In this document: one piece after another, positions 1-64,000 of the stretch
Layout of the letters: every line of letters begins with the position of its first letter
How positions within the stretch are numbered: the first letter of the stretch is position 1
Made by a program: the position numbers and the translations under genes
Notes under the pieces: model-generated
Databases searched by the model: none
Seen by the model: only the letters and a program-made list of their open reading frames with translations
Told to the model about the DNA's origin: nothing
DNA from: Escherichia phage VEc20
DNA length: 64,000 nt
Direction: 5' to 3' (one strand)
Sequence record: MN022785.1

Positions 1-65
1 GCCTTGGTAAAAACGCTTACTTCCGCCGTGTATATGTTAAAGGTATCTAATCTTTGACGATTTAA

Positions 66-95
66 GGGACCTTCGGGTCCCTTTAGTTGTTTTTA
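66..95 (+). terminator. UUCG-tetraloop hairpin (GGGACC-TTCG-GGTCCC) followed by T-rich tract
   Basis: Inverted repeat 66-81 then T-rich run; lies upstream of the gene 24 late promoter. Confidence 0.5.
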
Positions 96-98
96 TGG

Positions 99-106
99 TA
101 TAAATA
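99..106 (+). promoter_or_regulatory. late promoter TATAAATA
   Basis: Exact TATAAATA about 28 nt upstream of the gene 24 ATG; T4 late promoter consensus. Confidence 0.65.
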
Positions 107-133
107 AATCATATAAACCAAAAGGAAAGCGCA

Positions 134-1417
134 ATGGCTAAAATCAACGAACTTCTGCGCGAATCAACCACAACGAATAGCAACTCAATCGGTCGCCCAA
201 ATCTCGTTGCTTTGACTCGCGCTACCACTAAATTAATATATTCTGACATTGTAGCAACGCAAAGAACTAATCAACCTGTTGCTGCTTTTTATGGTATCAA
301 ATACCTTAACCCAGACAATGAATTTACATTTAAAACTGGTGCTACTTACGCTGGCGAAGCTGGATATGTAGACCGAGAACAAATCACAGAATTAACAGAA
401 GAGTCTAAATTAACTCTCAATAAAGGCGATTTATTCAAATATAATAATATCGTTTATAAAGTATTAGAAGATACTCCATTTGCTGATATTGAAGAAAGCG
501 ACTTAGAGTTAGCTCTTCAGATTGCAATTGTTCTTTTAAAGGTTCGTCTATTTTCTGACGCAGCGTCAACAAGCAAATTTGAAAGCTCTGATAGTGAAAT
601 TGCGGATGCTAGATTCCAGATTAATAAATGGCAAACCGCAGTTAAATCTCGTAAACTTAAAACTGGCATCACAGTTGAATTAGCGCAAGATTTAGAAGCA
701 AATGGATTCGATGCTCCTAATTTCTTGGAAGATTTGCTTGCAACTGAAATGGCGGATGAAATAAATAAAGATATTTTACAGTCTTTGATTACAGTGTCAA
801 AACGCTATAAAGTTACAGGAATTACTGATAATGGATTCATCGATTTGAGTTATGCATCTGCACCTGAAGCTGGTCGTTCATTATATCGAATGGTATGTGA
901 AATGGTTTCACATATCCAAAAAGAATCAACTTATACAGCAACATTTTGTGTAGCTTCAGCTCGTGCTGCTGCGATTCTTGCTGCATCAGGTTGGTTAAAA
1001 CATAAACCGGAAGATGATAAATATCTTTCACAAAATGCCTACGGGTTCTTAGCTAATGGTTTACCGCTTTATTGCGATACTAACAGCCCATTAGATTATG
1101 TAATCGTTGGTGTAGTAGAAAATATCGGTGAAAAAGAAATTGTTGGTTCAATTTTCTATGCTCCGTATACAGAAGGTCTTGACTTAGATGACCCTGAACA
1201 TGTAGGTGCATTTAAAGTTGTTGTTGATCCAGAAAGCTTACAACCGTCTATCGGTTTATTAGTTAGATATGCTTTATCAGCAAATCCTTATACCGTAGCA
1301 AAAGATGAAAAAGAAGCAAGAATAATTGATGGTGGAGACATGGATAAAATGGCGGGTCGTTCAGATTTGTCTGTTTTATTAGGTGTTAAATTACCAAAAA
1401 TTATTATTGATGAATAA
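134..1417 (+). CDS. 24: head vertex protein gp24
   Basis: 427-aa ORF recognised as T4 gp24; length matches; late promoter upstream; RBS AAAGGAAAG. Confidence 0.9.
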   Translation: MAKINELLRESTTTNSNSIGRPNLVALTRATTKLIYSDIVATQRTNQPVAAFYGIKYLNPDNEFTFKTGATYAGEAGYVDREQITELTEESKLTLNKGDLFKYNNIVYKVLEDTPFADIEESDLELALQIAIVLLKVRLFSDAASTSKFESSDSEIADARFQINKWQTAVKSRKLKTGITVELAQDLEANGFDAPNFLEDLLATEMADEINKDILQSLITVSKRYKVTGITDNGFIDLSYASAPEAGRSLYRMVCEMVSHIQKESTYTATFCVASARAAAILAASGWLKHKPEDDKYLSQNAYGFLANGLPLYCDTNSPLDYVIVGVVENIGEKEIVGSIFYAPYTEGLDLDDPEHVGAFKVVVDPESLQPSIGLLVRYALSANPYTVAKDEKEARIIDGGDMDKMAGRSDLSVLLGVKLPKIIIDE

Positions 1418-1423
1418 AACAAA

Positions 1424-1448
1424 GGGACCGAAAGGTCCCTTTTTATTT
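1424..1448. terminator. bidirectional intrinsic terminator hairpin
   Basis: GGGACC-GAAA-GGTCCC with A-run before and T-run after; sits between convergent genes 24 and rnlB. Confidence 0.6.
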
Positions 1449-2454
1449 AGCTCACCAACTCAATCCAAGCTGGACGAAGTACATCTTGTACCATTTTAAC
1501 TAATTCCTTTTTAATCAAAGAAGGATTATCTGCTTGAGTTAGAGTAATACCTTCACGAGAAGTTTCTTCCAAAATATCTTGAACAGTTAGCCCCATCACC
1601 TTTCCAAAATCCTTTGGACCAATTTCGCCAATTTTAGAAATAACGTTATTTACGCGGTTTAGTGTAACGTAACAAGCTAAAATTCCAACCAATTTGTTAT
1701 CAGCTTCTGATAGTTCAACTTTAGCTTTAATAGGCTTATCAGACTTTTTCTTTTCACTAAATTTAGAGTTCTTGCATTTAATCGCTACACGAGCACCGTT
1801 TGGCAGCCATTTAGGGAAACAAGGCTTCAGAACATAACCTTCTGCAGTATTATCACCAATAACATTAGCATCAAATACACAATTATTTGCTTCGACAAGG
1901 TCTTCCGATGCCGTAACGTTATAAGCGGCTAAGACGGAATCAAGGTCGTTTGGAATCATGATAAGAGCATCAAATGTTCCACGTCCAAGCATTGGTGCCA
2001 TTTTAAAACCAAACGTATTACAGAAATCTTGCATTTCGTAATCACTCATGTAATAAGTATCACCGCTTTCCGTGTTTATGATGATATCGAATACATAGAA
2101 ATCTTTTTCACCGTAGTCAACACCTTTCTGAATTCCACCACCAGCGAATTCACCAAAGACTTGATATGTCACCGGCATTGAAGTTGAAATACTGTCCATG
2201 ACTTCTTGAACGCCTTTAATAGCTTTATCATACTTTTTGAGTACTATTTCATAGCCATAAAAATCTTCTGCTGGAAGAATAGGGCCAGTACGTTTAGCGC
2301 AAGTTACTTTATCACGCTCAATAATCAATGAGAAATTTGTACCATGAATCTTTTCACGAGCTACCCACTCCCCACCAGTCAATCCCAAGCTATAAAGTTT
2401 TTCAATGAATTTAGAATTGTAATGATTTTCAAGACTGCTATATTTTTTAAACAT
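1447..2454 (-). CDS. rnlB: RNA ligase 2
   Basis: 335-aa ORF starting [12 protein letters not shown] with the KIHGTN adenylation motif; T4 Rnl2 is about 334 aa at this position. Confidence 0.9.
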
Positions 2455-2463
2455 AATTAATCC

Positions 2464-2742
2464 TCAAAATGTAATTTCTAACCAATCACCATCACGCTGA
2501 TCACTATTGACTTTAAAGCTGAATCCTTCTTTTCTCAGCCAATCACCAATTTCTTCAGTAATCAATTTATCACGAGCAATACAATAATAATTAAAATGTG
2601 TTTTACCTTGTTCAGCTGCTTTATTAGCAAGTTCCGAAAAATCTTTAATAAAACATTCTAGCTTAAACTGTTTACTTTTGAATGCTTTTTCGCGTAATTG
2701 ATTAGCAAAAGATTCATTTTCATAAAGATCATACTGTTCCAT
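2464..2742 (-). CDS. hypothetical protein (24.2-like)
   Basis: 92-aa ORF tightly packed between rnlB and the next ORF. Confidence 0.5.
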   Translation of the reverse strand: MEQYDLYENESFANQLREKAFKSKQFKLECFIKDFSELANKAAEQGKTHFNYYCIARDKLITEEIGDWLRKEGFSFKVNSDQRDGDWLEITF

Positions 2743-2944
2743 TTTTCACCTTTTTATTGATATGTCTTTTTCTATAGACAACTTTTTCTCGAGTTTCAAA
2801 TTTATTCTTAGCAGTCATAGCTCGAGCCCATAATACAGCCACTTCTTTTGCCTGTAAGTTTAATTCACGAGCAATTTCAATGAATGACTTTCCAGACTCA
2901 TGAAGAGTAAACACCACAACCTCAGTTCTCATAATCAATCTCAT
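2729..2944 (-). CDS. hypothetical protein (24.3-like)
   Basis: 71-aa ORF overlapping its neighbour by 14 nt. Confidence 0.5.
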   Translation of the reverse strand: MRLIMRTEVVVFTLHESGKSFIEIARELNLQAKEVAVLWARAMTAKNKFETREKVVYRKRHINKKVKNGTV

Positions 2945-3000
2945 GTTATCGAGTTGGTGCCATTATATACATCATTTTCTGATTGTGTTTTGTGTGCTTT

Positions 3001-3027
3001 CAAAATGAAGAAAGGGGCCGAAGCCCC
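3001..3027 (-). terminator. intrinsic terminator downstream of hoc
   Basis: GGGGC-CGAA-GCCCC (UUCG loop in minus-strand RNA) followed on the minus strand by TTTCTTCATTTT. Confidence 0.55.
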
Positions 3028-3033
3028 TTATGA

Positions 3034-4452
3034 TTATGGATAGGTATAGATGATACCAGTTTCTAAAGCAGTTTTATGAATGATATATCCATTACGCGAT
3101 TCTTGGACATCAACTTCTGGATAGTCTTTCATCATCTTCTGAAGAGTGTAACGATGCAGGTAGTATTTACTATCTGGATCTTCAGTTTTCCAATCTTTAC
3201 CTTCTTCAGTCATTTTTTGAATTTCATCCATAACCCACCAACCGCACCAGATGTAAGCTGAGCTACGGTGTGGAAGAGGATGAACATAAGGTAATTCACC
3301 TTCTGGTTCTGGAGCAACTTTATCAGTTACCTGAACTTGACCTTCTGCCGTAATAGTTTTGCTATCATAATCAGCAGCAGTAACAGTTGCAGTAACTTCA
3401 ATAGTTTGACTTCCAATAGATGAGGTATCAACAGTATATACGTTAGTTGACCCTTCCACAGGAGAAGAATCTTTCTTCCATGAGTAAGTAATTTGTGCTG
3501 CTTCAGGTGCGCCATTAACATTAGCAGTAAATGTAGCCGAAGCATCTTGCTGAACATTAATAGAAGGAGGAGTCAATGTAACCTGTGGATTCATTGTCTT
3601 CTTATTAACTGTCAATGATACTTCATTGGAAGTAACTTCCTTTTCATTATAATTTTCTGCAGTTACTTGGGCTACGCATTTAATTCTTTTTACTCCACTT
3701 GTAGTTGGAGTATAGTTAAATGTAGAGTTAGTTTCTCCACCAACTTGTGAATCATCTACATACCACTGATACGTAGCAGACGCTCCGTCAGGTTGAGAAG
3801 CTAATGCAGCAGTAAATTGAACCGGGGTTCCAATTACTCCAGCAGCAGGACTAGCAGGAGTTACTGCCAAGGTAGTTGTCTGTGTCTTTTTATTAACTGT
3901 CAATGATACTTCATTGGAAGTAACGCTCAGTGCATCATAATCTGTCGCAGTTACTTGAGCTACACACTTAATTTTTTTAACTCCGCTTGTAGTAGGAGTA
4001 TAATTGAATGTAGCAGAAGTTGCTTCGCTCACAGGAGAACCGTCAACGTACCATTGATACGTAGCAGATGCGCCCGATGGCTGTGAAGCTAAGGCAGCAG
4101 TAAATTCAACGGCTGTTCCGATTACTCCTTCTGGAGGACTATTAGGAGTTACAGCTAAGGTAGTTGTTTGTGTCTTATTTTGAACTGTGATAGTTGTACT
4201 AATTTCAGCTGTTTCAGCTTCAGAATCAGGAATAGTATTTGTTGCAACTACCTTAATAGTCTTTTGACCAGCAGGTCCTTTTAATACATAATCAAAAGTT
4301 GCTGCTGATCCTTCTTGGGGAGCATTATCTACGCTCCAAGCATAGGTAATAGTTCCACCTCCAGTTTCACCACTGGGTGTAGCAGTAAACTGCTTGGTTT
4401 CATCAATAACCCCTGTCGGTGTTTTAGGAGTTATATCAACTGTAAAAGTCAT
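3034..4452 (-). CDS. hoc: highly immunogenic outer capsid protein Hoc with an extra Ig-like domain
   Basis: 472-aa ORF starting MTFTVDITPKTPTG with the conserved C-terminal capsid-binding region; two tandem ~96-aa Ig-like repeats of about 85% identity. Confidence 0.85.
   Translation of the reverse strand: MTFTVDITPKTPTGVIDETKQFTATPSGETGGGTITYAWSVDNAPQEGSAATFDYVLKGPAGQKTIKVVATNTIPDSEAETAEISTTITVQNKTQTTTLAVTPNSPPEGVIGTAVEFTAALASQPSGASATYQWYVDGSPVSEATSATFNYTPTTSGVKKIKCVAQVTATDYDALSVTSNEVSLTVNKKTQTTTLAVTPASPAAGVIGTPVQFTAALASQPDGASATYQWYVDDSQVGGETNSTFNYTPTTSGVKRIKCVAQVTAENYNEKEVTSNEVSLTVNKKTMNPQVTLTPPSINVQQDASATFTANVNGAPEAAQITYSWKKDSSPVEGSTNVYTVDTSSIGSQTIEVTATVTAADYDSKTITAEGQVQVTDKVAPEPEGELPYVHPLPHRSSAYIWCGWWVMDEIQKMTEEGKDWKTEDPDSKYYLHRYTLQKMMKDYPEVDVQESRNGYIIHKTALETGIIYTYP
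3601..4176 (-). repeat. tandem in-frame duplication (2 x 288 bp) inside hoc
   Basis: Sequence ttattaactgtcaatgatacttcattggaagtaac recurs at 3602 and 3890 (offset 288 bp); encodes two similar Ig-like domains. Confidence 0.85.
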
Positions 4453-4461
4453 AAGTTATCC

Positions 4462-5142
4462 TTATTTTAATGTTACGAAAGAAGAATTACGTGTTTCACG
4501 AATTAGAACTGATCCGTCACGATTAATGTAGTAAATTAAGCTAAATAAAGTTTGGTGTGCCGACGCATGTTCAAAACTAGTTGGATGAGATTTCCAATCA
4601 GGAGTTTCAGCGATCCATTGATAAATCCACCAAGGAACCGTACAGAATCCTGGATTTTTCCCCAATAATTGAAGATTCGGGCTAAAGTTTTCCGGAAGAG
4701 TAAATACAGACGGCTTTTCAGATTCAATAATCTCAGCTACAGCTTGTTCGAATTTTTCTTCAACAAAAGGAGTATCTTCAATCAAAACATCAGTATTTTC
4801 AGGAATTTTATCCGTTTCTACCACTTCAATTTTAATATCAGATTTAACTGGAGAATCAATCAGAAGTGCTGCTTCTGGATTAACTTCTTCATCGTCATAT
4901 TTTAACCCCTCTGCAGCATCAGCAGCATCAATTAAGTCTTTAATAGATAACCCATCAGTCTCTGGCATAGGTTCACTAGCGAGCTTCTGGAGGGCTTCTT
5001 CAATATCAGCAACGATATTATCAAAAGATTTATTCTTTTTGACCTTTATACCAAACTGTTCAGCATATTCAGCTAATTTAGCTTTAGCTTCTTTATTATC
5101 ATCAAGAGCCTTCAGCTCTGCAATATAATCTTTATCTATCAT
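4462..5142 (-). CDS. inh: prohead protease inhibitor Inh-like protein
   Basis: 226-aa ORF immediately upstream of hoc; position and length match T4 inh. Confidence 0.7.
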   Translation of the reverse strand: MIDKDYIAELKALDDNKEAKAKLAEYAEQFGIKVKKNKSFDNIVADIEEALQKLASEPMPETDGLSIKDLIDAADAAEGLKYDDEEVNPEAALLIDSPVKSDIKIEVVETDKIPENTDVLIEDTPFVEEKFEQAVAEIIESEKPSVFTLPENFSPNLQLLGKNPGFCTVPWWIYQWIAETPDWKSHPTSFEHASAHQTLFSLIYYINRDGSVLIRETRNSSFVTLK

Positions 5143-5155
5143 AATATTTCCTCAG

Positions 5156-5163
5156 TATAAATA
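5156..5163 (+). promoter_or_regulatory. late promoter TATAAATA
   Basis: Exact TATAAATA 29 nt upstream of the segE-like ATG. Confidence 0.6.
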
Positions 5164-5191
5164 TAGATATATTTATTACTCGGAAAATAGT

Positions 5192-5809
5192 ATGTACCAC
5201 TTTGTATATGAAACAACAAATCTAATAAATGGTAAAAAGTATATAGGAAAACACTCTACTGATGACTTGAATGATGGTTACCTTGGTTCCGGTAAGGCAA
5301 TTCAGCAGGCTATAAAGAAATATGGTGAAAACAATTTCTCTAGAACAATACTAAAAGAGTTTAAAACTTCCGAAGAAGCGTACATGTATGAAGAAGAAAT
5401 TATAACTCCTGAACTAATAAAAAGCAAAAATTATTATAATATGAAACCTGGTGGAATTGGTGGAATTGTTATGACTACAGAGGTTATAGCAAAGATGAAA
5501 GAATCTTCCGCTAAAAGATTTGAAAACTCACCAGGCACGGTATTAGGTAAAACTTGTTACACCAATGGAACTAAAAATATTTTTATTAAACCTGGAGAAC
5601 TTGTTCCAGAAGGATTTGTAAAAGGGATGGTTCATCCTAATAGAAAGTCCAGAAAAGGATGTAAAGTCAAACCGACTACCACAGGAACTTTTTGGGTCAA
5701 TAATGGCGCAATAAATAAATTAATACAACCAGACGGTATTATTCCCGACGGATTTATTAAAGGTCGTCTCATGAAAAGAGATTCTAAAGGCAAATTTAGT
5801 AAGGCATAA
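5192..5809 (+). CDS. segE: GIY-YIG homing endonuclease (segE-like)
   Basis: 205-aa ORF; N-terminal GIY-YIG motif YHFVYETTN...KKYIGK; sits between inh and uvsW where T4 carries segE. Confidence 0.65.
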   Translation: MYHFVYETTNLINGKKYIGKHSTDDLNDGYLGSGKAIQQAIKKYGENNFSRTILKEFKTSEEAYMYEEEIITPELIKSKNYYNMKPGGIGGIVMTTEVIAKMKESSAKRFENSPGTVLGKTCYTNGTKNIFIKPGELVPEGFVKGMVHPNRKSRKGCKVKPTTTGTFWVNNGAINKLIQPDGIIPDGFIKGRLMKRDSKGKFSKA

Positions 5810-5811
5810 TT

Positions 5812-7320
5812 ATGGATATTAAAGTACATTTTCACGACTTCAGTCATGTACGCATCGATTGTGAAGAGAGCACGTTCCACGAATTAAGAGATTTCTTTTC
5901 GTTTGAGGCCGATGGATATAGATTTAACCCTCGCTTCAGATATGGCAACTGGGATGGGCGAATCCGTCTTTTAGATTATAATCGTCTTCTTCCATTCGGC
6001 TTAGTCGGGCAAATTAAAAAGTTCTGCGATAACTTTGGCTATAAAGCCTGGATTGACCCACAGATTAACGAAAAAGAAGAATTATCAAGAAAAGATTTTG
6101 ATGAATGGCTTTCTAAATTAGAAATCTATTCAGGAAATAAAAGAATTGAACCGCATTGGTATCAAAAAGATGCAGTGTTCGAAGGATTAGTTAATCGTCG
6201 TAGAATTCTTAATCTTCCAACATCCGCTGGTAAATCGTTAATTCAAGCTTTGCTTGCGCGATATTATTTGGAAAATTATGAAGGTAAAATTCTTATCATT
6301 GTTCCAACAACTGCTCTAACAACTCAGATGGCTGATGACTTCGTTGACTATCGTTTATTCAGTCATGCAATGATAAAGAAAATTGGTGGCGGAGCATCAA
6401 AAGATGATAAATATAAAAATGATGCACCAGTCGTTGTTGGTACATGGCAAACTGTAGTAAAACAACCGAAAGAATGGTTCTCACAGTTTGGAATGATGAT
6501 GAATGATGAATGCCATCTTGCTACAGGAAAAAGTATTTCATCTATCATATCAGGTTTAAATAACTGCATGTTCAAATTTGGTCTATCTGGTTCATTACGT
6601 GATGGCAAAGCCAATATCATGCAGTATGTTGGAATGTTTGGTGAAATATTTAAGCCAGTAACGACTTCTAAGTTAATGGAAGATGGACAAGTAACTGAGC
6701 TAAAAATTAATAGTATTTTTCTTCGCTATCCCGATGAGTTCACTACTAAATTAAAGGGAAAAACTTATCAAGAAGAAATAAAAATTATTACGGGGCTTAG
6801 TAAAAGAAATAAATGGATCGCTAAATTGGCTATTAAGCTTGCACAAAAAGATGAAAACGCTTTTGTCATGTTTAAACATGTATCACATGGTAAAGCTATT
6901 TTCGATTTAATTAAAAATGAATACGATAAAGTTTATTACGTATCAGGGGAAGTTGATACCGAAACCCGCAATATAATGAAAACCTTAGCTGAAAATGGTA
7001 AAGGAATAATTATAGTAGCTAGTTATGGTGTATTTTCTACTGGTATTTCAGTTAAAAATCTGCATCACGTTGTTTTAGCGCACGGTGTTAAATCAAAAAT
7101 CATTGTATTACAAACAATCGGTCGTGTATTACGTAAGCATGGTTCTAAAACAATCGCAACAGTCTGGGACCTCATAGATGACTGTGGTGTCAAGCCAAAA
7201 TCTGCTAATACTAAAAAGAAATATGTTCACTTGAACTATCTTTTAAAACACGGCATTGATCGTATTCAGCGCTACGCAGATGAAAAATTTAATTACGTAA
7301 TGAAAACAGTTAATTTATAA
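5812..7320 (+). CDS. uvsW: UvsW DNA helicase
   Basis: 502-aa ORF with Walker A (PTSAGKS) and DECH box. Confidence 0.9.
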   Translation: MDIKVHFHDFSHVRIDCEESTFHELRDFFSFEADGYRFNPRFRYGNWDGRIRLLDYNRLLPFGLVGQIKKFCDNFGYKAWIDPQINEKEELSRKDFDEWLSKLEIYSGNKRIEPHWYQKDAVFEGLVNRRRILNLPTSAGKSLIQALLARYYLENYEGKILIIVPTTALTTQMADDFVDYRLFSHAMIKKIGGGASKDDKYKNDAPVVVGTWQTVVKQPKEWFSQFGMMMNDECHLATGKSISSIISGLNNCMFKFGLSGSLRDGKANIMQYVGMFGEIFKPVTTSKLMEDGQVTELKINSIFLRYPDEFTTKLKGKTYQEEIKIITGLSKRNKWIAKLAIKLAQKDENAFVMFKHVSHGKAIFDLIKNEYDKVYYVSGEVDTETRNIMKTLAENGKGIIIVASYGVFSTGISVKNLHHVVLAHGVKSKIIVLQTIGRVLRKHGSKTIATVWDLIDDCGVKPKSANTKKKYVHLNYLLKHGIDRIQRYADEKFNYVMKTVNL

Positions 7321-7336
7321 GGGCTTCGGCCCTTTG
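7320..7336 (+). terminator. short UUCG hairpin after uvsW
   Basis: GGGC-TTCG-GCCC followed by TTT; weak. Confidence 0.3.
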
Positions 7337-7345
7337 GAGAAAAAG

Positions 7346-7576
7346 ATGTTACTAGAATTTAAACAATTTCTTTATGAAGCTTCTATTGATGAATTTATGG
7401 GTAAAATTGCCTCTTGTCAAACATTAGAAGGTTTAGAAGAACTTGAAGCTTATTATAAGAAAAGAGTTAAAGAAACTGAATTAAAAGATACTGATGACAT
7501 CTCAGTCAGAGATGCTTTGGCAGGAAAAAGAGCTGAATTAGAAGATTCAGACGATGAAGTAGAAGAAAGCTTTTAA
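7346..7576 (+). CDS. uvsW.1: UvsW.1-like small acidic protein
   Basis: 76-aa ORF from the first ATG (7346) with GGAG RBS; the supplied ORF starts at an upstream TTG. Confidence 0.6.
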   Translation: MLLEFKQFLYEASIDEFMGKIASCQTLEGLEELEAYYKKRVKETELKDTDDISVRDALAGKRAELEDSDDEVEESF

Positions 7577-7577
7577 A

Positions 7578-7608
7578 TTAAAAAAGGCCCAACCAAAAAG
7601 GAAGGGCC
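7578..7608 (-). terminator. hairpin with minus-strand U-run
   Basis: GGCCC...GGGCC stem; on the minus strand followed by CTTTTTTAAT; downstream of the uvsY operon. Confidence 0.4.
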
Positions 7609-7631
7609 AAAACTATAGACTAAAGGTCACA

Positions 7632-7799
7632 CTATAGCAAAAGTTGCGTTTCATTTAATTGTTCTTCCGAACTTTCTGAAACTGGTAGTTCTTTAATGTA
7701 ATTATAGCAAGGCCCAGGATGTACAGGACCTTTGTCTGTTTCAACAACCAATGCAGAATCGATTGGAGTTTTACAGACAACACAAATCTTATCTGACAT
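7632..7799 (-). CDS. small Cys-containing protein (uvsY.-2-like), 55 aa
   Basis: Hand-translated MSDKICVVCKTPIDS...HPGPCYNY; strong RBS GAGGAG; late promoter immediately upstream; below the 60-aa ORF cutoff. Confidence 0.45.
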   Translation of the reverse strand: MSDKICVVCKTPIDSALVVETDKGPVHPGPCYNYIKELPVSESSEEQLNETQLLL

Positions 7800-7824
7800 G
7801 ATTGTCTCCTCTGAATTATATATC

Positions 7825-7832
7825 TATTTATA
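7825..7832 (-). promoter_or_regulatory. late promoter TATAAATA (minus strand)
   Basis: Plus-strand tatttata = minus-strand TATAAATA, about 26 nt upstream of the 55-aa ORF. Confidence 0.5.
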
Positions 7833-8052
7833 CAACTCTCATATGCATATCAATGCCCATATCTTTAGAATAAAAATATTCATCAAGATATCCGGCAAAT
7901 TTTCCTTTAATATAAAGAACATCTTCACCGCACGGGTGGTCAGCCAGGATACGAATATCCTGACGCTTGAGATTATACTTTTTCATTAAGAATTGAATTT
8001 CCGTTTCAAATTCTTCTTCATAATTAAAAGCATCATCAATGCTATATCTCAT
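7828..8052 (-). CDS. hypothetical protein (uvsY.-1-like)
   Basis: 74-aa ORF; TAATG stop/start overlap with uvsY. Confidence 0.55.
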   Translation of the reverse strand: MRYSIDDAFNYEEEFETEIQFLMKKYNLKRQDIRILADHPCGEDVLYIKGKFAGYLDEYFYSKDMGIDMHMRVV

Positions 8053-8465
8053 TATTTTCCAGCCTCAAATGCTCGCATGTCTTGAATATGCTTAATAGCA
8101 AATCCACGTGATTTAATAGCATCAAGAGCTCCGCTACAGAAATCTAATAAAATCCCCCAATACTGTAACGAGGTATCAACCTTTAAAACATCCTTATCAG
8201 CTGATAGAACTGTCTTCATTTCTGATTTCTCGTAACGATCCATACTAAATTCATCACCATCTCCTCGTCCCGAGTAGTAGTCTAATTTAGCTTTAAGAGC
8301 AACTTTTTTCTGTGCTTCAATTCTAAGCATTTCCTTTTTAATACTTGAATGCTTATTAAGCCATTTACTATATAACATCACATTATTAGCTGCTTCATAT
8401 TGTAATTTAGTCGAATCTATAAACACATCTTTCTTCAATTCTTCTTGAAGATCTTCTAATTTCAT
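8052..8465 (-). CDS. uvsY: recombination mediator UvsY
   Basis: 137-aa ORF, the T4 UvsY length, between genes 25 and uvsW. Confidence 0.9.
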   Translation of the reverse strand: MKLEDLQEELKKDVFIDSTKLQYEAANNVMLYSKWLNKHSSIKKEMLRIEAQKKVALKAKLDYYSGRGDGDEFSMDRYEKSEMKTVLSADKDVLKVDTSLQYWGILLDFCSGALDAIKSRGFAIKHIQDMRAFEAGK

Positions 8466-8505
8466 ACTGTTCTCTATTCAATTGTTATTGGATGGACTTA
8501 GATTC

Positions 8506-8531
8506 ATTATACCACGTTTATACGTGAAGCA
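8506..8531 (-). promoter_or_regulatory. MotA-dependent middle promoter of uvsY
   Basis: Minus strand reads aATGCTTCA-N13-TATAAT; MotA box centred near -30, directly abutting the gene 25 stop codon. Confidence 0.6.
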
Positions 8532-8930
8532 TTATACTCTATTACTGGAAGCCAGTTGCAGTTTTATCTGCTCAATATCATCAGGGTTATCAATGACCGA
8601 AAAGCGTATTTCTACTATCAGAGTATAATCATCATAAACCGGTATTACATTAACTGCTAATTTATCAATACGTGGCTCATAGTTTCTTACTGCGCTTTCG
8701 ATGTTACGCTCAACCGTATCAGCAGTAAGAGGAGTCATATTTTCAAAAAGCTGATCTGATAAATCACATCCAAATTCAGGGTCAAAAGGTCTCGACCCCT
8801 TTCTGGTTGTAATAATTCCTAAAAGACTGTTTTTAATTGACCTTAATCCAAGAGATCTGGAAACGTCTTTGTCCCAATCCATTTTCATTTCTGGGTCAAT
8901 GTCAGAATAAAGCTTATTAATATTTGCCAT
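8532..8930 (-). CDS. 25: baseplate wedge protein gp25
   Basis: 132-aa ORF, T4 gp25 length and position. Confidence 0.85.
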   Translation of the reverse strand: MANINKLYSDIDPEMKMDWDKDVSRSLGLRSIKNSLLGIITTRKGSRPFDPEFGCDLSDQLFENMTPLTADTVERNIESAVRNYEPRIDKLAVNVIPVYDDYTLIVEIRFSVIDNPDDIEQIKLQLASSNRV

Positions 8931-9556
8931 TACAATAGCTCAAAGAATTCTTTGAGTCCTCTTATTACATGAGCGTGAGATTTTCCACACTCTGGACACT
9001 TAATTGGAACAGCCAAATAAACAGTAGGCTTTAAAAGCATATCTTTTATAGCTACAATATCTGACTCTGTGATGATAGAATATAAATCTTCCAACTCTTT
9101 TTCATTCAAGTCTTCAATTGGAATGCTTTCCCCGTTAGCATGAATCGTTTCTATGCATGATACTATCATGTGGGCTATATTTTTATCATCAAAAATTTTA
9201 GGGTAATGGAACTTAATTTTGATGTCACCCAGTGTATACCAGAGGTCTTCTGGTGCATCTATTTGTGTATGTAATAGATTTATATGGGTTGGTATTTCAG
9301 TTCCACAGGTGCACTTCCAGGAGTTTTCGTGATTAACTTCGCCGAGAGAATGTGCCCATAAATGAATCAACAATAGTTCTGATTCTTGGCGGTTTAAATC
9401 TTTTGCATTTGTGCAGTCTTTGATTAGCTTTTTAACAATTACTTCTACGGAACCATTATTTTTGGCAGTAATAAGTTCTAGATATTCTTTAAGCGTGAAT
9501 GCGCGACAATTGATTATTTTAGAACCAACTCTCACATCAAATTTGTATTCATACAT
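8930..9556 (-). CDS. 26: baseplate hub protein gp26
   Basis: 208-aa ORF; 1-nt overlap with gene 25; RBS AGGAG. Confidence 0.85.
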
Positions 9557-9577
9557 ATTTAGCTCCTTTATTTATCA

Positions 9578-9585
9578 TATTTATA
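9578..9585 (-). promoter_or_regulatory. late promoter TATAAATA (minus strand) for genes 26-25
   Basis: Plus-strand tatttata at 9578-9585, upstream of the gene 26 start at 9556. Confidence 0.55.
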
Positions 9586-9589
9586 AATA
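9582..9589 (+). promoter_or_regulatory. late promoter TATAAATA for gene 51
   Basis: Exact motif 18 nt upstream of the gene 51 ATG; divergent with the minus-strand late promoter. Confidence 0.6.
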
Positions 9590-9606
9590 GAATAAAAGGA
9601 GCATCT

Positions 9607-10356
9607 ATGGCAAACATTATTCGTTGTAAATTACCAGATGGTGTTCATCGTTTTAAACCATTTACGGTAGAAGATTATCGAGATTTTTTGTTAGTTCGAA
9701 ACGATATAGAACATCGGTCACCACAAGAACAAAAAGAAATAATTACTGATTTAATTGATGATTATTTTGGAGACTATCCGAAGACTTGGCAACCATTTAT
9801 ATTTTTGCAGGTATTTGTAGGGTCAATAGGTAAAACTAAAGTACCAGTCACATTCGTATGTCCAAAATGTAAAAAAGAAAAGACAGTTCCATTTGAAATA
9901 TATCAAAAAGAATTAAAGGAACCTGTTTTTGATGTAGCTAATGTTAAAATTAAATTAAAGTTTCCTTCTGAGTTTTATGAAAATAAAGCAAAGATGATTA
10001 CTGAAAATATTCATTCCGTCCAAGTAGATGAAATTTGGTATGATTGGAAGGAAATTAGCGAGTCCAGTCAAATAGAACTAGTTGACGCCATCGAGATAGA
10101 AACATTAGAAAAAATTCTCGATGCAATGAATCCTATTAATTTAACTCTACATATGTCATGCTGTAATAAGTACATTAAAAAATACACTGATATAGTAGAC
10201 GTGTTTAAGCTATTAGTTAACCCAGATGAGATATTTACTTTTTATCAAATTAATCACACACTCGTAAAAAGTAATTATAGCTTAAATTCAATAATGAAAA
10301 TGATTCCTGCCGAGCGCGGATTCGTATTAAAACTGATTGAGAAGGATAAACAATAA
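9607..10356 (+). CDS. 51: baseplate hub assembly protein gp51
   Basis: 249-aa ORF, T4 gp51 length and position. Confidence 0.85.
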
Positions 10357-11531
10357 TGAGTATGTTGCAACGCCCCGGATATCCAAATCTCAGCGTTAAA
10401 TTATTTGATAGCTACGACGCTTGGAGTAATAATAGATTTGTTGAATTAGCTGCTACTATTACCACATTAACTATGCGGGATTCTCTTTATGGCCGAAATG
10501 AAGGAATGCTGCAGTTTTATGATTCTAAAAACATCCATACAAAAATGGATGGAAATGAAATAATTCAGATTTCTGTAGCTAATGCAAATGATATTAATAA
10601 TGTTAAAACACGAATTTATGGATGTAAGCATTTTTCCGTGTCAGTAGATTCAAAAGGTGATAACATCATTGCTATTGAATTGGGAACTATTCATTCTATA
10701 GAAAATCTTAAATTTGGTAGACCATTTTTCCCTGATGCGGGTGAATCTATAAAAGAAATGCTTGGCGTCATTTATCAAGACCGTACATTATTAACTCCAG
10801 CGATAAATGCTATAAATGCTTATGTTCCTGATATTCCATGGACTAGCACATTTGAAAACTATTTGTCATATGTCAGAGAAGTTGCTCTAGCTGTAGGAAG
10901 CGACAAATTTGTATTTGTGTGGCAAGACATCATGGGAGTTAACATGATGGACTATGATATGATGATAAATCAAGAACCATATCCAATGATTGTCGGTGAG
11001 CCATCTTTAATAGGTCAATTTGTCCAAGAATTAAAATATCCATTAGCATATGATTTTGTTTGGTTGACTAAATCGAATCCTCACAAACGTGACCCAATGA
11101 AAAACGCTACTATCTATGCGCATTCATTTTTAGATTCTTCATTGCCAATGATTACTACAGGAAAGGGTGAAAACTCTATTGTAGTGTCAAGGTCAGGTGC
11201 TTATTCTGAAATGACTTATAGGAATGGATATGAAGAAGCTATTCGTCTTCAAACTATGGCACAATATGACGGCTATGCTAAATGTTCTACTGTCGGTAAT
11301 TTTAACTTGACTCCTGGTGTTAAAATTATTTTTAATGATAGTAAAAACCAATTTAAAACAGAATTTTACGTTGATGAAGTTATCCATGAATTATCCAATA
11401 ATAATTCAGTAACTCATCTATATATGTTCACTAATGCAACGAAACTGGAAACAATAGACCCAGTTAAGGTTAAAAATGAATTTAAATCTGATACTACCAC
11501 TGAAGAAAGTAGTTCTTCCAATAAGCAATAA
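10356..11531 (+). CDS. 27: baseplate hub protein gp27
   Basis: 391-aa ORF, T4 gp27 length; TAATG overlap with gene 51. Confidence 0.9.
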
Positions 11532-12009
11532 AGAAGTTTCTATTCCTAAAATGGGTCTTAAACATTATAACATTTTAAAAGATGTTAAAGGTCCTGATGA
11601 AAATTTAAAACTTCTTATTGATTCTATTTGTCCGAATTTATCGCCGGCAGAAGTTGATTTCGTTTCTATTCATTTATTGGAATTTAATGGAAAGATTAAA
11701 TCTCGTAAAGAAATAGATGGCTATACTTATGACATTAATGATGTCTATGTATGCCAAAGATTGGAATTTCAATACCAAGGAAATACATTTTATTTTAGAC
11801 CTCCTGGAAAATTTGAACAATTTTTAACGGTGAGCGATATGTTATCTAAATGCTTGCTTAAGGTCAACGATGAAGTTAAAGAAATTAATTTTCTTGAGAT
11901 GCCAGCATTCGTTTTAAAATGGGCAAATGATATTTTTACAACTTTAGCAATTCCTGGCCCTAATGGTCCAATAACTGGAATTGGCAATATTATTGGATTA
12001 TTTGAATGA
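11476..12009 (+). CDS. 28: baseplate hub distal protein gp28
   Basis: 177-aa ORF overlapping the gene 27 3' end in another frame. Confidence 0.75.
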
Positions 12010-13778
12010 AAAAGCCACAAGAAATGCAAACGATGCGTAGAAAAGTTATTTCAGATAATAAACCAACACAGGAAGCGGCTAAATCCGCTTCCAACACTTT
12101 ATCTGGGCTTAATGACATTTCTACAAAATTGGATGATGCTCAAGCTGCTTCTGAATTAATTGCTCAAACTGTCGAAGAAAAATCGAATGAAATAATTGGA
12201 GCAATTGACAATGTAGAAAGTGCAGTGAGTGATACTACTGCTGGTTCTGAGTTAATTGCTGAAACTGTCGAAATTGGCAACAATATTAATAAAGAAATCG
12301 GTGAATCACTCGGAAGCAAATTAGATAAATTAACAAGTTTACTAGAGCAAAAAATCCAGACAGCTGGAATTCAACAGACTGGAACTAGTTTAGCCACTGT
12401 TGAAAGCGCTATTCCTGTTAAAGTCGTTGAGGATGATACTGCCGAATCTGTGGGTCCTTTATTACCAGCTCCCGAAGCAGTTAATAATGATCCTGACGCT
12501 GATTTTTTCCCTACCCCTCAACCAGTTGAACCCAAACAAGAATCGCCAGAAGAAAAACAGAAAAAAGAAGCATTTAACTTAAAATTATCTCAAGCTTTAG
12601 ATAAATTAACAAAGACTGTTGATTTTGGATTTAAGAAATCCATTTCAATTAGTGATAAAATATCAAGCATGTTATTTAAGTACACCATAAGTGCTGCTAT
12701 TGAAGCTGCTAAAATGACTGCAATGATATTGGCTGTTGTTGTTGGAATAGACCTTTTGATGGTTCATTTTAAATACTGGTCAGATAAATTTTCAAAAGCC
12801 TGGGATTTATTTAATACTGACTTTACTAAATTCTCTAGCGAAACCGGAACATGGGGTCCTTTATTACAGAGCATCTTTAGTTCTATTGATGAAATTAAAA
12901 AGTTTTGGGAAGCCGGAGATTGGGGTGGATTGACAGTAGCTATTGTTGAAGGGCTTGGAAGTGTTCTTTATAATTTAGGAGAGCTTATTCAATTAGGTAT
13001 GGCTAAATTATCTGCAGCAATTCTTCGAGTCATTCCTGGCATGAAGGATACTGCTGATGAAGTAGAAGGAAGAGCATTAGAAAATTTCCAAAATTCTACT
13101 GGAGCATCTCTTAATAAAGAAGACCAAGAAAAAGTAGCAAATTATCAAGATAAACGAATGAATGATGATCTTGGCCCAATAGCAAAAGGATTAGACAAAA
13201 TTGCGAACTGGAAAACTCGTGCATCTAACTGGATTCGTGGTGTAGATAATAAAGAAGCATTGACTACTGACGAAGAACGTGCAGCAGAAGAAGAAAAATT
13301 AAAACAACTTTCACCGGAAGAAAGAAAAAATGCTTTAATGAAAGCTAATGAAGCTCGTGCTGCGATGATTCGTTTTGAAAAATATGCTGATTCAGCTGAT
13401 ATGAGCAAAGACTCGACAGTTAAATCAATTGAAGCTGCTCATGAAGACCTTAAAAAACGAATGAATGATCCGGATTTAAATAATTCACCAGCAGTTAAAA
13501 AAGAACTTGCTTCTAGATTTGCTAAAATTGATGCCACTTATCAAGAGCTCAAGAAAAATCAACCTGAAGCAAAACCTGAAACTTCTGCTAAATCACCAGA
13601 AGCAAAACAGGTCCAGGTGATTGAAAAGAACAAAGCACAGCAAGCTCCTGTTCAACAAGCATCTCCTTCAATCAATAATACTAATAATGTTATTAAGAAA
13701 AATACTGTCGTTCATAATATGACACCCGTAACGAGCACGACTGCTCCTGGTGTATTTGATGCGACTGGAGTTAATTAA
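12006..13778 (+). CDS. 29: baseplate hub / tail length determinator gp29
   Basis: 590-aa ORF, T4 gp29 length; ATGA overlap with gene 28. Confidence 0.85.
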   Translation: MKKPQEMQTMRRKVISDNKPTQEAAKSASNTLSGLNDISTKLDDAQAASELIAQTVEEKSNEIIGAIDNVESAVSDTTAGSELIAETVEIGNNINKEIGESLGSKLDKLTSLLEQKIQTAGIQQTGTSLATVESAIPVKVVEDDTAESVGPLLPAPEAVNNDPDADFFPTPQPVEPKQESPEEKQKKEAFNLKLSQALDKLTKTVDFGFKKSISISDKISSMLFKYTISAAIEAAKMTAMILAVVVGIDLLMVHFKYWSDKFSKAWDLFNTDFTKFSSETGTWGPLLQSIFSSIDEIKKFWEAGDWGGLTVAIVEGLGSVLYNLGELIQLGMAKLSAAILRVIPGMKDTADEVEGRALENFQNSTGASLNKEDQEKVANYQDKRMNDDLGPIAKGLDKIANWKTRASNWIRGVDNKEALTTDEERAAEEEKLKQLSPEERKNALMKANEARAAMIRFEKYADSADMSKDSTVKSIEAAHEDLKKRMNDPDLNNSPAVKKELASRFAKIDATYQELKKNQPEAKPETSAKSPEAKQVQVIEKNKAQQAPVQQASPSINNTNNVIKKNTVVHNMTPVTSTTAPGVFDATGVN

Positions 13779-13786
13779 GGAATAAT

Positions 13787-14881
13787 ATGGCAATTGTTAA
13801 AGAAATAACTGCTGATTTAATTAAAAAGTCCGGTGAGAAAATTTCAGCCGGACAGAGTACTAAATCAGAAGTAGGAACTAAAACATACACTGCCCAGTTT
13901 CCAACTGGGCGTGCTAGTGGTAATGACACTACAGGGGACTTCCAGGTAACAGATCTATATAAGAATGGATTATTATTTACTGCATACAATATGTCATCTA
14001 GGGATTCTGGAAGTCTTAGATCGATGAGATCTAACTACTCTTCTTCATCTTCGAGTATTTTACGTACAACAAGAAACACTATTAGTAGTACAGTATCAAA
14101 ACTATCAAATGGATTAATATCAAATAATAATTCAGGAACAATAAGTAAAGCTCCTATCGCAAACATTCTTTTACCGAGATCTAAATCTGATGTTGATACA
14201 TCATCACATAGATTTAATGATGTTCAAGAAAGCCTTATCAGTAGAGGTGGAGGTACTGCTACTGGAGTGCTAAGTAATATTGCTTCAACTGCAGTATTTG
14301 GGGCGTTGGAAAGTATAACACAAGGTATAATGGCTGATAATAATGAACAGATTTATACGACAGCCAGAAGTATGTATGGTGGTGCTGAAAATAGAACTAA
14401 AGTGTTTACATGGGATTTGACTCCACGTTCAACAGAAGATTTAATGGCTATTATTAATATCTATCAATATTTTAACTATTTTTCTTATGGTGAAACGGGT
14501 AAATCTCAATATGCTGCTGAAATAAAGGGGTATTTAGATGATTGGTATCGTTCTACGTTAATTGAACCTTTATCTCCGGAAGACGCAGCTAAAAATAAAA
14601 CACTATTTGAGAAAATGACATCGAGTTTAACTAACGTTCTAGTGGTTTCAAACCCGACAATTTGGATGGTGAAAAACTTTGGTGCAACATCTAAGTTTGA
14701 TGGAAAAACGGAAATATTTGGCCCATGCCAAATACAGAGCATCAGATTTGATAAAACACCTAATGGTAACTTTAACGGATTAGCTATTGCTCCAAACCTC
14801 CCTAGTACATTTACTCTCGAGATTACTATGAGAGAAATTATCACGTTAAACCGTGCTTCTTTATATGCGGGGACTTTTTAA
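13787..14881 (+). CDS. 48: baseplate tail-tube junction protein gp48
   Basis: 364-aa ORF, T4 gp48 length and position. Confidence 0.85.
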   Translation: MAIVKEITADLIKKSGEKISAGQSTKSEVGTKTYTAQFPTGRASGNDTTGDFQVTDLYKNGLLFTAYNMSSRDSGSLRSMRSNYSSSSSSILRTTRNTISSTVSKLSNGLISNNNSGTISKAPIANILLPRSKSDVDTSSHRFNDVQESLISRGGGTATGVLSNIASTAVFGALESITQGIMADNNEQIYTTARSMYGGAENRTKVFTWDLTPRSTEDLMAIINIYQYFNYFSYGETGKSQYAAEIKGYLDDWYRSTLIEPLSPEDAAKNKTLFEKMTSSLTNVLVVSNPTIWMVKNFGATSKFDGKTEIFGPCQIQSIRFDKTPNGNFNGLAIAPNLPSTFTLEITMREIITLNRASLYAGTF

Positions 14882-15846
14882 TGTATTCTTTAGAGGAATT
14901 TAATAATCAAGCAATAAACGCAGATTTCCAACGTAATAATATGTTTAGCTGCGTTTTTGCAACAACTCCATCAACTAAAAGCTCTTCGTTGATAAGTTCA
15001 ATTAGCAACTTTTCTTATAATAACTTGGGCCTAAATTCAGATTGGTTAGGATTAACTCAAGGTGATATTAATCAGGGAATTACCACGCTAATTACAGCTG
15101 GCACACAAAAACTGATAAGAAAATCAGGGGTTAGTAAATATCTTATTGGTGCCATGAGTCAACGTACAGTTCAAAGTTTATTAGGCTCATTTACAGTTGG
15201 TACATATTTAATTGACTTCTTTAACATGGCATATAACTCATCTGGATTGATGATATATTCTGTAAAAATGCCAGAGAACAGATTATCCTATGAAACTGAC
15301 TGGAACTATAATTCTCCTAATATTCGTATAACCGGAAGAGAATTAGACCCTTTGGTTATTTCATTTAGAATGGATTCAGAAGCTTGTAACTATCGTGCAA
15401 TGCAAGACTGGGTTAACTCTGTTCAAGACCCAGTAACTGGACTGCGTGCTTTGCCGCAAGATGTCGAGGCAGATATTCAGGTTAATCTTCATTCTCGCAA
15501 TGGATTACCACATACTGCGGTGATGTTCACTGGATGCATTCCAGTGTCCGTAAGCGCTCCTGAGTTATCATATGATGGAGATAACCAAATAACTACATTT
15601 GATGTTACTTTTGCGTATAGAGTGATGCAGGCTGGAGCAGTTGATAGACAAGCTGCCCTTGAATGGCTTGAATCTGCTACTATAAATGGTATTCAAAGCG
15701 TTCTCGGAAATAGTGGAGGTGTTACTGGACTATCTAATTCGCTTTCACGACTTAGTAGATTAGGGGGAACTGCAGGAAGCATTTCAAACATTAATACTAT
15801 GACAGGAATTGTCAATTCGCAAAGTAAAATATTAGGAGCAATATAA
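14881..15846 (+). CDS. 54: baseplate tail-tube initiator gp54
   Basis: 321-aa ORF; TAATG overlap with gene 48. Confidence 0.85.
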   Translation: MYSLEEFNNQAINADFQRNNMFSCVFATTPSTKSSSLISSISNFSYNNLGLNSDWLGLTQGDINQGITTLITAGTQKLIRKSGVSKYLIGAMSQRTVQSLLGSFTVGTYLIDFFNMAYNSSGLMIYSVKMPENRLSYETDWNYNSPNIRITGRELDPLVISFRMDSEACNYRAMQDWVNSVQDPVTGLRALPQDVEADIQVNLHSRNGLPHTAVMFTGCIPVSVSAPELSYDGDNQITTFDVTFAYRVMQAGAVDRQAALEWLESATINGIQSVLGNSGGVTGLSNSLSRLSRLGGTAGSISNINTMTGIVNSQSKILGAI

Positions 15847-15850
15847 CAAC

Positions 15851-15880
15851 GGGGACCTTTCGGTCCCCATATTTTTATTT
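15851..15880 (+). terminator. intrinsic terminator after gene 54
   Basis: GGGGACC-TTTC-GGTCCCC followed by ATATTTTTATTT. Confidence 0.6.
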
Positions 15881-16165
15881 GCGGAATGAAATGAAAGCAG
15901 AAACTGAAGCAACTAAACTGTCTTCAATATAAACTTCAATTTTTACCGGAGCTTCTGACTCAAATTTACCTGTTACTACACCCTGAAAAATACTTTCAGT
16001 CTGTTCTGGCTTTGAAAAATTTTCAGAAGGAAAAATTCCGAACTTTTTATCTGTTCCAAAAATTTTAATAAATTCATCGTAAACCGCTTCGTTAAAAGCA
16101 TTATCAGCAGGAATAACGCCTTCAACTACAAGTTCTTGACCTAAAAAGCGTAAAGAAGATTTCAT
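15875..16165 (-). CDS. hypothetical protein (alt.-3-like)
   Basis: 96-aa ORF with RBS GAGGAA; driven by the early promoter at 16197-16225. Confidence 0.55.
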   Translation of the reverse strand: MKSSLRFLGQELVVEGVIPADNAFNEAVYDEFIKIFGTDKKFGIFPSENFSKPEQTESIFQGVVTGKFESEAPVKIEVYIEDSLVASVSAFISFRK

Positions 16166-16196
16166 TTTGTGTTCCTCATGTTATGTCAGTAAGACT

Positions 16197-16225
16197 ACTA
16201 TAACACAACACGAGGGACTTGTAAA
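16197..16225 (-). promoter_or_regulatory. early promoter (TTTACA-N17-TATAGT)
   Basis: Minus strand GTTTACA-17 bp-TATAGT; part of a 54-bp element (16173-16226) identical to 30449-30502. Confidence 0.55.
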
Positions 16226-16401
16226 CTACATTTTGAACTTTTTAGTACGCGGAATAGGCATGCGTCGATTTTATACTGTTTCATTGTTTGAAGAGCAGTA
16301 TCAAAAACAGCATTAATGACACCAATTGGATTTCCACTCAAGTTTTTAAGCTTAACTAATGATAGTTTCTCATTAACACCTATCATTACGATATGCATCA
16401 T
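16198..16401 (-). CDS. Alt N-terminal paralog fragment (aligns to Alt residues ~65-130)
   Basis: 67-aa ORF MMHIV...TMKQYKIDAC aligning to Alt MMHIVPF...TMRQYKIDAC; ATGA-coupled to the upstream fragment. Confidence 0.5.
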   Translation of the reverse strand: MMHIVMIGVNEKLSLVKLKNLSGNPIGVINAVFDTALQTMKQYKIDACLFRVLKSSKCSLQVPRVVL

Positions 16402-16583
16402 TTTATCGCCTGGTTTAACGTTTTATTTGTATCACCGTCAGAGGTGTATGTACAAAATCTAAATCCAGGAAGTACGCTTTCTTCACCGGCTTGAATAGCA
16501 AAAATTTGAGGTATTTTATGCTTAGGATTTAAGTTAACAACCGGCGCCGAAGCGCCGTCAAATAATTCTGTAATAAGTTCCAT
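16398..16583 (-). CDS. Alt N-terminal paralog fragment (aligns to Alt residues ~2-60)
   Basis: 61-aa ORF MELITELFD...NLNPKHKIPQIF...CTYTSDGDTN aligning to the Alt N-terminus; starts 3 nt after the alt stop. Confidence 0.5.
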   Translation of the reverse strand: MELITELFDGASAPVVNLNPKHKIPQIFAIQAGEESVLPGFRFCTYTSDGDTNKTLNQAIK

Positions 16584-16586
16584 GAT

Positions 16587-18683
16587 TTATCCTTGAACGA
16601 ACTTGTAAGGCATGTTTGTAATATCTATGCAAGACGCAATAATTCCAAGAGATGATTCGACTTTCTGTTTAACATTTGATGAAACAAATGATGCAAAATC
16701 AACTCTATCTTCTATTTCAATATCACCAGTCATTGCAACTACTTCACCAGTTTCCATTAGACGGTCACCGTCATAAATTACTGATTCGGTGAGTTCTTCC
16801 GTAGTCATAACTTCAGCTTGAATGAGTTTTGTATTATTAGATGTTGTTCCGTCGTTATTAGAAGCATCAGTTATTTTATTGACTTTGACCATCAATCCAC
16901 GCGGTAGAATAACTTCAGCTTCTGTTGCTATTCCGAGACTTCCTGGATATACAACATTAACTTTATGAGCTCCATCAATTGCCCATCCTATTTGAACTTT
17001 AACGTATTCAGGATTTTCTTTATACGCTCTTATTTCGTTTGGATTAATAGTTATTCCTTCTTCATTTTTATCAACTGTTAATTCATTGCGAGCTTCTGGT
17101 TCTAAAAGACCAATACCAGCATGTGTAATTCCAAAACGTCCAAAAATGATAGGAGTTAAAGAAGTAGATACAAAATTTCTGAAATAGAATACTTTATTTT
17201 TAACTAGTGCTTCGTATATAGGAGCAGTCATACTTTGAGCACGATAAACTGTAATGCCTTCTGGTATACGATCACCATTTTCAAAAGCAGAATCTAAATT
17301 AGTTATAGCAGCTTCAATTTCTTTTTCACTCATTACTTCATAACGTTCTGGATCATAACGACCCAAAAGAAGATTATTGATGTCAGTATATCCTGAACCG
17401 CAATACTCTCTAATGCCACGCTTTTGTGATGGAGTATATTTAGAACCATCACGGGCAATAGTAATATCAATCATTGGACCTGCACCAATTCCAGAGAAAC
17501 TATAAATCATTCTTTTGAGGAATTTAGTTTTTGTCGCGTTCCAGGAATTTTTAGTTATTTCTTCCCAGACTTCATCTGGCTGTCCTTTACGGGTTTTATT
17601 ATGTTTATCAAGCCAAGTATCTTTATATTCTTCAAATAATTGATTAACAGCTGCTGCGTATTTCTCTAAACATTTTATTGAAGTAGTCGGTTCATTTTTA
17701 ATCGCATTAAGAATTACATCTTTAATTTTTTCAGAAACTTCATTAACCTCACTTTTTGAAAAGAATTTATAGTCATAATGAAGTTCATCTGCAGTTCCTT
17801 CGGCAATGATTTTTGCTGCCTTAGTTTTAGAAGCTAATGAATTAATTCCAATTTTCATTTCTTCTGCTTCGGGAATTAAAGGTGCAGTAGCTGGTTTATT
17901 AAAATTAGCTGCTGTAGATTCATACTTCTGGAATAATTCACTTTCAAATCTAGAAGACTCTAATGATTGACTTTGTGCAATTGCTCTACGGGAAATTTTA
18001 ACTTTAACGATTACAGCTTGGTCAGAACGTTTATCATTTTCTTGTGCAATAGATGCTGCAATTGCCTCATTTTTAGTTACTTGAGCTCCAGTATCTTTAT
18101 TGATATAAACATCACCGACCTTCGATTCAACTTTAGTAAAGAGCTCGGTACTAATTTCCGGAACCCCTGGAATGTCTTCTAGTGATACATTTTTGCGATG
18201 TATAAGAATATATGCATACTTTTTATCATAATCCCAGAGTTCCTTAAGAAGGACGTATCTGCCACCTGAACGACTACGGATAAGTCTATCAGCAATAACT
18301 TGAATTTGTCGAGCTTGACCAGCAGTTTTAGACTTAAGAATACGGAGCATACAGGCATCAATTTTATACTGACGCATTGTTTGCATTGCAACAGTAAAAA
18401 CCGAATTGATATAATTAATTGGGCTTGGACCAAGACCTTTCAATTTAGCAATTGAACCTTTAGCGGTTAATGTAAAAGGAACAATATGCATCATTTTATC
18501 GCCCATCTTTAAATCACGATTAGTATCACCTCCAGATGTATAGGTACATAAACGAAAGCCTGGTTGTTCAATTGCATCATCAACATGAACTGAAAAAATT
18601 TGTGGTATTTTCTTCTTTGGATTTAAGTTTGTAATCGGAAGAGTAGTATCTTCGTCAAATAATTCTGTAATTAGTTCCATCAT
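16587..18683 (-). CDS. alt: ADP-ribosyltransferase Alt (packaged RNA-polymerase-modifying enzyme)
   Basis: 698-aa ORF; ART-like motifs (R...STS...EAE) in the C-terminal half; late promoter upstream. Confidence 0.85.
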   Translation of the reverse strand: MMELITELFDEDTTLPITNLNPKKKIPQIFSVHVDDAIEQPGFRLCTYTSGGDTNRDLKMGDKMMHIVPFTLTAKGSIAKLKGLGPSPINYINSVFTVAMQTMRQYKIDACMLRILKSKTAGQARQIQVIADRLIRSRSGGRYVLLKELWDYDKKYAYILIHRKNVSLEDIPGVPEISTELFTKVESKVGDVYINKDTGAQVTKNEAIAASIAQENDKRSDQAVIVKVKISRRAIAQSQSLESSRFESELFQKYESTAANFNKPATAPLIPEAEEMKIGINSLASKTKAAKIIAEGTADELHYDYKFFSKSEVNEVSEKIKDVILNAIKNEPTTSIKCLEKYAAAVNQLFEEYKDTWLDKHNKTRKGQPDEVWEEITKNSWNATKTKFLKRMIYSFSGIGAGPMIDITIARDGSKYTPSQKRGIREYCGSGYTDINNLLLGRYDPERYEVMSEKEIEAAITNLDSAFENGDRIPEGITVYRAQSMTAPIYEALVKNKVFYFRNFVSTSLTPIIFGRFGITHAGIGLLEPEARNELTVDKNEEGITINPNEIRAYKENPEYVKVQIGWAIDGAHKVNVVYPGSLGIATEAEVILPRGLMVKVNKITDASNNDGTTSNNTKLIQAEVMTTEELTESVIYDGDRLMETGEVVAMTGDIEIEDRVDFASFVSSNVKQKVESSLGIIASCIDITNMPYKFVQG

Positions 18684-18703
18684 ATCCTCTCTAGTGTTTA
18701 TTC

Positions 18704-18711
18704 TATTTATA
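18704..18711 (-). promoter_or_regulatory. late promoter TATAAATA (minus strand) for alt
   Basis: Plus-strand tatttata about 21 nt upstream of the alt ATG. Confidence 0.55.
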
Positions 18712-18716
18712 AAATT

Positions 18717-18734
18717 AAAGGCCCGAAGGCCTTT
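18717..18734 (-). terminator. UUCG hairpin terminator between gene 30 region and alt
   Basis: AAAGGCC-CGAA-GGCCTTT; minus-strand RNA carries a UUCG loop followed by U-rich sequence. Confidence 0.45.
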
Positions 18735-18921
18735 AGTAATCTAGTGGTAAGAGAGTACGATATATTTCAAACTTTGGTCCTTTTTCATAGGCATCAAATG
18801 TTTCTGTAAATTTATTATAAGCGTATGCATCTACAAATTCGAGAATGACTTGTGATACAGAAGTAGAAACATCTCCACCTTCTTTTTGAGCAATGACAAT
18901 TGTTTCTAAGTAAGCTTTCAT
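18733..18921 (-). CDS. hypothetical protein
   Basis: 62-aa ORF overlapping the gene 30 stop by 4 nt. Confidence 0.5.
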   Translation of the reverse strand: MKAYLETIVIAQKEGGDVSTSVSQVILEFVDAYAYNKFTETFDAYEKGPKFEIYRTLLPLDY

Positions 18922-20381
18922 AGACCAGTTACCTCATGAAAATCACCAAATACATCCTCGAATGTATTAGCTTTAGTTTTATCTTCACGTAAACGAATCG
19001 CAATCGGAAGAAATAATTTAACGTAATCAGTGCGGCCATCAGATTTTAACCAACCGTTGCATTCGCACTCTAGAATTTTTCCAATATAATAATTTTGGTT
19101 TTCCATAATGCGAGTACGGTCAAGTTCATGTGATTTTACACCGGCTTTATCTTTTAAGCCTGAACCAGCATTTACCTTAATTTTTCCACACTCTGACTCA
19201 AGAATAAATCCACCCGCTTTAGTAGGGTCTTTACGGTGAGGATAAATTCCTACAATTTTTAAATCAACATCAATTACTTCTTTAAATTTATAGAGATTTT
19301 TTGAACGAGCATTTTCCCATAATCCATCGATATTTTTGAGAATAATACCTTCAAGACCTTGGTCAATATACTTTTTATAAATTACCTTAGCTTCATCTAG
19401 GTTATTTACTACCTGGTTTTCAATTAAAATTACTTTATCATAGCCTGATGTCATTTGTTCTAGTTTAGAAAAACGTACATCATATTTTAAACGAAACGCC
19501 GGAAGACCGTATATTTCTACCAACGGGACATAATCCCAGACCTGAAACTTCATGCATTGAGCTTCTTTTTCGGAAATGGTTCCCTTTAAAGATTTATTAG
19601 CGATTCCATTAGAAGTAGTACGTGATTCAGCTACTTCGGCGAATTCTTTGGCTTTACTAATTTCAGGATAAGCATCAAAAAGAAAATCTAGGCCTTCTGG
19701 CTCCTTTTTAACTTGCTCATGGTATACCAATTCGCCATCAATTAACACGCCTTCTGGATGAATCTGGCGGGCTTCAGCGGTCATTTTGATTAATTCTTCC
19801 TTAAGAAGATCTAATCCTAGATATTCATTACCGGCTCGTGATAAAAGACGAACATCATCTAATTCATCACCTCTGACTTCGGCAAAGCACCGAGCCCCAT
19901 CAGCTTTTAACTGGGCAAAGGCTGGAAATTTGATATTCTTATTAATGCCTTTTTCATCATAAGAACTTGCCAGCATTTGAGGTTGTTCAGGAATTAAACC
20001 TGGCCAAACTTTGTTTGCAATAGATACTGAAGCACCACATTCAAGGTCTCGCATCATCACTCGACGCAAAACTTCAACATCATCTTTTTTACCATCGGTG
20101 ATATATCCAGTTAATTCCTCAATTGCTGCATTTCCAGTCAATTTCCGAGTAGCTAATGTGAATTCAATGAAGTCAAGCATATCGGTAAGAGTCAACATTC
20201 CAAAACTCTGGGTAGCAATACCAGGTTTAGGCCATTTCTTGATATAATACTGCAGCCCACGAGAATAAGTCAGACGATATACTCGTTTAAGCAATTCATT
20301 ATCTTTATTCTTTTCAAGAATTGCTTGCTTCTGCTTAGTTGAACCAATAGATGCTATTTCGTTCAGAATTTTAAGAATCAT
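18918..20381 (-). CDS. 30: ATP-dependent DNA ligase gp30
   Basis: 487-aa ORF, T4 ligase length; adenylation motif KADGAR. Confidence 0.9.
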   Translation of the reverse strand: MILKILNEIASIGSTKQKQAILEKNKDNELLKRVYRLTYSRGLQYYIKKWPKPGIATQSFGMLTLTDMLDFIEFTLATRKLTGNAAIEELTGYITDGKKDDVEVLRRVMMRDLECGASVSIANKVWPGLIPEQPQMLASSYDEKGINKNIKFPAFAQLKADGARCFAEVRGDELDDVRLLSRAGNEYLGLDLLKEELIKMTAEARQIHPEGVLIDGELVYHEQVKKEPEGLDFLFDAYPEISKAKEFAEVAESRTTSNGIANKSLKGTISEKEAQCMKFQVWDYVPLVEIYGLPAFRLKYDVRFSKLEQMTSGYDKVILIENQVVNNLDEAKVIYKKYIDQGLEGIILKNIDGLWENARSKNLYKFKEVIDVDLKIVGIYPHRKDPTKAGGFILESECGKIKVNAGSGLKDKAGVKSHELDRTRIMENQNYYIGKILECECNGWLKSDGRTDYVKLFLPIAIRLREDKTKANTFEDVFGDFHEVTGL

Positions 20382-20647
20382 TGTTCATCCTTCAGAGTTT
20401 GGTTTACAGCTCTATTATAAATCAATTCATCATTAAGCTCAGTCAAAGACTTATGATATGTGGTTCTAACTTTATTTCCTTGCATCCAGTGCTTGATATA
20501 AATGAAACCTTGCTCTACGCATTTTTTAAAAATTCGTTCGTCTTTTTGAGCTCGGAATTCTGGATTGCATCTAAAAAATTGATTTACGTGACCGTAATCA
20601 CGTGTAGTATTACCTTCATTTTCATAAATAGTGTGAACAACAAACAT
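20378..20647 (-). CDS. hypothetical protein (30.1-like)
   Basis: 89-aa ORF with 4-nt overlaps to both neighbours. Confidence 0.5.
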   Translation of the reverse strand: MFVVHTIYENEGNTTRDYGHVNQFFRCNPEFRAQKDERIFKKCVEQGFIYIKHWMQGNKVRTTYHKSLTELNDELIYNRAVNQTLKDEQ

Positions 20648-21486
20648 TAGAATGCTCCTTGGAAAATATTATCACCACAAGTAGGTCTATTATACAAATA
20701 CTCTATACCGCCGGGTTTAATATAGTTCCATGTCTGAAACGGATGTGTCTGATATGGATGATATAGATGATTATAAGGATTAAATCCAGGAGTTCTCCAG
20801 GTAGTGTTCCAACGAAAAGAATCGTTTTTAATCATCTTTTCAATTACATCTTTTATAGCTTTTTCACTATCAAAACTTTCTTTATTTTCCTTTGGTGAAA
20901 AAAGCTTATTCTCTACATCGTTCCATGTATAAACTCGCTGAGCAGTTTTTGGAATACTGTCACGTTCCCCTCGAGCCATCCAATAAACAGGAACACTTAA
21001 TATTTCACTCGCGTGATCGCAGTGGTGAGCGAGATCGTCAATATAACAAATTACGTTATATTTCTCTTTTGCCTTTTTGAACAACTCTTCTTTTGAAGAA
21101 TCATGACCACACATCAGTACTTCTGAGAAGGCACCAGGAAAAAGAGCATTCAAATTAAATTGACGATTCAGCAGAGCGTCAATAGAATCACCCAGCGCTG
21201 TAACAGCTACAAAATTATAATCTTCTTTTAATTTGTTAATTACACACAGAGCATCTTTATATGGAGACAAGTAACGAATAAAATCTGAACGATTGTATTT
21301 TTCAATTAACTTGACACCAAGTTCTTCATCACAATTAAAAAGTTTACCAGGAGAAATAAATTTTTCATCTTGGATCATTTTTAAAATATGTTCCAACGGA
21401 AGATTATATTTCTGAGCAAAATAAGGAAGGCCTGATTGCCAGCTTAAACACACTCCATCAATATCAGTTAAAATAGTAGGCTTCAT
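20647..21486 (-). CDS. HAD-superfamily hydrolase-like protein (30.2-like)
   Basis: 279-aa ORF with N-terminal DxDGV motif (ILTDIDGVCL). Confidence 0.55.
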   Translation of the reverse strand: MKPTILTDIDGVCLSWQSGLPYFAQKYNLPLEHILKMIQDEKFISPGKLFNCDEELGVKLIEKYNRSDFIRYLSPYKDALCVINKLKEDYNFVAVTALGDSIDALLNRQFNLNALFPGAFSEVLMCGHDSSKEELFKKAKEKYNVICYIDDLAHHCDHASEILSVPVYWMARGERDSIPKTAQRVYTWNDVENKLFSPKENKESFDSEKAIKDVIEKMIKNDSFRWNTTWRTPGFNPYNHLYHPYQTHPFQTWNYIKPGGIEYLYNRPTCGDNIFQGAF

Positions 21487-21947
21487 AGAGAGTCTCTTAA
21501 TAGGTTTAACACATCAATAAATTCAGCTTCGGTTAGTATTGTATCATCTTTTGTTAGACCACTAGCCATGCTGTGCTTCAAAACTTTTCCTTTCGAGGCT
21601 TGTAACGCATCACGAAAGCCCTTGTTTTGGATCGCTGCTTCAAAATATGCATTTGTGTATAATTCTTTCCACGCCGGGGAGTATCTTGAAAATGGAACTC
21701 CAAGCCAGAAGAGGGTTCCACGGTCTTGAGCTCTTGCATAAGACCTTCCAGCTTGTTGGGCGGCAAGCCCGGATAACCCAAATATACGACGTTGTTGTTC
21801 AACGTTTTTCACCTTGCATCCTTGGAGGAATCCTTCAAGACCTCCAAATTGAATACCATCCATAACGAAAGGCCAATGGGCGAAATTACTTAATGCACAT
21901 GATGGCCACCTAAAATTGCTTCTAATCTCTAACTCAGACATTTTCAA
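21483..21947 (-). CDS. NADAR/YbiA-family protein (30.3-like)
   Basis: 154-aa ORF; segment LSNFAHWPFVMDGIQFGGLEGFLQGCKV resembles the YbiA/NADAR core FSNFAAWP...EHYFQAQKF. Confidence 0.5.
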   Translation of the reverse strand: MKMSELEIRSNFRWPSCALSNFAHWPFVMDGIQFGGLEGFLQGCKVKNVEQQRRIFGLSGLAAQQAGRSYARAQDRGTLFWLGVPFSRYSPAWKELYTNAYFEAAIQNKGFRDALQASKGKVLKHSMASGLTKDDTILTEAEFIDVLNLLRDSL

Positions 21948-22140
21948 TGCTTATAATTTCAACATCAGCCCAATGACCATAGCAAGGAAGACGAAATTCA
22001 ACTGGCCAGTTAGGGTCCTTTTCTAATATAATAGACTCAACTCGTGGTTCTTCACGTTCATCAGTATATGGATTTTTATCTGTTACTTTATATGTGACCT
22101 TAATGTACTGAATTCCAAAAATCTTATTAATTATATTCAT
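21934..22140 (-). CDS. hypothetical protein
   Basis: 68-aa ORF in the operon. Confidence 0.45.
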   Translation of the reverse strand: MNIINKIFGIQYIKVTYKVTDKNPYTDEREEPRVESIILEKDPNWPVEFRLPCYGHWADVEIISIENV

Positions 22141-22334
22141 ACTAATTCCTTTAATCCGTAGATAGGAGATAATTCATCACCCATACGAAGGTCTTCATTT
22201 CCATCTACCCAGGAAACAATATAAGCCTCTTTTATTTGAATACCACTCCATTTAAATGGAGGTAGAACCTTAGAAATTAATCCAGGTATACCAACTCCCT
22301 TTAATTCAACAGTTTGACCTAAAAAGAATTTCAT
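22137..22334 (-). CDS. hypothetical protein
   Basis: 65-aa ORF, 4-nt overlap. Confidence 0.45.
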   Translation of the reverse strand: MKFFLGQTVELKGVGIPGLISKVLPPFKWSGIQIKEAYIVSWVDGNEDLRMGDELSPIYGLKELV

Positions 22335-22621
22335 TAGAACCTCATCTGAAAACCGTGCGATTTAACATTACCGCCGCCAATATCAGAGATATTAATTTCG
22401 CGCGCAATTGAAGGGTCAATGTCAATTTCACGATTGAGTTTAGTGATAGCTAAAGTATCGCGCCCATTTACAGTACGAAACTCTAAAGGACAAACCACAT
22501 CAACGTAGTTTTTAATCGATTCACTGGTAGGCTGCAAATGAGCAGGAAGGTCTTTAGGCGCCTTTGAGAAAACCACTTCACAGAAATTTTTGCGGGTATC
22601 AAAATAAGTAGTCATAAACAT
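22334..22621 (-). CDS. hypothetical protein
   Basis: 95-aa ORF, 1-nt overlap. Confidence 0.5.
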   Translation of the reverse strand: MFMTTYFDTRKNFCEVVFSKAPKDLPAHLQPTSESIKNYVDVVCPLEFRTVNGRDTLAITKLNREIDIDPSIAREINISDIGGGNVKSHGFQMRF

Positions 22622-22638
22622 AGTATTTTCCTCAGTAA

Positions 22639-22664
22639 GGGGCCGAAGCCCCTCATTTTATTTT
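22639..22664. other. intergenic GC hairpin (GGGGC-CGAA-GCCCC)
   Basis: UUCG-loop hairpin in minus-strand RNA between two early ORFs; the T-run is on the plus side only. Confidence 0.4.
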
Positions 22665-23040
22665 AAATATCAAATTCGTTAAGAACTACATCAAAGATTG
22701 CTTCAAGATGCTCAGGTTTAGCTCTGTTACTCAGAATATGACGAATCCAAGTTTTAACCAGAAGCTTGCGATTAACGCCATTCCAGCAAGGATGAGTCCC
22801 TAAATCGCGTTGACGAAAATCATCATCCAAAGCAATTTTGAAGTTGGAACCTTCCATTGTGATTGAAACCGTGATGCCATTTTCAAATCGCATATAAACG
22901 TAGTTAGGAGTCATATACTGTTCAATTTCGCATACTGATCCATTTTGATGTTTCCAAAGGCAGATGGTATCAATAGAACCTGCAATACCATTAGAAACAT
23001 ATTTACGTTCAAAGTTAATGTAGTTCATTTTATTCTCCAA
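22663..23040 (-). CDS. hypothetical protein
   Basis: 125-aa ORF downstream of the early promoter at 23065-23092. Confidence 0.5.
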   Translation of the reverse strand: MENKMNYINFERKYVSNGIAGSIDTICLWKHQNGSVCEIEQYMTPNYVYMRFENGITVSITMEGSNFKIALDDDFRQRDLGTHPCWNGVNRKLLVKTWIRHILSNRAKPEHLEAIFDVVLNEFDI

Positions 23041-23064
23041 GATGTTTAATTGCGGTACAGGTAT

Positions 23065-23092
23065 ATAATATCATGTCCTGTACCAAAGTAAA
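23065..23092 (-). promoter_or_regulatory. early promoter (TTTACT-N16-TATTAT) inside an inverted repeat
   Basis: An 8-bp inverted repeat GGTACAGG/CCTGTACC (23054-23084) brackets the -10 region. Confidence 0.4.
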
Positions 23093-23095
23093 CAA

Positions 23096-23428
23096 TTATT
23101 TTACTACTTTCCAATGCTGCATGTCAAGTTTACCAACTTTTTTCATCTTCTCAATTAAGCGTTCGGCACGTTGGCGAGCTGTAACATAATACCATTCACC
23201 TAATTCATTTTGTTCAATTTTTCCAACGATTACTGTATTCAATTCATAAATCCAACCAGTAAAGAAATTATGAACTTGAATTGTAAAGGTGAAATCTGTT
23301 CCCATACCTTCTGTTGTTTCTACTTCAATAATATCACCTTCAACTGCCATTAAGAACCACATAGTTTCATCATATTTACCATTGAAGCATTTAGTTTTAA
23401 CTGCAGCGTTCAGATTAATCGTTTTCAT
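23096..23428 (-). CDS. hypothetical protein (30.9-like)
   Basis: 110-aa ORF downstream of the early promoter at 23456-23484. Confidence 0.5.
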   Translation of the reverse strand: MKTINLNAAVKTKCFNGKYDETMWFLMAVEGDIIEVETTEGMGTDFTFTIQVHNFFTGWIYELNTVIVGKIEQNELGEWYYVTARQRAERLIEKMKKVGKLDMQHWKVVK

Positions 23429-23455
23429 TTTATTCTCCTTTGTTTGTGTAAGATA

Positions 23456-23484
23456 ATACTATCACAAAGGAACCATACTGTAAA
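23456..23484 (-). promoter_or_regulatory. early promoter (TTTACA-N17-TAGTAT)
   Basis: Minus strand GTTTACA-17 bp-TAGTAT about 28 nt upstream of the 23428 start. Confidence 0.5.
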
Positions 23485-23504
23485 CAACTTTATGCAATCT
23501 TTGG

Positions 23505-23533
23505 AAAATAAAAAAGGACTCCCGAAGGAGTCC
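23505..23533 (-). terminator. intrinsic terminator (UUCG hairpin plus U-run)
   Basis: GGACTCC-CGAA-GGAGTCC; minus-strand RNA hairpin followed by UUUUUUAUUUU. Confidence 0.6.
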
Positions 23534-23538
23534 TCAAC

Positions 23539-23757
23539 TTATGCTTTCTGCTTACCAAAACGAGAAGCATCATCTCGAAGAACCGCACGTGCTCGGCGCA
23601 TGATCTTCTCAACAGTTTGATTGATACGAGAGTTCGACCCACGCTTGTAGCCAGCGCGTTTAGAATCACCAACTTTCTTTTCAACTGCTTTCTTTGCTTT
23701 AGCTTGTTTTGCCATTATAAATTCTCTTTTAAATGAAAATGCAGGACTTATTGGCAT
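23539..23757 (-). CDS. small highly basic protein
   Basis: 72-aa ORF, or 58 aa if it starts at ATG 23715 (MAKQAKAKK...); Lys/Arg-rich; terminator directly downstream. Confidence 0.45.
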   Translation of the reverse strand: MPISPAFSFKREFIMAKQAKAKKAVEKKVGDSKRAGYKRGSNSRINQTVEKIMRRARAVLRDDASRFGKQKA

Positions 23758-24113
23758 TGCCTGCGCAAGCCCTCAAGGGGAACATAGGTTTTTGGATATT
23801 TAACGACCAGGATAACCATAAACCCGTCATCATACCTTATAGCTCTTATCTGTTGCACACCGTTAGCTTAAAGGTTCCGGGTTCGATTTCTCGAGGATAA
23901 GATATATACTGATGGATATATAGGCCTTGAGGCGTACTCCCGATTGGCCATCACCTCGGGGTAGCATGCACTTGCCGCTATAAGAATAACATTCAAGAGG
24001 TACACCGTAAAACTGCCGGGGTCTTAAAACTATAATGATTCGCAAATCATTAATCAGACAGTTCGACGGCTCCTCGATTTTAGCTCACACTAAGGCAGTG
24101 AATCTCCAGTAAA

Positions 24114-24362
24114 TTACTTCAGTGTTACCACAAAGTGACGAACTGCTTTTCGTGCAGCAGAAGCCAAAGGCTTAGCATATTTAAGTTCATCTTTTTCCTG
24201 AAGCTCAGCAGCTAATGCAGTTTGAGCAGGATTCAGATGTTTGAAATAACGCAGGATTTCAAGAGCTTCGGCTTCAACATCAATAGATGCGCCATAGTTT
24301 TCGTGACCATTATTCCATGCGTTTCGTTGCAGTTCAAGAGCGTGTTGTAATTGTTTAATCAT
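24114..24362 (-). CDS. rIII: RIII-like lysis-inhibition accessory protein
   Basis: 82-aa ORF immediately downstream of gene 31; length and position match T4 rIII. Confidence 0.6.
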   Translation of the reverse strand: MIKQLQHALELQRNAWNNGHENYGASIDVEAEALEILRYFKHLNPAQTALAAELQEKDELKYAKPLASAARKAVRHFVVTLK

Positions 24363-24501
24363 TTAAAAATTCTCGTTAGAGATTAAAACTCGGTAGTCAC
24401 GTTCTTCTGAATTTCATCTTCTTTCGACAGATCTCTCAGTTGTAGACTACCACATAGAATTGTTCGGTTAACTTATTATTCCGACACCCAATTCATATTA
24501 T

Positions 24502-24509
24502 TATTTATA
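24502..24509 (-). promoter_or_regulatory. late promoter TATAAATA (minus strand)
   Basis: Plus-strand tatttata right after the gene 31 stop, upstream of rIII. Confidence 0.4.
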
Positions 24510-24845
24510 TCACTTATAAAGACACGGAATAGCTTTATAGTGACAGGTAACAAATTTTTGTTTAATTTCTTTTGGCTGCTTAAGACCCAGAGCTACAAAA
24601 GGATGCGGAACATTTCGAATTTGACCAACTGGGAGAGAAGTCAAATCACCAACTTCGCAGAAACCTTCAGGAACATCAGGACCGACAGAGTGAATTACAC
24701 ACAGTTCAGGAACTTCACCTTGAACACGTTTACCGATAATAAGTCCTGATTCTGTAACTTCTTCATCACCGGCTTGTGAAGGTTCAGAAACTAAAATAAC
24801 ATATTCACCGACAGCGCGAATTGGTAGCTGTTGTACTTCAGACAT
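24510..24845 (-). CDS. 31: co-chaperonin gp31 (GroES analogue)
   Basis: 111-aa [22 protein letters not shown]... recognised as T4 gp31. Confidence 0.9.
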
Positions 24846-24875
24846 CGTTTTTCCTTTTTGTTAACAGATGAGTTA

Positions 24876-24900
24876 ATAATAACAAATAATTCTTAAAGCA
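24876..24900 (-). promoter_or_regulatory. MotA-dependent middle promoter of gene 31
   Basis: Minus strand AATGCTTTAA-N12-TATTAT, abutting the upstream ORF stop. Confidence 0.5.
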
Positions 24901-24901
24901 T

Positions 24902-25210
24902 TTATTTACCAATAAATTGGAGCAAATGCTCAACTTTCATACCATTAACAGAAATCAATTTGTCAATAGAAAAACCTCGCCAAGCGCCAAGTTCAACATC
25001 AAATACTGGAATCATATCCGTAGATTCTTTCCGAGTAGATTCAGTCAATTTACCGGTTTGCATGGTTGGCATAAAGTCTGCATCACGAGTACCTTTCATA
25101 GTACGAATAGTACCATCAGACTTTTCAAAAACTACGTTTGAAACACCCATGGACAATTTAGTTTTCAAAATTTCACGAATTGCTACTTTCTGCTCAGTTG
25201 TTAGTTTCAT
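24902..25210 (-). CDS. hypothetical protein (31.1-like)
   Basis: 102-aa ORF. Confidence 0.5.
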   Translation of the reverse strand: MKLTTEQKVAIREILKTKLSMGVSNVVFEKSDGTIRTMKGTRDADFMPTMQTGKLTESTRKESTDMIPVFDVELGAWRGFSIDKLISVNGMKVEHLLQFIGK

Positions 25211-25447
25211 TTATTTACCTATCACAGTTTTAATATGAGTTGTTCCACGTTCTTTAAGGGTGGAAAGTAATTTTTGGCATTTTTCTAAATCAGATTTCCA
25301 ACTATGTGGTCTATCAATACAAACCCAGTTTGACTTATAATACTGCTTCCATTTAGAGAAAAAATACTTCTTATACTCTACAGCAAATGAAATGTTCTCG
25401 TTGGAATAAGAACTAATTGCTGTGAGCTGTACCAAACGAAATTTCAT
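25211..25447 (-). CDS. hypothetical protein (31.2-like)
   Basis: 78-aa ORF. Confidence 0.45.
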   Translation of the reverse strand: MKFRLVQLTAISSYSNENISFAVEYKKYFFSKWKQYYKSNWVCIDRPHSWKSDLEKCQKLLSTLKERGTTHIKTVIGK

Positions 25448-26028
25448 TATTCACCACAGAATTCGTTGATATTTTCCCAGTTTAACTTATTCAAGTTTTT
25501 CTTAGGAACATTAAACACTTCAATACCTGCATTTCGCAGAATATCATCCCAGCCAGGTTTATTTTTATCGTATGTTTCACAATAAACCAGCTTTTTAATT
25601 CCAGATTGAGCTATCGCTTTTGCGCAATCTGGACATGGAGAAAGTGTTACATACATAGTAGCACCTTCAATAGAAGAACCATTTCGTGCAGCAAACAAAA
25701 TTGCATTTAGTTCAGCATGAATTTCATTTTTAGATGACCATTCCGAGTGAGCACTACGATGTTCTTTCGCCAAGACAAAACGATCAGTTGAACCAAATGA
25801 TACACATTCGGGCTTATGGCCTTGAATGATAGTGTGTTTAGGCTTATTCAACAACCAACCTTGCTCAGCAGCATAATCACAGCAATTTACTCCACCTGCG
25901 GGTGAACCATTATACCCAGTAGAAATAATACGTCCATTCTTTTCAATTACTGCTCCTACCTTCCAGGAACAACATTTTGATTCCTGCGATACTAAATATG
26001 CAATTTGAAGTACTGTACTCGCTTTCAT
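25447..26028 (-). CDS. cd: dCMP deaminase
   Basis: 193-aa ORF with zinc-binding motifs HAE...PCxxC (HAELNAI...SPCPDCAKA). Confidence 0.9.
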   Translation of the reverse strand: MKASTVLQIAYLVSQESKCCSWKVGAVIEKNGRIISTGYNGSPAGGVNCCDYAAEQGWLLNKPKHTIIQGHKPECVSFGSTDRFVLAKEHRSAHSEWSSKNEIHAELNAILFAARNGSSIEGATMYVTLSPCPDCAKAIAQSGIKKLVYCETYDKNKPGWDDILRNAGIEVFNVPKKNLNKLNWENINEFCGE

Positions 26029-26363
26029 TTCATAATCACCAGATAAGCAGATTTAGCAGTTTCAACACGATAAATTTCGTGACGAAGTTTAGTTATACTT
26101 TTAATAACAGAACTAATTATATTCTGCCCATCTTTAAAGCGGTTTTTCTTATCAATAAAAACTGCGCCAGTCATCTTTTTGTGAAGCTCAACTGGATACT
26201 TCGTCACAATAATAGCATCATACACAGAAGGATGAATACTATTCACCAGAGTATCATTCATTAAAGTTATTCTAATGAACTGTGCTGTTTCAGAATCAAG
26301 CGCTCTATGATCGCCAGTATCATTTTCAAGACAATTATCAATTATATCAGTTAAATTCATCAT
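26025..26363 (-). CDS. hypothetical protein (cd.1-like)
   Basis: 112-aa ORF, 4-nt overlap. Confidence 0.5.
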   Translation of the reverse strand: MMNLTDIIDNCLENDTGDHRALDSETAQFIRITLMNDTLVNSIHPSVYDAIIVTKYPVELHKKMTGAVFIDKKNRFKDGQNIISSVIKSITKLRHEIYRVETAKSAYLVIMK

Positions 26364-26596
26364 AGTACGCCATACACCCTTTGTGCTTCAACTAATCCAT
26401 CAAAATCCAGTTTAAGATGCGATATTTGATCGCCATCACCTGGATTCACAATTACTAATACTGAACGAGGAGTTTCGGTAATAACACGAACCGATGTTTC
26501 AGGAAATCGTTCAGAAACCTTATTTACCAATTCCTGAGCAAATAGTTTAACTTTTTCTTGGAATTCTTTAACAGTAATTGGTTTTTCACTTAGCAT
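26360..26596 (-). CDS. hypothetical protein (cd.2-like)
   Basis: 78-aa ORF. Confidence 0.45.
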   Translation of the reverse strand: MLSEKPITVKEFQEKVKLFAQELVNKVSERFPETSVRVITETPRSVLVIVNPGDGDQISHLKLDFDGLVEAQRVYGVL

Positions 26597-27117
26597 GTTG
26601 ATCCCAGCTCCTTACTTTCAACGTTTTTAACTAATTTGACAGAAACTAATTCAGCATCTTGAGTAATCATTACCGGGCCTTCTTCATACTCTTCAAGATA
26701 TTCTAGAGCTTTCTTTTTAGCTTCTTCCTTCGTATCAGTTTGAGCATAGATATAAAACATACAACCAGTAATACCTACTACTTTCCACTTAATTTCTTTA
26801 TCAGTTTTAATTTCAAATTTACTGACAGAATCATCTTTTTGAACTTCTTCGAAAAAAGAATATTCTAACATATAAGCAATTGAAAATAACGGGCTAACTT
26901 TATAAGATTCGCCCATTACATCAACAGCTTTATACCAACAATCATCAATTTCGCGTTTAATGCTAATAACATTTTTCGCAGGATCTATTTTTACTTTAAA
27001 TGAATTTTCCCCAATAAACTGGGCAATTCGTTTATTAGCCCCGCAAGTTTCATTAAAAATATCTTTATATCCAGCTTTAAAGCGATAAACCTTATCTTCT
27101 TCAAACCATTCGCTCAT
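26590..27117 (-). CDS. hypothetical protein (cd.3-like)
   Basis: 175-aa ORF downstream of the early promoter at 27148-27176. Confidence 0.5.
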   Translation of the reverse strand: MSEWFEEDKVYRFKAGYKDIFNETCGANKRIAQFIGENSFKVKIDPAKNVISIKREIDDCWYKAVDVMGESYKVSPLFSIAYMLEYSFFEEVQKDDSVSKFEIKTDKEIKWKVVGITGCMFYIYAQTDTKEEAKKKALEYLEEYEEGPVMITQDAELVSVKLVKNVESKELGSTC

Positions 27118-27147
27118 TTCAATTTCCTCATTTGTTTTGGTAGAGCT

Positions 27148-27176
27148 ATAATATCACAACTCTACCGTAAAGTAAA
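27148..27176 (-). promoter_or_regulatory. early promoter (TTTACT-N17-TATTAT) inside an inverted repeat
   Basis: GGTAGAG/CTCTACC inverted repeat (27139-27166) brackets the -10. Confidence 0.45.
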
Positions 27177-27179
27177 CTA

Positions 27180-27485
27180 TTAAATTGCTTTGAATTCTGA
27201 TGTCTGTGATTCAAAGCGAATATCGCCTTTGATGACTAGCTCAGCATCAAGACCGAATACAACAATGATATGCGCTGAACCTGGATACAACGTGATGGCA
27301 ACAGAATCCACCTGGTCTGGAAGCAAAGTATTCAATACATGAGTCACTTGAGCGTGGATTCGAAGTTCAGCTGCATTATCAAGCTTTTCAAACATGTTAT
27401 TAGCGATAATTTGGCTAAACACTACTTCTACGATTTTAGAGTAAGTCGGAAACATATTTACCTCACATAATTTTCTTCGAGCCAA
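27180..27485 (-). CDS. hypothetical protein (cd.4-like)
   Basis: 101-aa ORF. Confidence 0.45.
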   Translation of the reverse strand: MARRKLCEVNMFPTYSKIVEVVFSQIIANNMFEKLDNAAELRIHAQVTHVLNTLLPDQVDSVAITLYPGSAHIIVVFGLDAELVIKGDIRFESQTSEFKAI

Positions 27486-27658
27486 TCAATAACATCCAAA
27501 GCGTTATCAAAAGTTGAACCATCTACTTTGTCTTCTGTTTCATAATCAAGAACATCTAGGCCTACTCTTCCGTCAACAATAGGCCATAAACAAAATAGAT
27601 ATTTCTTTTCTTTTTCAATTTTATCACAAAGACGATAAATCTTTTCTATATTATTCAT
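27458..27658 (-). CDS. hypothetical protein (cd.5-like)
   Basis: 66-aa ORF. Confidence 0.4.
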   Translation of the reverse strand: MNNIEKIYRLCDKIEKEKKYLFCLWPIVDGRVGLDVLDYETEDKVDGSTFDNALDVIDWLEENYVR

Positions 27659-27847
27659 AAGTTTTCCATGGTAAAGGCAGTTTAGTTTTCTTTACTGTTA
27701 GTTCAATATCAGGATTCTTTTCTCTTAATTTAAGGCATTCCTCCCAAGCTCTGATTTCACTAGTGAATACACAAAATTGCCCATTACTAGTACCAACTAA
27801 ACCACTATTTACAATAACAATAGACCAAGTTTCATGATGCCACGCCA

Positions 27848-27848
<1 letters not shown>
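27651..27848 (-). CDS. hypothetical protein
   Basis: 65-aa ORF, 1-nt overlap with pseT. Confidence 0.4.
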
Positions 27849-29073
<1,225 letters not shown>

Positions 29074-29076
29074 TTA

Positions 29077-29307
29077 TTATTTCTCAACCAATGATTGAAT
29101 ATAATCATGCAGGTCTTTAGATGCTTTACCCCACTTATTTTGGTATTCATTTTTAAGATTAGCCCGAGATTGAGCTAATAAAACATCATTAGTTGGAGGT
29201 AAAGATTCTAACCGTTGAATCTGGCGTCCATAAATCATTGCAGCCATCTCGGATTCATAAATCAATCCTTTGAGATGTTCAAATTGATGCCATGAAATCA
29301 TTTGCAT
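29077..29307 (-). CDS. hypothetical protein
   Basis: 76-aa ORF. Confidence 0.4.
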   Translation of the reverse strand: MQMISWHQFEHLKGLIYESEMAAMIYGRQIQRLESLPPTNDVLLAQSRANLKNEYQNKWGKASKDLHDYIQSLVEK

Positions 29308-29597
29308 TTATCCTCTTTTAGCTCTTGACGATAATAACATATCATAGTTTTTTGGTCATGTACATATCGTTTTACATCATTAAGCCAAATACGAAATTCC
29401 TGGGAATCTTCAAATGGCATACCGACCCAAGCTTTACCATCAATAACTTTAACTTGCCAAGATAGTTTAGCTTCATCATATGACTTTATTTGTACAGGCC
29501 AATTAGGATGAACTGTTTCTTTCTTTACTTCTAGAGGCTTTGTCGAACAACCAACTAGAAGACCAATAGATAATATTACTGCTGATAGTTTAATCAT
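29298..29597 (-). CDS. pseT.2: o-spanin (outer-membrane lipoprotein) candidate
   Basis: 99-aa ORF with signal peptide and lipobox LLVGC; 4-nt overlap with the upstream i-spanin candidate. Confidence 0.55.
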   Translation of the reverse strand: MIKLSAVILSIGLLVGCSTKPLEVKKETVHPNWPVQIKSYDEAKLSWQVKVIDGKAWVGMPFEDSQEFRIWLNDVKRYVHDQKTMICYYRQELKEDKCK

Positions 29598-29947
29598 TTA
29601 GAAAGGTCCTGGATGTCTTCTGCGAACTTGTTGAAGGAGTTGTTGATTTGTTTTTCAACCAATCCTGGCTTATGAGCCACCACATCCGCCTTCTTTGCGT
29701 CTTTGCGCAGTTTTTCATTTTCACGCTCAATAGCAGCAATTGCCTCACGATTTTTATTATTCATCGCATCAATATAATTATACTGAATTCGCAAATTGTT
29801 TAATGCTAAAGCGTTTTCATTGGCCGTTTTTGTAATTTCTACAACAGACGTTTCTAATCTTTCAATTTTATTTTTTAAAATTAAAGAAGTTCCGCCCAAT
29901 GCAATTACAATTAATAGCAAACCTGTTGTCGTATTACTTAATTGCAT
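29594..29947 (-). CDS. pseT.3: i-spanin (N-terminal TMD, periplasmic coiled coil) candidate
   Basis: 117-aa ORF; hydrophobic segment LLLIVIALGG followed by a charged helical region. Confidence 0.55.
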   Translation of the reverse strand: MQLSNTTTGLLLIVIALGGTSLILKNKIERLETSVVEITKTANENALALNNLRIQYNYIDAMNNKNREAIAAIERENEKLRKDAKKADVVAHKPGLVEKQINNSFNKFAEDIQDLSK

Positions 29948-30444
29948 AAAGTTTTAATAACCTCTATAATATCGTCTTGAGAAAGACCGTTAATTAAAAT
30001 ATGATGTTCCGCCGGAGATTTAGAAATTTTAAAGCATGCCGCAACATCTTCTGCCATATCTGATGCACTACGATTTGGATTACTAATCCCAAGGCGGTGT
30101 TTTCCCGTTAAAGGATTAACGATGATATAGCATTTACAGTTGTTAATATGAACATTAGGTTGAGTCTGATTAATGAACACATCACAATCATATTTCGCAA
30201 GCTGATTTTCTAAAAAGACTTTCATCTCCTCAACCGCATCAGGAAGCATATCACGGGCTTGCTCAAGACGACGATTTCGATATTCTTTAATGGTCGTTTT
30301 CCGCTTGACTTGCTTAGCTAAATCTTTCTTAAGATCGGTGATATATCCAACTCGACGATTTCCTTTGAATACAGAAATCCCATCTGTAGTATCACCGTAT
30401 GCTTCAACGACCATTTCAGTAGTAATAAGTTGTAAATCCATCAT
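29938..30444 (-). CDS. alc: Alc-like transcription terminator of cytosine-containing DNA
   Basis: 168-aa ORF between the spanins and rnlA; length and position match T4 alc. Confidence 0.6.
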   Translation of the reverse strand: MMDLQLITTEMVVEAYGDTTDGISVFKGNRRVGYITDLKKDLAKQVKRKTTIKEYRNRRLEQARDMLPDAVEEMKVFLENQLAKYDCDVFINQTQPNVHINNCKCYIIVNPLTGKHRLGISNPNRSASDMAEDVAACFKISKSPAEHHILINGLSQDDIIEVIKTLCN

Positions 30445-30472
30445 AAAGTCCTCATGTTATGTCAGTAAGACT

Positions 30473-30501
30473 ACTATAACACAACACGAGGGACTTGTAA
30501 A
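30473..30501 (-). promoter_or_regulatory. early promoter (TTTACA-N17-TATAGT)
   Basis: 54-bp element 30449-30502 identical to 16173-16226, covering -35, -10, leader and RBS. Confidence 0.55.
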
Positions 30502-30505
30502 CAGC

Positions 30506-32093
<1,588 letters not shown>

Positions 32094-32101
32094 AATAAAA
32101 T

Positions 32102-32115
32102 GGGCCTTGCGGCCC
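32102..32115 (-). other. intergenic hairpin between nrdB and denA
   Basis: GGGCC-TTGC-GGCCC; GCAA loop in minus-strand RNA, followed by AUUUUAUU. Confidence 0.4.
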
Positions 32116-32120
32116 ACTCC

Positions 32121-33290
32121 TTAAAAATATTTTTTAAAACTCATCATAACTTTATCATCAACATCATTATCAATCTGTGCTACAAGGTAAGATGACAGTT
32201 CTACTTCTTGCGGCGCGGATTGAACATTATCAGAATTAAGGTATTCACGAATCCAAGGATATGGATGTTTAACCGGAGCATCGGTAATTGGGCATGGAAG
32301 ACCGCACTGTTTCATACGAGATACAGTTAAGTAATCAATAAAGCTCCACATGCTATTTGTATTTAATCCAGGAACATCACCATCTTTAAATAAATGAACT
32401 GCCCAATCTTTTTCTTGGCGGTTAACTTCCATGAAAATATCAACTGCTTCTTGTTCACACTCTTGAGCAATTTTAACCCATTCATCGCCATCAGTGCCAA
32501 GTTGAAGTTGACGAATAATATATTGAGTGCCTTTAAGGTGAAGCTGCTCATCACGTGCAATGAACTTCATAATCTTGGCATTACCTTCCATGATTTCCAT
32601 ATTCTTGTGGAAGTTAAAGGTACATGCGAAAGATACATAAAAACGAATAGCTTCTAAGGCATTAATAACGTGCAAACAGAGGTAAAGAGATTTCATTAGC
32701 TCTCGTTTGGCGTATTCAACGACTTTACCAAGTTCATCTTTGCGCCAACCTTCAGACAAAATTCCTTCGTATTCTTCTTTAGCGTTTTCCCAATAACGAG
32801 TTTTAATCAGAACATCATCATAATAACGTCCAATGGATTCAGCACGTTTCATAATAGCTTCATCTAGTACAATCTCATCAAATACCTTTGACGGATCAGT
32901 ATAAAGATTTCGCATGATATGTGTATATGAACGGCTGTGAATAGTTTCACTAAAAGTCCATGTAGCAACCCATGTATCAAGGCTTGGGTCTGAAATTAAT
33001 GACATAAGTACAGCAGACGGTGCACGACCCTGAATGCTATCCAAAAGTGATTGATACTTCAGGTTATTAGTAAAAATATTTTGCTGATACTGAGGAAGCT
33101 TATTAAACTGTGCAGCATCCATCATTAAGTTTACTTCTTCAGGACGCCAGAAAAATGATAAAGATTTCTCAATAAGTTCTTCAAATACTCTATGCCGTTG
33201 AATATCATATCGAGCTAAACCCAATCCAGAACCAAAAAACATCGGCTCAGTCAAAATATTAACAGGGGATGTATTAAAAACTGTACTCAT
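32121..33290 (-). CDS. nrdB: ribonucleotide reductase small subunit NrdB (uninterrupted)
   Basis: Continuous 389-aa ORF with no intron. Confidence 0.9.
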   Translation of the reverse strand: MSTVFNTSPVNILTEPMFFGSGLGLARYDIQRHRVFEELIEKSLSFFWRPEEVNLMMDAAQFNKLPQYQQNIFTNNLKYQSLLDSIQGRAPSAVLMSLISDPSLDTWVATWTFSETIHSRSYTHIMRNLYTDPSKVFDEIVLDEAIMKRAESIGRYYDDVLIKTRYWENAKEEYEGILSEGWRKDELGKVVEYAKRELMKSLYLCLHVINALEAIRFYVSFACTFNFHKNMEIMEGNAKIMKFIARDEQLHLKGTQYIIRQLQLGTDGDEWVKIAQECEQEAVDIFMEVNRQEKDWAVHLFKDGDVPGLNTNSMWSFIDYLTVSRMKQCGLPCPITDAPVKHPYPWIREYLNSDNVQSAPQEVELSSYLVAQIDNDVDDKVMMSFKKYF

Positions 33291-33928
33291 TTAGAATCCT
33301 TAAATTTACATTTATCATAATGCCATCTTAGAGCATTGCCTTTATTAACTTTCTTGCCACAATGCGGACAAGGCGGATACTCTATACTTTGCTTAGTTCT
33401 CAAAGAAATCAAATCGCGAGTTTCTTTAGTATGAGGAACATCTCTTGTCGGAGAGATTGTACCATACATCGGATTAAGCACGCCGACTTTAGCAGCAGCT
33501 ATATTCTTTTTAGCTTCTTCGGTTTTAGGTTTTCTCATGCGAGCTAAATGCTCTTTGGTAAATTTCCTTCCTTTAAGAGCTCTACTTATCTTTTCCCTGG
33601 TTTCTATAGAAACTTCACGTCCTATAGCAGCTTCAGATAAACGTCGTCTACCTAATTCGTATAGTTGAGAAGAAATTTTATATGAGCGATTTTTACCAGT
33701 CAAGCACATTAAACCAAAAGCTTTCTTTAATCCTGGGGTGTCATATATTTTGCATAAAAGCCAATGAGCTATAAAATGCTCTCTACCTGTTAATTCAACT
33801 AAATTTTCTTTATCATCAGAACCTCCCATGCATCTAGGGATTATATGATGAGTCTCTTTATATCCTAATAAAGGTTCCCGAGCCTGAGCTCGGGAAATTA
33901 GGTCATTATAGATTTTTTGATAATTCAT
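33287..33928 (-). CDS. mobE: HNH homing endonuclease (mobE-like)
   Basis: 213-aa ORF with HNH motif HHIIPRCMGGSDDKENLVELTGREHFIAH; sits between nrdA and nrdB where T4 carries mobE. Confidence 0.6.
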   Translation of the reverse strand: MNYQKIYNDLISRAQAREPLLGYKETHHIIPRCMGGSDDKENLVELTGREHFIAHWLLCKIYDTPGLKKAFGLMCLTGKNRSYKISSQLYELGRRRLSEAAIGREVSIETREKISRALKGRKFTKEHLARMRKPKTEEAKKNIAAAKVGVLNPMYGTISPTRDVPHTKETRDLISLRTKQSIEYPPCPHCGKKVNKGNALRWHYDKCKFKDSK

Positions 33929-36192
33929 TACAATTTACACGCTGCACAATCTTCAGCTTTTGGAGTTTCTATTTCATAATCATCAGTACCAGAACCATCG
34001 CGGGTATTATGATAATAGAAATTTTTTCCGCCAAAATACCAAAAATACAAAAGGTCATCAATCATTATTGACATTGGAACCTTGCCTTTAGGGAAGATTT
34101 GGGGGTCATAGTATGTATTCGCCGAAGCTGATTGACAAACCCATTTCAGCATAATAGCTACCTGCGTAAGATAAGGTTTATTACCTTTCTTAGCTAATTT
34201 CCATGTATAGTCGTAAAGGTCTATGTTATGCTCAATATTGGGCACGACCTGATTAAAGGAGCCCTCTTTTGATTCTTTAACAGAGACTGGTCCACGTGGA
34301 GGCTCGATACCGTTTGTACTGTTAGAAACTTGGGAAGATGACTCACATGGCATAAGTGCTGATAATGTGCTATTACGGATGCCAAAGAGCTTAAGGTCTT
34401 CCCGCAGCGACGACCAGTCACAAACGTATTTTGGAGCTGCGATTTGGTCAATCTTTTTATTGTACCAGTCGATAGGTAATTCGCCTCGAGACCAACGAGT
34501 GTCTGAATAATATTCGCAAGGTCCTTTTTCTTTGGCGAGCTTAATGGATGCTTTAATGAGTCCATACTGTAATCTCTCAAATAGTTCATGTGTTAAATCG
34601 TTAGCATCTTCATAAGAAGCAAAGTTACTTGCCAGCCAAGCTGCATAGTTAGTAACACCTACACCGAGGTTACGACGCTTTTTAGCTTTTTCTGCTTCAG
34701 GAACTGGATATCCTTGGTAATCCAAAAGATTATCAAGAGCACGAACTTGGACTTCTGCCAATTCATTAATTTTATCTTGGTCTTGCCAATCAAAATTATC
34801 CAGTACGAATGCAGAAAGAGTACACAATCCAATTTCAGCATCAGGACTATTCACATCATTTGTTGGAATAGCAATTTCACAGCACAAGTTACTCTGACGA
34901 ATAGGTGCCTTTTCACGAATAAACGGAGTATAGTTATTCGTATTATCAATGAACTGCACATAAATCCTTGCTGTTCCTGAACGTTCAGTCATGAGCAATT
35001 CAAATAGTTCACGGGCTTTAATACGCTTTTTACGAATATTAGGGTCTTTTTCTGCGGCTTCGTATAATTCACGGAAACGGTCTTGGTCTTTAAAATAAGA
35101 ATAATAAAGCTCGCCACCCATTTCATGCGGACTGAACAAAGTAATGTAATCGTTCTTTCCGAATCGTTCCATCATCAAATCATTCAGCTGAACACCATAA
35201 TCCATATGACGAATGCGGTTTTCTTCTACGCCTTTGTTATTTTTCAAAACGAGAAGATTTTCAACTTCCAAATGCCAAATAGGATAATAAGCAGTAGCAG
35301 CGCCGCCACGAATTCCACCCTGTGAACATGATTTAACTGCAGTCTGAAAATGTTTCCAAAAAGGAATAACACCAGTATGACGTACTTCACCCATGTCAAT
35401 CTTAGAACCTTCAGCACGAATCATACCAACGTTAATACCAATTCCAGCGCGTTTAGAGATATATTCAACAATTGAAGCAGAAGCTTTATTAATTGACTTC
35501 AATGAATCACCAGCTTCAATAACAACACATGAACTAAACTGTCGAGTCGGAGTACGGCAACCAGCCATAATAGGAGTTGGCAATGAAATCTGTCGAGTAG
35601 ATACCGCTTCATAAAAACGAATAACATGTTTTAATCTATCAACAGGTTCATCTTGATGCAATGCCATTCCAATAGTCATAAATGCAAACTGTGGAGTTTC
35701 ATAAATTTGACCAGTGGTTTTATCTTTAACTAGATATTTTTCTTTTAATTGCATCGCCCCGGAATAAGTAAATTCCATATCCCGCTCGTGCTTAATTTTT
35801 GATTCTAAAAATGTAATTTCTTCTGCTGAATATTTTGACAATAATTCAGGGTCGTATTTACCTTCATTTACACAGTAAGAAATATGGTCAATAAATGAAC
35901 GTGGTTCATACTGCCCATAAACATGCTTACGAAGAGCAAACATTAAACAGCGTGCAGCTACATATTGATAATCAGGCTCTTCAACCGAAATAGAATTCGC
36001 AGCGGCCTTAATGACAATAGTCTGAATATCATCAGTTGTCATTCCATCACGGAGATAAGATTTAATATTTTCATATAATTCATAAGGATCTACTGATGTT
36101 CCCTCAGCTGCCCAAGATAAAACTTTAATAATTTTTTGCGGGTCAAAGCTCTGAGAAACACCACTACTTTTGATAACATTAATTAATTGCAT
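33928..36192 (-). CDS. nrdA: ribonucleotide reductase large subunit NrdA
   Basis: 754-aa ORF, T4 NrdA length. Confidence 0.9.
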   Translation of the reverse strand: MQLINVIKSSGVSQSFDPQKIIKVLSWAAEGTSVDPYELYENIKSYLRDGMTTDDIQTIVIKAAANSISVEEPDYQYVAARCLMFALRKHVYGQYEPRSFIDHISYCVNEGKYDPELLSKYSAEEITFLESKIKHERDMEFTYSGAMQLKEKYLVKDKTTGQIYETPQFAFMTIGMALHQDEPVDRLKHVIRFYEAVSTRQISLPTPIMAGCRTPTRQFSSCVVIEAGDSLKSINKASASIVEYISKRAGIGINVGMIRAEGSKIDMGEVRHTGVIPFWKHFQTAVKSCSQGGIRGGAATAYYPIWHLEVENLLVLKNNKGVEENRIRHMDYGVQLNDLMMERFGKNDYITLFSPHEMGGELYYSYFKDQDRFRELYEAAEKDPNIRKKRIKARELFELLMTERSGTARIYVQFIDNTNNYTPFIREKAPIRQSNLCCEIAIPTNDVNSPDAEIGLCTLSAFVLDNFDWQDQDKINELAEVQVRALDNLLDYQGYPVPEAEKAKKRRNLGVGVTNYAAWLASNFASYEDANDLTHELFERLQYGLIKASIKLAKEKGPCEYYSDTRWSRGELPIDWYNKKIDQIAAPKYVCDWSSLREDLKLFGIRNSTLSALMPCESSSQVSNSTNGIEPPRGPVSVKESKEGSFNQVVPNIEHNIDLYDYTWKLAKKGNKPYLTQVAIMLKWVCQSASANTYYDPQIFPKGKVPMSIMIDDLLYFWYFGGKNFYYHNTRDGSGTDDYEIETPKAEDCAACKL

Positions 36193-36509
36193 AAGTCCTC
36201 AACTTGAAAATCGTCTTTAAACAATCGGTTAACTATATGAGCTATTATATCACCATGACACGGCTTTGGTTTACATGTGCATCCTAGCCTCATTCCGCGT
36301 AAAGGCTCTAAATGTGCTTTAGTTATTTCTCCGGATTTAATTCGACGTATAAAATCTTTTTTGAATAATTCAATGGCAGCCTCCCGGCTGCCAGCATCTT
36401 TACCGACGTAATTTCCCCAAAATGTACCGCGGTGAATATTAATATCAAAGTCGGATTTATATTTATTCACTACCTGGCATAGACGGCCCGCGCGACGATA
36501 ATTCGTCAT
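36183..36509 (-). CDS. hypothetical protein
   Basis: 108-aa ORF with Cys/His cluster ([11 protein letters not shown]). Confidence 0.5.
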
Positions 36510-36738
36510 ATTGTTTTTCCGTTAAAACAGTAATATCATAGTAACAATCAGAAGAAGTTTTAACTGTAGAAATTTTATTATCAAAATACTCACGAGTCAT
36601 TTTATGAGTATAATATTTTTTACCATAAATGATAATAGGCTGATTTGGTCCTGGAACTTCTAACTCGCTTGGGTTAGGAAGTGTAAAAAGAATGGCACCA
36701 GAAGTATCTTTAAATCGTAAAATCATATATCCTCTCAA
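36463..36738 (-). CDS. hypothetical protein
   Basis: 91-aa ORF. Confidence 0.45.
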
Positions 36739-36749
36739 TTAAATTAAAA

Positions 36750-37061
36750 TTATACCGCCATTTTTCCTTTCAAGACACCGTGGGATTGATAATCTTTGAG
36801 AACGAAATCTTTAGGCCTAAGTTTAAGAACATATTTTAATTGTTCTTTAGTAGAAAGATATCGGAATTTATAAGGTAGACCACTTATTACCAGCTCACAA
36901 AGCTCTTTAGGTTCACGCCTCAAAATTTCTTTACATTGTTCTACGTGATTCATATAGATATGAGTATTACCACCAGAAAATATCAAATCTCCTGGAATAA
37001 GATTACACATCTTAGCTACAATATGCGTCAAGGCAGCGTACGAGGCAATGTTGAACGGTAG
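36750..37061 (-). CDS. td: thymidylate synthase, exon 2
   Basis: Encodes LPFNIASYAALTHIVAKMC... through the stop; the 3' splice site follows the intron-terminal G at 37062. Confidence 0.85.
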   Translation of the reverse strand, partial: LPFNIASYAALTHIVAKMCNLIPGDLIFSGGNTHIYMNHVEQCKEILRREPKELCELVISGLPYKFRYLSTKEQLKYVLKLRPKDFVLKDYQSHGVLKGKMAV

Positions 37062-38077
37062 CATTATGTTCAGATAAGGTCGTTAATCTTATCCCGGAAT
37101 TATATCCAGCTGCATGTCACCATGCAGAGCAGACTATATCTCCAACTTGTTAAAGCAAGTTGTCTATCGTTTCGAGTCACTTGACCCTACTCCCTAAAGG
37201 GATAGTCGTTAGGCATTTATGTAGAACCAATTCCACTTATCAGATTTTACACGGTAAGTAACTAATCCTGATGAAATTTCAAAATGTCTAGCCGCATCGG
37301 CTGCACATTCAAAAATAATCCCATCGCATGAAATCTTTTTGATGTTAGCTGGCTTTTTGCCTTTCATCTTTTCAGATAGTTTAGTTTTAGTTTTTTCTGA
37401 ATGTTTGTGATTAAAGAACGGGTTATTTTCACCTGAACGTTTTCGGCACTTTCCACAAGTATCGGCCGAAGATGGTATGCGAACACCGCATTTACAAAAC
37501 TTGTGGTTTTCTGGATTCCATCGGCCATTTTTACTTCCGTGTTTACCATAAAGAGCTTTCCGACCATCAGGACCAAGCTTAAGCATCTTAGCTTTAACAG
37601 TTTCAGCTCGTTTCTTAGCAATTTCTTCTTTTAATGGATGATTTGAAAGCACATCGCCAAAAGACGCATCAGCAATATTATATCCATTAATTTTAGAATT
37701 TAGCTCTTTAATCCAAAAATTTTCTCGTTCAATAATCAAATCTTTCTCATATGGAATTTCTTCCAGTACAGAGCATTCAAAAACATTACCATGTTTATTA
37801 AAAGACCTTTGAAATTTTATAGAAGAGTGAACACCGTTTTCAAGGTCTTTAAAATGTCTCTTCCATCTTTTCTCAAAATCTTTAGCACTTCCAACATACA
37901 CTTTACCGTTTAAAGTGTTTTTAATCTGATAAATTCCGCTTTTCATAAACACCTCTTTTTATATAGAAGTATTTATTAAAGGGTAGTCCTACAATTTAGC
38001 ACGGGATTGTCTACTAGAGAGGTCCCCCGTTTAGATAGATTACAAGTATAAGTCACCTTATACCTAGGCCTAAATTA
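37062..38077 (-). mobile_element. td group I self-splicing intron carrying the I-TevI gene
   Basis: 1016 nt between exon 1 (...FLG) and exon 2; 5' end reads UAAUUUAGGCCUAGGUAUAAGGUGAC and 3' end ...CAUAAUG, as in the T4 td intron. Confidence 0.85.
37209..37946 (-). CDS. I-TevI: intron-encoded GIY-YIG homing endonuclease I-TevI
   Basis: 245 aa from ATG 37946 (MKSGIYQIKNTLNGKVYVGS...) with RBS GAGG. Confidence 0.85.
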   Translation of the reverse strand: MKSGIYQIKNTLNGKVYVGSAKDFEKRWKRHFKDLENGVHSSIKFQRSFNKHGNVFECSVLEEIPYEKDLIIERENFWIKELNSKINGYNIADASFGDVLSNHPLKEEIAKKRAETVKAKMLKLGPDGRKALYGKHGSKNGRWNPENHKFCKCGVRIPSSADTCGKCRKRSGENNPFFNHKHSEKTKTKLSEKMKGKKPANIKKISCDGIIFECAADAARHFEISSGLVTYRVKSDKWNWFYINA

Positions 38078-38626
38078 ACCCAAGAAAACATCTACACTGC
38101 GTTGATACCACTGCAAATCCAAATAGCCATTACGCACATTAAACTGATAGAACATATGACAAGGCGGTAATGCCATATATTTAAGTTCAGCTGGATTCCA
38201 CGCAGAAACAATTTGTCGCCTATCATTCGGCAGTTTTTTAATACGATCAATAACTTCTACAATTTGGTCTACACCGCCAAAATCACGCCACTGTTTTCCA
38301 TAAATTGGACCAAGTTCACCGCTATGGTATCCTAAATCTTTTGCTTGATTTTCGTAATTTTCATCCCAGACTGTTTTGCCTTGAATTAATGAATCATGCT
38401 GAATTAATCGTAAATCATTGACATTTGTGCTTCCTGATAAAAACCAAAGTAGCTCAGCAATGCATGCATTCCAGGCGAGCTTTTTAGTTGTTACTGCAGG
38501 AAAACCTTTACTTAAATCCCAGCGTAATTTAGTACCGAACAAAGCAATTGTTCCTGTGCCTGTTCGATCATCGGTTTCATAGCCATTTTCAAAAATGTCT
38601 TTAATTAAATCTTGGTATTGTTTCAT
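38078..38626 (-). CDS. td: thymidylate synthase, exon 1
   Basis: 183 codons MKQYQDLIKD...QRSVDVFLG ending at the 5' splice site; 183 + 103 = 286 aa. Confidence 0.85.
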
Positions 38627-38671
38627 TTAGTACCTTATATAAATTATAATACATTTTATGAAGCTAAATAA

Positions 38672-39019
38672 TCAATACGGTTTAGCATCAAATTTTCTTT
38701 CGATTTCAGGAGTGAAATATAATTCTTTACCGCGTTTAGAAAAGCGACCAATAATATGATAATTATTCTCATCAAACGTGATATTACCAATATCCATAGC
38801 TTTCAACCAAATATCGATATTTCTATCCAGCTTTATGTCAAAATTCCAATACGGAGAACTATTACCGAAAATACTGCAAGCGGATTCAGTGAAACAACTG
38901 CTATAAATCTTGTCTTTAGGAACTACTAATTGATAGACACCTTTAATAAACTGAGGACCTTGCCATTTTGGCTGTTTTGCGTCTTTTTCTAATAGAATAG
39001 GATAATAATTAAAGTTCAT
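38672..39019 (-). CDS. hypothetical protein encoded by a cassette inserted between frd and td
   Basis: 115 aa from ATG 39019 (MNFNYYPILLEK...); no recognisable motif. Confidence 0.5.
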   Translation of the reverse strand: MNFNYYPILLEKDAKQPKWQGPQFIKGVYQLVVPKDKIYSSCFTESACSIFGNSSPYWNFDIKLDRNIDIWLKAMDIGNITFDENNYHIIGRFSKRGKELYFTPEIERKFDAKPY

Positions 39020-39039
39020 ATTTTCCGCCACGCGTTATT

Positions 39040-39866
<827 letters not shown>

Positions 39867-39876
39867 ATTATTTTCC

Positions 39877-40119
39877 TTAAATAGACTTTTTCACAATTTT
39901 CCAATCAGCTTTAAACTGCTCGACGTCAGAATGGTAAATCCAGAATCCTGCGCTTTCTCCGTCTTCATAAAGAGGACATCCATCACATTCATCTTCCCAT
40001 CCCATGCCACGTAAAAGGTGTTCAGCTTTTTCAACAAGTTCAGAATCTTTACCGATGATATTAAAATACCATTTACCTCTAACTTCTGAATCTTTGATGC
40101 TCTGGCGTTGTAATCTCAT
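39877..40119 (-). CDS. hypothetical protein (frd.2-like)
   Basis: 80-aa ORF. Confidence 0.45.
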   Translation of the reverse strand: MRLQRQSIKDSEVRGKWYFNIIGKDSELVEKAEHLLRGMGWEDECDGCPLYEDGESAGFWIYHSDVEQFKADWKIVKKSI

Positions 40120-40228
40120 TTTATTCTCCTTAGCAAGCTTTAATCAAAAGATATAAACAGACCAACATAACTGCTGCCATAATATAAGGTGCGAACATTT
40201 TCTTTTCTCCATTAGTTTTGATAGGGTA

Positions 40229-40257
40229 ATAGTATCACACTACTACCCTTCTGTAAA
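40229..40257 (-). promoter_or_regulatory. early promoter (TTTACA-N17-TACTAT)
   Basis: Member of the GATAGGGTAATAGTA...TGTAAAC promoter family. Confidence 0.5.
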
Positions 40258-40275
40258 CTACTTTTTGAAAGTTTT

Positions 40276-40623
40276 TCACAAAAGTTCAATGATTTCATCT
40301 ACATTGTTTTCGTCAACAATGCAGTGAATTTTTGTTACGCCAGAAACTTTGTCTTTGACTTCATCTTCTTCAGAAGTCGGTTCTTTATACTCACGAAAAC
40401 AATGAAATTCGTCTTCACAAACGTTAAAGTAAAAATGCTTTCCATTTGCGCATTCAATGTGTTTTATTACTCTAAATCCATCAACAAAGAAAGCTTCTTT
40501 AACTTCAAACCATCCGCCATTTTCTTGAATAATTTTAACTATTGCTGAATTAGAACGTGGGCGATAATTAATAAATGTATCAATAAGTCTTGGAACAAGT
40601 TCATACTTTTTACCGATATACAT
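40276..40623 (-). CDS. hypothetical protein (frd.3-like)
   Basis: 115-aa ORF. Confidence 0.5.
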   Translation of the reverse strand: MYIGKKYELVPRLIDTFINYRPRSNSAIVKIIQENGGWFEVKEAFFVDGFRVIKHIECANGKHFYFNVCEDEFHCFREYKEPTSEEDEVKDKVSGVTKIHCIVDENNVDEIIELL

Positions 40624-40667
40624 TATGTTTTCCTCATTTTAACGGGGCTGTAATAGCCCCTTGATAA

Positions 40668-40895
40668 TTATTGTTCAATCAATCCCATGTAAAATTCTGC
40701 GTCTTCAGAATCCATACCATCACAATATTCATTAGCCATAAAGCGGGTGAGGTCTTCAAGAGGACCTTCAATAACGATTTGAATACTCCAAAACTTAGAA
40801 TCTTGCACGCTTGTGATACTAAGTTCAGGATAACGATTACGAATAATTTCTTCGATATATTCAAAATCAACGATGTCAATATCAACTTTAGCCAT
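40668..40895 (-). CDS. hypothetical acidic protein
   Basis: 75 aa from ATG 40895 (MAKVDIDIV...) with RBS GAGGAAA; the longer supplied ORF would start upstream of its own promoter. Confidence 0.5.
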
Positions 40896-40938
40896 ATTAT
40901 TTTCCTCTTTAATCATCAGCAGTATTGCCGATAGTTGT

Positions 40939-40967
40939 ATAGTACCATGGAAGGACAAGGATGTAAA
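40939..40967 (-). promoter_or_regulatory. early promoter (TTTACA-N17-TACTAT) with A/T-rich UP region
   Basis: Part of cassette 40930-41017, near-identical to 58478-58567 except for the -35/-10 spacer and terminator stem. Confidence 0.55.
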
Positions 40968-40989
40968 CCGTTTTGTGAAAAAATTTTTG

Positions 40990-41017
40990 AAATAAAAAGG
41001 GGACCTCTAGGGTCCCC
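40990..41017 (-). terminator. intrinsic terminator downstream of gene 32
   Basis: GGGGACC...GGTCCCC hairpin followed on the minus strand by TTTTTATTT. Confidence 0.6.
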
Positions 41018-41039
41018 AATTAATTAGTAATATAATCTA

Positions 41040-41945
41040 TTAAAGGTCATTCAAAAGGTCATCTAGGTCCGTGTCATCAGCACTAGATGAACTGCCAGAG
41101 CTTGAGCTCATAAAATCATCTTCAGTTTTTGTATTGAAGTCATCAACATTGAATGCATCCAAATCATCAGCAACTTTATCAGCTTTCTTAGCAGCAGTTG
41201 CAGCAGCACCGCCCATCACAGCAGTTCCCATAACTTGACCGAATTTAGTATTCAGTTCTTCAAATGATTTGAATTTATCTTTAGAAGTCATTTCAGAAAG
41301 GTCAACCATTTGTTCGAACAGTTCTTTCTGGAAAGATTCATCATCAATGTTTGGAATCGCAGATTGATTCAGGAATTTAGATTCATCGTAGTTACTAAAT
41401 CCGGAAACTTGTTTAACTTTCAGTACAAAGTTAGCACCTTCCCACGGACAAGTTACATCAACCGGAGTTTCACCCATTTCAACATCAACCGCAATCATTG
41501 CATTGATTTTATCCCAGATTTTCTTACCGAAACGATATTTAAATACTTTACCTTCATTTTCTGGAGCAGCTGGGTCTTTTACAACAAGAATATTAGCCCA
41601 GTAAGAAGTTTTACGTTTAACAAGACTGTACTCTTTATTGTCAGTGTTGTACAGATCATTTTTACTGATGTACTGACATACTGGGCAAGAATCGTAATCA
41701 CCATGGGTAGATGAACATGTTTCAATATACCATTTACCATTTTTCTTGAAACCGTGATTTACAAGAATTGCGAATGGTGCTTGTTCATCATTTTTAGACG
41801 GAAGAAAACGAATTACTGCTTGACCGTTACCCGCATTATCGAGTTTCAGTTTCCACTCGCCTTTATCTTCAGAAGAAAAACCTTTATTGCCATTCAGTTT
41901 AGCCATTTGTGCAGCAAGTTCAGCAGTAGATTTACGTTTAAACAT
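41040..41945 (-). CDS. 32: single-stranded DNA-binding protein gp32
   Basis: 301-aa [24 protein letters not shown]... with an acidic C-terminal tail. Confidence 0.95.
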
Positions 41946-42012
41946 TTTATTTCCTTTTTAATTTAATTTAATTAACAGTTGGTGCTATGACACTTTACCT
42001 CATAGCTGGCAT
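41946..42012 (-). promoter_or_regulatory. gene 32 translational operator (pseudoknot plus A/U-rich repeat)
   Basis: mRNA leader GCUAUGAGGUAAAGUGUCAUAGCACCAACUGUUAAUUAAAUUAAAUUAAAAAGGAAAUAAA-AUG matches the T4 gene 32 autoregulatory leader. Confidence 0.7.
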
Positions 42013-42632
42013 AATTCGCAATACTCTGGGTCTTCGAGAGGTATCCAACCTAAGTTGAAATACTTTACCATCGATTTAGCAGTTGTATCAGTTATATTTA
42101 TATTACCTTTAACTCTTCGCCATCCAGGAGTTTTACCGTACAGATTAGAGGATAATAATAACACATAATTCTCGTAAGCAATATGAGATAATTTCCAAGA
42201 CTCTATATTAGCTCGTGATGTTTTCCAAGGTCTAAAATCGTCACGGTTCATATAATTAGCCAATCTCATATGCTCTCTAACTTCCGGGTCTTTGGCTGGA
42301 TGAGTTTCACCACTCACACCAAATCCACCACCAGCATATACCAGATTAAAATAGTCTGGATTATCTCTTGCATTTACTTCAAGTTGGTATTTTCGTTCTG
42401 CTTCAATAACATCCAAGTCATCATCAATTTGAATTATTTTAACGCTCGGTTTTTGAAGCATTAGCGCATTCAAAAATCTTTTTTGTTTACATGAGCTCCA
42501 GTATTCCTTTCCGGAAGAGTCATATATTATTCCGTTCTCAAATGAGCAATTTAATTTACTACCGATATAATAGTATGGCGGAGTCTTATTTTTGACACGG
42601 TCTTCAAATGTAAACCAATATACTATATTCAT
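42000..42632 (-). CDS. segG: GIY-YIG homing endonuclease (segG-like)
   Basis: 210-aa ORF with N-terminal IVYWFTF...YYIGSK motif; between genes 59 and 32 as segG is in T4. Confidence 0.6.
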   Translation of the reverse strand: MNIVYWFTFEDRVKNKTPPYYYIGSKLNCSFENGIIYDSSGKEYWSSCKQKRFLNALMLQKPSVKIIQIDDDLDVIEAERKYQLEVNARDNPDYFNLVYAGGGFGVSGETHPAKDPEVREHMRLANYMNRDDFRPWKTSRANIESWKLSHIAYENYVLLLSSNLYGKTPGWRRVKGNINITDTTAKSMVKYFNLGWIPLEDPEYCELCQL

Positions 42633-42633
42633 A

Positions 42634-43287
42634 TCAATACTTGCAAGATTTCACAATTTCAATGAAAACATTTTTAGCTTTCTGTGAATCAATATTTAAA
42701 ATTTTTCTATAAGCCTTTAACTTTATAGAATAATTATTCCAGACTAAATTATCAGTCTGTTCATCGTGTTTATCAATTATATTTAAAAACGAATCAAGCA
42801 AGATAAACGTTTCAAACGAAATTATGTTCGATTGAAGTAGTTTAAAAATATAACTTGATTGAACTTTTGGATTATATTCAAAAATTTCTTTAAAAGCAGA
42901 AACTTCAACTTTTTTACTGAAATAGTAAATGTTGCGAATATCTTCTTCAAACTTAAATTTAATTTGCTTCAAGCGTCCGATATATTCACGATAAAACACA
43001 AGTGCATCAGCGTCAGAGATGTCGCCAATCCAAGCATCCTGGTTAGCAACCAGATTGCTTATAAAGATTAAAGCAAGTTCCTTTAATTTATATTTTTCTG
43101 ATAACTTCTGGAAAAAATACTTATCCCTTCGCTTTTGATAAGCGGCATCAGACACCCGCATGCACCAATTATACTTAATTACATCATACTTTCCATTCAT
43201 ATGTTGTTTTATCATTAAGTATAATTTATAAACTGATTTACCATCAATATATCTTTCACCACCAGCAGGCATGCGGAGTTTAATCAT
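42634..43287 (-). CDS. 59: helicase loader gp59
   Basis: 217-aa ORF, T4 gp59 length and position. Confidence 0.85.
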   Translation of the reverse strand: MIKLRMPAGGERYIDGKSVYKLYLMIKQHMNGKYDVIKYNWCMRVSDAAYQKRRDKYFFQKLSEKYKLKELALIFISNLVANQDAWIGDISDADALVFYREYIGRLKQIKFKFEEDIRNIYYFSKKVEVSAFKEIFEYNPKVQSSYIFKLLQSNIISFETFILLDSFLNIIDKHDEQTDNLVWNNYSIKLKAYRKILNIDSQKAKNVFIEIVKSCKY

Positions 43288-43622
43288 AGTAGAAAATCTA
43301 ATGTATTAGTTTTTTCACAACGAACAACAGAAGGACGTAAAAGATTTTCGTCAATAGCTTCTGACTGAATTTTTTCAATTATACCCGAAGGAATAAATTT
43401 AGCAAATTGAGTTTCAGGAATAGAATTTTCTTCCAAGAATGCTGTTGTAGCTTCAAGATAACTCATTCCAAACTCTTCTACCATTTTTTCAATAATAAAT
43501 CCATTTTCTTGACGATCAAGAAGCTTTGCTATTTCATCCTTTTCTTTCTTGATTGAAAGTTCTTTTTCTGAAAGACCGGTCTCATCGACCGGACGAATAT
43601 CATTTAGAGAAAACTGTGTCAT
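43284..43622 (-). CDS. 33: late transcription co-activator gp33
   Basis: 112 aa from ATG 43622 (MTQFSLNDIRPV...); the supplied ORF starts at an upstream TTG. Confidence 0.7.
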   Translation of the reverse strand: MTQFSLNDIRPVDETGLSEKELSIKKEKDEIAKLLDRQENGFIIEKMVEEFGMSYLEATTAFLEENSIPETQFAKFIPSGIIEKIQSEAIDENLLRPSVVRCEKTNTLDFLL

Positions 43623-43869
43623 AAAGTTCAACTACCTCTTCAGTTTCAGCTTCAAACACATCACGGTTATCTTTATGATACAAAGCTAACAAACGATTAA
43701 ACATCTTACCATCAACGCCAAGTTCATCTTTAGCACGAATTCGAATATCTTTAATCAGTTCATTATAACCGGAAATTTTCAGTTTATGATCAGATGCTTC
43801 TTTAATAAATTTAGCCAAGTCTTCGCCATGGATAGCTTCATCAAATTCAACCATTTCTTTTTTAGCCAT
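43600..43869 (-). CDS. dsbA: dsDNA-binding protein DsbA
   Basis: 89-aa ORF between rnh and gene 33. Confidence 0.65.
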   Translation of the reverse strand: MAKKEMVEFDEAIHGEDLAKFIKEASDHKLKISGYNELIKDIRIRAKDELGVDGKMFNRLLALYHKDNRDVFEAETEEVVELYDTVFSK

Positions 43870-43877
43870 TATTCACC

Positions 43878-44795
43878 TCAAAATTCATTAATGCTATTAG
43901 TTAATTTAGAAAGACCCGCTTTTACAAAATATGAATAAATTTTGCCACGCGGTGGTAATTTATATGAATTATAGTAATTCACAATGTTTGAAGCAATATT
44001 ATCAGGAATATAATCAAAATCAATTAGAACTAAATTTTCTTTATAACGATTATATTCAGATTCTGTGAGAAGCACCTTAGCTTGCTCACGGTCATTAGCA
44101 ATAGCTTCAACGATTGAAGTTTTCATTGAAGGAGTTCGTTCACCTTCAACTCTGGTAAACCAAAAGTCAGATCGTACTTTAACTGAAGCAACGTTATCCT
44201 TTTTGTCGCCCTTAAGGATTTTAGTCATACAGTCAATTTCAGCAGAACCGCTTTTAATTTTAACCCATTTCTTATGCATCGGTGACCATTGCTTAACATT
44301 TGGATATTTGTGAAGCTGTGTAAAGTCACCATCCGATGAAATGATTAAAATCTTATGTCCTTCTAAAGAGAACTTTTTAACAAGAACAGCAATGTGGTCA
44401 TCTGCTTCATACTTATCAATATCCATAACAATGTATGGCATATAAGCTTTCAATTCATCTATAACTTTATGGCTGGATTCAAAATAACCTTCCCAGTCCC
44501 AAGTAGATTCTTCTCGTGCTTTTCCACGGTTTTTCTTGTAATAATACGCGAAATCACGACGCCAATATCCAGATTTCGCGTTATCAATACACAGTACAAT
44601 TTTAGTGTATCCAAGTGTTTTTGCTTTTTTGACATTAAACTTAATTGAGTTCAATATCAAATGACGAACCATTGATAAATTAATTTTTTCTTTATCTGGG
44701 AAGTTTACCAGAGCAGTTGAAAGAGCAATTTGACTAAAGTCAATAAAGCAAATTCCTTCTTTGTAATCTTCATCCAGCATCATTTCTAAATCCAT
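43878..44795 (-). CDS. rnh: RNase H / 5'-3' exonuclease
   Basis: 305 aa from ATG 44795 (MDLEMMLDEDYKEG...) with RBS GAGG; the supplied ORF starts at an upstream TTG. Confidence 0.85.
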   Translation of the reverse strand: MDLEMMLDEDYKEGICFIDFSQIALSTALVNFPDKEKINLSMVRHLILNSIKFNVKKAKTLGYTKIVLCIDNAKSGYWRRDFAYYYKKNRGKAREESTWDWEGYFESSHKVIDELKAYMPYIVMDIDKYEADDHIAVLVKKFSLEGHKILIISSDGDFTQLHKYPNVKQWSPMHKKWVKIKSGSAEIDCMTKILKGDKKDNVASVKVRSDFWFTRVEGERTPSMKTSIVEAIANDREQAKVLLTESEYNRYKENLVLIDFDYIPDNIASNIVNYYNSYKLPPRGKIYSYFVKAGLSKLTNSINEF

Positions 44796-44824
44796 ATGAA
44801 CCTCGTTCAATTAGTGAGATTTCT

Positions 44825-44853
44825 ATTATATACTATCTAAATCTTAAAGTAAA
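44825..44853 (-). promoter_or_regulatory. early promoter (TTTACT-N17-TATAAT) for rnh
   Basis: Minus strand GTTTACT-17 bp-TATAAT about 23 nt upstream of the rnh ATG. Confidence 0.5.
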
Positions 44854-44857
44854 CAGG

Positions 44858-44865
44858 TATAAATA
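44858..44865 (+). promoter_or_regulatory. late promoter TATAAATA for gene 34
   Basis: Exact motif 35 nt upstream of the gene 34 ATG. Confidence 0.6.
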
Positions 44866-44899
44866 CTTATTATTGAAAACACAATAGGAGCCCGGGAGA

Positions 44900-47800
44900 A
44901 TGGCCGAGATTAAAAGAAAGTTCAGAGCAGAAGATGGTCTGGACGCAGGTGGCGATAAAATAATCAACGTAGCTTTAGCTGATCGTACCGTAGGAACTGA
45001 CGGTGTTAACGTTGATTACTTAATTCAAGAAAACACAGTTCAGCAATATGATCCAACTCGTGGATATTTAAAAGATTTTGTAATCATTTATAATAATCGT
45101 TTTTGGGCAGCAACGGATAATATTCCAAAACCTGCTGGAAATTTTAATAGAATTCGTTGGAAAGCATTACGTACTGATGCCGTATATACAACCGTATCAT
45201 CTGGACCATATCAATTAAAATCCGGAGAAGCAATTTCAGTAGATACATCAGTTGGCAATGACATTGAGTTTACTTTACCAGCTTCTCCGCTTGATGGAGA
45301 AACCGTAATAATTCAAGATATCGGTGGAAAACCTGGCATAAATCAGGTTAAAATAAATTCTTCAAATCAGAGTATTGTCAATTTTAGAGGTGAACAGGTA
45401 CGTTCAGTTTTAATGACTCATCCAAAGTCACAGATGGTATTCATTTTTAATAATCGTTTGTGGCAAATGTATATTGCTGATTATAGCAGAGAAGCTGCGA
45501 TTGTTACTCCATCGACTGCATATCAAGCACAATCTAATGATTTTATCGTACGTAGATTTACTTCTGCCGCGCCGATTAATGTTAAGCTCCCAAGATTTGC
45601 CAATCATGGAGATATCATTAATTTCGTTGATTTAGATAAATTAAATCCACTTTATCATACAATTGTTACGACATATGATGAAACGACGTCAGTGCAAGAA
45701 GTTGGAACTCATTCCATTGAAGGCCGTACATCGATTGACGGTTTCTTGATGTTTGATGATAATGAGAAATTGTGGAGATTGTTTGACGGGGATAGTAATG
45801 CGCGTTTACGCATTATAACAACTAATTCTAATATTCGTCCAAATGAAGAAGTCATGGTATTTGGCGCGAATAATGGAACAACCCAAACAATTGAACTTCA
45901 GCTTCCAACCGATATTTCCATTGGTGATACTGTTAAAATTTCCATGAATTACATGAGAAAAGGACAAACAGTTAAAATCAAAGCTGCCGGTGAAGATAAA
46001 ATTGCTTCTTCAGTTCAATTGCTGCAATTCCCAAAACGCTCAGAATATCCGCCTGAAGCTGAATGGGTAACAGTTCAAGAATTAGTTTTTAATGGTGAAA
46101 CTAATTATGTACCAGTTTTGCAACTTGCTTATATAGAAGATTCTAATGGAAAATACTGGGTTGTACAGCAAAACGTTCCGACAGTTGAAAGAGTCGATTC
46201 TTTAAATAATTCTACTAGAGCAAGATTAGGCGTAATTGCTTTAGCTACGCAAGCTCAAGCAAATGTCGATTTAGAAAATTCTCCACAAAAAGAATTAGCA
46301 ATTACTCCAGAAACGTTAGCTAATCGTACTGCTACTGAAACTCGCAGAGGTATTGCAAGAATAGCAACTACTGCTCAAGTGAATCAGAACACCACATTCT
46401 CTTTTGCAGATGACCTTATCATCACTCCTAAAAAGCTGAATGAAAGAACTGCTACAGAAACTCGTAGAGGTGTCGCTGAAATTGCTACGCAGCAGGAAAC
46501 TAATACAGGTACTGATGATACTACAATCATCACTCCTAAAAAGCTTCAAGCTCGTCAAGGTTCTGAATCATTATCTGGTATTGTAACTTTTGTATCTACC
46601 GCAGAAGCTACTCCAGCTTCTAGCCGTGAATTAAATGGTACGAATGTTTATAATAAAAACACTAATAATTTAGTTGTTTCACCTAAAGCTTTGGATCAGT
46701 ATAAAGCTACTCCAACGCAACAAGGCGCAGTAATTTTAGCAGTTGAAAGTGAAGTAATTGCTGGACAAAGCCAAGAAGGATGGGCAAATGCGGTTGTAAC
46801 GCCAGAAACGTTACATAAAAAGACATCAACTGATGCAAGAATTGGTTTAATTGAAATTGCTACACAAAGCGAAGTTAATACAGGAACTGATTATACTCGT
46901 GCAGTCACTCCTAAAACTTTAAATGACCGTAGAGCAACTGAAAGTTTAAGTGGTATAGCTGAAATTGCTACACAGGTTGAATTCGACGCAGGCGTCGACG
47001 ATACTCGTATCTCTACACCATTAAAAATTAAAACCAGATTTAATAGTACTGATCGTACTTCTGTTGTTGCTCTATCTGGATTAGTTGAATCAGGAACTCT
47101 CTGGGACCATTATACCCTTAATATTCTTGAAGCAAATGAGACACAGCGTGGTACACTTCGTGTAGCTACACAAGTTGAAGCTGCTGCAGGAACATTAGAT
47201 AATGTTTTGATAACTCCTAAAAAGCTTTTAGGTACTAAATCTACTGAAGCACAGGAAGGTGTCATTAAAGTTGCAACTCAGTCTGAAACTGTGGCTGGAA
47301 CGTCAGCAAATACTGCTGTATCTCCAAAAAATTTAAAATGGATTGTGCAGAGTGAACCTACTTGGGCAGCTACTACTGCAATAAGAGGTTTTGTTAAAAC
47401 TTCATCTGGTTCAATTACATTCGTTGGTAATGATACGGTAGGTTCAACACAGCCATTAGAATCATATGAGAAAAATGGTTATGCAGTATCACCATATGAA
47501 TTAAATCGCGTATTAGCAAATTATTTGCCATTAAAAGCAAAAGCTGTAGATAGTAATTTATTAGATGGTCTAGATTCGCTCCAGTTCATTCGTAGGGACA
47601 TTGCACAAACAGTTAATGGTTCACTAACCTTAACCCAACAAACGAATCTGAGTGCCCCTCTTGTATCATCTAGTACTGCTACATTCGGTGGATCAGTTTC
47701 AGCAAATAGTACATTAACTATTTCTAATACTGGAACGGCAACTCGTCTGATTTTTGAGAAAGGACCTCAAACTGGAACAAACCCAGCTCAAACGATGACA

Positions 47801-48769
47801 GTCAGAGTGTGGGGAAATCAATTTAGTGGGGAATCAGACACAACACGTTCTACCGTATTTGAAGTTAGTGATGAAACGTCTAGTCATTTTTATTCTCAGC
47901 GTAATAAAGCTGGAAATATAACATTTAATATCAACGGTACAGTAACACCGATAAATGTTAATGCTTCAGGAACATTGAATGCAAATGGTGTAGCAACATT
48001 TGGTAATTCAGTCACTGCAACTGGTGAAATTATTTCTCGAAGCGCAAATGCTTTCCGTGCTATTAACGGAAATTATGGTTTCATTGTTCGCAATGATGGG
48101 TCAGTAACGAATTTTATGCTTACTGCATCGGGTGATCAAACTGGCGTATTTAATGGATTGCGTCCTTTAGCTATTAATAATGCATCTGGCCAAGTAACGA
48201 TTGGTGAAAGCTTAATCATTGCAAAAGGTGCTACTATAAGTTCAGGCGGTTTAACTGTTAACTCGAGAATTCGTTCTCAGGGTACTAAAACCTCTGATTT
48301 ATATACCCGTGCGCCAACATCTGATACAGTAGGATTCTGGTCAATCGATATTAATGATTCAGCCACTTATAACCAGTTCCCGGGTTATTTTAAAATGGTT
48401 GAAAAAACTAATGAAGTGACTGGACTTCCATACTTAGAACGTGGTGAAGAAGTTAAATCTCCTGGTACATTGACTCAGTTTGGTAACACACTTGATTCAC
48501 TTTACCAAGATTGGATTACTTATCCAACGACCCCAGAAGCACGTACCACTCGCTGGACACGTACATGGCAGAAAACCAAAAACTCTTGGTCAAGTTTTGT
48601 TCAGGTATTTGACGGAGGTAACCCTCCTCAACCTTCAGATATAGGAGCGATCCCATCTGATAATGGAATAATAGGTAATCTTACTATTCGCGATTTCTTG
48701 CGAATTGGTAATGTTCGCATTATTCCTGACCCAGTGAATAAAACTGTTAAATTTGAGTGGATTGAATAA
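44900..48769 (+). CDS. 34: long tail fibre proximal subunit gp34
   Basis: 1289-aa ORF, T4 gp34 length, with repetitive beta-rich segments. Confidence 0.9.
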   Translation: MAEIKRKFRAEDGLDAGGDKIINVALADRTVGTDGVNVDYLIQENTVQQYDPTRGYLKDFVIIYNNRFWAATDNIPKPAGNFNRIRWKALRTDAVYTTVSSGPYQLKSGEAISVDTSVGNDIEFTLPASPLDGETVIIQDIGGKPGINQVKINSSNQSIVNFRGEQVRSVLMTHPKSQMVFIFNNRLWQMYIADYSREAAIVTPSTAYQAQSNDFIVRRFTSAAPINVKLPRFANHGDIINFVDLDKLNPLYHTIVTTYDETTSVQEVGTHSIEGRTSIDGFLMFDDNEKLWRLFDGDSNARLRIITTNSNIRPNEEVMVFGANNGTTQTIELQLPTDISIGDTVKISMNYMRKGQTVKIKAAGEDKIASSVQLLQFPKRSEYPPEAEWVTVQELVFNGETNYVPVLQLAYIEDSNGKYWVVQQNVPTVERVDSLNNSTRARLGVIALATQAQANVDLENSPQKELAITPETLANRTATETRRGIARIATTAQVNQNTTFSFADDLIITPKKLNERTATETRRGVAEIATQQETNTGTDDTTIITPKKLQARQGSESLSGIVTFVSTAEATPASSRELNGTNVYNKNTNNLVVSPKALDQYKATPTQQGAVILAVESEVIAGQSQEGWANAVVTPETLHKKTSTDARIGLIEIATQSEVNTGTDYTRAVTPKTLNDRRATESLSGIAEIATQVEFDAGVDDTRISTPLKIKTRFNSTDRTSVVALSGLVESGTLWDHYTLNILEANETQRGTLRVATQVEAAAGTLDNVLITPKKLLGTKSTEAQEGVIKVATQSETVAGTSANTAVSPKNLKWIVQSEPTWAATTAIRGFVKTSSGSITFVGNDTVGSTQPLESYEKNGYAVSPYELNRVLANYLPLKAKAVDSNLLDGLDSLQFIRRDIAQTVNGSLTLTQQTNLSAPLVSSSTATFGGSVSANSTLTISNTGTATRLIFEKGPQTGTNPAQTMTVRVWGNQFSGESDTTRSTVFEVSDETSSHFYSQRNKAGNITFNINGTVTPINVNASGTLNANGVATFGNSVTATGEIISRSANAFRAINGNYGFIVRNDGSVTNFMLTASGDQTGVFNGLRPLAINNASGQVTIGESLIIAKGATISSGGLTVNSRIRSQGTKTSDLYTRAPTSDTVGFWSIDINDSATYNQFPGYFKMVEKTNEVTGLPYLERGEEVKSPGTLTQFGNTLDSLYQDWITYPTTPEARTTRWTRTWQKTKNSWSSFVQVFDGGNPPQPSDIGAIPSDNGIIGNLTIRDFLRIGNVRIIPDPVNKTVKFEWIE

Positions 48770-48777
48770 GAGGTATT

Positions 48778-49893
48778 ATGGAAAAATTTATGGCAGAGTT
48801 TGGACAAGGATATGTCCAAACGCCATTTTTATCGGAAAGCAATTCAGTAAGATATAAAATAAGCATAGCGGGTTCTTGCCCGCTTTCTACTGCGGGGCCA
48901 TATGTTAAATTTCAGGATAATCCCGTTGGAAATCAAACATTTAGTGCAGGTCTTCATTTAAGAGTTTTTGACCCTTCTACGGGAGCATTAGTTGATAGCA
49001 AGTCATATGCTTTTTCTGCTTCAAACAATACAACATCTGCCGCTTTTGTCAGTTTCATGAATTCTTTGTCAAACAATAGACTTGTTGCTATATTAACTAG
49101 CGGAAAGGTTAATTTTCCTCCTGAAGTGGTATCTTGGTTAAGGGGAGCAGGAACTTCAGTTTTTCCATCAGATTCAGTATTGTCAAGATTTGACGTGTCA
49201 TATGCTGCTTTTTATACTTCTTCTAAAAGAGCTATTGCATTAGAGCATGTTAAACTAAGTAATAGAAAAAGCACAGATGATTATCAAACTATTTTAGATG
49301 TTGTATTTGATAGTTTAGAAGACGTCGGAGCTACAGGATTTCCTAAAAGAACATACGAAAGCGTTGAGCAATTTATGTCTGCGGTTGGAGGAACTAATAA
49401 TGAAATTGCGCGATTGCCAACTTCAGCTGCTATAAGTAAACTTTCTGACTACAATTTAATTCCTGGTGATGTTCTTTATCTTAAAGCACAACTATATGCT
49501 GATGCTGATTTACTTGATCTTGGAACTACAAATATATCTATTCGTTTTTATGATGCATCAAATGGATATATTTCCTCGACCCAAGCTGAGTTTACTGGGC
49601 AAGCTGGGTCTTGGGAATTAAAAGAAGATTATGTAGTTGTTCCTGAAAATGCAGTAGGATTTACGATATATGCACAAAGAACTGCCCAAGCAGGTCAAGG
49701 CGGCATGAGAAATTTAAGCTTTTCTGAAGTATCAAGAAATGGCGGCATTTCAAAACCTGCCGAATTTGGCGTCAACGGTATTCGCGTTAATTATGTCTGC
49801 GAATCGGCTTCACCTCCAGATATAATGGTACTTCCTACACAAGCCTCTTCTAAAACTGGCAAAGTGTTTGGGCAAGAATTTAGAGAAGTTTAA
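48778..49893 (+). CDS. 35: long tail fibre hinge protein gp35
   Basis: 371-aa ORF with RBS GAGG. Confidence 0.85.
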   Translation: MEKFMAEFGQGYVQTPFLSESNSVRYKISIAGSCPLSTAGPYVKFQDNPVGNQTFSAGLHLRVFDPSTGALVDSKSYAFSASNNTTSAAFVSFMNSLSNNRLVAILTSGKVNFPPEVVSWLRGAGTSVFPSDSVLSRFDVSYAAFYTSSKRAIALEHVKLSNRKSTDDYQTILDVVFDSLEDVGATGFPKRTYESVEQFMSAVGGTNNEIARLPTSAAISKLSDYNLIPGDVLYLKAQLYADADLLDLGTTNISIRFYDASNGYISSTQAEFTGQAGSWELKEDYVVVPENAVGFTIYAQRTAQAGQGGMRNLSFSEVSRNGGISKPAEFGVNGIRVNYVCESASPPDIMVLPTQASSKTGKVFGQEFREV

Positions 49894-49898
49894 ACTGA

Positions 49899-49925
49899 GG
49901 GAGCCTTCGGGTTCCCTTTTTCTTT
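49899..49925 (+). terminator. intrinsic terminator after gene 35
   Basis: GGGAGCC-TTCG-GGTTCCC followed by TTTTTCTTT. Confidence 0.55.
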
Positions 49926-49932
49926 ATAAATA
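49925..49932 (+). promoter_or_regulatory. late promoter TATAAATA for genes 36-37-38
   Basis: Exact motif 24 nt upstream of the gene 36 ATG. Confidence 0.6.
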
Positions 49933-49955
49933 ATATTAAAATAAAGGGGCATATA

Positions 49956-50606
49956 ATGGCTGATTTAAAAGTAGGTTCAACTGTAGGTGGATCTGTCATT
50001 TGGCATCAAGGAAATTTTCCATTGAATTCAGCCGGTGACGATGTACTCTACAAATCATTTAAAATATATTCAGAATATAATAAACCACAGGCAGCTGATA
50101 ACGATTTCGTTTCTAAAGCTAATGGTGGTACTTACACCGGTCCAATTACTATTAATTACGGGGTAAATAGTTATCTTCAATTAAGTAATAATGAAACCCC
50201 CATTCGAATTCGTTCTGGTGGCGGTACCGGTAATACTCTTGTAGTTGGCGGCTCTTCCGGCGGTATTAGTTTTAGACCTGCAGGTAGTGAAATCACTACT
50301 GGACAAATTACTATTACACCAGAAGGTTTGACAACATTTACCAGGGCTGTAACGGCTCCATCGGTAACTGTTACATCTACTCCTTCCGCAGCATCTGATG
50401 TTACTCGTAAAGATTATGTTGATGGAGCAATAAATACTGTTACAGCAAATGCAAACTCTAGGGTATTACGCTCTGGAGACACTATGACAGGAAATTTAAC
50501 TGCGCCAAACCTTTTTTCACAGAATCCTGCATCTCAACCTTCACACGTTCCACGATTTGACCAAATCGTAATTAAGGATTCTGTTCAAGATTTCGGCTAT
50601 TATTAA
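49956..50606 (+). CDS. 36: long tail fibre protein gp36
   Basis: 216-aa ORF between genes 35 and 37. Confidence 0.85.
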
Positions 50607-50614
50607 GAGGACTT

Positions 50615-53600
50615 ATGGCTACTTTAAAACAAATACAATTTAAAAGAAGCAAAACTGCAGGTCAACGTCCTGCTGCTTCAGTATTAGCCGAAGGTGAATT
50701 GGCTATAAACTTAAAAGATAAAACAATTTTCACAAAAGATGACTTAGGTAGTGTTATAGAATTAGGTTTAAAATATGGAGGAACAATTGATGGTTCTTTA
50801 ACTGTTAATGGAAACATAATTGGAAATTTAACAGGTAACGCTGCAACTGCAACGAAATTAAAAACAGCACGAAAAATTAATGGTATATCCTTTGATGGGT
50901 CAAAAGATATCACGCTAACTCCATCTGACATAAATGTCAATAGCACAACGTTTATAAAAAATAACGGCGAATTACCTGTTGATGCTAATTTAGATGAGTA
51001 TGGGCCTGTTGAAGAATATCTTGGAGTTTGGTCGAAAGCAACTTCAACCAACGCTCAACCAGCAAATAAATTTCCAGAAGAAAATGCTGTAGGTGTTCTA
51101 GAAGTATTTGTGGCCGGTCAATTTGCTGGTACTCAGAGATATACAACTAGATACGGAAATGTTTATATTCGTTCCTTGACTGCTACATGGAACGGAGTAA
51201 ACGGTCCGTGGAGTGCGTGGCGAAATATTCAATCTGGTACTCGTCCACTGTCAACAACGATTGATCTTAATGATCTAGGAGGCGCTGAACACCTTGGTTT
51301 GTGGCGAAATAGTTCAAATTCCATTGCTACCTTTGACAGAAATTTCCCAGAAGAAGGATCGTCAGCTCAAGGACTTTTAGAAGTATATGAAGGTGGAAAC
51401 TATTCTCGCACACAGAGATATACGACCAGATTTGGTGTTGTTTATACTCGCTGTCTTGCTGCTGCATGGGATGCATCTGCACCTAAATGGGGACCGTGGC
51501 AACAAGTCGGTAATGTCACACCGGCGACTTTCTATGACGGAGACCTGAATGATTTTAAAGCTCCTGGGTTATATAACATTTTAGGCACTGATGCCGTTAT
51601 TAACTGTCCTACCGGTGAAGGTTTGCCGACTGTTATTGTTGGTTTGCTGGAAGTTAAACAGCGTGCTTCTGGCGGTGCTATTTTCCAAAAATTTACTACT
51701 GCCGGAACGGGTGCAACTACTCGCGATCGTATTTTTGAGCGTGCATATACTGGTGGTGTGTGGGGTGCATGGAACGAAGTATATACATCTTATTCCCTGC
51801 CAATTACTTTGGGTATGGGTGGTATTAAATCTAACTTAGCAGAGTTAGACTGGCAAACATTTGATTTTGTTCCTGGTAGTATGTTTAGCGTTCCTTTGAA
51901 CAAAATAAAGAACATGCCAGCTAATATGGATTGGGGTACGATTGACGGAAACTTAATTATGTTTTCTGTTGGTCCTAGCGAGCACACCAGCACAGGACGT
52001 ACTGTTCAGGTTTGGCGTGGTACTGTATCCCAGACAAACTACCGTTATTTTGTCGTTCGTGTATTCGGTAATTCAGGAAATAGAACTTGCACAGTTCGTC
52101 GCGTTGTTCTTGAAGATGGTCGCCACAAATGGACAGCGCAACAAGATTTTAATGGCGCAGTTAACTTCGGTGCTCCTACCAATTTTAACTCTACTGTTAA
52201 CCTTAATAACACTACCACTTTTAAAACAGAAGTTAAATTTCGCTCATTGAATGCATTCCGTATGTATGGCGGAAAATTTGGTACAATTTTCCGTAATGAT
52301 GGAGAGAGTCTTTATATTCTTTCCACCGACGAAGATGATCAAGATGGAAACTTTAATAAAAATAGACCTTTCCGCTATCAATTAAAAACTGGCGATGTTA
52401 CTTTGGGTGGCACTAGTGGTGCTAACGTTTTAAAATTAAAACGTGATTCTCTCACCGCATTTTTTGGTGGTGATATTAACATGAAAGGCTTGATGACTTT
52501 TGACGCCGGACGTTTAGGATCACGAGATTATTTTAAATTTAACCATTGGGGTGATAGTAATAATGCGCGCGATAACATTATTCAGTTAGAAGACAGCAAA
52601 GGCGTTCATTTTTCCACTGAACGTACTTTAGCGACAGGTGCAATTAAAACTAAATTTTTTGGTGAAACCTTCACTGACGGTACATTATACCTAAATCAGA
52701 TGAATAATAGCTCTGAACGATTCTCTATCAACAATTGGGGAAATTCAGAAGTTGGACGCGCGGCAATCTTAGAAATCAGCGATTCACAAGGTTATCACTT
52801 CTATACGGAACGTAGAACAGATGACAGTTTGGTGTTTGATATATCCGGTGCGTTGACCGTGCGTGGACCTAACGGAATAACCGTCAAAAACTCAACTGGT
52901 GCACGCCATATCTGGTTTAGAGATGATAGCGAAACAGAAAAGGCTGTTATTTGGGTGACCGATGATGGTATTTTACATATACGAAATAATCGTGGGGGTT
53001 CATTTAGTCATCACTTCCAAGGTGCAATGATTAAAGCGGGAGAGCGTGTTCCTTATGCCGGAGATCAAGGGCTTATTCGCGGTGAAGTTTCTGGTGGTGC
53101 ATGGGTAGACTGGCGAGATCGTCCGGCTGGATTGTTGGTAGACTGTCAGGACTCACGAAGTCAAGCATATAACATTTGGAAAGCTACTCATTGGGGCGAA
53201 CAGCACCTTGCGGCGATGGGTGTTCATGCTGGCGGTGGTAATCCTCATGTTGTATTGCATGTGGGTGGGAGTGATTATGCATTTGCATCTAACGGTGATT
53301 TTACTGCTGGTGCTGCTGTATATTGTAACGACGTTTATATTCGTTCTGACCGTCGTCTGAAAAATAATGTTGAAGACTACGAAGAGAATGCGGTGGATAA
53401 GGTAAATAAACTCAAAGTTAAAACCTATGATAAAGTTAAATCTCTTTCTGACCGCGAAGTTATCGGCCATGAGATTGGTATTATCGCACAGGATTTGCAA
53501 GAAGTATTACCGGAAGCTGTTAGCACTTCTAGTGTCGGATCTCAGGATAACCCAGAAGAAATTTTAACAATTTCTAACTCTGCTGTGAACGCGCTTTTAA

Positions 53601-53698
53601 TTAAGGCTATCCAAGAAATGAGCGAAGAAATTAAAGAATTAAAAACGCCTTTCTTCACTAAAATTGCTCGCAAAATTAGTAATTATTTTAAATTCTAA
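50615..53698 (+). CDS. 37: long tail fibre distal subunit gp37 with C-terminal intramolecular-chaperone-like domain
   Basis: 1027-aa ORF; SDRRLK motif about 116 aa from the C-terminus. Confidence 0.9.
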
Positions 53699-53704
53699 CA
53701 ACAA

Positions 53705-53720
53705 GGGGCTTTGCCCCTTT
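53705..53720 (+). other. short GC hairpin between genes 37 and 38
   Basis: GGGGC-TTT-GCCCC followed by TTT; weak terminator or attenuator. Confidence 0.35.
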
Positions 53721-53730
53721 GGAGAAAATT

Positions 53731-54531
53731 ATGGCAGTAGTTGGAGTTCCTGGCTGGATTGGAAGTTCAGCCGTAAATGAAACGGGTCAGCGCTGGATGA
53801 GTCAAGCAGCTGGTCAATTAAGATTGGGTGTTCCTTGCTGGATGAGTCAATTTGCAGGTCGCTCAAGAGAAATTATTCATACACTTGGAGCAGACCATAA
53901 CTTCAATGGTCAATGGTTCCGAGATAGATGTTTTGAGGCCGGTAGTGCACCTATAGTGTTTAATATTACAGGTGATTTAGTATCATATTCTAAAGATGTT
54001 CCTTTATTCTTCATGTACGGGGATACGCCTAATGAATATGTTGTTCTTAATATTCATGGTGGTGTTCATATGTGGGGTCGTGGTGGTAATGGTGGATACA
54101 CTCACTCGGGAGGCGACGGTAACGGTACACAAGGTGGTCATGTTATTCAAAATGATATCGGTGGACGGCTTCGTATTTGGAACTACGGTGTTATAGCTGC
54201 TGGCGGTGGCGGCGGTGGTGGTATTGCATATCGTCCACACTCAGGGGCAAACTGGCAAGATATCGGTGGCGGTGGTGGTCGACCTTTCGGTGGCGCTGGC
54301 GGTGGCGGTTATTCCGGTGGTGCTGCTTCGTATGAAGGTCCGGGTGGTGGTTATGACTATGGTAACGCACACTCCGGCGCTGGTGGTAATGCTGGTGCTG
54401 CTGGTCAGAATGCATGGTCTGACGGCGGTAAAGTTCTTAAAGTTGGTGTTGGTGGTGCGTCTGGTCATGCAGTGTTTGGATCTTCTCCAACTTGGGGTGT
54501 TGTTGGAACAATTTACGGACCAAGAGTATAA
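53731..54531 (+). CDS. 38: receptor-recognising adhesin gp38 (T2-type, glycine-rich motifs)
   Basis: 266 aa from ATG 53731 ([19 protein letters not shown]...) with RBS GGAG; C-terminal half has poly-Gly blocks ([25 protein letters not shown]) separated by short variable segments. Confidence 0.8.
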
Positions 54532-54561
54532 TGTGAATAAATACCCTTAAAAGGAGGGTCT

Positions 54562-55218
54562 ATGGCAGCACCTAGAATATCATTTTCGCCCTCTGATATT
54601 CTGTTGGGTGTTCTAGATCGCTTGTTCAAAGATAACGCTACCGGGAAGGTTCTTGCTTCCCGGGTAGCTGTCGTAATTCTTTTGTTTATAATGGCGATTG
54701 TTTGGTATAGGGGAGATAGTTTCTTTGAGTACTATAAGCAATCAAAGTATGAAACATACCGTGAAATTATTGAAAAGGAAAGAAATGCACGCTTTGAATC
54801 TGTCGCCCTGGAACAACTCCAGATAGTTCATATATCATCTGAGGCAGACTTTAGTGCGGTGTATTCTTTCCGCCCTAAAAACTTAAACTATTTTGTTGAT
54901 ATTATAGCATATGAAGGAAGATTACCTTCAACAATAACTGAAAAATCACTTGGAGGATATCCTGTTGATAAAACTATGGATGAATATACAGTTCATTTAA
55001 ATGGACGTCATTATTATTCCAACTCAAAATTTGCTTTTTTACCAACTAAAAAGCCTACTCCCGAAATAAACTACATGTACAGTTGTCCATATTTTAATTT
55101 GGATAATATCTATGCTGGAACGATAACCATGTACTGGTATAGAAATGATCATATAAGTAATGACCGCCTTGAATCAATATGTGCTCAGGCGGCCAGAATA
55201 TTAGGAAGGGCTAAATAA
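54562..55218 (+). CDS. t: holin T
   Basis: 218-aa ORF, T4 holin length, one N-terminal TMD (VAVVILLFIMAIVWY) and a large periplasmic domain; RBS AAGGAGGG. Confidence 0.9.
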   Translation: MAAPRISFSPSDILLGVLDRLFKDNATGKVLASRVAVVILLFIMAIVWYRGDSFFEYYKQSKYETYREIIEKERNARFESVALEQLQIVHISSEADFSAVYSFRPKNLNYFVDIIAYEGRLPSTITEKSLGGYPVDKTMDEYTVHLNGRHYYSNSKFAFLPTKKPTPEINYMYSCPYFNLDNIYAGTITMYWYRNDHISNDRLESICAQAARILGRAK

Positions 55219-55491
55219 TTATTTGTTCGTATACATCTCTAAATATCGATATACACTCTCAAAACCCTCGTTGAATTCGTCGATGAGGGTTTTCTTATCT
55301 TCTTGAGTTAATTCAGAAACAATTTTACGGAATGAATTCTGATTTAACTTTCTACCTTCATGCGTTACTCCAATCTCATTCAGAAATGCAATAAAATTAG
55401 CACGATTTTCAACAATATCTTCTCTGGAAAATTTAATCAAAATAGACGCAACAGTAATAATTTCACGAACTGTATCAATGTTTTTATTCAT
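55219..55491 (-). CDS. asiA: anti-sigma70 protein AsiA
   Basis: 90-aa ORF MNKNIDTVREIITVASILIKFSRED... recognised as T4 AsiA. Confidence 0.9.
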   Translation of the reverse strand: MNKNIDTVREIITVASILIKFSREDIVENRANFIAFLNEIGVTHEGRKLNQNSFRKIVSELTQEDKKTLIDEFNEGFESVYRYLEMYTNK

Positions 55492-55652
55492 TAACTATAC
55501 CACTCAATTAGTTGACTTTGTTATAATATCATCAGACACTTGATTTGTAAACTGGTCTGTGTTATTTTCTTCAAAAATTTTTTCTACGAATTCCTTGAAC
55601 GACTCACGTTCCTGAGCTACATTATGCTCGATTACCTTTTCAAGATTATGAC

Positions 55653-55931
55653 TCATTCGAAATAATCTTCAATTTCGTAATCATGGACATAAATCATTAT
55701 AGTTTTTAATACATCATCAATACTTTTTCCTGGAGCTGGAATTACGTAAAAATATCCTGCTTTTGAGAGGTCTTTATAAGTTCCAACCAAGAAATCATTA
55801 TTCTCGAGATGTAATTCTTCAACTAATTCATTAACAATTGAATGGTATAAATTTGGTAGAAACTTATATAGCTTTTCTAGAATATCAATTTTGATTGTAT
55901 ATTGAACCACAGATTGAGAATCAATAATCAT
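55653..55931 (-). CDS. arn: Arn-like anti-restriction protein
   Basis: 92-aa acidic ORF, T4 Arn length and position. Confidence 0.55.
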   Translation of the reverse strand: MIIDSQSVVQYTIKIDILEKLYKFLPNLYHSIVNELVEELHLENNDFLVGTYKDLSKAGYFYVIPAPGKSIDDVLKTIMIYVHDYEIEDYFE

Positions 55932-56014
55932 AGACCTTCCCCTTATGTTTCTGTTTGCGATTAGATTCTTTAAACGCTTTCTTCTTATCCTTATGAACAG
56001 AAGCTTTATTAAAA

Positions 56015-56233
56015 TTATGTTTTGCGACTAAATTGTTCATAGTGCTGAATTACCTCTCTCAAACATTTGCATGTGAATGAAAACTTTTTAGCTACACCAC
56101 ATTCAAATATATGTTCTCTTAAATCACGTGTGTCAGTATATCCCATCTCAACAATAAAATGTCGTATTAGATTTTTATCTTTATCATTGAGAGAATTAAA
56201 ATAATCGGATTTTGAATTAATTTCCCTGGCCAA
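56015..56233 (-). CDS. hypothetical protein
   Basis: 72-aa ORF. Confidence 0.45.
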   Translation of the reverse strand: MAREINSKSDYFNSLNDKDKNLIRHFIVEMGYTDTRDLREHIFECGVAKKFSFTCKCLREVIQHYEQFSRKT

Positions 56234-56513
56234 ATTGAATCACCTTCAGTTGACGTTTTAGTTCTTTTATCATTTCTTCATTCATCGCAATATAAAGATC
56301 GCGTAAAGCGGGTTTTAACATTCCATTTACTGGAGAACTAAATGGACATACATAATCTTTTCCTACGAGCTTTTTAGTGAATTCCATATTACAGAACTGA
56401 AATGCCGGTTCATTAGCATAAATTCCCCAATTGGTTGACATCATTTTATTGGCATATTCCAATGCTTGGATTTGATTAGTAATTCCATCAATTTGAAACT
56501 TTTTAATATTCAT
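56217..56513 (-). CDS. hypothetical protein
   Basis: 98-aa ORF. Confidence 0.45.
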   Translation of the reverse strand: MNIKKFQIDGITNQIQALEYANKMMSTNWGIYANEPAFQFCNMEFTKKLVGKDYVCPFSSPVNGMLKPALRDLYIAMNEEMIKELKRQLKVIQFGQGN

Positions 56514-56980
56514 TAGTAAAGGTCCTCGGAGTAAAGTTCTTTTTCACTACCACCACGTTCAATACGCACTTGTCCAGCGTAAGTTGCAATAATCATTGCT
56601 TCTTCACGTGTCCAGTAATTGCTATACTGGTCAATAAATCCTTGGTCTTCACCACAAACATGGTCTGATACAAGTTTATCACTTACCTGGTCAAGAACTT
56701 CAGCCATATCTTTAGAATAATGACGAGCACCAGGAATAACCAGAGTCCCACCATCTTTTAACTTAAAGCGGTTGGCTGCACACACAATTCGACGTTGATA
56801 TTTTTCATTATTGTTCCAATGAGCTACTTGCCAACAGATTTCAGGAACCTCTTCTAAAACATCCTCTTCCGTATATTCGGTGTAGTCGCCATAGGCCTGT
56901 AATTTAGCTGCTAGACTTTCTGGAGTTTCACGTAATAAAGCCAGGTCTAATAATTCAAGACGCTCTTTGAAGGTTTTCAT
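56513..56980 (-). CDS. hypothetical protein
   Basis: 155-aa ORF, 1-nt overlap. Confidence 0.5.
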
Positions 56981-57128
56981 TTGGTTTCCTCAACACTTTT
57001 AATTTTTATAGCTTGTTTAGAACTTTCAAAGCATTGACAATATACTCTTACCGCATCAAACTGGTTGGCCGCTTTAAGATGGACTACACCTTCGTCGTTA
57101 TAAAATTCTACGACAATTTTAAATGTTT

Positions 57129-57458
57129 TCATTTAAACCATCCTTTAATACGTTGCCATAAAGTTTTCTGTTGAGCTTTGTTAACACCAATTGAACGAAT
57201 AACTGGTTGAGATTCCTGAAATTCTTTATAATCAGCAAGGTAAATTTCGTAAGCTGCATCCGTAAATGAACTTATCGCTGCCATAAAATTATTGCGAATA
57301 CCTACTGAAGCATCTTTACTTTCACGAATAATCATGTATTTACCAGTCTTAATCTTTACGATAGTTCCAAGATAAGCTCCATGGTACCAGATGTCCCAAC
57401 CCTCTTGAGTAGGTTCTACACAACGACGAAGTTCATTGACAATTTCTAACTTGTTCAT
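57129..57458 (-). CDS. hypothetical protein
   Basis: 109-aa ORF just downstream of motA. Confidence 0.5.
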   Translation of the reverse strand: MNKLEIVNELRRCVEPTQEGWDIWYHGAYLGTIVKIKTGKYMIIRESKDASVGIRNNFMAAISSFTDAAYEIYLADYKEFQESQPVIRSIGVNKAQQKTLWQRIKGWFK

Positions 57459-57468
57459 TATTTATTCC

Positions 57469-58104
57469 TCACAGTTCAGATGCTACAGTGATTACAACTT
57501 CAATATTTTCTGCCGAGCGTTTAATGTCAAGATACACATTACCGTTTTTAGCGATTTTACATGACATTCCGATATCAGTAAATTTCTGAATATGATGTTC
57601 CATCATTTTGTATCCAAAAATTCGCATATTTCCATTATTGTTAATTTCAAAATTACGAATTCCGTGAGTGCGTTTTTCTAAAATGGCAAGATAATTACTA
57701 CGATAAGTTTCAACCTTTTTAAGAACAAATCCATTTTCATCTAAAAGTTTTAACATGAGGTCTTTATCTTCTTCCATATCAGAAGTAATCTCACGAGCTT
57801 TACGAGTTGCTCGTTTTTTCAGTAGTTCAGGAGCATTTTCCTGTGCATATAAAGTTGCCGCATTTGAAATAATATCCTGAGCTTCACCAGTAATGATTAA
57901 TCCATCACCAGATTTCTCCACCAGGCCTTTTTTAATCAATACCCCAATATTACTATTAACTACTGCGTTACCTAAATCTGGATGCACCTCACGAACTTCT
58001 GCGGCTGTAATGAAATCTTTCTTAGCAATGGTAATTAAAATCGCAGCAGTTTTTTCATTCAGAACATCGTTAGAAGCTTTGATGATGTAAGTTACTTTAG
58101 ACAT
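57469..58104 (-). CDS. motA: middle-transcription activator MotA
   Basis: 211-aa ORF MSKVTYIIKASNDVLNEKTAAILITIAKKDF... recognised as T4 MotA. Confidence 0.85.
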   Translation of the reverse strand: MSKVTYIIKASNDVLNEKTAAILITIAKKDFITAAEVREVHPDLGNAVVNSNIGVLIKKGLVEKSGDGLIITGEAQDIISNAATLYAQENAPELLKKRATRKAREITSDMEEDKDLMLKLLDENGFVLKKVETYRSNYLAILEKRTHGIRNFEINNNGNMRIFGYKMMEHHIQKFTDIGMSCKIAKNGNVYLDIKRSAENIEVVITVASEL

Positions 58105-58141
58105 TTTAATCTCCGTTTCAGTTCATTTATTTGATAGGTCT

Positions 58142-58169
58142 ATAGTATCATGTTTAAAGCAGAAGTAAA
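58142..58169 (-). promoter_or_regulatory. early promoter (TTTACT-N16-TACTAT) for motA
   Basis: Contains the family-conserved GATAGGTCTATAGTATCA segment. Confidence 0.5.
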
Positions 58170-58209
58170 CACTTTTTTGCACTCTTTTTCAAGAGCTCTA
58201 ATAAAGTAC

Positions 58210-58437
58210 TTACTTAATGTTCAGATTACGAACTTCGATTTCGTCTTCATGGGCAAAATCAAACTGTTTGAATTCTGTGTCACCTTTAAATTTAAAAATC
58301 ATTGTGAAGAAAGTCAGAACACCAGGTTTTTCTTCACGAACTCCACAGATATCATATTCAATACCATCTACAACCAGTTTGTTAGCAGTCAGAGCATTTT
58401 TAGCTTTAACGATTTCGTTTTCGATTTTAAATTTCAT
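58210..58437 (-). CDS. hypothetical protein
   Basis: 75-aa ORF driven by the early promoter at 58487-58515. Confidence 0.5.
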   Translation of the reverse strand: MKFKIENEIVKAKNALTANKLVVDGIEYDICGVREEKPGVLTFFTMIFKFKGDTEFKQFDFAHEDEIEVRNLNIK

Positions 58438-58486
58438 TTTTTGTATCTCCGGGTTGTTTGTTTCAGTTCATTTATTTGATAGTTGT

Positions 58487-58515
58487 ATAGTACCACAGTA
58501 TGCTTTGGTTGTAAA
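58487..58515 (-). promoter_or_regulatory. early promoter (TTTACA-N17-TACTAT) with UP region
   Basis: Cassette 58478-58567 shares the -10 and UP/-35 flanks with 40930-41017. Confidence 0.55.
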
Positions 58516-58539
58516 CCGTTTTGTGAAAAAATTTTTGAA

Positions 58540-58567
58540 ATAAAAAAGGGAGAGCCTCGGCTCTCCC
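58540..58567 (-). terminator. intrinsic terminator
   Basis: GGGAGAGCC-TC-GGCTCTCCC followed on the minus strand by TTTTTATTT. Confidence 0.6.
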
Positions 58568-58572
58568 TAAAA

Positions 58573-58722
58573 TTACTGCATGACTGTGATAACTGTCATG
58601 ATAACACGTTGAATTCCGAACGCAAGAAGACCTCCTGCTACGGCAGGAACAACACCTAAACCCGCCAGTAAAATGCCACCAGATACTAATGCAGCGCTTG
58701 TGATACCAATGAATGGACTCAT
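58573..58722 (-). CDS. small hydrophobic membrane protein (49 aa)
   Basis: Hand-translated MSPFIGITSAALVSGGILLAGLGVVPAVAGGLLAFGIQRVIMTVITVMQ; ATGA overlap with the gene 52 stop. Confidence 0.5.
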   Translation of the reverse strand: MSPFIGITSAALVSGGILLAGLGVVPAVAGGLLAFGIQRVIMTVITVMQ

Positions 58723-60047
58723 TTGATTTCCTCTAAATCTTTGGTGTATTCTGTAACTACATCAGTAGTTTTCCAATATTCGTTTTCTTCTTTTTTGGCT
58801 TTAGCTTCTTCAGCAAGTTTCTTTGCTTCGTCGGAAGTCATATGAAAAATGTTCATTCCAACTAGTTTATCAACATGAGAAGAATACATATCAATTTTAG
58901 AAAGTTCTTCGGTCAGTTCTTTGCGAGTTTTACCTTGTACAACAATTTCACCTGAAATTACTTTCTTAATGAAATGTGCCTTGGCAAAAGCTAAACGAAA
59001 TGCTGATTCAGTTTCTTTGATTTTGTTATCAATTCGTTTTTGGACATAAGTTTTACGAACTTCAACGAAGTCTTTGATTAAATCAACTACATTATCGTAA
59101 ACTTGCAGCTTTCCTTTCTCATTAATGACGGTAATATTCTGGGAACGACGCTCAATCAACCCGAAGTCTTTCATAATTTTTGCATGGCGTTCTTCTTCAT
59201 TATCGCTCAAAGAGTATTCTTTTCGGAATTTAACTTTGAATCCAAAACCATGCTCACCACAAGCATCATCCCATGTAATGAAGCCTTTATCTTCAAGCGG
59301 GTCTAAGATTTTACTCACATAAGTTTCACGATCATACTTATATGGAATCTCAGTGATATGCATTTGAGTTCGTGAAGTAAACTTATATGTTCCACGAATT
59401 TCATATTGCCCATCAATTTCAACGACTTCACCACGAAATTCTGGGAATTCTACCTTCGGTTTAGTTACTTTCTTTCCTTGAAGAGCTTGCAGTACAGCTT
59501 TCTTGACAGAAGAAACACTATGAGGAAGAATGTAAGTTGCATAACCAGTTGCAATACCGGAAACGCCATTAAGAAGAACAGTAGGAATAATAGGCAAATA
59601 GAAAGCAGGCGGAATGTGTTCTTTATCTTGATGTACTGGAGCATATTCAGTATCTTTATATACGTTATAGAAATTTTTACTTACACGAGCAAAAATATAA
59701 CGACTTGCTGCTACCTTTTGGACAGTACGAGAACCAAAGTTTCCTTGACCGTCTAACAGAGGAAAGTTATTATTCCAAGTGTTAGCCATCAAAGCACCTG
59801 CGTCTTGCGCAGAGTTTTCACCATGATGATATCCAAGGTCCGCTACACCGCCTGCGATAGAAGCGAGTTTGTGAAACTTATCTTTATTTCCTCGTGCCAA
59901 ATCAAGAGCTCGAGCAATAACAAATCGTTGAACTGGCTTAAATCCGTCAATCATATTTGGAATGGCACGATTTTCAACCGTGTACATAGCATAAGCCAAT
60001 GCTTCATTATCAATGATACTTTTTAAATCACGATTATTCAGTTGCAT
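58719..60047 (-). CDS. 52: DNA topoisomerase II medium subunit gp52
   Basis: 442-aa ORF, T4 gp52 length; GyrA-like segments. Confidence 0.9.
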   Translation of the reverse strand: MQLNNRDLKSIIDNEALAYAMYTVENRAIPNMIDGFKPVQRFVIARALDLARGNKDKFHKLASIAGGVADLGYHHGENSAQDAGALMANTWNNNFPLLDGQGNFGSRTVQKVAASRYIFARVSKNFYNVYKDTEYAPVHQDKEHIPPAFYLPIIPTVLLNGVSGIATGYATYILPHSVSSVKKAVLQALQGKKVTKPKVEFPEFRGEVVEIDGQYEIRGTYKFTSRTQMHITEIPYKYDRETYVSKILDPLEDKGFITWDDACGEHGFGFKVKFRKEYSLSDNEEERHAKIMKDFGLIERRSQNITVINEKGKLQVYDNVVDLIKDFVEVRKTYVQKRIDNKIKETESAFRLAFAKAHFIKKVISGEIVVQGKTRKELTEELSKIDMYSSHVDKLVGMNIFHMTSDEAKKLAEEAKAKKEENEYWKTTDVVTEYTKDLEEIK

Positions 60048-60051
60048 AAAT

Positions 60052-60192
60052 TTACCATACTAGTGAATGTAGTGCCATAATAACATCAGAAATGAAAAGC
60101 ACGACTTGAATTAATCCGAACATTATTCCGTAATATAATGCTATCAATAAAATAGCAAGGGCTAATGAATAGCCCAAGATTTTCTTAATCAT
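60052..60192 (-). CDS. small hydrophobic membrane protein (46 aa)
   Basis: Hand-translated MIKKILGYSLALAILLIALYYGIMFGLIQVVLFISDVIMALHSLVW. Confidence 0.4.
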   Translation of the reverse strand: MIKKILGYSLALAILLIALYYGIMFGLIQVVLFISDVIMALHSLVW

Positions 60193-60343
60193 TAGTAGAT
60201 AACAACACAAATGTTAAATATGCACACATACCCTGAGCTAAAGCTTGCGAAAACACACTGCTGGCATCAATACAGATAGTTAAAACACATGCTACTATCC
60301 AACAAATAAATGAAATAACTCCTAATAATTTTGCGATATTCAT
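60185..60343 (-). CDS. small hydrophobic membrane protein (52 aa)
   Basis: Hand-translated MNIAKLLGVISFICWIVACVLTICIDASSVFSQALAQGMCAYLTFVLLSTND. Confidence 0.4.
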   Translation of the reverse strand: MNIAKLLGVISFICWIVACVLTICIDASSVFSQALAQGMCAYLTFVLLSTND

Positions 60344-60350
60344 ATTTTCC

Positions 60351-60431
60351 TCACTGGCGTCCGAAGACGCCTTTAGTTTTAAGATTATTACGATAGAACT
60401 GCATCACGTGTTCGTTGTGGAAATTACTCAT
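60351..60431 (-). CDS. stp: Stp peptide (26 aa)
   Basis: Hand-translated [26 protein letters not shown], matching T4 Stp as I recall it; TAATG overlap with ndd. Confidence 0.7.
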
Positions 60432-60889
60432 TAATATGCCTGCAAAACGAATTTAAAATTATCAGCCAACATACGGTTCATTTCTTCAAGTGTTTGATAC
60501 TCAGAATGATGATTACGAGTAAACGCTAAAGCTAACTGTCCTTTTCCAAATCCCGTCGTCAGAGGTTTCATCTTAGAAGCAGGCAGATAAAATACTGCGT
60601 ATGGAACATTGTTATTTGCAATAGTACGTGCAAGCTGAGACCGACGTTGACGAATATGACTTAGAACTGCACTGAATCCTTGCTTAGAACGCTGATTACC
60701 TACATAAAATCGTGCAGACACGCATGGATTACTAAATGGACGACCATCTAATTTACTCGCTAAAAAGTAAAATCCAGGTTTAGATAAAAAGTCTTTATGC
60801 GGAGTTCCCAAAAACCATTCACCGTTCTTGATTGTACCAATAACGGTAGCGCCTGCGTTGTTCAGATCAGTAACAGTCATGTATTTCAT
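60431..60889 (-). CDS. ndd: nucleoid disruption protein Ndd
   Basis: 152 aa from ATG 60889 ([18 protein letters not shown]...) with RBS AGGAAA. Confidence 0.8.
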
Positions 60890-60947
60890 ATTAATTTCCT
60901 CTAAATTATTTTCTACTCCAAGGCCGCATGAATACGCGGCCATTAAA

Positions 60948-61163
60948 TTAATCGTCGCAGTCGACGCTCAATTCCCAAAACTCTTCTACAGTATAAGTTT
61001 CAGTATCATTTTCAATACAGAAACGTTCATTACTGTTATTTGCTAAAGTAGCATTAACTGTCGGTTTCTCGCTAGTGCTCTTAAGAGGTGAAATACGAAT
61101 TAACTGATCACCGTTATCTAAACAGAAAATTTCACCAACTTTTACATCTTTAAAACTTTTCAT
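60948..61163 (-). CDS. hypothetical protein
   Basis: 71-aa ORF. Confidence 0.45.
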
Positions 61164-61278
61164 AATTCACCTCAAGGAGTATAAAATCCAAACGCAGTTG
61201 TTGACCATCCCATCCAATATGGAAAATTTGCACCAATGTAAAACATAAGAATATAAAACCAACCGCTCAGCAAATTCA

Positions 61279-61497
61279 TCATTTTACACCATTCCAAATT
61301 GTTTCAACCACAGATTTTAAACCATTTTGATGAATATCCATTCCGACTACTGCCATCAAATAGATTCCAACTACAACTGAACCTAAGGCAAAAATCAACA
61401 TGAAAATGAATAAAGCCGGAAAAATATTATCGAAAAACCATTCAATAAATGTAAAAACACTGCGTTTACGCTTCATATTTTCCTCACATAAATCCAA
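61279..61497 (-). CDS. small membrane protein
   Basis: 72-aa ORF with a long hydrophobic stretch. Confidence 0.4.
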   Translation of the reverse strand: MDLCEENMKRKRSVFTFIEWFFDNIFPALFIFMLIFALGSVVVGIYLMAVVGMDIHQNGLKSVVETIWNGVK

Positions 61498-61597
61498 AGT
61501 AAGCGTTTAATACATCAATCATTAAAACGATTGGGAATATACTCAAAACTACTAGTATTATAACTACATTCCATATAGCTTTAACAATCTTTTTCAT
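61484..61597 (-). CDS. small membrane protein (37 aa)
   Basis: From ATG 61597 with RBS GGAGG (MKKIVKAIWNVVIILVVLSIFPIVLM...). Confidence 0.4.
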   Translation of the reverse strand: MKKIVKAIWNVVIILVVLSIFPIVLMIDVLNAYFGFM

Positions 61598-61625
61598 TTT
61601 GTGTTCCTCCGTAGTTGATAGGGTA

Positions 61626-61654
61626 ATAGTACCACGGAGGAACAGTCTTGTAAA
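61626..61654 (-). promoter_or_regulatory. early promoter (TTTACA-N17-TACTAT)
   Basis: GATAGGGTAATAGTACCA family member. Confidence 0.5.
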
Positions 61655-61839
61655 CAACTTTTTAAAAATATTCGTAATAAATGTGAATACCAACTACTAC
61701 CGCTGAAACCTGTGCAACCCACCACGCACAAGCAATAAGTACAGAATTCAAAATTTTCATAATAACCTCATTACAAAAGTAAATGTTAAACAAATTAATG
61801 GAATACTAATTAACCAAACAAAACACCACCATAATGAAC

Positions 61840-62103
61840 TCATAGTTCAATCTCAGCGATTTTCATTTCATTATTGTTAATAGCATTTTTAAGACTATCC
61901 GAAAGAATTACATTCCAGTGGTCATTCATATGACCATTAACTAAGCGTGTAATTTCTTCGGGAGTTGAAAAATAAGGCGTATCAGACTCCCAATGCGATA
62001 ATCCTAAGCGAGTATAAATCATGCCTTCATCATCGCTAGAATATTCAACTGACACAAACTCATCAGTTATTTTATGTTTAGCGTAATAAAATTTAAATTT
62101 CAT
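61840..62103 (-). CDS. hypothetical protein (87 aa)
   Basis: From ATG 62103 with RBS GGAG. Confidence 0.5.
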   Translation of the reverse strand: MKFKFYYAKHKITDEFVSVEYSSDDEGMIYTRLGLSHWESDTPYFSTPEEITRLVNGHMNDHWNVILSDSLKNAINNNEMKIAEIEL

Positions 62104-62137
62104 TTTACTCTCCAAATCCGTATCAGTTGATAGTTGT

Positions 62138-62166
62138 ATAGTACCACGGTCCTTGTGGTATGTAAA
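62138..62166 (-). promoter_or_regulatory. early promoter (TTTACA-N17-TACTAT)
   Basis: Third copy of the GATAGTTGTATAGTACCA cassette (62129-62190). Confidence 0.5.
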
Positions 62167-62183
62167 CCATTTTGTGAAATTTT

Positions 62184-62741
62184 TTAAATGGAAAGATACC
62201 ATCCGCTGTAGTTGCTTTTTCTTACAACCTTACGAAGGTCTTCTCTATCACCGATGAACTTCGGAGTGTATTGGATGACACCTGGATGAATTTCTTTAGT
62301 GTTGAATATAATTATACAGTCAGCGACTTGATGATTTAGAATGGGCCCTAGATTTATTCCAGAACCATATGGATACTCTCCGCTGCATCCTGTTGTCACC
62401 GAAATCCAACGTGAGTCAGTTTGATGTGTCTTAACTTCTACACGAAGCCCGCAGTATCTTGGATGCGCCAATACATCCCATGCATATGTGTACGGATCAT
62501 CGACATCTTCTTGACCTTTGTTAACATACCCGCTCAGCCAATCTGCTACAAAAAACTCTGCGTACACAGCGATACGGCATCTTTCGATAACTTCTGCCTT
62601 ATCCTGATTTGGGTTTTGTTTTAAAGAGTATCTTGCAGTATCAACAATTTTGACCTTCATTTCACTAGTCAAGTCACTGTTCGATAGGGTAAATGTCGGA
62701 ATCTGAAATAGTCTCTGTAACCCCGGATTCGTTTTCTGCAT
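62184..62741 (-). CDS. denB: endonuclease IV-like protein
   Basis: 185-aa ORF, T4 DenB length, between ndd and rIIB. Confidence 0.6.
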   Translation of the reverse strand: MQKTNPGLQRLFQIPTFTLSNSDLTSEMKVKIVDTARYSLKQNPNQDKAEVIERCRIAVYAEFFVADWLSGYVNKGQEDVDDPYTYAWDVLAHPRYCGLRVEVKTHQTDSRWISVTTGCSGEYPYGSGINLGPILNHQVADCIIIFNTKEIHPGVIQYTPKFIGDREDLRKVVRKSNYSGWYLSI

Positions 62742-62800
62742 TTAAACTTTCCTTTTATGTCTGAATCACTGGTATTCATATAATAAATCATAATTTCTCT

Positions 62801-62823
62801 TAAAACAAAAGGGCCGAAGCCCT
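62801..62823 (-). terminator. UUCG hairpin with U-run
   Basis: AGGGC-CGAA-GCCCT; minus-strand RNA hairpin followed by UUUUGUUUU; the same hairpin recurs at 63038. Confidence 0.45.
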
Positions 62824-62827
62824 TATT

Positions 62828-63022
62828 TTATTTGAATTGTGCAATTCTTTTCTCTAGACATTCAGCATAAGATTTCATTGAGATAAACTGCGAAAGTAAC
62901 AGTTCTTGCTCAACTGCATTAACTGTTAGAAACTTTGCGCTTTCTAAAAATTTGCTCAGTGCATTAATTTTGAGCATTAATTGATCGTATTCTTCTTTTA
63001 CTCGTGCTTGATAACCTAACAT
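62828..63022 (-). CDS. hypothetical protein
   Basis: 64-aa ORF flanked by two copies of the AAGGGCCGAAGCCCTTA hairpin. Confidence 0.45.
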   Translation of the reverse strand: MLGYQARVKEEYDQLMLKINALSKFLESAKFLTVNAVEQELLLSQFISMKSYAECLEKRIAQFK

Positions 63023-63037
63023 AATTTTCCTCAGTTA

Positions 63038-63051
63038 AGGGCCGAAGCCCT
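63038..63051. other. intergenic UUCG hairpin
   Basis: AGGGC-CGAA-GCCCT directly after the rIIB stop. Confidence 0.4.
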
Positions 63052-63989
63052 TATTTAAATTGTTCAGTAACGTCTTCAACTACTTCGTATTGGCAGGTAC
63101 GCATTTTAGCATCGTTGTAATCAATCGGAATTGATACTACATCACGCGGATGTACTTTAACTTTTACAACTCGGCTAGTTGAACTGCCAAAGTGACGAAT
63201 ATAAGATTTAGAACACACATGCAGACCGCGAGAACAAGTTTGTGTATCATCGTCATTCACACGAGTACGTGGCATTTTAACTACTTTACCAGGGCTGTTA
63301 TCAAAAGTATTTGAATGACAGTCAAAGTAATTGCTGCGAACTACTTTCCAAGCATAGAAGTAACCGTCTTCTGTAATTTCAATATCGTTTGCTACCAAGA
63401 AATCAAAGAGTCGAGATACCGCTTTTTGGCTTGGGTTTTCCAACAGATTTTCCAAGAACGGAAAATAGAATTCAAAGTTTTCGCCTTTTTCCATCGAGTC
63501 AAGAATACGATCAACCAAACCAGATCGCAATTCAATATTTTGATAGAACAAGCTTCCACCTTCAATTCGAACATCGCCGGAAATATATTTTTCAACAGCG
63601 CGACGAACATTAATTTTTTGTGCCGCTTCTTCCAACTTATCCGCTACAAGCAGATTAAGAATTTCCTGGAAGTTTGAATGAGTATTAGGAGTTGCGTTAT
63701 AAGTTACACCGTCAACAGTAATTGAAATGAATTTTTTAGATGCATTCCAAATAATGTCAGATTTAGCAACTGGAGCAATAACTGCATCGCTATTAACTTT
63801 AACTGTAATGTCACCGCTAATAGTAACTTTAGAGCGTTCTGCTTCTTCAGCATTTTTCAAAACACGACGGATTGTGTCAACCGATACACCTTGCCAATCA
63901 GCCAATTCCTGTTGGGTGTAATTACCACTTGAATACAGCTTAACAATTTCAGCTTGTTCGTTTTTGGTCAGGCATTTAATATTGTACAT
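63051..63989 (-). CDS. rIIB: rIIB protein
   Basis: 312-aa ORF, T4 rIIB length, at the end of the early array. Confidence 0.8.
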   Translation of the reverse strand: MYNIKCLTKNEQAEIVKLYSSGNYTQQELADWQGVSVDTIRRVLKNAEEAERSKVTISGDITVKVNSDAVIAPVAKSDIIWNASKKFISITVDGVTYNATPNTHSNFQEILNLLVADKLEEAAQKINVRRAVEKYISGDVRIEGGSLFYQNIELRSGLVDRILDSMEKGENFEFYFPFLENLLENPSQKAVSRLFDFLVANDIEITEDGYFYAWKVVRSNYFDCHSNTFDNSPGKVVKMPRTRVNDDDTQTCSRGLHVCSKSYIRHFGSSTSRVVKVKVHPRDVVSIPIDYNDAKMRTCQYEVVEDVTEQFK

Positions 63990-64000
63990 AATTTTCCTTA

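Follow-up and report, generated by a model that had tools for sequence, protein, structure and literature searches.

The window, by which we mean the whole stretch of 64,000 nucleotides analysed, carries on its minus strand the gene alt, followed at once by two very short ORFs, alt.-1 and alt.-2, and then by alt.-3. The features that concern us here, listed in the direction of reading, are these:

16587..18683, minus strand: alt, an intact ADP-ribosyltransferase gene, 698 aa from the first ATG (ORF list, Pfam and orthology)
16590..16594, minus strand: Shine-Dalgarno-like AAGGA, 6 nt upstream of the alt.-1 ATG and within the last codons of alt
16587-16589, minus strand: alt stop codon, with the mini-ORFs directly downstream
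16398..16583, minus strand: alt.-1 ORF, 61 aa; codons 1-53 of a lost paralog of alt, then 8 out-of-frame codons and TGA
16421..16424, minus strand: A4 run, which is A5 in full-length paralogs (AATAAAAAC)
16398-16400, minus strand: TGA that ends alt.-1, exposed by the frame shift after loss of one A
16398..16401, minus strand: ATGA stop/start overlap of alt.-1 and alt.-2; its ATG is internal Met codon 62 of the paralog, the first M of MMHIV
16198..16401, minus strand: alt.-2 ORF, 67 aa; paralog codons 62-116 and a 12-residue tail non-homologous to Alt
16237..16245, minus strand: deletion junction at CTAAAAAGT, a 9-mer present here as a single copy (blastn against T2)
16226..16228, minus strand: former TAG stop of the full-length paralog, now out of frame (alignment of the T2 and ime09 3' ends, ...AAAATGTAG)
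16173..16226, minus strand: putative early-type promoter cassette of alt.-3, with 5'UTR and GAGGA; it overlaps the last alt.-2 codons and stop
16221-16226, minus strand: predicted -35 element of that promoter, GTTTAC
16197-16202, minus strand: predicted -10 element, TATAGT
15875..16165, minus strand: alt.-3, 96 aa, DUF5498 (Pfam PF17602, E 5e-64), outside the remnant
15849..15870, no strand assigned: bidirectional intrinsic terminator between alt.-3 and gene 54, an annotated terminator in e11/2, SP1 and fPS-2

The product of alt matches Pfam PF03496 (ADPrib_exo_Tox, E 1.9e-36), and its orthologues are alt of T4 and alt of T2. A preliminary description of this DNA had placed two ORFs, of 61 and 67 aa, just downstream of alt, and the ORF list bears out their coordinates and lengths. 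They are, in fact, already known. T4 has them in the same position between alt and alt.-3, and on the same strand (NC_000866), as alt.-1 and alt.-2 (NP_049810 and NP_049809; UniProt P39495 and P39494). The comparison with these T4 genes that had been proposed finds them to be the same genes, 97% identical: the proteins are 61 and 67 aa long in both phages, 59/61 and 65/67 residues are identical, and so is the ATGA junction. The window thus represents another Tequatrovirus isolate, with two substitutions per ORF and no essential difference. Both ORFs are intact in the window, as they are in T4, and alt.-1 has a good AAGGA and a LITE motif. Their homology to alt is also on record. A note in the T4 RefSeq entry traces them to the beginning of alt, duplicated long ago and now provided with a stop codon and a fresh start, and Nolan et al. 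2006 (PMC1524935), the only paper to which our literature search on alt.-1/alt.-2 led, gives them as paralogous duplications of alt.

Formal alignment to the N-terminus of Alt, the test by which the proposed homology was to stand or fall, is significant for both products. BLASTP aligns that of alt.-1 with residues 2-63 of the window's own Alt (698 aa; 36/62 identities, 58%, E 2e-22) and that of alt.-2 with residues 64-118 (32/55 identities, 58%, E 3e-20), a similarity far above chance. The ranges first suggested, ~2-60 and ~65-130, were right about the N-terminus and too generous at the far end, for the homology stops at residue 118, not ~130. Beyond that point, nothing in Alt corresponds to the last 12 residues of Alt.-2 (SKCSLQVPRVVL), which are encoded by the lost gene's 3' end, read out of frame, and by what was formerly intergenic DNA. 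The boundary between the ORFs falls where it had been said to fall, by an ATGA overlap at the MMHIV of Alt: the junction lies at 16398-16401, and the alt.-2 product starts with MMHIV at the same point as in Alt. (Stretches of the two peptides are IPQIFAIQAGEESVLPGFR in Alt.-1 and NLSGNPIGVINAVFDTALQTMK in Alt.-2.) The mini-ORFs share the N-terminal homology of Alt-like ADP-ribosyltransferases, then, and lack the ART domain (PF03496); at E <= 0.01 Pfam returned no match for either, unlike Alt and the paralog in T2.

That paralog is the key to the locus. T2 and ime09 have, between alt and alt.-3, an intact 2058-nt, 685-aa paralog of alt that starts 3 nt after the alt stop, as alt.-1 does, and is 41% identical to Alt along its entire length; in T2 it carries the ART domain (PF03496, E 8e-20). 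A 2058-nt gene is annotated at the same position in six further loci, and in two IMG/VR loci the paralog translates to 685 aa. The second Alt-like ADP-ribosyltransferase of T2, ime09, RB6 and pSs-1 (e.g. YP_010073850) is orthologous to the locus in the window. The first 348 nt of such full-length genes are 95-97% identical to the stump in the window; the ribosome-binding site is shared, and the start lies 3 nt past the alt stop in both. The AAGGA upstream of alt.-1, which is probably that ribosome-binding site, is identical in the T2 alignment, where it precedes the full-length gene. The difference is that the full-length protein has 685 aa and an ART domain and is under purifying selection, whereas the window is without codons 117-682 and so without catalytic capacity. 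The preliminary description had supposed a tandem duplication confined to the 5' end of alt; the complete 2058-nt, 685-aa gene at the same position in T2 and ime09 refutes this. Nor was the T2 gene built up from a T4-like stump, an origin ruled out by its whole-length homology to Alt and by the 9-mer, which is present twice in T2 and once here.

The full-length form is also the common one. Of 482 matching records, the deletion junction is spanned in 90, the remainder being read as split in the manner of T2, and an intact 685-aa paralog is accordingly assigned to ~80% of the matching Tequatrovirus records. Other searches were less telling. An IMG/VR scan with Alt.-2 found only five loci, two truncated, two full-length and one partial. 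The fused 128-aa query returned only two proteins from the protein database, a 92-aa ORF of the SG1 type and an 84-aa fragment, and is unfit as a survey of variants. A literature search for an account of the full-length paralog found nothing relevant.

The way in which the paralog was lost can be read from its ends. Against T2, blastn divides the window's locus into two blocks (96% and 98% identical) whose overlap is exactly the 9-nt repeat; the alignment has a single gap, of 1 nt, at the A run. In full-length paralogs CTAAAAAGT occurs twice, at nt 340-348 and 2039-2047 of 2058, and in the window once; 1699 bp (566 codons and 1 nt) are therefore missing, the whole ART domain included. What the window retains is the paralog's first 348 nt and last 11 nt. 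With the former TAG no longer in frame, alt.-2 continues as far as the TAG at 16198-16200. The division into two ORFs has a separate cause. The A run is A5 in 4/4 aligned full-length rows, and 10 full-length translations pass through it in frame; it is A4 in 17/20 truncated-type sequences, T4 included. Loss of one A from A5 has shifted the frame, and hence alt.-1 and alt.-2 are split. Sequencing error as the source of the frameshift is ruled out, A4 being common to 17/20 independent genomes including that of T4.

Yersinia phage fPS-2 (g192c) and phages SG1, EC128 and AV119, in which a 92-aa ORF is annotated, share the window's locus and deletion junction. Unlike the window, these alleles keep A5 and have no alt.-1/alt.-2 split; they have GAA changed to TAA at codon 6, and the annotated 92-aa ORF starts at an internal GTG. 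The depositors of fPS-2 had already labelled their copy 'similar to N-terminal of RNA polymerase-ADP-ribosyltransferase Alt; putative pseudogene'. We have taken the deletion to have a single origin; EC128 and AV119 have SNPs in common with T2, so the locus may also have been shaped by recombination, or these repeats may have given rise to the deletion more than once.

Among 20 truncated-type sequences, the A4 frameshift is found in 17 and the stop at codon 6 in nine; the other lesions, each seen once, are loss of one base from a T run, a duplication of 7 bp and loss of one base from the A run at the junction. An uninterrupted stump ORF is found in none of the 20. The substitutions tell a similar story. 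Alleles private to the stumps comprise 14 nonsynonymous changes and one stop against two synonymous changes, no different from a neutral expectation of 78% nonsynonymous (p 0.56), whereas the corresponding 115 codons of 10 full-length genes have nine nonsynonymous and 21 synonymous changes (p 2e-8 against neutrality). The two groups differ from each other (15 nonsynonymous or stop to 2 against 9 to 21; Fisher p 1.8e-4), in a test of 17 against 30 substitutions, classed in the ancestral frame, from genomes that recombine and are not independent. Three marks of a pseudogene are thus found together: close relatives (T2 and ime09) in which the orthologous position holds an intact homologue, disabling lesions that vary by lineage, and selection relaxed relative to the intact gene, this last on small counts from non-independent sequences.

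We are confident, on balance strongly so, that what remains here is a second full-length alt gene in decay, reduced to its 5' stump: an ordinary pseudogene, probably without maintained function. The architecture of the deletion, the lesions and the relaxed selection are there to be seen, and events most likely unfolded as follows. An ancient tandem duplication of the whole of alt gave rise to alt and the 685-aa paralog, both of which most Tequatroviruses, T2 among them, still have. In the lineage of T4 and the window, a 1699-bp deletion between the CTAAAAAGT direct repeats removed paralog codons 117-682 and the catalytic domain, and left 348 nt of the 5' end fused, in the wrong frame, to the final 11 nt and the promoter region of alt.-3. 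A later change from A5 to A4 shifted the frame and exposed the TGA, and with an internal Met codon overlapping this TGA the stump became alt.-1 and alt.-2. RNA polymerase reading through from alt probably transcribes the stump. The inherited ribosome-binding site can probably still serve the translation of Alt.-1; Alt.-2 would probably be translated only by reinitiation at the overlap.

In itself the stump matters little. It does, however, call for revision of the T4 record note: the source is a full-length tandem paralog of which this is a deletion remnant, and the stop stems from a 1-nt frameshift, not an insertion. In many records alt.-1, alt.-2 and the 92-aa variants are labelled 'RNA polymerase-ADP-ribosyltransferase', for which 'pseudogene fragments' would be the better label. 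T4, it turns out, has lost a second Alt-like ADP-ribosyltransferase that is kept under purifying selection in about four-fifths of the matching Tequatrovirus records, and this uncharacterised full-length enzyme is a target of more interest than its stump.

Could the peptides nevertheless do something? Some peptide may well be made from the window's intact ORFs, to judge by their sequence. The preliminary description went further and suggested that they may be small packaged peptides or decoys rather than junk. On this view they would be coupled mini-ORFs, from a duplication of the 5' end of alt alone, kept as functional peptides that are packaged by way of an Alt-like N-terminus or that act as decoys in prohead processing or packaging. 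The intactness of both ORFs in the window and in T4 suits this idea. So do an ATGA overlap of the kind common in coupled genes, the good ribosome-binding site that precedes alt.-1 and the retained N-terminal MELITE. The protease gp21 removes a 7-residue N-terminal propeptide from Alt, and its cleavage motif is L/I-x-E (PMC9026906); the expected cut after the LITE motif, MELITE|L, is kept in the window's alt.-1. To this extent the N-terminus of Alt is tied to processing, as had been claimed, while any part in targeting is putative; it is in IPII and IPIII, rather than in Alt, that the capsid-targeting sequence has been defined (PMC9958956), and Alt is processed at its C-terminus, too (PMC9026906; PMC9958956). 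The Glu codon of the gp21 motif, moreover, is the very codon 6 that is a stop in 45/90 truncated-type records, and elsewhere alt.-2 has suffered extra frameshifts. Together with neutral-like substitutions, and with a full-length paralog in ~80% of matching relatives that bespeaks whole-gene duplication, this counters the claim, and we consider functional peptides of this kind highly improbable.

Expression data from T4 also bear on the question. In the time course of PMC9697503, alt.-1 and alt.-2 belong to RNA class middle and protein class NA; the intensity of Alt.-1 is zero in 24/24 columns, where Alt and Alt.-3 are strong, and Alt.-2 is not found among the table rows examined, proteins this small being easily missed. 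This source thus records no T4 protein signal in favour of functional peptides, though absence from shotgun proteomics is weak evidence where proteins of 61-67 aa are concerned. A maintained function for the product of alt.-1 or alt.-2 is, in all, unlikely. A further speculation is that intact alleles still make Alt.-1, and perhaps also Alt.-2 or the fusion product of a -1 frameshift, and that since the Alt-type N-terminal propeptide region has been kept, the product enters the prohead core or competes with Alt for entry or for processing by gp21. We count this a long shot. In a related reading, an uninterrupted 127-aa stump would be harmful as a dominant-negative competitor, and this, if true, could explain both the 0/20 uninterrupted alleles and the existence of two common, different knock-out lesions.

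The split itself might be a regulatory device, with a programmed -1 frameshift at A_AAA_UGA (16398-16404) rejoining the ORFs into a protein of ~127 aa like the N-terminus of Alt. The slippery sequence is present: alt.-1 has AAA as its final sense codon, with an A before it and the stop after it, so that a slip would re-pair perfectly and enter the alt.-2 frame at its ATG (...AIK-MMHIV...; junction peptide AIK-MMHIVMIGVNEK). The A AAA motif is merely inherited, however, from an ancestral GAT AAA ATG. Neither a stimulatory structure nor an Rfam family match was found, so the conserved stimulatory element expected of such sites is lacking, and the two frames are not both conserved. The stop at codon 6, upstream, abolishes the fusion in half of the truncated-type records, and three sampled alleles are knocked out without having any frameshift at all. 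Programmed frameshifting is, to us, barely credible here.

There remains the thought that the stump is kept for a role in cis, of its DNA or RNA—in spacing, in stability of the alt or alt.-3 transcript, or as a source of promoters—and that its coding is irrelevant. The deletion ended 11 nt short of the alt.-3 early-type promoter cassette, which lies at the 3' edge, and alt.-3 is early in T4 in both RNA and protein, according to the supplements of PMC9697503. This accounts for only the last ~30 nt of alt.-2, however. The other 350 nt tolerate indels and a 7-bp duplication and have neither a promoter or terminator signal above shuffled expectation nor an RNA family match. A promoter scan of the stump gave 12 promoter-like sites against 11.8 expected from shuffled sequence, with the alt.-3 promoter at the 3' edge as the exception; no terminator signal within the stump rose above the shuffled expectation; and an Rfam scan of 15000-19500 (E <= 1) gave sub-threshold noise only, with zero matches inside the stump. 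A cis role for the stump as a whole is accordingly very unlikely, and we return to a pseudogene whose sole selected element, in or near it, is probably the alt.-3 early promoter. This putative promoter is the region's best sigma-70-like match (10/12, with TG), and alt.-3 is intact in every locus examined. The 54-nt cassette has an identical second copy elsewhere in the window, at 30449-30502 on the minus strand.

The window belongs to a Tequatrovirus closely related to T4, and the 1.1 kb around the two short ORFs matches 521 phage records at 80–99% identity. The gene order is as follows:

Minus strand, first in gene order toward alt: DNA ligase
Minus strand, between DNA ligase and alt: alt.1, a small ORF
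16587..18683, minus strand: alt, 698 aa
16398..16583, minus strand: ORF1, 61 aa
16198..16401, minus strand: ORF2, 67 aa
15875..16165, minus strand: 96-aa ORF in the alt.-3 position
After the 96-aa ORF: bidirectional terminator
Past the terminator, plus strand: genes 54 and 48, converging on the alt-side genes

Both short ORFs lie 3' of alt and are homologous to the Alt N-terminus, as the preliminary description proposed. ORF1 aligns with residues 2–63 of the window's own Alt (36/62 identities, E 2e-22), and ORF2 with residues 64–118 (32/55 identities, E 3e-20). The boundary, too, was placed correctly: the ORFs overlap by ATGA (16398–16401), and the MMHIV with which ORF2 starts coincides with MMHIV of Alt. 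The extent proposed for the alignment held at its start but not at its end—the similarity runs only as far as Alt residue 118, and the 12 C-terminal residues of ORF2 bear no relation to Alt. Comparison with T4 establishes that these are the same genes: at the same position the T4 reference genome has alt.-1 (61 aa), alt.-2 (67 aa) and alt.-3, and T4 Alt.-1 and Alt.-2 are identical to ORF1 and ORF2 at 59/61 and 65/67 residues, respectively. The feature is an already known gene remnant. The T4 record explains alt.-1 and alt.-2 as the first part of alt, duplicated long ago and given a stop codon and a new start; Nolan et al. (2006) place them among paralogous duplications of adjacent genes, and report that phage 44RR has a duplicate of alt at full length (PMC1524935).

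The preliminary description took the origin to be a duplication of the 5' part of alt. This is wrong: T2 and ime09 have a full-length paralog, and the window a 1699-bp deletion. What remains is a stump, decaying after a tandem paralog of alt lost its catalytic part. When the stump DNA is used as query, most Tequatroviruses align over the first 364 of 411 nt only, and there the aligned part is covered by a gene whose annotation is that of a second Alt-like ADP-ribosyltransferase. This gene, of 2058 nt and 685 aa in T2 and ime09, lies in both phages between alt and alt.-3 and begins, as does alt.-1, 3 nt past the alt stop. Its product is 41% identical to Alt from end to end and has ADP-ribosyltransferase domain PF03496 (E 8e-20); T4 and the window are without it, and the literature searched yielded no functional study of the gene. 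The T2 copy occupies 4518–6575 of its locus (L009), and there are equivalents in ime09, RB6, pSs-1, SH7, NBG2 and slur11.

Aligned with T2, the window falls into two blocks, one (96% identity) comprising the alt 3' end and paralog nt 1–348, the other (98%) the final 20 paralog nt together with the intergenic region and alt.-3. The blocks share exactly nine bases, CTAAAAAGT. Because these occur twice in the full-length gene (nt 340–348 and 2039–2047, in differing codon phases) and once in the window (16237–16245), the window has lost 1699 bp by deletion between short direct repeats. Codons 117–682 are gone and the frame is changed, so that the former TAG stop (16226–16228) is bypassed and reading would go 30 nt on, to TAG at 16198–16200. 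Only one further length difference exists, the absence of a single A: the full-length gene has AATAAAAAC, the window AATAAAAC (16421–16424). This loss produces eight changed codons and then TGA, and the paralog's Met62 codon, which overlaps the exposed TGA, becomes the alt.-2 start. The stop was thus exposed by homopolymer slippage rather than inserted. The truncated alleles of EC128 (L014) and AV119 (L015) retain the A5 run and have several SNPs in common with the full-length T2 allele, which suggests either that truncated and full-length alleles have recombined or that deletion at these 9-bp repeats happened twice independently.

An 81-nt query centered on the junction matches 482 records, GenBank/RefSeq duplicates included, just 90 of which span it; the same 90 recur in the wider 1.1-kb search. 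About four in five matching records thus keep the full-length gene. The new content here is modest: the exact deletion mechanism, and the loss from T4-type phages of an enzyme kept by most relatives. A third state occurs in Escherichia phage ECML-134, with one alt-like gene at the locus (L031, 3509–5569). It is alt-like over the first 687 nt, where it shares 89% identity with T2 alt; taken whole, the gene shares 90% with the T2 paralog and has the paralog's spacing to alt.-3, and it looks like an alt/paralog chimera from unequal crossover.

Is the stump maintained? We aligned 20 truncated-type sequences with four, and later ten, full-length ones. None of the 20 has an uninterrupted stump ORF, and only 10 have the T4 form of both ORFs.

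Lesions among the 20 aligned stumps
A4 frameshift: 17/20
GAA to TAA at alt.-1 codon 6: 9/20
Extra -1 in T run: 235Ecol030PP
7-bp duplication within alt.-2: HY03
-1 in junction A run: F25

A 49-nt query able to seed on the TAA allele only finds it in 45 records, a number equal to half of the 90 of truncated type. All nine aligned carriers, and Yersinia phage fPS-2, are truncated-type, and TAA is at codon 6 in none of the full-length genes examined. The fPS-2 copy was labelled a putative pseudogene by its depositors.

Alleles private to each group, compared with neutrality (78% nonsynonymous sites)
Stumps (20 sequences): 14 nonsynonymous, 1 stop, 2 synonymous; p 0.56
Full-length paralogs (10 sequences): 9 nonsynonymous, 0 stop, 21 synonymous; p 2e-8

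The groups differ (Fisher p 1.8e-4, on small counts from recombining genomes). The neutral-like substitutions of the stumps accord with the lesions, and are supporting evidence rather than proof of decay. The first 115 residues of the ten full-length paralogs are near-invariant and their variation is mostly synonymous, hence the paralog is under purifying selection. The main exception is a tract in APTC-EC-2A (L030), where codons 54–58 read NRDLKMG versus NKNVKPG in the other nine; the variant matches what Alt itself has at the homologous position, suggesting that alt has converted a short tract of its paralog.

The AAGGA 5' of alt.-1 (16590–16594) is the paralog's own ribosome-binding site, unaltered, and so an intact alt.-1 is probably translated to some degree; alt.-2, without a good site, would need reinitiation at ATGA. 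Fusion of the two short ORFs by a -1 frameshift at A_AAA_UGA is conceivable in principle, but the motif was inherited, a search for a stimulator found none, and a stop lies upstream in half of the truncated-type records. In the accessible part of a T4 time-resolved transcriptome and proteome, alt.-1 and alt.-2 RNAs are classed 'middle', like alt, and their proteins 'NA'; Alt.-1 (P39495) has zero intensity in 24/24 columns, Alt.-2 (P39494) is not among the table rows listed, and Alt and Alt.-3 give strong protein signals (PMC9697503). For such small proteins, a missing signal is weak negative evidence. The proposal that these are packaged peptides or decoys rather than junk is unsupported, surviving as an unlikely reading for the intact alleles, and runs contrary to the frequent knock-outs and neutral-like substitutions. 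Its premise, that the Alt N-terminus is tied to packaging and processing, stands for processing—a 7-residue N-terminal propeptide is removed by gp21, and the C-terminus is processed too (PMC9026906)—but no N-terminal packaging signal is defined: IPII and IPIII have a described capsid-targeting sequence, and how the remaining core proteins localize is termed mysterious (PMC9958956). The window's alt ORF opens with two consecutive ATG codons (MMELITE..., 18678–18683, minus strand), the T2 annotation beginning at the second (MELITE...); the propeptide would fit MMELITE if the cut comes after Glu.

A cis-acting role could explain retention of the promoter-bearing 3' edge of the stump, but nothing beyond it. 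The region's best promoter-like match in a promoter scan (minus strand, 16225–16197: TTTACA, 17 nt, TATAGT, TG upstream) is predicted just upstream of alt.-3, overlapping the last alt.-2 codons and stop; the deletion ends 11 nt before it. Extended by the preceding G at 16226, the putative -35 becomes GTTTAC, which Nolan et al. cite as the T4 early -35 motif (PMC1524935), and T4 alt.-3 is early in both RNA and protein in the T4 time course (PMC9697503). The 54-nt early-type promoter cassette with this match (GTTTAC, spacer, TATAGT, leader, GAGGA) occurs twice on the minus strand, 14 kb apart and 100% identical, at 16173–16226, preceding alt.-3, and at 30449–30502, ahead of a 168-aa ORF (29938..30444) and just past an RNA-ligase-1-like ORF (30506..31666); no match arose in 100 shuffles of the window. 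The cassette resembles mobile early-promoter cassettes known from T4-type phages.

Follow-up and report, generated by a model that had tools for sequence, protein, structure and literature searches.

The neighbouring genes 30.3 and 30.2 of a T4-like phage appear to encode two enzymes with separate roles. The first product, gp30.3, is the phage NADAR enzyme AdfN, which counters the host DarTG1 defence, and the second, gp30.2, is most readily explained as an independent HAD phosphatase that resembles the 5'(3')-deoxyribonucleotidases (NT5C) and is linked in the genome to DNA ligase. We put the probability of this combined explanation at about 85%. The genes lie in a 64,000-nucleotide stretch of Escherichia phage VEc20 (MN022785.1), referred to here as the window. 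For both proteins, identity, fold and motifs come from the present analysis; the activity and phenotype of AdfN come from the literature on the T4 protein, which is 99% identical.

The window belongs to a T4-like (Tequatrovirus) genome, and this region shares 99.8% identity with Tequatrovirus genomes already sequenced. Both open reading frames picked out in an earlier sequence-only reading of this DNA are present on the minus strand where that reading had placed them, and the features of the locus are collected in the table. A mechanically produced list of reading frames begins 30.3 at a TTG at position 21947, which gives 154 aa (21483..21947); the likely start is the ATG at 21941, which gives the 152 aa of the T4 annotation. 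As in T4, 30.3 is flanked by genes 30.4 and 30.2. Read along the coding strand, 30.3 comes first, followed by 30.2, 30.1 and ligase, with an ATGA overlap between 30.3 and 30.2 and a TAATG overlap between the stop of 30.2 and the start of 30.1. The pair had earlier been described as lying directly downstream of ligase; this order instead puts it upstream in transcription, with 30.1 in between. Nor does alt appear to belong to this operon, as had been supposed, since a hairpin resembling a terminator and a box with the T4 late-promoter consensus TATAAATA lie between it and the ligase cluster. From the sequence, alt would form a late transcription unit of its own.

Table. Features of the 30.3-ligase region of the window (all on the minus strand)
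Feature	Position	Strand	Basis or remark
Gene 30.3 (adfN)	21483..21941	-	ATG start, 152 aa; stand-alone NADAR-fold DNA ADP-ribosylglycohydrolase
Codons E36 to K43 (EGFLQGCK)	21813..21836	-	Catalytic Glu and Lys of AdfN; homologue alignment and published mutants
Codon H123	21573..21575	-	His replacing the Glu/Asp of other NADARs; marks the phage gp30.3 subtype
Gene 30.2	20647..21486	-	279 aa, predicted HAD-fold phosphatase
HAD motif I, DIDGV (aa 8-12 of gp30.2)	21451..21465	-	D8 presumed nucleophile, D10 presumed general acid/base
Gene 30.1 (DUF3045)	20378..20647	-	PF11243, E=4.3e-64; between 30.2 and ligase
Gene 30, ATP-dependent DNA ligase	18918..20381	-	Assigned via synteny with the T4 annotation
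Terminator-like hairpin and T residues	18735-18716	-	Terminator scan; between the ligase cluster and alt
Late-promoter box TATAAATA	18711-18704	-	Sequence reading; between the ligase cluster and alt

The identity of gp30.3 is clear, with 150 of its 152 residues the same as in the T4 protein and a match to the Pfam family PF08010 (Phage_30_3) that covers model positions 1-138 of 138 (E=7.7e-70, 233.5 bits against a cut-off of 36). Single-sequence phmmer searches of the solved structures gave nothing significant for either gp30.3 or gp30.2, so profiles were needed, and NCBIfam gave no meaningful match for either protein. The family profile of gp30.3 matches Escherichia coli YbiA (E=0.0027) exactly over the segment LSNFAHWPFVMDGIQFGGLEGFLQGCKV, which is present in the 154-aa frame and had been singled out in the sequence-only reading as resembling the YbiA/NADAR core. 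The tie to NADAR is at the level of the superfamily and not that of the Pfam NADAR model PF08719, to which gp30.3 has no match at E<=1 and on which one homologue (P0183) scores 32.3 bits, just below the cut-off of 35.1.

The predicted structure leads to the same family. The AF2 model of gp30.3 has a pLDDT of 94, with the NADAR core beginning at about residue 3, and in a Foldseek search of the PDB the top three matches are all NADAR structures, namely 2b3w, 8bau and 8bat (probability 0.98-1.00), with E-values of 8e-5 for YbiA, 0.018 for the P. nicotianae NADAR with ADP-ribose and 0.046 for the Geobacter lovleyi NADAR; the probability of the fourth-ranked match falls to 0.02. Among 45 homologues no variation is seen in the LSNF at residues 17-20 or at E36, G37, F38 and Q40, and the conservation of K43 is at least 90%; LSNF, E36, Q40 and K43 align with the same residues in YbiA. 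H123, which ends or adjoins the last strand (120-122) of the model, is likewise invariant, and corresponds to a last-strand residue that is Glu in YbiA, Asp in BC4488 and His in the phage gp30.3 subtype (PMC11125620). By profile, fold and catalytic residues, gp30.3 is thus a NADAR superfamily member, and the profile and structure searches that the sequence-only reading had named as a check bear out its proposal, PF08719 itself being unmatched.

The biochemistry of this protein is known from T4. In vitro the T4 protein hydrolyses guanosine-ADPr (PMC11125620), and the enzyme removes guanine-linked ADP-ribose from DNA, a reaction that purified AdfN carries out alone in vitro (bioRxiv 10.1101/2024.07.11.602962; PMC11125620). 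[quoted passage not shown] The reversal of host DNA ADP-ribosylation that had been suggested for the window is therefore the published role of its T4 orthologue (bioRxiv 10.1101/2024.07.11.602962; PMC11125620). Length, the E36/K43/H123 residues and the position between 30.4 and 30.2 are shared by the two proteins, which differ only by the substitutions Q22H and I125M; position 22 varies throughout the family, and no functional difference is expected. By extension, the window protein would act as a single-domain NADAR "orphan antitoxin" that uses E36 and K43 together with the phage-specific H123 to cut the ADP-ribose-guanine bond placed on phage DNA by host DarT1 during infection, and it is proposed that replication can therefore proceed.

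Two related groups help to define the enzyme. The NADARs associated with DarG1/DarT1 (the BC4488 family, for instance that of G. lovleyi, 8bat) have the same fold as gp30.3 (Foldseek probability 0.98) and the same chemistry as T4 AdfN, the removal of guanine-linked ADP-ribose from DNA (bioRxiv 10.1101/2024.07.11.602962; PMC11125620). In contrast to them, gp30.3 has His123 rather than Asp, has no N-terminal extension to its 152 aa, and is adjoined by 30.4 and 30.2 and not by a DarT gene; T4 AdfN, moreover, is not an antitoxin in uninfected cells (bioRxiv 10.1101/2024.07.11.602962). A DarG1-type antitoxin was ruled out on these grounds, and gp30.3 is an orphan, not the antitoxin of a toxin-antitoxin pair. 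The second is E. coli YbiA, the founding member of the NADAR/YbiA fold, which shares the SNF...E..Q..K core with gp30.3 at 18% identity and serves a housekeeping function in riboflavin metabolism (bioRxiv 10.1101/2024.07.11.602962). YbiA is the best match of gp30.3 by both sequence profile and fold (TM 0.67), as would be expected if gp30.3 were a housekeeping N-glycosidase acting on intermediates of the riboflavin pathway instead of a DNA de-ADP-ribosylase. This assignment is hardly credible, as His123 stands where the YbiA family has Glu, and published experiments on the T4 protein, which is 99% identical, demonstrate both DNA guanine de-ADP-ribosylation and DarTG1 counter-defence, in vitro and in vivo.

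The partner protein, gp30.2, is 98% identical to its T4 counterpart, matches phrog_420 with E=4.9e-93 and has homologues in 1,452 phage records. The sequence-only reading had called it HAD-type on the strength of a DxDGV motif, and DIDGV is indeed found together with the rest of the HAD signature. D8, D10 and G11 of motif I are invariant among 41 homologues, as is K132 of motif III, and conservation is at least 90% both for T96 of motif II (T96/A97) and for D150-D151 of motif IV. The protein also shows the Rossmannoid HAD fold, with the core modelled confidently. A HAD core and a helical C1 cap (aa 12-88) make up about aa 1-200, and the remaining 80 or so residues (about aa 200-279) form a variable tail with low confidence in the model. 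Sequence and model together identify gp30.2 as a predicted phosphatase of the HAD fold, helically capped, complete in its four catalytic motifs and presumably Mg2+-dependent.

Within the HAD proteins, gp30.2 appears nearest to the NT5C branch. The window protein itself matches neither the Pfam HAD models (PF00702 and PF13419) nor PF06941 (NT5C); 11 of the 41 homologues give sub-threshold matches to PF00702 (best E=3.5e-4), PF06941 is weakly matched by seven of the 41, and two distant relatives exceed its cut-off of 24.8 (P0340, 36.8 bits; P0346, 25.5 bits). The best PDB match of the family profile is the 5'(3')-deoxyribonucleotidase 2jao (E=0.032), in an alignment that places the invariant W16 of gp30.2 on the Phe following motif I. 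In NT5C enzymes an aromatic side chain that follows motif I, Phe18 of cdN and Phe49 of mdN, stacks against the base, and W16 is at least 90% conserved even across distant members of the gp30.2 family. In a fold search of a viral library the leading matches were orthologues lacking annotation, and after them came phage entries with the generic names "5' nucleotidase" or HAD. As the window protein falls under the Pfam thresholds, the nucleotidase assignment draws on the fold, on profile matches that are weak and on a single aligned aromatic residue. The substrate class suggested by sequence and model is most probably that of small phosphoesters, for instance (deoxy)nucleoside monophosphates; no biochemistry was found in a literature search on the term "gp30.2".

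The protein was also compared with characterized enzymes. Against the NT5C family proper (human and mouse cdN and mdN, and 3bwv of Staphylococcus epidermidis) it lies below the NT5C and HAD Pfam thresholds and carries the extra variable C-terminal tail. The phosphatase domain of T4 polynucleotide kinase/3'-phosphatase (PseT) aligns with it over only about 126-129 core residues, and the DNA 3'-phosphatase of Pnkp is a capless HAD, unlike the C1-capped gp30.2. Dmp of phage T5, a deoxynucleoside-5'-monophosphatase, is like gp30.2 an early phage enzyme whose motif, here DxDGT, is N-terminal, but was rejected as a relative: the hhalign probability is 2%, motif I alone aligns, and Dmp has no Pfam match. 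Matches of gp30.2 to thiamine pyrophosphokinase (Pfam E=0.21, NCBIfam 0.011) were treated as noise, being far short of the threshold and at odds with the fold.

Whether the two proteins act together can be judged from published genetics and from genome context. The sequence-only reading suggested that the pair may process ADP-ribosylated nucleotides or reverse host ADP-ribosylation of DNA, which would amount to a two-step pathway. In it the NADAR enzyme takes the first step, by freeing ADP-ribose or acting on ADP-ribosylated nucleotides, and the HAD phosphatase completes the work on the product, both being required. In the HIDEN-SEQ transposon screen of T4 on DarTG1 hosts, insertions in 30.3 were lost (log2FC -7.25, q=0), whereas 30.2 was neutral over 71 TA sites (log2FC -0.12, p=0.61, q=1); 30.3 and 30.4 were the only two significant genes, the depletion of 30.4 insertions being mild (log2FC -1.79) and possibly due to polarity on adfN, and across the published T4 screens 30.2 has no phenotype in LB, in M9 or on DarTG1 hosts. 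The sufficiency of purified AdfN in vitro likewise counts against a required second step. The adjacency, too, is not conserved. A NADAR gene lies within 5 kb of gp30.2 in 36 of 79 viral loci anchored on gp30.2 and is absent nearby in the other 43, while among 80 NADAR loci a gp30.2 gene is found within 5 kb in 20 and no homologue is nearby in 60, which include jumbo-phage contigs of 250-420 kb; in at least seven T4-like contigs the two genes are about 55 kb apart.

Several observations nonetheless favour a functional pair. The genes overlap by ATGA, and in all 36 close loci, which include phages at around 40-50% identity, NADAR is upstream of gp30.2 on the same strand, a constancy that may have causes beyond the inheritance of gene order. 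The full effect of AdfN is confined to T-even infection, and its authors leave open help from another phage factor (bioRxiv 10.1101/2024.07.11.602962). RB69 was used for the sufficiency tests, and RB69-like phages are represented among the loci that carry gp30.2, so a part played by 30.2 is compatible with the outcome of those tests. Weighed together, the two-step pathway is improbable, and for DarTG1 it is largely refuted. Of the original proposal, the part that concerns 30.3 stands, and the pairing with 30.2 does not. The preferred explanation would see 30.3 and 30.2 as independent early genes that are translationally coupled neighbours by chance, with gp30.2 playing no part in the anti-DarTG1 mechanism and having DNA ligase, not NADAR, as its conserved genomic partner.

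No neighbour of gp30.2 is more conserved than ligase, which was found within 5 kb in 74 of the 79 loci. Nearly always it follows gp30.2 directly on the same strand, also in loci where the ligase identity drops to 36-40%, and the linkage outlasts rearrangement: in L077-L079 and in the P0099/P0100 contigs ligase is upstream of gp30.2 and the other neighbours differ (UvsY, UvsW). A 136-aa gene between ligase and the HAD gene in the P0100 contig was tested as a NADAR and is none. There is also a natural fusion, P0013, of the 30.2 core with the DUF3045 domain of 30.1. This near-universal linkage and the fusion are compatible with a gp30.2 that works with ligase, and possibly with gp30.1, as a phosphatase preparing or cleaning ligation substrates or products (3'-phosphate ends, AMP or related nucleotides). 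As such a dedicated partner and not a generic nucleotidase, it would keep or make nicks ligatable, or would be the T-even-specific factor that completes AdfN-type repair under defences other than the DarTG1 tested. We consider either version doubtful. A C1 cap usually limits HAD enzymes to small substrates, and gp30.2 has one; the conserved core synteny of T4-like genomes could alone explain the linkage; and the lack of a phenotype in the published screens also weighs against it. Outside the T4-like phages, a hand check of three genomes found no ligase near the 30.2 homologue of KVP40, Pseudomonas phage PAC2 or Stenotrophomonas phage DLP_6.

The KVP40 locus raises one further function, in which gp30.2 would recycle metabolites of NAD or ADP-ribose, for instance by dephosphorylating NMN or ribose-5-phosphate, and so be indirectly linked to ADP-ribosylation. 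In this Vibrio phage the 30.2-related HAD gene (KVP40.0262) is about 470 bp from nadV, which encodes nicotinamide phosphoribosyltransferase, and near a PF04095 protein, and at one NADAR locus (L115) a NadV homologue is 3.4 kb away. Such recycling is nevertheless very improbable, given that NadV adjoins the HAD gene in KVP40 only, among more than 79 loci tested, and that no NAD-salvage gene adjoins 30.2 in the window; as a general pattern the NadV-HAD linkage was rejected, with KVP40 the sole case.

The undoing of host DNA ADP-ribosylation by a phage NADAR enzyme is biologically important, and the suggestion of it for this locus is correct and already known as AdfN, which was predicted in 2023, demonstrated in vitro in 2024 and in vivo in 2024-2025. 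To this the window adds one more 99%-identical adfN allele and nothing new. The well-conserved predicted phosphatase gp30.2, which is without a phenotype in the published screens, offers a modest lead: its tie to ligase rather than to NADAR redirects the search for its function.

The window belongs to a Tequatrovirus (T4-like) genome. Its region 20300-22200 shares 99.8% identity with Escherichia phage EC128 and Yersinia phage fPS-90 and has matches in 653 phage records. Both ORFs singled out by the sequence-only reading are real: they lie on the minus strand exactly where it had placed them, and the peptide that it quoted and the DIDGV motif are found in them. Comparison with the T4 annotation gives them the names 30.3 and 30.2, with identities to the T4 proteins of 150/152 and 273/279, respectively. 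Residues of 30.3 are numbered over the 152 amino acids that follow the ATG at window position 21941, which matches the annotated start in T4. On the coding strand the genes run 30.6, 30.5, 30.4, 30.3, 30.2, 30.1, 30 (ligase) and alt.1, and stop and start codons overlap at all junctions from 30.6 to alt.1 (TAATG or ATGA; 8 nt at 30.4/30.3). The description of the pair as directly downstream of DNA ligase holds only in plus-strand coordinates; in transcription 30.3 and 30.2 are therefore upstream of the ligase, with 30.1 (DUF3045) sitting between 30.2 and the ligase.

Features of the window around 30.3 and 30.2
Feature	Position	Strand	Length	Remark
30.4	21934-22140	minus
30.3 (adfN)	21483-21947	minus	154 aa	counted from TTG
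30.3'	21578-21802	minus	74 aa	T4-annotated ORF in another frame within 30.3; Pfam DUF2883
30.2	20647-21486	minus	279 aa
terminator-like hairpin	18735-18716	minus
TATAAATA	18711-18704	minus
alt (Alt ADP-ribosyltransferase)	16587-18683	minus	698 aa	T4 alt CDS 123454-125502 corresponds to 682 aa

An operon shared with alt, as had been proposed, is unsupported. A terminator scan finds a GC-rich, terminator-like hairpin followed by T residues after alt.1 and, directly past the hairpin and about 20 nt ahead of the alt start codon, lies TATAAATA, which is the T4 late promoter consensus. Because these two elements precede it, alt looks like a late transcription unit of its own, outside the 30.x operon.

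The 30.3 protein matches the Pfam family PF08010 (Phage_30_3; E=7.7e-70). Among 45 homologues, aligned down to 35% identity, LSNF (17-20), E36, G37, F38, Q40 and H123 do not vary and K43 hardly does, and the profile of this alignment matches E. coli YbiA (2b3w; E=0.0027) across the segment originally flagged as YbiA-like. AlphaFold models the protein with confidence (pLDDT 94), and the best three PDB matches of the model are the three NADAR structures, namely YbiA (E=8e-5), a Phytophthora NADAR with ADP-ribose, and the Geobacter lovleyi NADAR; the fourth match has a probability of 0.02. The NADAR reading is borne out by these profile and structure searches. Membership is at the level of the superfamily, since the window protein gives no match to PF08719 (NADAR) in a Pfam search and the homologue P0183 scores 32.3 bits on that family, under the cut-off of 35.1.

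Both the NADAR identity and the reversal of ADP-ribosylation are already known for this protein, as AdfN. Phage NADARs have been named 'gp30.3 proteins' and are defined by a histidine in the last strand, and T4 gp30.3 hydrolyses guanosine-ADP-ribose, not thymidine-ADP-ribose, in vitro (Toxins 2024, PMC11125620). The LeRoux-lab paper that renamed 30.3 adfN, and that credits the bioinformatic identification to Schuller et al. 2023, found the gene necessary and sufficient for resistance of T-even phages to DarTG1, a bacterial defence whose toxin, DarT1, puts ADP-ribose on guanine of phage DNA (bioRxiv 10.1101/2024.07.11.602962; PMC11825919). Purified AdfN takes ADP-ribose off DNA, its function is lost with E36A or K43A, and RB69 is DarTG1-sensitive because a frameshift truncates its adfN copy (10.1101/2024.07.11.602962). 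In uninfected cells AdfN gives no protection from DarT1, and it is of very little help to T5 or Bas25; its authors favour a preference for hydroxymethyl-cytosine DNA and leave room for a helper (10.1101/2024.07.11.602962). The earlier suggestion of a reversal of host DNA ADP-ribosylation was right, as judged by these published T4 data.

The adfN allele of the window is full length, with its catalytic residues all retained and the C-terminal helix present, so its product should be active, judging by sequence and model. Truncated or chimeric alleles without the catalytic E36/K43 half are found in several natural T4-like phages (P0107, P0114, P0116, P0117, P0149 and P0193). Among them are fusions of the AdfN C-terminus to an N-terminus from 30.7 or 30.8, which point to deletions across 30.4-30.7, and, in phage vB_Eco_NR1 (P0116), a product in which a frameshift has put the 30.3' N-terminus ahead of the C-terminus of AdfN. 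By analogy with RB69, phages carrying such alleles are predicted to be DarTG1-sensitive.

The 30.2 protein belongs to phrog_420, a function-unknown family, and has no Pfam match itself. Across 41 homologues there is no variation at D8, D10 and G11 of motif I, A97 of motif II or K132 of motif III, and conservation is at least 90% at T96 of motif II and at D150-D151 of motif IV. The model is confident for residues 1-190 and poor for the last ~80, and it contains a helical insertion (C1 cap) between motifs I and II. The best PDB match of the family profile is the 5'(3')-deoxyribonucleotidase 2jao (E=0.032), in an alignment that sets the invariant W16 on the Phe after motif I; in cdN and mdN this Phe stacks on the nucleobase. 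Of the 41 homologues, 7 give weak matches to Pfam NT5C; P0340 and P0346, more distant relatives drawn from an exhaustive profile search that yielded 1,395 cluster representatives, exceed its threshold. W16 is at least 90% conserved in the distant set too. Motif conservation, the modelled core with its cap and the profile matches therefore confirm the HAD assignment at the level of the fold. Our best guess is that 30.2 is a nucleotidase-like small-molecule phosphatase, a substrate class that we infer. The C-terminal tail (residues ~200-279; window 20647-20890) is variable and is absent in many homologues of ~200 aa. Many long forms share a near-terminal motif, G-I-E-Y-[LWY]-x-x-[QR]-P-T (IEYLYNRPT in the window), which might be a docking peptide.

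The evidence says that gp30.2 does not act with AdfN, at least against DarTG1. In the HIDEN-SEQ transposon study of T4, which compares control with DarTG1 gene by gene (bioRxiv 10.1101/2025.11.20.689424, sheet Data S6), significance on DarTG1 is reached by two genes only, namely 30.3 (log2FC -7.25, q=0) and 30.4 (log2FC -1.79, q=0.014). The values for 30.2, with 71 TA sites, are log2FC -0.12, p=0.61 and q=1, and that for alt is log2FC -0.01; 30.2 is also non-essential on K-12 and neutral in minimal medium (10.1101/2025.11.20.689424). These data make 30.2 unlikely as an AdfN helper in T4. Given the 8-nt overlap between 30.4 and the start of adfN, the depletion of 30.4 is likely to be a polar effect on adfN, with a helper role for 30.4 against DarTG1 a conceivable alternative. 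Purified AdfN, moreover, acts on DNA without a partner (10.1101/2024.07.11.602962; PMC11125620). Within a comparative set of 159 viral loci (79 anchored on gp30.2 and 80 on NADAR), a NADAR gene lies within 5 kb of gp30.2 in 36/79, in each case on the same strand and upstream, separated by 0-1250 bp, and gp30.2 lies within 5 kb of NADAR in just 20/80. In at least seven T4-like contigs the two genes are both present, ~55 kb from each other, and many of the NADAR contigs come from jumbo phages and have no gp30.2 nearby. With 30.2 neutral in the screen, AdfN working alone and adjacency at these frequencies, the proposal that the two proteins work as a pair finds no support.

The gp30.2 gene is tied far more tightly to an ATP-dependent ligase than to NADAR (window 18918-21486, minus strand; loci L001-L079, L163 and L165). 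The ligase almost invariably follows gp30.2 directly on the same strand, even at 36-40% ligase identity. L077-L079 and the contigs carrying P0099 and P0100, the most distant homologues, have the ligase upstream and a different set of other neighbours (UvsY, UvsW), with at most two small genes separating gp30.2 from the ligase. One homologue of 302 aa, P0013, the counterpart of window 20378-21486, joins the gp30.2 HAD core, with G11D in motif I (DIDDV), to a gp30.1-type (DUF3045) domain that occupies residues 230-295; the fusion may be genuine, or it may come from a frameshift in the contig, which is just 1.4 kb long. The homologue in KVP40 (L166, 137172-139707) is ~470 bp away from the NAD-salvage gene nadV, on the divergent strand and adjoining radical-SAM genes, a single case, as no NadV is found near gp30.2 homologues outside KVP40.

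A functional link between gp30.2 and the ligase is favoured by their proximity, within 5 kb in 74 of the 79 gp30.2 loci, and by a linkage that survives rearrangement. However, shared T4-like core synteny could account for the pattern, the cap points to substrates of small size, and no ligase is found near the homologues in KVP40, Pseudomonas phage PAC2 and Stenotrophomonas phage DLP_6. The linkage to ligase is a modest new lead on the substrate and role of gp30.2.

What the first reader, a model, noticed from the sequence alone, without database searches (positions are those of the whole stretch)
23054..23093. Early promoters whose -10 element sits inside an inverted repeat
At 23054-23084 (GGTACAGG ... 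CCTGTACC) and 27139-27166 (GGTAGAG ... CTCTACC), perfect 7-8 bp inverted repeats bracket the -10 hexamer of a TTTACT-N16/17-TATTAT promoter. The same architecture with different stem sequences at two loci suggests a structural role rather than chance.
Basis: seen in the sequence. Interest (0 to 1): 0.35.

Follow-up and report, generated by a model that had tools for sequence, protein, structure and literature searches.

The report
Hairpins overlapping T4 early promoters
Two early promoters of a T4-like phage each have their -10 box inside a conserved hairpin-forming inverted repeat, which is a real, selected feature but belongs to an already described class of promoter/stem-loop cassettes (PeSLs) in T4-type phages.

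Summary
Read on the minus (coding) strand, 23092-23054 is TTTACT-N16-TATTAT with 8-bp arms GGTACAGG/CCTGTACC around the -10. 27176-27139 is TTTACT-N17-TATTAT with 7-bp arms GGTAGAG/CTCTACC. The window is a Tequatrovirus. The sites are the gene 30.7 promoter and the T4 Pe133295 equivalent.

It is not chance. In T4, 12 of 47 early-type promoter matches have a perfect inverted repeat of at least 7 bp bracketing the -10, against 0.7 expected (0/1000 shuffles).
- Site 1 arms are invariant across three genera while loop and flanks vary.
- Site 2 shows compensatory changes across genera.

Folding favours the sense RNA strand, genome-wide and at site 2. The promoter's own transcript should start inside the 3' arm. 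The hairpin can therefore form only in read-through RNA from upstream, 3 nt after the upstream stop codon.

Neither hairpin has a U-tract, so neither is a canonical terminator. The likeliest role is boundary element (attenuator or 3'-end stabiliser) of the upstream transcription unit, fused to the restart promoter.

This matches PeSLs (Arbiol 2010; Comeau 2014), including the "stem-loop overlapping -10" subclass. Interest is modest.

The parts
23087..23092 (-). Site 1: -35 hexamer TTTACT of the gene 30.7 early promoter. It starts 3 nt after the stop codon of gene 30.8 (23096-23098).
   Evidence: A promoter is annotated at the orthologous place in phage Lutter.
23077..23084 (-). Site 1: 5' arm GGTACAGG (sense strand), lying in the -35/-10 spacer.
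   Evidence: Invariant in 16 relatives from three genera.
23065..23070 (-). Site 1: -10 hexamer TATTAT, inside the 15-nt loop.
23054..23061 (-). Site 1: 3' arm CCTGTACC, 3 nt after the -10. It covers the expected transcription start.
   Evidence: It partly matches the post -10 family consensus A..CCTATCAA. KP185 keeps it without the 5' arm.
22663..23028 (-). Gene 30.7 (121 aa), the gene driven by the site 1 promoter. SD GGAG is at 23038-23035.
   Evidence: Pfam PF06919 Phage_T4_Gp30_7, E = 1.9e-52..
27171..27176 (-). Site 2: -35 hexamer TTTACT. It starts 3 nt after the stop codon of the cd.3 homologue (27180-27182).
   Evidence: T4 note 'early promoter Pe133295'.
27155..27166 (-). Site 2: 5' arm. 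The first 7 nt, GGTAGAG (27166-27160), are the perfect repeat. As sense RNA the arm extends to 12 nt, GGUAGAGUUGUG, using three G.U pairs.
27148..27153 (-). Site 2: -10 hexamer TATTAT. It is in the 14-nt loop of the DNA repeat. In the extended RNA stem it lies partly in the 3' arm, with a 4-nt loop AUAU at 27154-27151.
27139..27150 (-). Site 2: 3' arm. The perfect part is CTCTACC at 27145-27139. As RNA it extends to UAUAGCUCUACC.
   Evidence: Compensatory changes in Dhakavirus and S16.
26590..27117 (-). 175-aa ORF driven by the site 2 promoter in this window. T4 lacks it, and there cd.2 follows the promoter directly. SD GAGG is at 27129-27126.
   Evidence: No Pfam match.
23435..23484 (-). Gene 30.8 early promoter, a related 'class B' arrangement. 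The 5' arm UUCCUUUGU lies in the spacer (23472-23464) and pairs with ACAAAGGAG, which contains the Shine-Dalgarno sequence (23443-23435).
   Evidence: The 5' arm tracks the SD in Dhakavirus and Mosigvirus.
23514..23535 (-). Canonical intrinsic terminator (GAGGACTCC-ttcg-GGAGTCCTT plus a T-run) upstream of the 30.8 promoter. It shows what a true terminator looks like in this genome.
   Evidence: Orthologous terminators in Mosigvirus, Dhakavirus and KP185.
61602..61654 (-). Another early promoter in the window (T4 ndd.4 region). A 14-bp stem joins the spacer (61644-61631) to the SD region (61615-61602). Sense RNA -22.4 kcal/mol, z -7.1.
40220..40257 (-). Another early promoter whose spacer (40251-40238) pairs with the -10 and the sequence after it (40234-40220). 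Sense RNA -15.9, z -4.9.
30446..30501 (-). Early promoter (T4 alc region) inside a long hairpin that includes the SD. It is near-identical to the cassette at 16171-16225. Sense RNA -24.4, z -6.2.
16171..16225 (-). Duplicate of the 30501 promoter/hairpin cassette (T4 alt.-3 region). Sense RNA -23.0, z -5.5.

Best explanation
Each site is a composite cassette. A T4-type early promoter (A/T-rich upstream region, TTTACT, 16-17 nt spacer, TG-extended TATTAT) is superimposed on a hairpin-forming inverted repeat. The 5' arm occupies the otherwise unconstrained -35/-10 spacer. The 3' arm covers the start-site region.

Transcription from the promoter itself should begin about 7 nt after the -10, inside the 3' arm, so the promoter's own mRNA cannot form the hairpin. 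The hairpin forms only in RNA that reads through from upstream promoters. There it sits right after the stop codon of the upstream gene (30.8 or cd.3).

It therefore marks the 3' boundary of the upstream transcription unit. It probably attenuates read-through and/or blocks 3'-to-5' exonucleases after processing. The embedded promoter restarts transcription for the next gene. The overlap of hairpin and promoter is forced by roughly 60-nt intergenic gaps.

This is the PeSL ('promoter-early stem-loop') design described for T4-type phages.

Shown here:
- the repeat exists
- it is enriched at early promoters
- it is conserved and co-varies
- folding is biased to the sense RNA
- there is no U-tract
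- it abuts the upstream stop codon

Inferred, not shown:
- the transcription start position
- that the hairpin acts on read-through RNA
- the attenuation or stabilisation role
For: Enrichment: 12 of 47 T4 early promoters, and 4 of 14 in the window, have a perfect IR of at least 7 bp around the -10, against 0.69 and 0.16 expected. No shuffle in 1000 reaches either count.

Conservation: site 1 arms are invariant in three genera while 4 of 6 loop positions upstream of the -10 hexamer and both flanks vary.

Covariation:
- Site 2 reads GGTAGAG/CTCTACC in T4 and Mosigvirus, GGTAGGACT/AGTCCTACC in Dhakavirus and JS98, and AGGGTTAT/ATAACCCT in S16.
- On alignment A1, 85.7% of cells pair against 36-55% for slid controls. 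Three of 9 pairs change on both sides. The covariation score is 0.343 against 0.247 (0 of 500 shuffles).
- Paralogous promoters also compensate. T4 dmd has GACAAGACTA/TAGTCTTGTC and mobD.2 has GACAAGATTA/TAATCTTGTC. T4 motB has GGGACCA/TGGTCCC and Mosigvirus/Dhakavirus have GGGAGCA/TGCTCC.

RNA level, sense strand:
- For 47 T4 promoters, sense MFE averages -10.8 against -8.3 antisense (Wilcoxon p = 1e-4). Z-scores are -2.4 against -1.35 (p = 3e-5). The window shows the same direction (p = 0.02).
- Site 2 sense RNA is -16.9 (z -4.0), antisense -9.2 (z -1.6), and DNA z is -1.5 to -2.1.
- Three one-sided variants give G.U on the sense strand (L005, JK42, AV110). fPS-90 turns a G.U into A-U.

Position: the -35 lies 0-13 nt after the upstream stop in about half of the class A sites, and 3 nt at both flagged sites. 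59% of T4 gene ends followed by an early promoter are strongly structured, against 23% of other gaps and 1% of coding controls.

Hints of an independent or redundant role:
- Phage FelixPlatter lost 5 bp of the spacer, leaving a 12-nt spacer, yet keeps the hairpin.
- KP185 has a canonical terminator upstream of the 30.7 promoter and lacks the 5' arm.

Literature:
- PeSLs are defined as early promoter plus stem-loop, with subclasses that overlap the -10.
- One stem-loop reduced downstream lacZ as strongly as rrnB T1 (PMC2839356).
- The class was extended to T4 and PST (PMC4122927).
Against: - No U-tract follows either hairpin, so the terminator scan does not call them. The only functional test in the literature used a GC-rich RB49 stem-loop, not these AT-richer ones.
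- Site 1 gives no strand preference: antisense RNA -18.3 against sense -16.3, and it is also significant as DNA.
- Independent lineages are few. Site 2 has essentially three stem versions.
- Two natural variants break a pair (ECO111 C.C; metagenome L119 G.A), and the IME341-type ortholog is degraded.
- The apparent exclusivity with canonical terminators is not significant (1 of 13 against 7 of 30).
- The library holds no T4 3'-end or start-site map, so read-through, start site and effect on RNA are inferred.
- The PST/T4 paper's figure legend places its stem-loops 'just upstream' of the promoter, not around the -10.
Confidence: 0.55

Rival explanations
1. DNA-level element. The inverted repeat acts in the DNA, either as a cruciform or hairpin that tunes promoter opening under supercoiling, or as a preferred recombination or template-switch site. 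The second option is the PeSL authors' 'modular shuffling' and mini-circle idea.
For: - Site 1 is perfectly Watson-Crick and equally stable on both strands and as DNA (z -4.8 and -6.0).
- Homology breakpoints coincide with the cassettes. Many phages align to site 1 only from the -35 onward and to site 2 only up to the start codon.
- The window has a 175-aa ORF after site 2 that T4 lacks.
- S16-like genomes carry the site 2-type cassette at 4 loci each.
- The 1985 T4 entry X03007 has the site 2 loop inverted between the arms.
- PeSL recombination products were shown experimentally in RB49 and phi1.
Against: - Loops of 14-15 nt make cruciform extrusion costly.
- Site 2 is not significantly stable as DNA (z -1.5 and -2.1) but is as sense RNA.
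- The genome-wide sense-over-antisense bias and G.U-type variants are not expected for a DNA structure.
- Recombination at repeated promoters needs homology, not an internal inverted repeat, and stems differ between loci.
- No modern genome has a flipped loop.
Confidence: 0.15
2. Translational insulation. In read-through RNA the hairpin lowers translation of the downstream gene, so that gene is expressed only from its own promoter. This would be an early-promoter version of the T4 e/soc/49/I-TevI mechanism.
For: - The arrangement is clearly present at neighbouring promoters, where the spacer pairs with the Shine-Dalgarno sequence: 23484, 61654, 30501 and 16225 in the window.
- In T4, 10 of 35 promoters have at least 8 consecutive spacer-SD pairs, against 0.95 in shuffles.
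- The mechanism is established for late promoters (PMC3014915).
Against: - At the two flagged sites the 3' arm ends 15 nt (site 1) and 9 nt (site 2) upstream of the SD, which stays unpaired in the predicted folds.
- Spacer-SD complementarity is only moderately partner-specific (p about 0.015 against permuted partners).
Confidence: 0.12
3. Operator. The palindrome is the binding site of a dimeric phage or host protein that represses the promoter by covering the -10.
For: - Site 1 arms are sequence-invariant across three genera rather than co-varying.
- The repeat overlaps the -10 and the start site, a classic operator position.
Against: - Arm sequences differ at every promoter. GGTACAGG...CCTGTACC occurs once in T4.
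- Site 2 keeps pairing, not sequence, across genera.
- KP185 keeps only one half-site.
- G.U-dependent extension is meaningless for a duplex-DNA operator.
Confidence: 0.06
4. By-product. The repeats are chance or hitch-hiking consequences of the shared ancestry and base composition of a repeated promoter family.
For: - The 3' arms overlap a semi-conserved post -10 motif (A..CCTATCAA) shared by many early promoters.
- Promoter cassettes are duplicated within genomes.
- The weakest case in the window (44853, 6 bp AGATTT) is not distinguishable from chance (z -0.1).
Against: - Shuffle and decoy controls exclude chance for the class.
- The 5' arms lie in the spacer, which has no promoter consensus, yet they complement the local 3' arm at each locus.
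- Double compensatory changes occur between orthologs and between paralogs.
Confidence: 0.07

Closest known systems
PeSLs (promoter-early stem-loops) of T4-type phages: Arbiol et al. 2010, Genome Biol Evol (PMC2839356); Comeau, Arbiol and Krisch 2014 (PMC4122927). T-even IP-locus elements of Repoila et al. 1994 are cited there as analogues.
   Same: - Intergenic cassette bounded by the upstream stop codon and the downstream SD/ATG.
- A/T-rich region, then a sigma70-type early promoter, then a stem-loop.
- Five positional subclasses, including stem-loops 'overlapping the -10 box'.
- PST/T4 promoter consensus TTTACW-N17-TAYWAT, which both sites fit.
- Repeated many times per genome.
- Association with indels and gene replacement, seen here at site 2.
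   Different: - RB49/phi1 stems are polyG/polyC and their promoters near-consensus TTGACA/TATAAT. The stems here are mixed or AT-richer.
- The PST/T4 figure legend places the stems just upstream of the promoter and gives an AGNA/TCNT consensus. Here the arms bracket the -10.
- I could not confirm that these two loci are in the published PST list, because figures and supplements are not held.
- Terminator activity was shown for one RB49 stem-loop only.
RBS-sequestering hairpins with an internal promoter in T4 genes e, soc, 49 and I-TevI (reviewed by Uzan and Miller 2010, PMC3014915)
   Same: - A promoter lies within the DNA that encodes the 5' strand or loop of an RNA hairpin.
- Transcripts from upstream fold, while transcripts from the internal promoter lack the 5' strand.
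   Different: - Those promoters are late (TATAAATA), and the helix contains the SD or AUG.
- At the two flagged sites the promoter is early and the SD is outside the helix.
- Neighbouring promoters (23484, 61654, 30501, 16225) do match the SD-sequestering part.
Intrinsic (Rho-independent) terminators
   Same: - A stable RNA hairpin placed just after a stop codon.
- PeSL stem-loops are called terminators or attenuators by their discoverers.
   Different: - No U-tract follows either hairpin, and the loop is 14-15 nt in the perfect-repeat form. The scan does not call them.
- True terminators in this region are GC-rich UUCG-tetraloop hairpins with T-runs, for example 23535-23514.
Intercistronic mRNA-stabilising hairpins such as E. 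coli REP sequences (from my own knowledge: Newbury et al. 1987)
   Same: A hairpin without a U-tract sits between cistrons and could block 3' exonucleases, protecting the upstream cistron.
   Different: - There is no sequence relationship.
- Function is untested here.
- REPs are not fused to promoters.

Membership tests
PeSL (promoter-early stem-loop cassette) | Sigma70-type early promoter: -35, about 17 nt, -10. For PST/T4 the consensus is TTTACW-N17-TAYWAT. | tested here: met
   Site 1 is TTTACT-N16-TATTAT and site 2 is TTTACT-N17-TATTAT, both with TG upstream of the -10. Site 2 equals T4 Pe133295. Promoter annotations exist in Lutter and fPS-90.
PeSL (promoter-early stem-loop cassette) | Sequence able to form a stable stem-loop adjacent to or overlapping the promoter. 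| tested here: met
   Sense RNA folds: -16.3 kcal/mol (z -4.5) at site 1 and -16.9 (z -4.0) at site 2. The arms bracket the -10.
PeSL (promoter-early stem-loop cassette) | Intergenic position with an A/T-rich stretch after the upstream stop codon and an SD plus start codon at the 3' end. | tested here: met
   The -35 starts 3 nt after the upstream stop at both sites. Upstream sequences are AAAATAATTG and AATTTAATAG. GGAG or GAGG plus ATG lies downstream.
PeSL (promoter-early stem-loop cassette) | Repeated element, many copies per genome, preferentially among small early genes of unknown function. | tested here: met
   7 of 14 early-type promoters in the window and 23 of 47 in T4 have strongly structured sense RNA. 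The neighbouring genes are 30.x and cd.x small ORFs.
PeSL (promoter-early stem-loop cassette) | Association with insertions, deletions or replacements between close relatives. | tested here: met
   - The gene downstream of site 2 differs between T4 (cd.2) and this window (175-aa ORF), with homology ending at the start codon.
- Site 1 homology starts at the -35 in many phages.
- The cassette sits at other loci in S16-like phages.
PeSL (promoter-early stem-loop cassette) | The stem-loop terminates or attenuates upstream transcription. | not testable with these tools
   Shown only for PeSL211/210 of RB49 in a lacZ assay. No T4 3'-end data were found.
Intrinsic terminator | G+C-rich stem, short loop (3-8 nt) and a U-run immediately downstream. 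| tested here: not met
   Neither site is called by the scan. The sequences after the stems are GCAATTAAAC and AAAACAAATG.
RBS-sequestering hairpin with internal promoter (T4 e/soc/49/I-TevI type) | The Shine-Dalgarno sequence and/or start codon is paired within the helix. | tested here: not met
   The SD lies 15 nt (site 1) and 9 nt (site 2) beyond the 3' arm and is unpaired in the MFE and centroid folds. The feature is met at 23484, 61654, 30501 and 16225.
RBS-sequestering hairpin with internal promoter (T4 e/soc/49/I-TevI type) | The internal promoter starts transcripts that lack the 5' strand of the helix. | tested here: inconclusive
   The geometry fits, because the 5' arm lies upstream of the -10. 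The start site is inferred from the sigma70 rule (about 7 nt after the -10) and was not mapped.
Operator palindrome of a repressor | The same half-site sequence recurs at co-regulated promoters, and sequence rather than pairing is conserved. | tested here: not met
   The arm sequence is unique in T4 and in the window. Site 2 conserves pairing through sequence change.

The most novel reading that the evidence does not exclude
Roughly half of T4-type early promoters are embedded in sense-strand RNA hairpins that only read-through transcripts can form. On this reading the phage uses a genome-wide 'transcript-origin filter'. RNA started at a gene's own promoter is open. RNA arriving from upstream is folded there, either hiding the Shine-Dalgarno sequence (class B) or forming a 3' boundary hairpin (class A, the two flagged sites). 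This would extend the mechanism known for four late-expressed genes (e, soc, 49, I-TevI) to the early programme. It would also give PeSL stem-loops a defined RNA-level function beyond 'terminator'.
Probability: 0.3. Interest if true: 0.55.

Novelty: new member of a known kind. Interest (0 to 1): 0.3.

Why it matters
If the hairpins work as proposed, they explain how T4-type phages pack dozens of small early genes as semi-independent expression units into roughly 60-nt gaps. One sequence would serve as the end signal for the upstream unit and the start signal for the next.

The same cassettes are thought to be the joints at which accessory genes are swapped between phages. Their anatomy therefore matters for phage genome evolution and for engineering T4-like therapeutic phages, for example when choosing insertion points that carry their own promoter and insulator.

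The architecture is already in the literature. The value of this finding lies mainly in confirmation, and in the added evidence that selection acts on the sense RNA.

Tried and rejected
- Canonical terminator reading: rejected, because there is no U-tract and the scan does not call the sites.
- Shared operator motif: rejected, because the arm sequences are unique.
- Natural invertible -10 switch: I followed the T4 RefSeq note and found the flipped loop only in the 1985 entry X03007. It is absent from IMG/VR and from the modern genomes I inspected, so it is probably a cloning or sequencing artefact.
- Mutual exclusivity of class A hairpins and canonical upstream terminators: the direction is as expected but it is not significant.
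- Outer stem at site 1 pairing the -35 (UGUUUA) with UAAACA downstream: predicted, and similar A/U-rich complements exist in relatives. The sequence is low-complexity and I did not consider it demonstrable.
- The search for related loci with gp30.7: gave only 14 close relatives.
- Metagenome scan with the stem-agnostic pattern: mostly chance matches.
- Literature: Miller et al. 2003 (PMC150520) is not held. The PeSL 2014 supplements are not held. No T4 TSS or 3'-end map was found.
- The 6-bp repeat at 44853 (AGATTT/AAATCT) is indistinguishable from chance.
Full report
**What the window is**

A 6-kb stretch around the finding is 99% identical to Escherichia phages slur03 and slur14, and about 98% identical to T4-like phages of the genus Tequatrovirus. 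Genes in this region run on the minus strand.

Site 1 lies between T4 genes 30.8 and 30.7. The downstream gene matches Pfam Phage_T4_Gp30_7 with E = 1.9e-52.

Site 2 lies just downstream of the cd.3 homologue. It corresponds to the promoter that the T4 RefSeq record calls 'early promoter Pe133295'.

**Observation**

Read on the minus strand, site 1 is TTTACT(23092-23087)-TT-GGTACAGG(23084-23077)-ACATGA-TATTAT(23070-23065)-ATA-CCTGTACC(23061-23054).

Site 2 is TTTACT(27176-27171)-TTAC-GGTAGAG(27166-27160)-TTGTGA-TATTAT(27153-27148)-AG-CTCTACC(27145-27139).

Both promoters have a TG-extended -10. In both, the -35 starts 3 nt after the stop codon of the upstream gene.

**Is it more than chance?**

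I scanned for TTTAC[AT]-N16-18-TANNNT on the early strand. For each match I measured the longest perfect inverted repeat with one arm in the 14 nt before the -10 and the other in the 24 nt after it.

- In the window, 14 matches gave 5, 4 and 3 sites at thresholds of at least 6, 7 and 8 bp. Shuffling the flanks gave 0.70, 0.16 and 0.03, and no shuffle in 1000 reached the observed counts.
- In the whole T4 genome (fetched), 47 matches gave 17, 12 and 8 sites against 2.8, 0.69 and 0.16, again 0 of 1000.
- Only 2.3% of non-promoter TANNNT hexamers reach 7 bp (binomial p = 7e-10).

T4 examples include 13 bp upstream of ipII, 11 bp at mobD.2, 10 bp at dmd and ipI, 8 bp at ipIII, and 7 bp at motB.

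Two arrangements are seen. In class A, a tight hairpin holds the -10 in or next to the loop, and the 3' arm ends near the start site. Both flagged sites are class A. In class B, the spacer pairs with the Shine-Dalgarno region of the downstream gene. Class B examples in the window are at 23484, 61654, 30501 and 16225.

**Conservation and covariation**

At site 1, the arms are identical in 14 IMG/VR relatives and in Mosigvirus and Dhakavirus genomes. Meanwhile 4 of the 6 loop positions before the -10, the 15-25 nt after the 3' arm, and the upstream flank all diverge.

One relative (L005) has a C-to-T change that gives G.U on the sense strand. In Klebsiella phage KP185 the 3' arm survives but the 5' arm does not, and a canonical terminator sits just upstream of that promoter.

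The 3' arm overlaps a semi-conserved motif after the -10 in this promoter family (A..CCTATCAA). That explains why it can persist alone. The spacer, which has no promoter consensus, is what has been kept complementary to it.

At site 2, true orthologs show different stems:
- T4, the window and Mosigvirus: GGTAGAG/CTCTACC.
- Dhakavirus and JS98: GGTAGGACT/AGTCCTACC.
- Salmonella phage S16 (Gelderlandvirus): AGGGTTAT/ATAACCCT, in a different genomic context.

On a 14-sequence alignment (A1), the proposed 9-pair helix gives these results:
- 85.7% of cells pair, against 36-55% when partners are slid by 1-3 columns.
- Three pairs change on both sides.
- The covariation score is 0.343 against 0.247 in shuffles (0 of 500).

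The number of independent lineages is small, about three stem versions. There are also counter-examples. ECO111 loses the outer pair. A metagenome variant (L119) has an internal G.A. The IME341-type ortholog is degraded.

Compensatory differences also separate related promoters at different loci:
- dmd against mobD.2 in T4: C-G becomes T-A.
- T4 motB against a Mosigvirus/Dhakavirus promoter: GGGACCA/TGGTCCC against GGGAGCA/TGCTCC.

**DNA or RNA, and which strand?**

For the 47 T4 promoter regions, the sense RNA folds better than the antisense RNA:
- Mean MFE is -10.8 against -8.3 kcal/mol (Wilcoxon p = 1e-4).
- Shuffle-normalised z is -2.4 against -1.35 (p = 3e-5).
- 23 of 47 have sense z below -2.

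The window alone gives the same direction (p = 0.02).

Site 2 is the clearest case. As sense RNA the stem extends to 12 bp with three G.U pairs and a 4-nt loop, at -16.9 kcal/mol (z -4.0; 0 of 200 shuffles). The antisense RNA is -9.2 (z -1.6). DNA folds are not significant (z -1.5 and -2.1).

Variants in JK42 and AV110 are G.U-compatible on the sense strand only. fPS-90 converts one G.U of the extension to A-U.

Site 1 is symmetric: sense -16.3, antisense -18.3, DNA z -4.8 and -6.0. It does not discriminate between strands or molecule types.

**Where the hairpin can exist**

A sigma70 holoenzyme normally starts about 7 nt after the -10. This is established knowledge and was not mapped here. 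That position falls inside the 3' arm at both sites, so the promoter's own transcript lacks the 5' arm.

The hairpin can therefore form only in RNA initiated upstream. For site 1 that means the 30.8 promoter at 23484. For site 2 it means promoters upstream of pseT and the cd.x genes. In such RNA the hairpin is the first structure after the upstream stop codon.

T4 gene ends followed by an early promoter are strongly structured in 59% of cases (10 of 17, z below -2.5). The figure is 23% for other gaps of at least 16 nt, 3.8% for abutting genes, and 1% for coding controls.

Neither hairpin is followed by a U-run, and the scan does not call them terminators. A textbook terminator is found at 23535-23514.

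Class A hairpins rarely coexist with a canonical terminator in the preceding 110 nt (1 of 13 against 7 of 30). This difference is not significant.

Phage FelixPlatter has lost 5 bp of the spacer, leaving a 12-nt spacer, but keeps the hairpin. This hints that the hairpin has a value independent of the promoter.

**Most likely mechanism**

The cassette combines a boundary hairpin for the upstream transcription unit with the promoter of the next unit. The two are overlapped because the gap is only about 60 nt.

The hairpin probably attenuates read-through and/or acts as a 3' exonuclease barrier. RegB cleaves early mRNAs at intergenic GGAG (PMC3014915), and the SD GGAG lies 15 nt after the site 1 hairpin. 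The specific downstream effect is inferred, not shown.

**Comparison with what is known**

Arbiol et al. 2010 described PeSLs in phages RB49 and phi1. These are an early promoter plus a stem-loop in intergenic cassettes with five positional subclasses. [quoted passage not shown] One stem-loop cut lacZ expression as strongly as rrnB T1.

The authors note analogous, weaker, AT-richer elements based on T4 early promoters at the T-even IP loci. Those loci are where I find the longest stems in T4 (ipI, ipII, ipIII).

Comeau et al. 2014 extended PeSLs to PST and T4 with the consensus TTTACW-N17-TAYWAT. Their figure legend places the stems just upstream of the promoter.

The two sites meet every sequence-level PeSL criterion, including association with gene replacement:
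- The gene after site 2 differs between T4 and this window, with homology ending at the start codon.
- Many phages share site 1 only from the -35 onward.

They are not intrinsic terminators, because there is no U-run. They are not RBS-sequestering hairpins of the e/soc/49/I-TevI type, because the SD is not paired, although neighbouring promoters are of that type. They are not operators, because the arms are unique and pairing rather than sequence is conserved at site 2.

**Novelty and verdict**

The architecture belongs to a published class, so I file it as a new member of a known kind.

What may be new is analytical:
- Selection appears to act on the sense RNA.
- About half of T4 early promoters are embedded in such structures.
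- In 10 of 35 T4 cases the spacer pairs with the SD over at least 8 consecutive pairs. Shuffles give 0.95. The result is only moderately partner-specific (p about 0.015).

These points would need transcript-end mapping and compensatory mutagenesis to become a finding. Interest: 0.3.

Noticed in passing
window 27146-27159 (loop of site 2); T4 NC_000866 133300-133313; X03007.1 2305-2332 (L055 61-88): The T4 RefSeq record notes that this 14-bp loop is the 'inverted complement of previously reported sequence'. The 1985 pseT entry X03007.1 does carry the loop flipped between the same 7-bp arms. The flipped form would give TATAAT with a dead 12-nt spacer. No modern genome I inspected and no IMG/VR contig has the flipped form. 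It is probably a cloning or sequencing artefact promoted by the inverted repeat, possibly selected because strong early promoters are toxic in plasmids.
   Followed up: yes
window 23435-23484, 61602-61654, 30446-30501, 16171-16225 (minus strand): At these early promoters the -35/-10 spacer is complementary to the Shine-Dalgarno region of the downstream gene. Sense RNA energies run from -12 to -24 kcal/mol and z from -2.7 to -7.1. Only read-through RNA would hide the ribosome-binding site. In T4, 10 of 35 promoters have at least 8 consecutive spacer-SD pairs, against 0.95 in shuffles. The T4 review I read describes this logic only for late promoters.
   Followed up: partly
window 26590-27117 (minus strand): This 175-aa ORF with no Pfam match sits between the site 2 promoter and cd.2. 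T4 lacks it. In many relatives, homology to the window ends at the start codon. The promoter/SD cassette is thus shared while the gene it drives is swapped.
   Followed up: partly
L053 (Escherichia phage FelixPlatter, MZ501065.1 38025-38404), ortholog of site 2: A 5-bp deletion of one TTTAC repeat shortens the -35/-10 spacer to 12 nt. The hairpin GGTAGAG...CTCTACC remains intact, even extended by a T.G pair. This suggests the hairpin is kept independently of the promoter.
   Followed up: no
window 23098-23127 (minus strand), inside the 3' end of gene 30.8: A near-consensus sigma70 promoter match, TTGACA-N18-TAAAAT (11 of 12), lies 35 nt upstream of site 1. A transcript from it would start just before the site 1 hairpin and carry it near its 5' end. 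It is conserved in T4 but absent in Mosigvirus, and it may simply reflect the coding sequence.
   Followed up: no
window 16174-16225 and 30450-30501 (minus strand): The two promoter/hairpin cassettes 14 kb apart are identical over 52 nt (TTTACAAGTCCCTCGTGTTGTGTTATAGTAGTCTTACTGACATAACATGAGGA). T4 has the same pair at 123092 and 136335. This looks like a duplicated regulatory cassette.
   Followed up: no
L023, L026-L032, L038, L039, L047 (Salmonella phage S16 and S16-like IMG/VR genomes): The site 2-type cassette (same SD region AAACAAATGAGGAAA) occurs at about four different loci per genome. Stems differ between copies or are absent. In S16 the copy detected by homology precedes a trna.4-like gene, not cd.2.
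   Followed up: partly
L024 ~4760-4800 (Klebsiella phage KP185, Jiaodavirus): A canonical terminator (AGGGACTCC-ttcg-GGAGTCCCTTTTTT) sits immediately upstream of the 30.7 promoter. The promoter keeps the 3' arm CCTGTACC but has lost the complementary 5' arm. This is a single case suggesting that terminator and promoter-embedded hairpin may be interchangeable.
   Followed up: partly
window 22638-22653: A GC-rich tetraloop hairpin (AGGGGCCGAAGCCCCT on the + strand) lies in the 41-nt gap between genes 30.7 and 30.6. The scan calls it terminator-like on the + strand. The 30.8, 30.7 and 30.6 genes are each separated by a hairpin.
   Followed up: no

What the first reader, a model, noticed from the sequence alone, without database searches (positions are those of the whole stretch)
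23758..24113. ORF-free 356-bp gap in an otherwise gap-free early gene array
Between the small basic ORF (23539-23757) and rIII there is no convincing ORF on either strand; only a 60-aa frame with no RBS. The segment holds several short palindromes and a GGTTCGATT motif. Neighbouring early genes overlap or sit 1-60 bp apart, so this gap stands out and could hold a small RNA, a regulatory region or a decayed gene.
Basis: seen in the sequence. Interest (0 to 1): 0.4.

Follow-up and report, generated by a model that had tools for sequence, protein, structure and literature searches.

The report
Undescribed structured RNA in T4-like phages
The "empty" gap between the phage genes rIII and 30.9 encodes a roughly 150-base RNA with an elaborate, evolutionarily protected fold; about 400 T4-like phage genomes carry it but T4 itself does not, I found no match in the Rfam catalogue or the literature I could search, and its function is unknown.

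Summary
The gap is real, and larger than reported. The true non-coding stretch is 23716-24113 (398 bp), because the conserved start of gene 30.9 is the ATG at 23715.

It is not a decayed gene or a tRNA relic. Its centre (23832-23992, minus strand) is a conserved structured RNA:
- Seven helices form a perfect four-way junction plus a three-way junction.
- A 6-bp loop-loop "kissing" helix joins two hairpin loops.
- In 35 sequences, 99.2% of pair cells are canonical and 27 of 49 pairs show compensatory double changes. Slid controls give 25-40%.
- There are 64 G·U cells and no A·C cells, which places the RNA on the gene strand.

The 135-nt core is 80-96% identical across at least 11 genera. The flanking rIII and gene 31 are 60-75% identical.

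The RNA always lies between rIII and 30.9, in one copy. About 40% of related genomes have it. T4 lacks exactly this segment.

No Rfam family, tRNA, conserved ORF or bacterial homologue matches it, and I found no description in the literature.

Function is unknown. My best inference is an autonomous, dispensable RNA module that binds a conserved partner, rather than a switch for its neighbouring genes.

The parts
23832..23992 (-). Whole structured RNA domain as matched by the covariance model (161 nt including short flanks). T4 lacks 23834-23986.
   Evidence: Model R1 scores 186 bits, E=2e-42, with a single hit in the 64-kb window. Window-versus-T4 alignment.
23977..23984 (-). P1 5' strand (CUUAUAGC). 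It pairs with 23836-23843 (GCUAUAAG). This is the closing stem: 5 bp in the consensus, 8 bp in the window.
   Evidence: Four of the five consensus pairs covary. Coordinates.
23836..23843 (-). P1 3' strand
23974..23976 (-). P2 5' strand (GGC), pairing with 23923-23925 (GCC)
23966..23973 (-). J2/3, AAGUGCAU. Nearly invariant unpaired strand of the P2/P3 internal loop.
   Evidence: Column conservation
23932..23965 (-). P3, a long bulged hairpin: 5' strand 23954-23965, loop L3 23948-23953 (UGAUGG), 3' strand 23932-23947. One GenBank record mis-annotates it as a terminator.
   Evidence: Eight of 12 pairs have compensatory changes. The stem is kept in EcS1 and fHe-Yen9-01 although the sequence is unrelated. 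Annotation.
23948..23953 (-). L3, one strand of the kissing helix (5'-YGAUGG-3')
   Evidence: Pairs with L4. Pair types 40-101 CG24/UA9, 42-100 GC30/AU2/UA2, 63-96 GC32/AU1.
23926..23931 (-). J3/2, CUCAAG. Conserved unpaired strand opposite J2/3.
23903..23922 (-). P4 hairpin. Stems at 23916-23922 and 23903-23909; loop L4 at 23910-23915 (CCAUCA) is the other kissing strand.
   Evidence: Three of seven stem pairs covary, plus the kissing-helix covariation
23896..23902 (-). P5 5' strand (UCUUAUC), pairing with 23844-23850 (GAUAAGA). It closes the three-way sub-domain.
   Evidence: Three of seven pairs covary; 100% of cells paired
23883..23894 (-). P6 hairpin UCGA-GAAA-UCGA. The tetraloop is GAAA or GUAA in most sequences, UAAA or UAAU in a few. 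The plus-strand GGTTCGATT (23880-23888) is its antisense.
   Evidence: Three of four pairs covary, 9 U·G cells. Sequences.
23857..23882 (-). P7 (ACCCG / CGG-U-GU with a bulged U) and its 15-nt loop L7 (23863-23877). The 3' half of the loop, GCUAA, is invariant.
   Evidence: Two of five pairs covary, for example A-U to U-A in Cronus
23844..23856 (-). J7/5 (GCAACA, invariant, 23851-23856) and the P5 3' strand (23844-23850)
23787..23834 (-). 'Block X', a second conserved module also kept in T4. It has a short covarying stem and a conserved tail CGUUAAAUA. It lies downstream of the RNA here but upstream of it in other genera.
23716..23786 (-). 5' leader of 30.9: hairpin CCCCUUGAGGG, hairpin GCAGG...CCUGC, then the ribosome-binding region of 30.9
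   Evidence: Sequence; alignments
23993..24113 (-). Spacer between the rIII stop codon and the RNA. It is shared with T4 and JS98-type phages. In Moon, Merlin, Cronus and COW86c it is absent and the RNA starts a few bases after the rIII stop.
24114..24362 (-). rIII (lysis-inhibition accessory protein), the upstream neighbour
   Evidence: 100% identical to T4 RIII; phrog_1457
23539..23715 (-). Gene 30.9 (58-aa basic protein, function unknown), the downstream neighbour
   Evidence: 100% identical to T4 gp30.9; phrog_1427
24500..24507 (-). T4-type late promoter motif TATAAATA upstream of rIII
   Evidence: Sequence. The same site is annotated in phage SA21RB.
23514..23535 (-). Intrinsic terminator after 30.9, the likely 3' end of the rIII-RNA-30.9 transcription unit
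   Evidence: annotated in relatives

Best explanation
SHOWN. The middle of the gap (23832-23992, minus strand) encodes a roughly 150-nt RNA domain that folds on its own.
- P1 closes a perfect four-way junction: the P2-P3 arm, P4 and the P5 arm, with no unpaired nucleotides at the junction.
- P5 carries a three-way junction with P6 and P7.
- The loops of P3 and P4 form a 6-bp kissing helix.
- The RNA lies inside the rIII-30.9 transcription unit, between a late promoter upstream of rIII and a terminator after 30.9.
- It is single-copy and specific to T4-like phages of Enterobacterales.
- It is more conserved than the neighbouring genes.
- It is dispensable: T4 and many close relatives lack it.

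INFERRED. It works as an autonomous RNA device. Its compact tertiary fold presents near-invariant unpaired nucleotides (AAGNGCAU, CUCAWG, GCUAAYGG, GCAACA) to a conserved partner, most likely a host or phage protein and less likely a small ligand. It acts either after being cut out of the mRNA as a stable non-coding RNA or while still embedded in it. It does not act by masking its neighbours' ribosome-binding sites.

Because it behaves like an accessory cassette, a host-takeover or counter-defence role, as a decoy or sponge, is the most likely purpose.
For: Structure
- RNAalifold on an unbiased MAFFT alignment of 10 genera gives 45 pairs, 15 of them with compensatory changes.
- On 35 sequences, 99.2% of cells are paired, 27 of 49 pairs have double changes, 0 of 500 shuffles reach this, and slid controls give 25-40%.
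- The kissing helix covaries at three positions. It is re-created as CAAUGA/UCAUUG in EcS1 and fHe-Yen9-01, whose P3 sequence is otherwise unrelated.

Strand
- 64 G·U cells against 0 A·C cells.

Constraint
- The core is 80-96% identical at the nucleotide level. rIII is 67-75%, gene 31 is 60-73% and 30.9 is 58-87%.

Autonomy
- The distance to the rIII stop codon ranges from a few nucleotides to 137 nt.
- Block X lies between the RNA and 30.9 in some genera and upstream of the RNA in others.

Accessory status
- Model scores are 104 bits or more, or 11 bits or less, with nothing in between.
- Carriers and non-carriers can have identical RIII and gp30.9.
- Losses or replacements occur in three lineages.

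Phage-specific
- 0 hits in 185,579 bacterial species genomes, and no similarity in E. coli genomes or plasmids.

Not a known family
-.
Against: - I have no expression, end-mapping or binding data. All published T4 transcriptomics is blind to this element because T4 lacks it.
- The single-sequence folding energy is unremarkable (z = -1.3).
- Most of the roughly 400 copies are very similar, so the number of independent compensatory events is modest. The model-fitted alignments lean towards the structure.
- The high cross-genus identity could partly reflect recent recombinational spread of a cassette rather than constraint alone.
- Nothing identifies the partner. The decoy or counter-defence purpose is an argument from the accessory distribution, not a result.
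Confidence: 0.5

Rival explanations
1. Cis-acting mRNA element. The folded domain acts only on its own transcript, for example as a barrier to RNase E scanning or to 3' exonucleases. That would stabilise the rIII or 30.9 segments, or define a processing site that uncouples them.
For: It lies between two co-transcribed genes, inside one transcription unit. The whole intergenic region is built from conserved hairpin modules. No independent promoter or terminator was found for it.
Against: Seven helices, a covarying kissing helix and about 35 near-invariant unpaired nucleotides are far more than a nuclease barrier needs. T4 and others express identical rIII and 30.9 genes without it. Its position relative to both genes is not conserved.
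Confidence: 0.22
2. Riboswitch-like sensor. The domain is an aptamer for a metabolite or signalling nucleotide and controls read-through or translation of 30.9 or downstream genes.
For: The architecture is aptamer-like: a closing P1, multi-helix junctions, conserved junction nucleotides and kissing loops, as in purine and lysine aptamers. It lies upstream of 30.9.
Against: No conserved expression platform overlaps the P1 3' strand. The sequence after P1 differs between genera, and a 45-nt module may or may not intervene. No terminator-like hairpin follows it. It matches no Rfam riboswitch even at E<=10. The downstream gene gives no clue to a ligand.
Confidence: 0.12
3. Self-cleaving or otherwise catalytic RNA that processes the rIII-30.9 transcript.
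For: Its size and complexity (junctions plus a kissing loop) recall large ribozymes such as VS or glmS. It lies between two cistrons.
Against: There is no similarity to any ribozyme family in Rfam. No candidate cleavage site can be named. This cannot be tested computationally.
Confidence: 0.05
4. DNA-level element (recombination hotspot, replication or packaging signal), or a selfish mobile cassette without an RNA function.
For: Presence/absence polymorphism, and module order permuted relative to block X.
Against: The strand-asymmetric pairing (64 G·U, 0 A·C) and the covarying long-range and loop-loop pairs point to selection on a single-stranded minus-strand transcript. There is one copy per genome, always at the same locus, with no target-site duplication.
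Confidence: 0.04
5. Decayed or very small protein-coding gene, or a tRNA relic.
For: A 60-aa TTG frame and a 45-aa GTG frame overlap it. Some GenBank records-44-aa CDSs here. The GGTTCGATT motif is present.
Against: Every frame on both strands has at least one stop codon in all 31 unique homologues. Indels of 1-2 nt occur. There are no Pfam or PHROG hits. ARAGORN finds no tRNA. The motif is antisense to the structured strand.
Confidence: 0.02

Closest known systems
Orphan structured non-coding RNA motifs found by comparative genomics (Weinberg/Breaker-type motifs; the catalogue of candidate structured RNAs in viruses and phages, PMC10690425)
   Same: A conserved intergenic element defined by covariation, with function not evident from its neighbours.
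   Different: It matches none of the 4,227 Rfam 15 families. Neither the text of that catalogue paper nor the other papers I searched mention this locus. I could not inspect the catalogue's sequence files, so an unnamed entry there cannot be excluded.
Junction-plus-kissing-loop riboswitch aptamers (purine and lysine riboswitches); comparison from my own knowledge of those structures
   Same: A closing P1, a multi-helix junction, near-invariant junction nucleotides, and two hairpin loops joined by Watson-Crick kissing pairs.
   Different: No sequence or model similarity. No conserved expression platform and a variable distance to the downstream gene. Different topology: a four-way plus a three-way junction.
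T4 stable RNAs C and D (species 1 and 2 RNAs, rnaC/rnaD)
   Same: T-even phage-encoded non-coding RNAs of about 120-140 nt with unknown function (PMC3014915).
   Different: They lie at a different locus, the tRNA cluster, and are unrelated. Model R1 with filters off gives no hit on them. rnaC ends in a tRNA-like arm, which this RNA does not have.
Cis-acting RNAs that act from within a transcript, such as HK022 put RNA (my own knowledge, not tested)
   Same: A folded RNA module embedded in a phage transcript, upstream of a terminator.
   Different: put is two simple stem-loops of about 70 nt. There is no similarity, and an action on RNA polymerase is pure speculation here.
Mobile regulatory cassettes of T4-type phages (promoter-plus-stem-loop 'PeSL' modules; my own recollection of Arbiol et al. 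2010, not checked here)
   Same: Modular non-coding units in variable regions of T4-type genomes, with presence/absence and reshuffling by recombination.
   Different: PeSLs are multi-copy promoter-plus-hairpin units. This RNA is single-copy, has no recognisable promoter, and has a complex tertiary fold.

Membership tests
tRNA / tRNA-like element (suggested by GGTTCGATT) | Cloverleaf detectable by a tRNA finder | tested here: not met
   ARAGORN finds 0 genes in the whole window.
tRNA / tRNA-like element (suggested by GGTTCGATT) | T-arm motif on the strand that is under structural selection | tested here: not met
   The motif is on the plus strand. Pairing statistics put the RNA on the minus strand (64 G·U against 0 A·C). 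The motif is the antisense of the P6 3' half, the last loop bases and the first bases of P7.
Any described RNA family (Rfam 15) | Covariance-model score at or above the gathering threshold | tested here: not met
   0 matches in the window. No match at E<=10 over 23825-24000 or inside the gap. The divergent homologue gives only a chance-level hit.
Protein-coding gene, intact or decayed | A reading frame conserved among homologues | tested here: not met
   All six frames carry at least one stop in each of 31 unique homologues. Indels are not multiples of three.
Protein-coding gene, intact or decayed | Similarity of the translated frames to a protein family | tested here: not met
   No Pfam hit at E<=1 and no PHROG hit at E<=0.1 for the 60-, 45- and 55-aa frames.
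Intrinsic terminator (as annotated on this element in OL960580) | G+C-rich hairpin directly followed by a U tract | tested here: not met
   The scan finds terminators only after 30.9. The annotated hairpin is P3 and is followed by CCUCAAGG.
Riboswitch | Conserved aptamer-like domain closed by P1 with conserved junction nucleotides | tested here: met
Riboswitch | Expression platform overlapping the aptamer, at a fixed position before the regulated gene | tested here: not met
   The sequence after P1 is not conserved between genera. Block X lies between the RNA and 30.9 only in some genera, and the distance to 30.9 varies. No terminator hairpin follows.
Riboswitch | Specific ligand binding | not testable with these tools
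   Needs in-line probing, SHAPE or ITC.
Self-cleaving ribozyme classes | Match to a known class, or demonstrated cleavage | tested here: inconclusive
   No Rfam ribozyme match. Catalysis cannot be tested in silico.
T4 stable RNAs C/D | Sequence or structure similarity to rnaC/rnaD | tested here: not met
   Model R1 with filters off on the T4 tRNA/rnaC/rnaD region gives a best score of 5.9 bits, elsewhere in the locus.
Mobile element (MITE/IS-like) | Several copies at different loci, with terminal repeats and a target-site duplication | tested here: not met
   There is one place per record and one hit in the window. It always lies between rIII and 30.9. There is no duplication at the T4 junction. 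The inverted repeat is the covarying P1 stem.

The most novel reading that the evidence does not exclude
This is a previously unrecognised class of phage non-coding RNA with riboswitch- or ribozyme-grade tertiary architecture. It would act in trans on a conserved host or defence component, for example as an RNA decoy or sponge that counters an anti-phage system or captures a host RNA-binding or ribonuclease factor. It would have gone unnoticed because the model phage T4 has deleted it.
Probability: 0.3. Interest if true: 0.85.

Novelty: new variant of a known kind. Interest (0 to 1): 0.7.

Why it matters
T4-type phages are the most intensively studied viruses of bacteria. A 2010 review states that no riboswitch or trans-acting regulatory RNA had been functionally characterised from T4, and it suggested that relatives might hold candidates (PMC3014915).

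Here is such a candidate. It has a complex fold with strong evolutionary support, and it is more conserved than the essential co-chaperonin gene next to it. It is carried by hundreds of therapeutic and environmental Escherichia, Klebsiella, Enterobacter, Yersinia, Serratia, Citrobacter, Edwardsiella and Erwinia phages. T4 itself does not have it.

Its accessory distribution provides natural plus/minus pairs with identical neighbouring genes, so a function is directly testable. It should also stop genome annotators from calling spurious small ORFs and a terminator at this site.

Tried and rejected
- tRNA or tmRNA: ARAGORN finds none.
- Rfam at gathering threshold and at E<=10 on the window and on a divergent homologue: nothing in the element. 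The weak Atu_C8 and Phe_leader hits are the terminator hairpin after 30.9.
- Promoter/terminator scan: nothing inside the gap.
- Coding potential: rejected.
- Bacterial, E. coli and plasmid homologues: none.
- Wider search for divergent members:
  - The exact 20-mer pattern found only T4-like phages, plus three chance hits in unrelated coding sequence (L066, L089, L090).
  - A looser gapped pattern gave about 60 new loci, none confirmed by the model.
  - The model with filters off found nothing in 18 rIII loci that lack the element.
- Relationship to T4 rnaC/rnaD: none.
- gp30.9 as a recognisable RNA-binding protein: no Pfam, NCBIfam or PDB similarity. Its sequence is identical in carriers and non-carriers, so there is no evidence that it is a dedicated partner.
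- A brute-force screen for further tertiary pairs was mostly noise from phylogenetic linkage. Only the L3-L4 kissing helix held up.
- A GNRA tetraloop-receptor idea for P6 was dropped because the loop is UAAA or UAAU in some members.
- An anticodon-loop mimic idea for L7 was dropped because that part of the loop varies.
- Literature searches found no description of the element.

Full report
**Context.** The window is a T4-type (Tequatrovirus) genome segment. The stretch 23400-24500 is 100% identical to Escherichia phages slur03, slur08 and slur14. The genes here are on the minus strand, in the T4 order cd, 31.2, 31.1, 31, rIII, 30.9, 30.8. RIII and gp30.9 are 100% identical to those of T4.

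**Observation.** The ORF-free stretch is real.
- The 72-aa ORF that bounds it (23539-23757) is over-extended. T4 annotates 30.9 as 58 aa, and conservation across genera starts at the internal ATG at 23715. The non-coding stretch is therefore 23716-24113, or 398 bp.
- The frames inside it (60, 45 and 55 aa) match no Pfam or PHROG family.
- T4 has a gap at the same place, but it is only 244 bp.
- Aligned to T4, the window is nearly identical on both sides and carries 153 extra bases, 23834-23986.

**The extra segment is a conserved element.**
- By blastn it is present in 407 of 50,697 phage records, 397 of them with at least 80% coverage. By comparison, 993 records match some part of the gap.
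- Each record has a single copy. In every record inspected the element lies between the rIII and 30.9 homologues, on the gene strand.
- The inspected records cover 11 genera: Tequatrovirus, Dhakavirus, Moonvirus, Karamvirus, Kanagawavirus, Roskildevirus, Jiaodavirus, Marfavirus, Muldoonvirus, Tegunavirus and Kagamiyamavirus. Unclassified Erwinia and Klebsiella phages carry it too.
- The 135-nt core is 80-96% identical to the window's copy. In the same phages rIII is 67-75% identical, gene 31 is 60-73% and 30.9 is 58-87%.

**It is a structured RNA.**
- A MAFFT alignment of ten genera, made without any structural guidance, shows many compensatory changes. RNAalifold predicts 45 pairs from it, 15 with double changes.
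- A covariance model built from this alignment finds the element at 104-196 bits in 21 of 48 rIII loci taken from IMG/VR, and in 14 metagenome contigs. With filters off it gives nothing above 11 bits in loci that lack the element.
- On 35 sequences, helices P1-P7 are 98-99% paired, against 25-40% when one partner is slid by 1-3 columns. No shuffle out of 500 reaches the observed values.
- While screening unpaired columns I found that the P3 loop (5'-YGAUGG) and the P4 loop (5'-CCAUCR) covary as a 6-bp kissing helix. The pair types are CG 24 / UA 9, GC 30 / AU 2 / UA 2, and GC 32 / AU 1.
- In EcS1 and fHe-Yen9-01 the P3 sequence is otherwise unrelated, yet the two loops read CAAUGA and UCAUUG.
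- With this helix included, 99.2% of 1,703 cells are canonical pairs and 27 of 49 pairs show double changes.
- There are 64 G·U cells and no A·C cells, so the selected strand is the minus strand, the strand of the genes.

**Topology**:
- P1 closes a four-way junction with no unpaired nucleotides.
- One arm is P2-P3, interrupted by a conserved internal loop (AAGUGCAU opposite CUCAAG).
- The next arm is P4, which kisses P3.
- The third arm is P5, which opens into a three-way junction with P6 (a tetraloop hairpin) and P7 (a 15-nt loop ending in the invariant GCUAA), followed by the invariant GCAACA.

**What it is not.**
- It is not a tRNA. GGTTCGATT lies on the antisense strand and is the complement of part of P6 and the start of P7.
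- It matches no Rfam 15 family.
- It is not a gene. Every frame has stop codons in every homologue, and there are 1-2-nt indels.
- It is not a terminator. The hairpin annotated as one in OL960580 is P3, and it lacks a U tract.
- It is not related to T4 rnaC or rnaD.
- It is not of bacterial origin. There are no matches in 185,579 species genomes, in E. coli genomes or in plasmids.
- It is not a multi-copy mobile element.

**Genomic behaviour.**
- The element is dispensable. T4 lacks exactly the P1-enclosed domain, with no target-site duplication.
- JS98-type phages split into carriers and relatives in which an unrelated filler of about 50 nt replaces it.
- PG7- and COW86c-type phages split in the same way.
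- The distance from the rIII stop codon ranges from a few nucleotides (Moon, Merlin, Cronus, COW86c) to 137 nt in the window.
- A second conserved module, block X (window 23787-23834, retained in T4), lies downstream of the RNA in some genera and upstream of it in others.
- A TATAAATA late-promoter motif lies upstream of rIII, and an intrinsic terminator follows 30.9. No promoter- or terminator-like site lies inside the gap. The RNA is therefore most simply read as part of the rIII-30.9 transcript.

**Mechanism.**
- Shown: this is a compact, autonomously folding, strongly constrained accessory RNA domain on the mRNA strand.
- Inferred: because its position relative to both neighbours is free, and because the neighbours are identical in carriers and non-carriers, it probably does not switch their expression. 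The near-invariant unpaired nucleotides, held in place by a junction-plus-kissing-loop scaffold, look like a binding surface for a conserved protein or ligand.
- I therefore favour an autonomous RNA device, either a stable processed RNA or a UTR-embedded domain, that binds a conserved partner. Given the accessory distribution, a host-takeover or counter-defence purpose is the most likely one. My confidence is about 0.5 for the device reading and much lower for the purpose.
- Rivals, in order: a cis-acting stability or processing element (0.22), a riboswitch (0.12), a ribozyme (0.05), a DNA-level or selfish cassette (0.04), and a decayed gene or tRNA relic (0.02).

**Caveats.**
- There are no expression data, and T4-based datasets cannot contain this element.
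- The single-sequence folding z-score is only -1.3.
- Many copies are near-identical, so independent events are fewer than cell counts suggest.
- The high cross-genus identity may partly reflect cassette exchange. However, the ranking of core identity roughly follows that of rIII identity.

**Novelty.**
- I found no description in the searchable literature.
- A 2010 review notes that no riboswitch or trans-acting RNA had been characterised from T4, and it pointed to relatives as the place to look.

Noticed in passing
window 23787-23834 (- strand): 'Block X' (UAUGAUGACGGGUUUAUGGUUAUCCUGGUCGUUAAAUAUCCAAAAACC) is a second module conserved in all ten genera and in T4. It has a 3-bp stem in which two pairs covary. 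It lies downstream of the RNA here and in Moon, Merlin, PG7, COW86c and Cronus, but upstream of it in Klebsiella phages, PEi20 and Muldoon. Its function is unknown, and by eye it does not fit sigma-70, T4 early or T4 late promoter consensus.
   Followed up: partly
window 23539-23757: The 'small basic ORF' is gene 30.9, and the ORF call over-extends it. The conserved start is the ATG at 23715 (58 aa, identical to T4 gp30.9). The extra 14 codons overlap a leader hairpin.
   Followed up: yes
window 24500-24507 (- strand): A T4 late-promoter motif TATAAATA lies immediately after the gene 31 stop codon, so rIII and the RNA can be transcribed late as well as by read-through. This locus is not purely an 'early gene array'.
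   Followed up: partly
window 23456-23535 (- strand): A strong intrinsic terminator (23514-23535) after 30.9 is followed by an early-promoter-like site (23456-23484). The weak Rfam hits to Atu_C8 and Phe_leader are just this terminator hairpin.
   Followed up: yes
L003 2521-2625; L007 1204-1338; L096 733-771: Public records annotate spurious small hypothetical CDSs (PP889492 CDS0050, COW86c_228) or a 'rho-independent terminator' (OL960580) on top of the RNA.
   Followed up: yes
L018 and L023, about 2870-2930: JS98-type phages without the RNA carry an unrelated filler of about 50 nt (GTACTATCACGTGTCAGAAAAAGGTTATCTGTCTAAGCCGTGGTTGG) at exactly the same site. This suggests allelic cassettes rather than a simple deletion. 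I did not check the filler for structure.
   Followed up: no
L003 about 2690-2754 (- strand); L008 about 1120-1190 (- strand): A hairpin GCGUACAC...GUGUACGC followed by GGGUAACG travels together with block X, both upstream of the RNA (Klebsiella phages) and downstream of it (Cronus).
   Followed up: no
window 16166-16586, 21948-22333, 27486-27847, 60048-60430, 61498-61839, 62742-63050: These are the other stretches not covered by any ORF of 70 aa or more. They probably hold short genes, but I did not examine them. Rfam at gathering threshold finds nothing anywhere in the window.
   Followed up: no
window 24063-24111 (- strand): Two GGAG motifs lie between the rIII stop codon and the RNA: CUGGAGAUU just after the stop, and CGAGGAGCC about 40 nt further on. 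GGAG is the consensus target of the T4 RegB endoribonuclease. Other genera lack them in the equivalent spacer, so no conserved role can be inferred.
   Followed up: no
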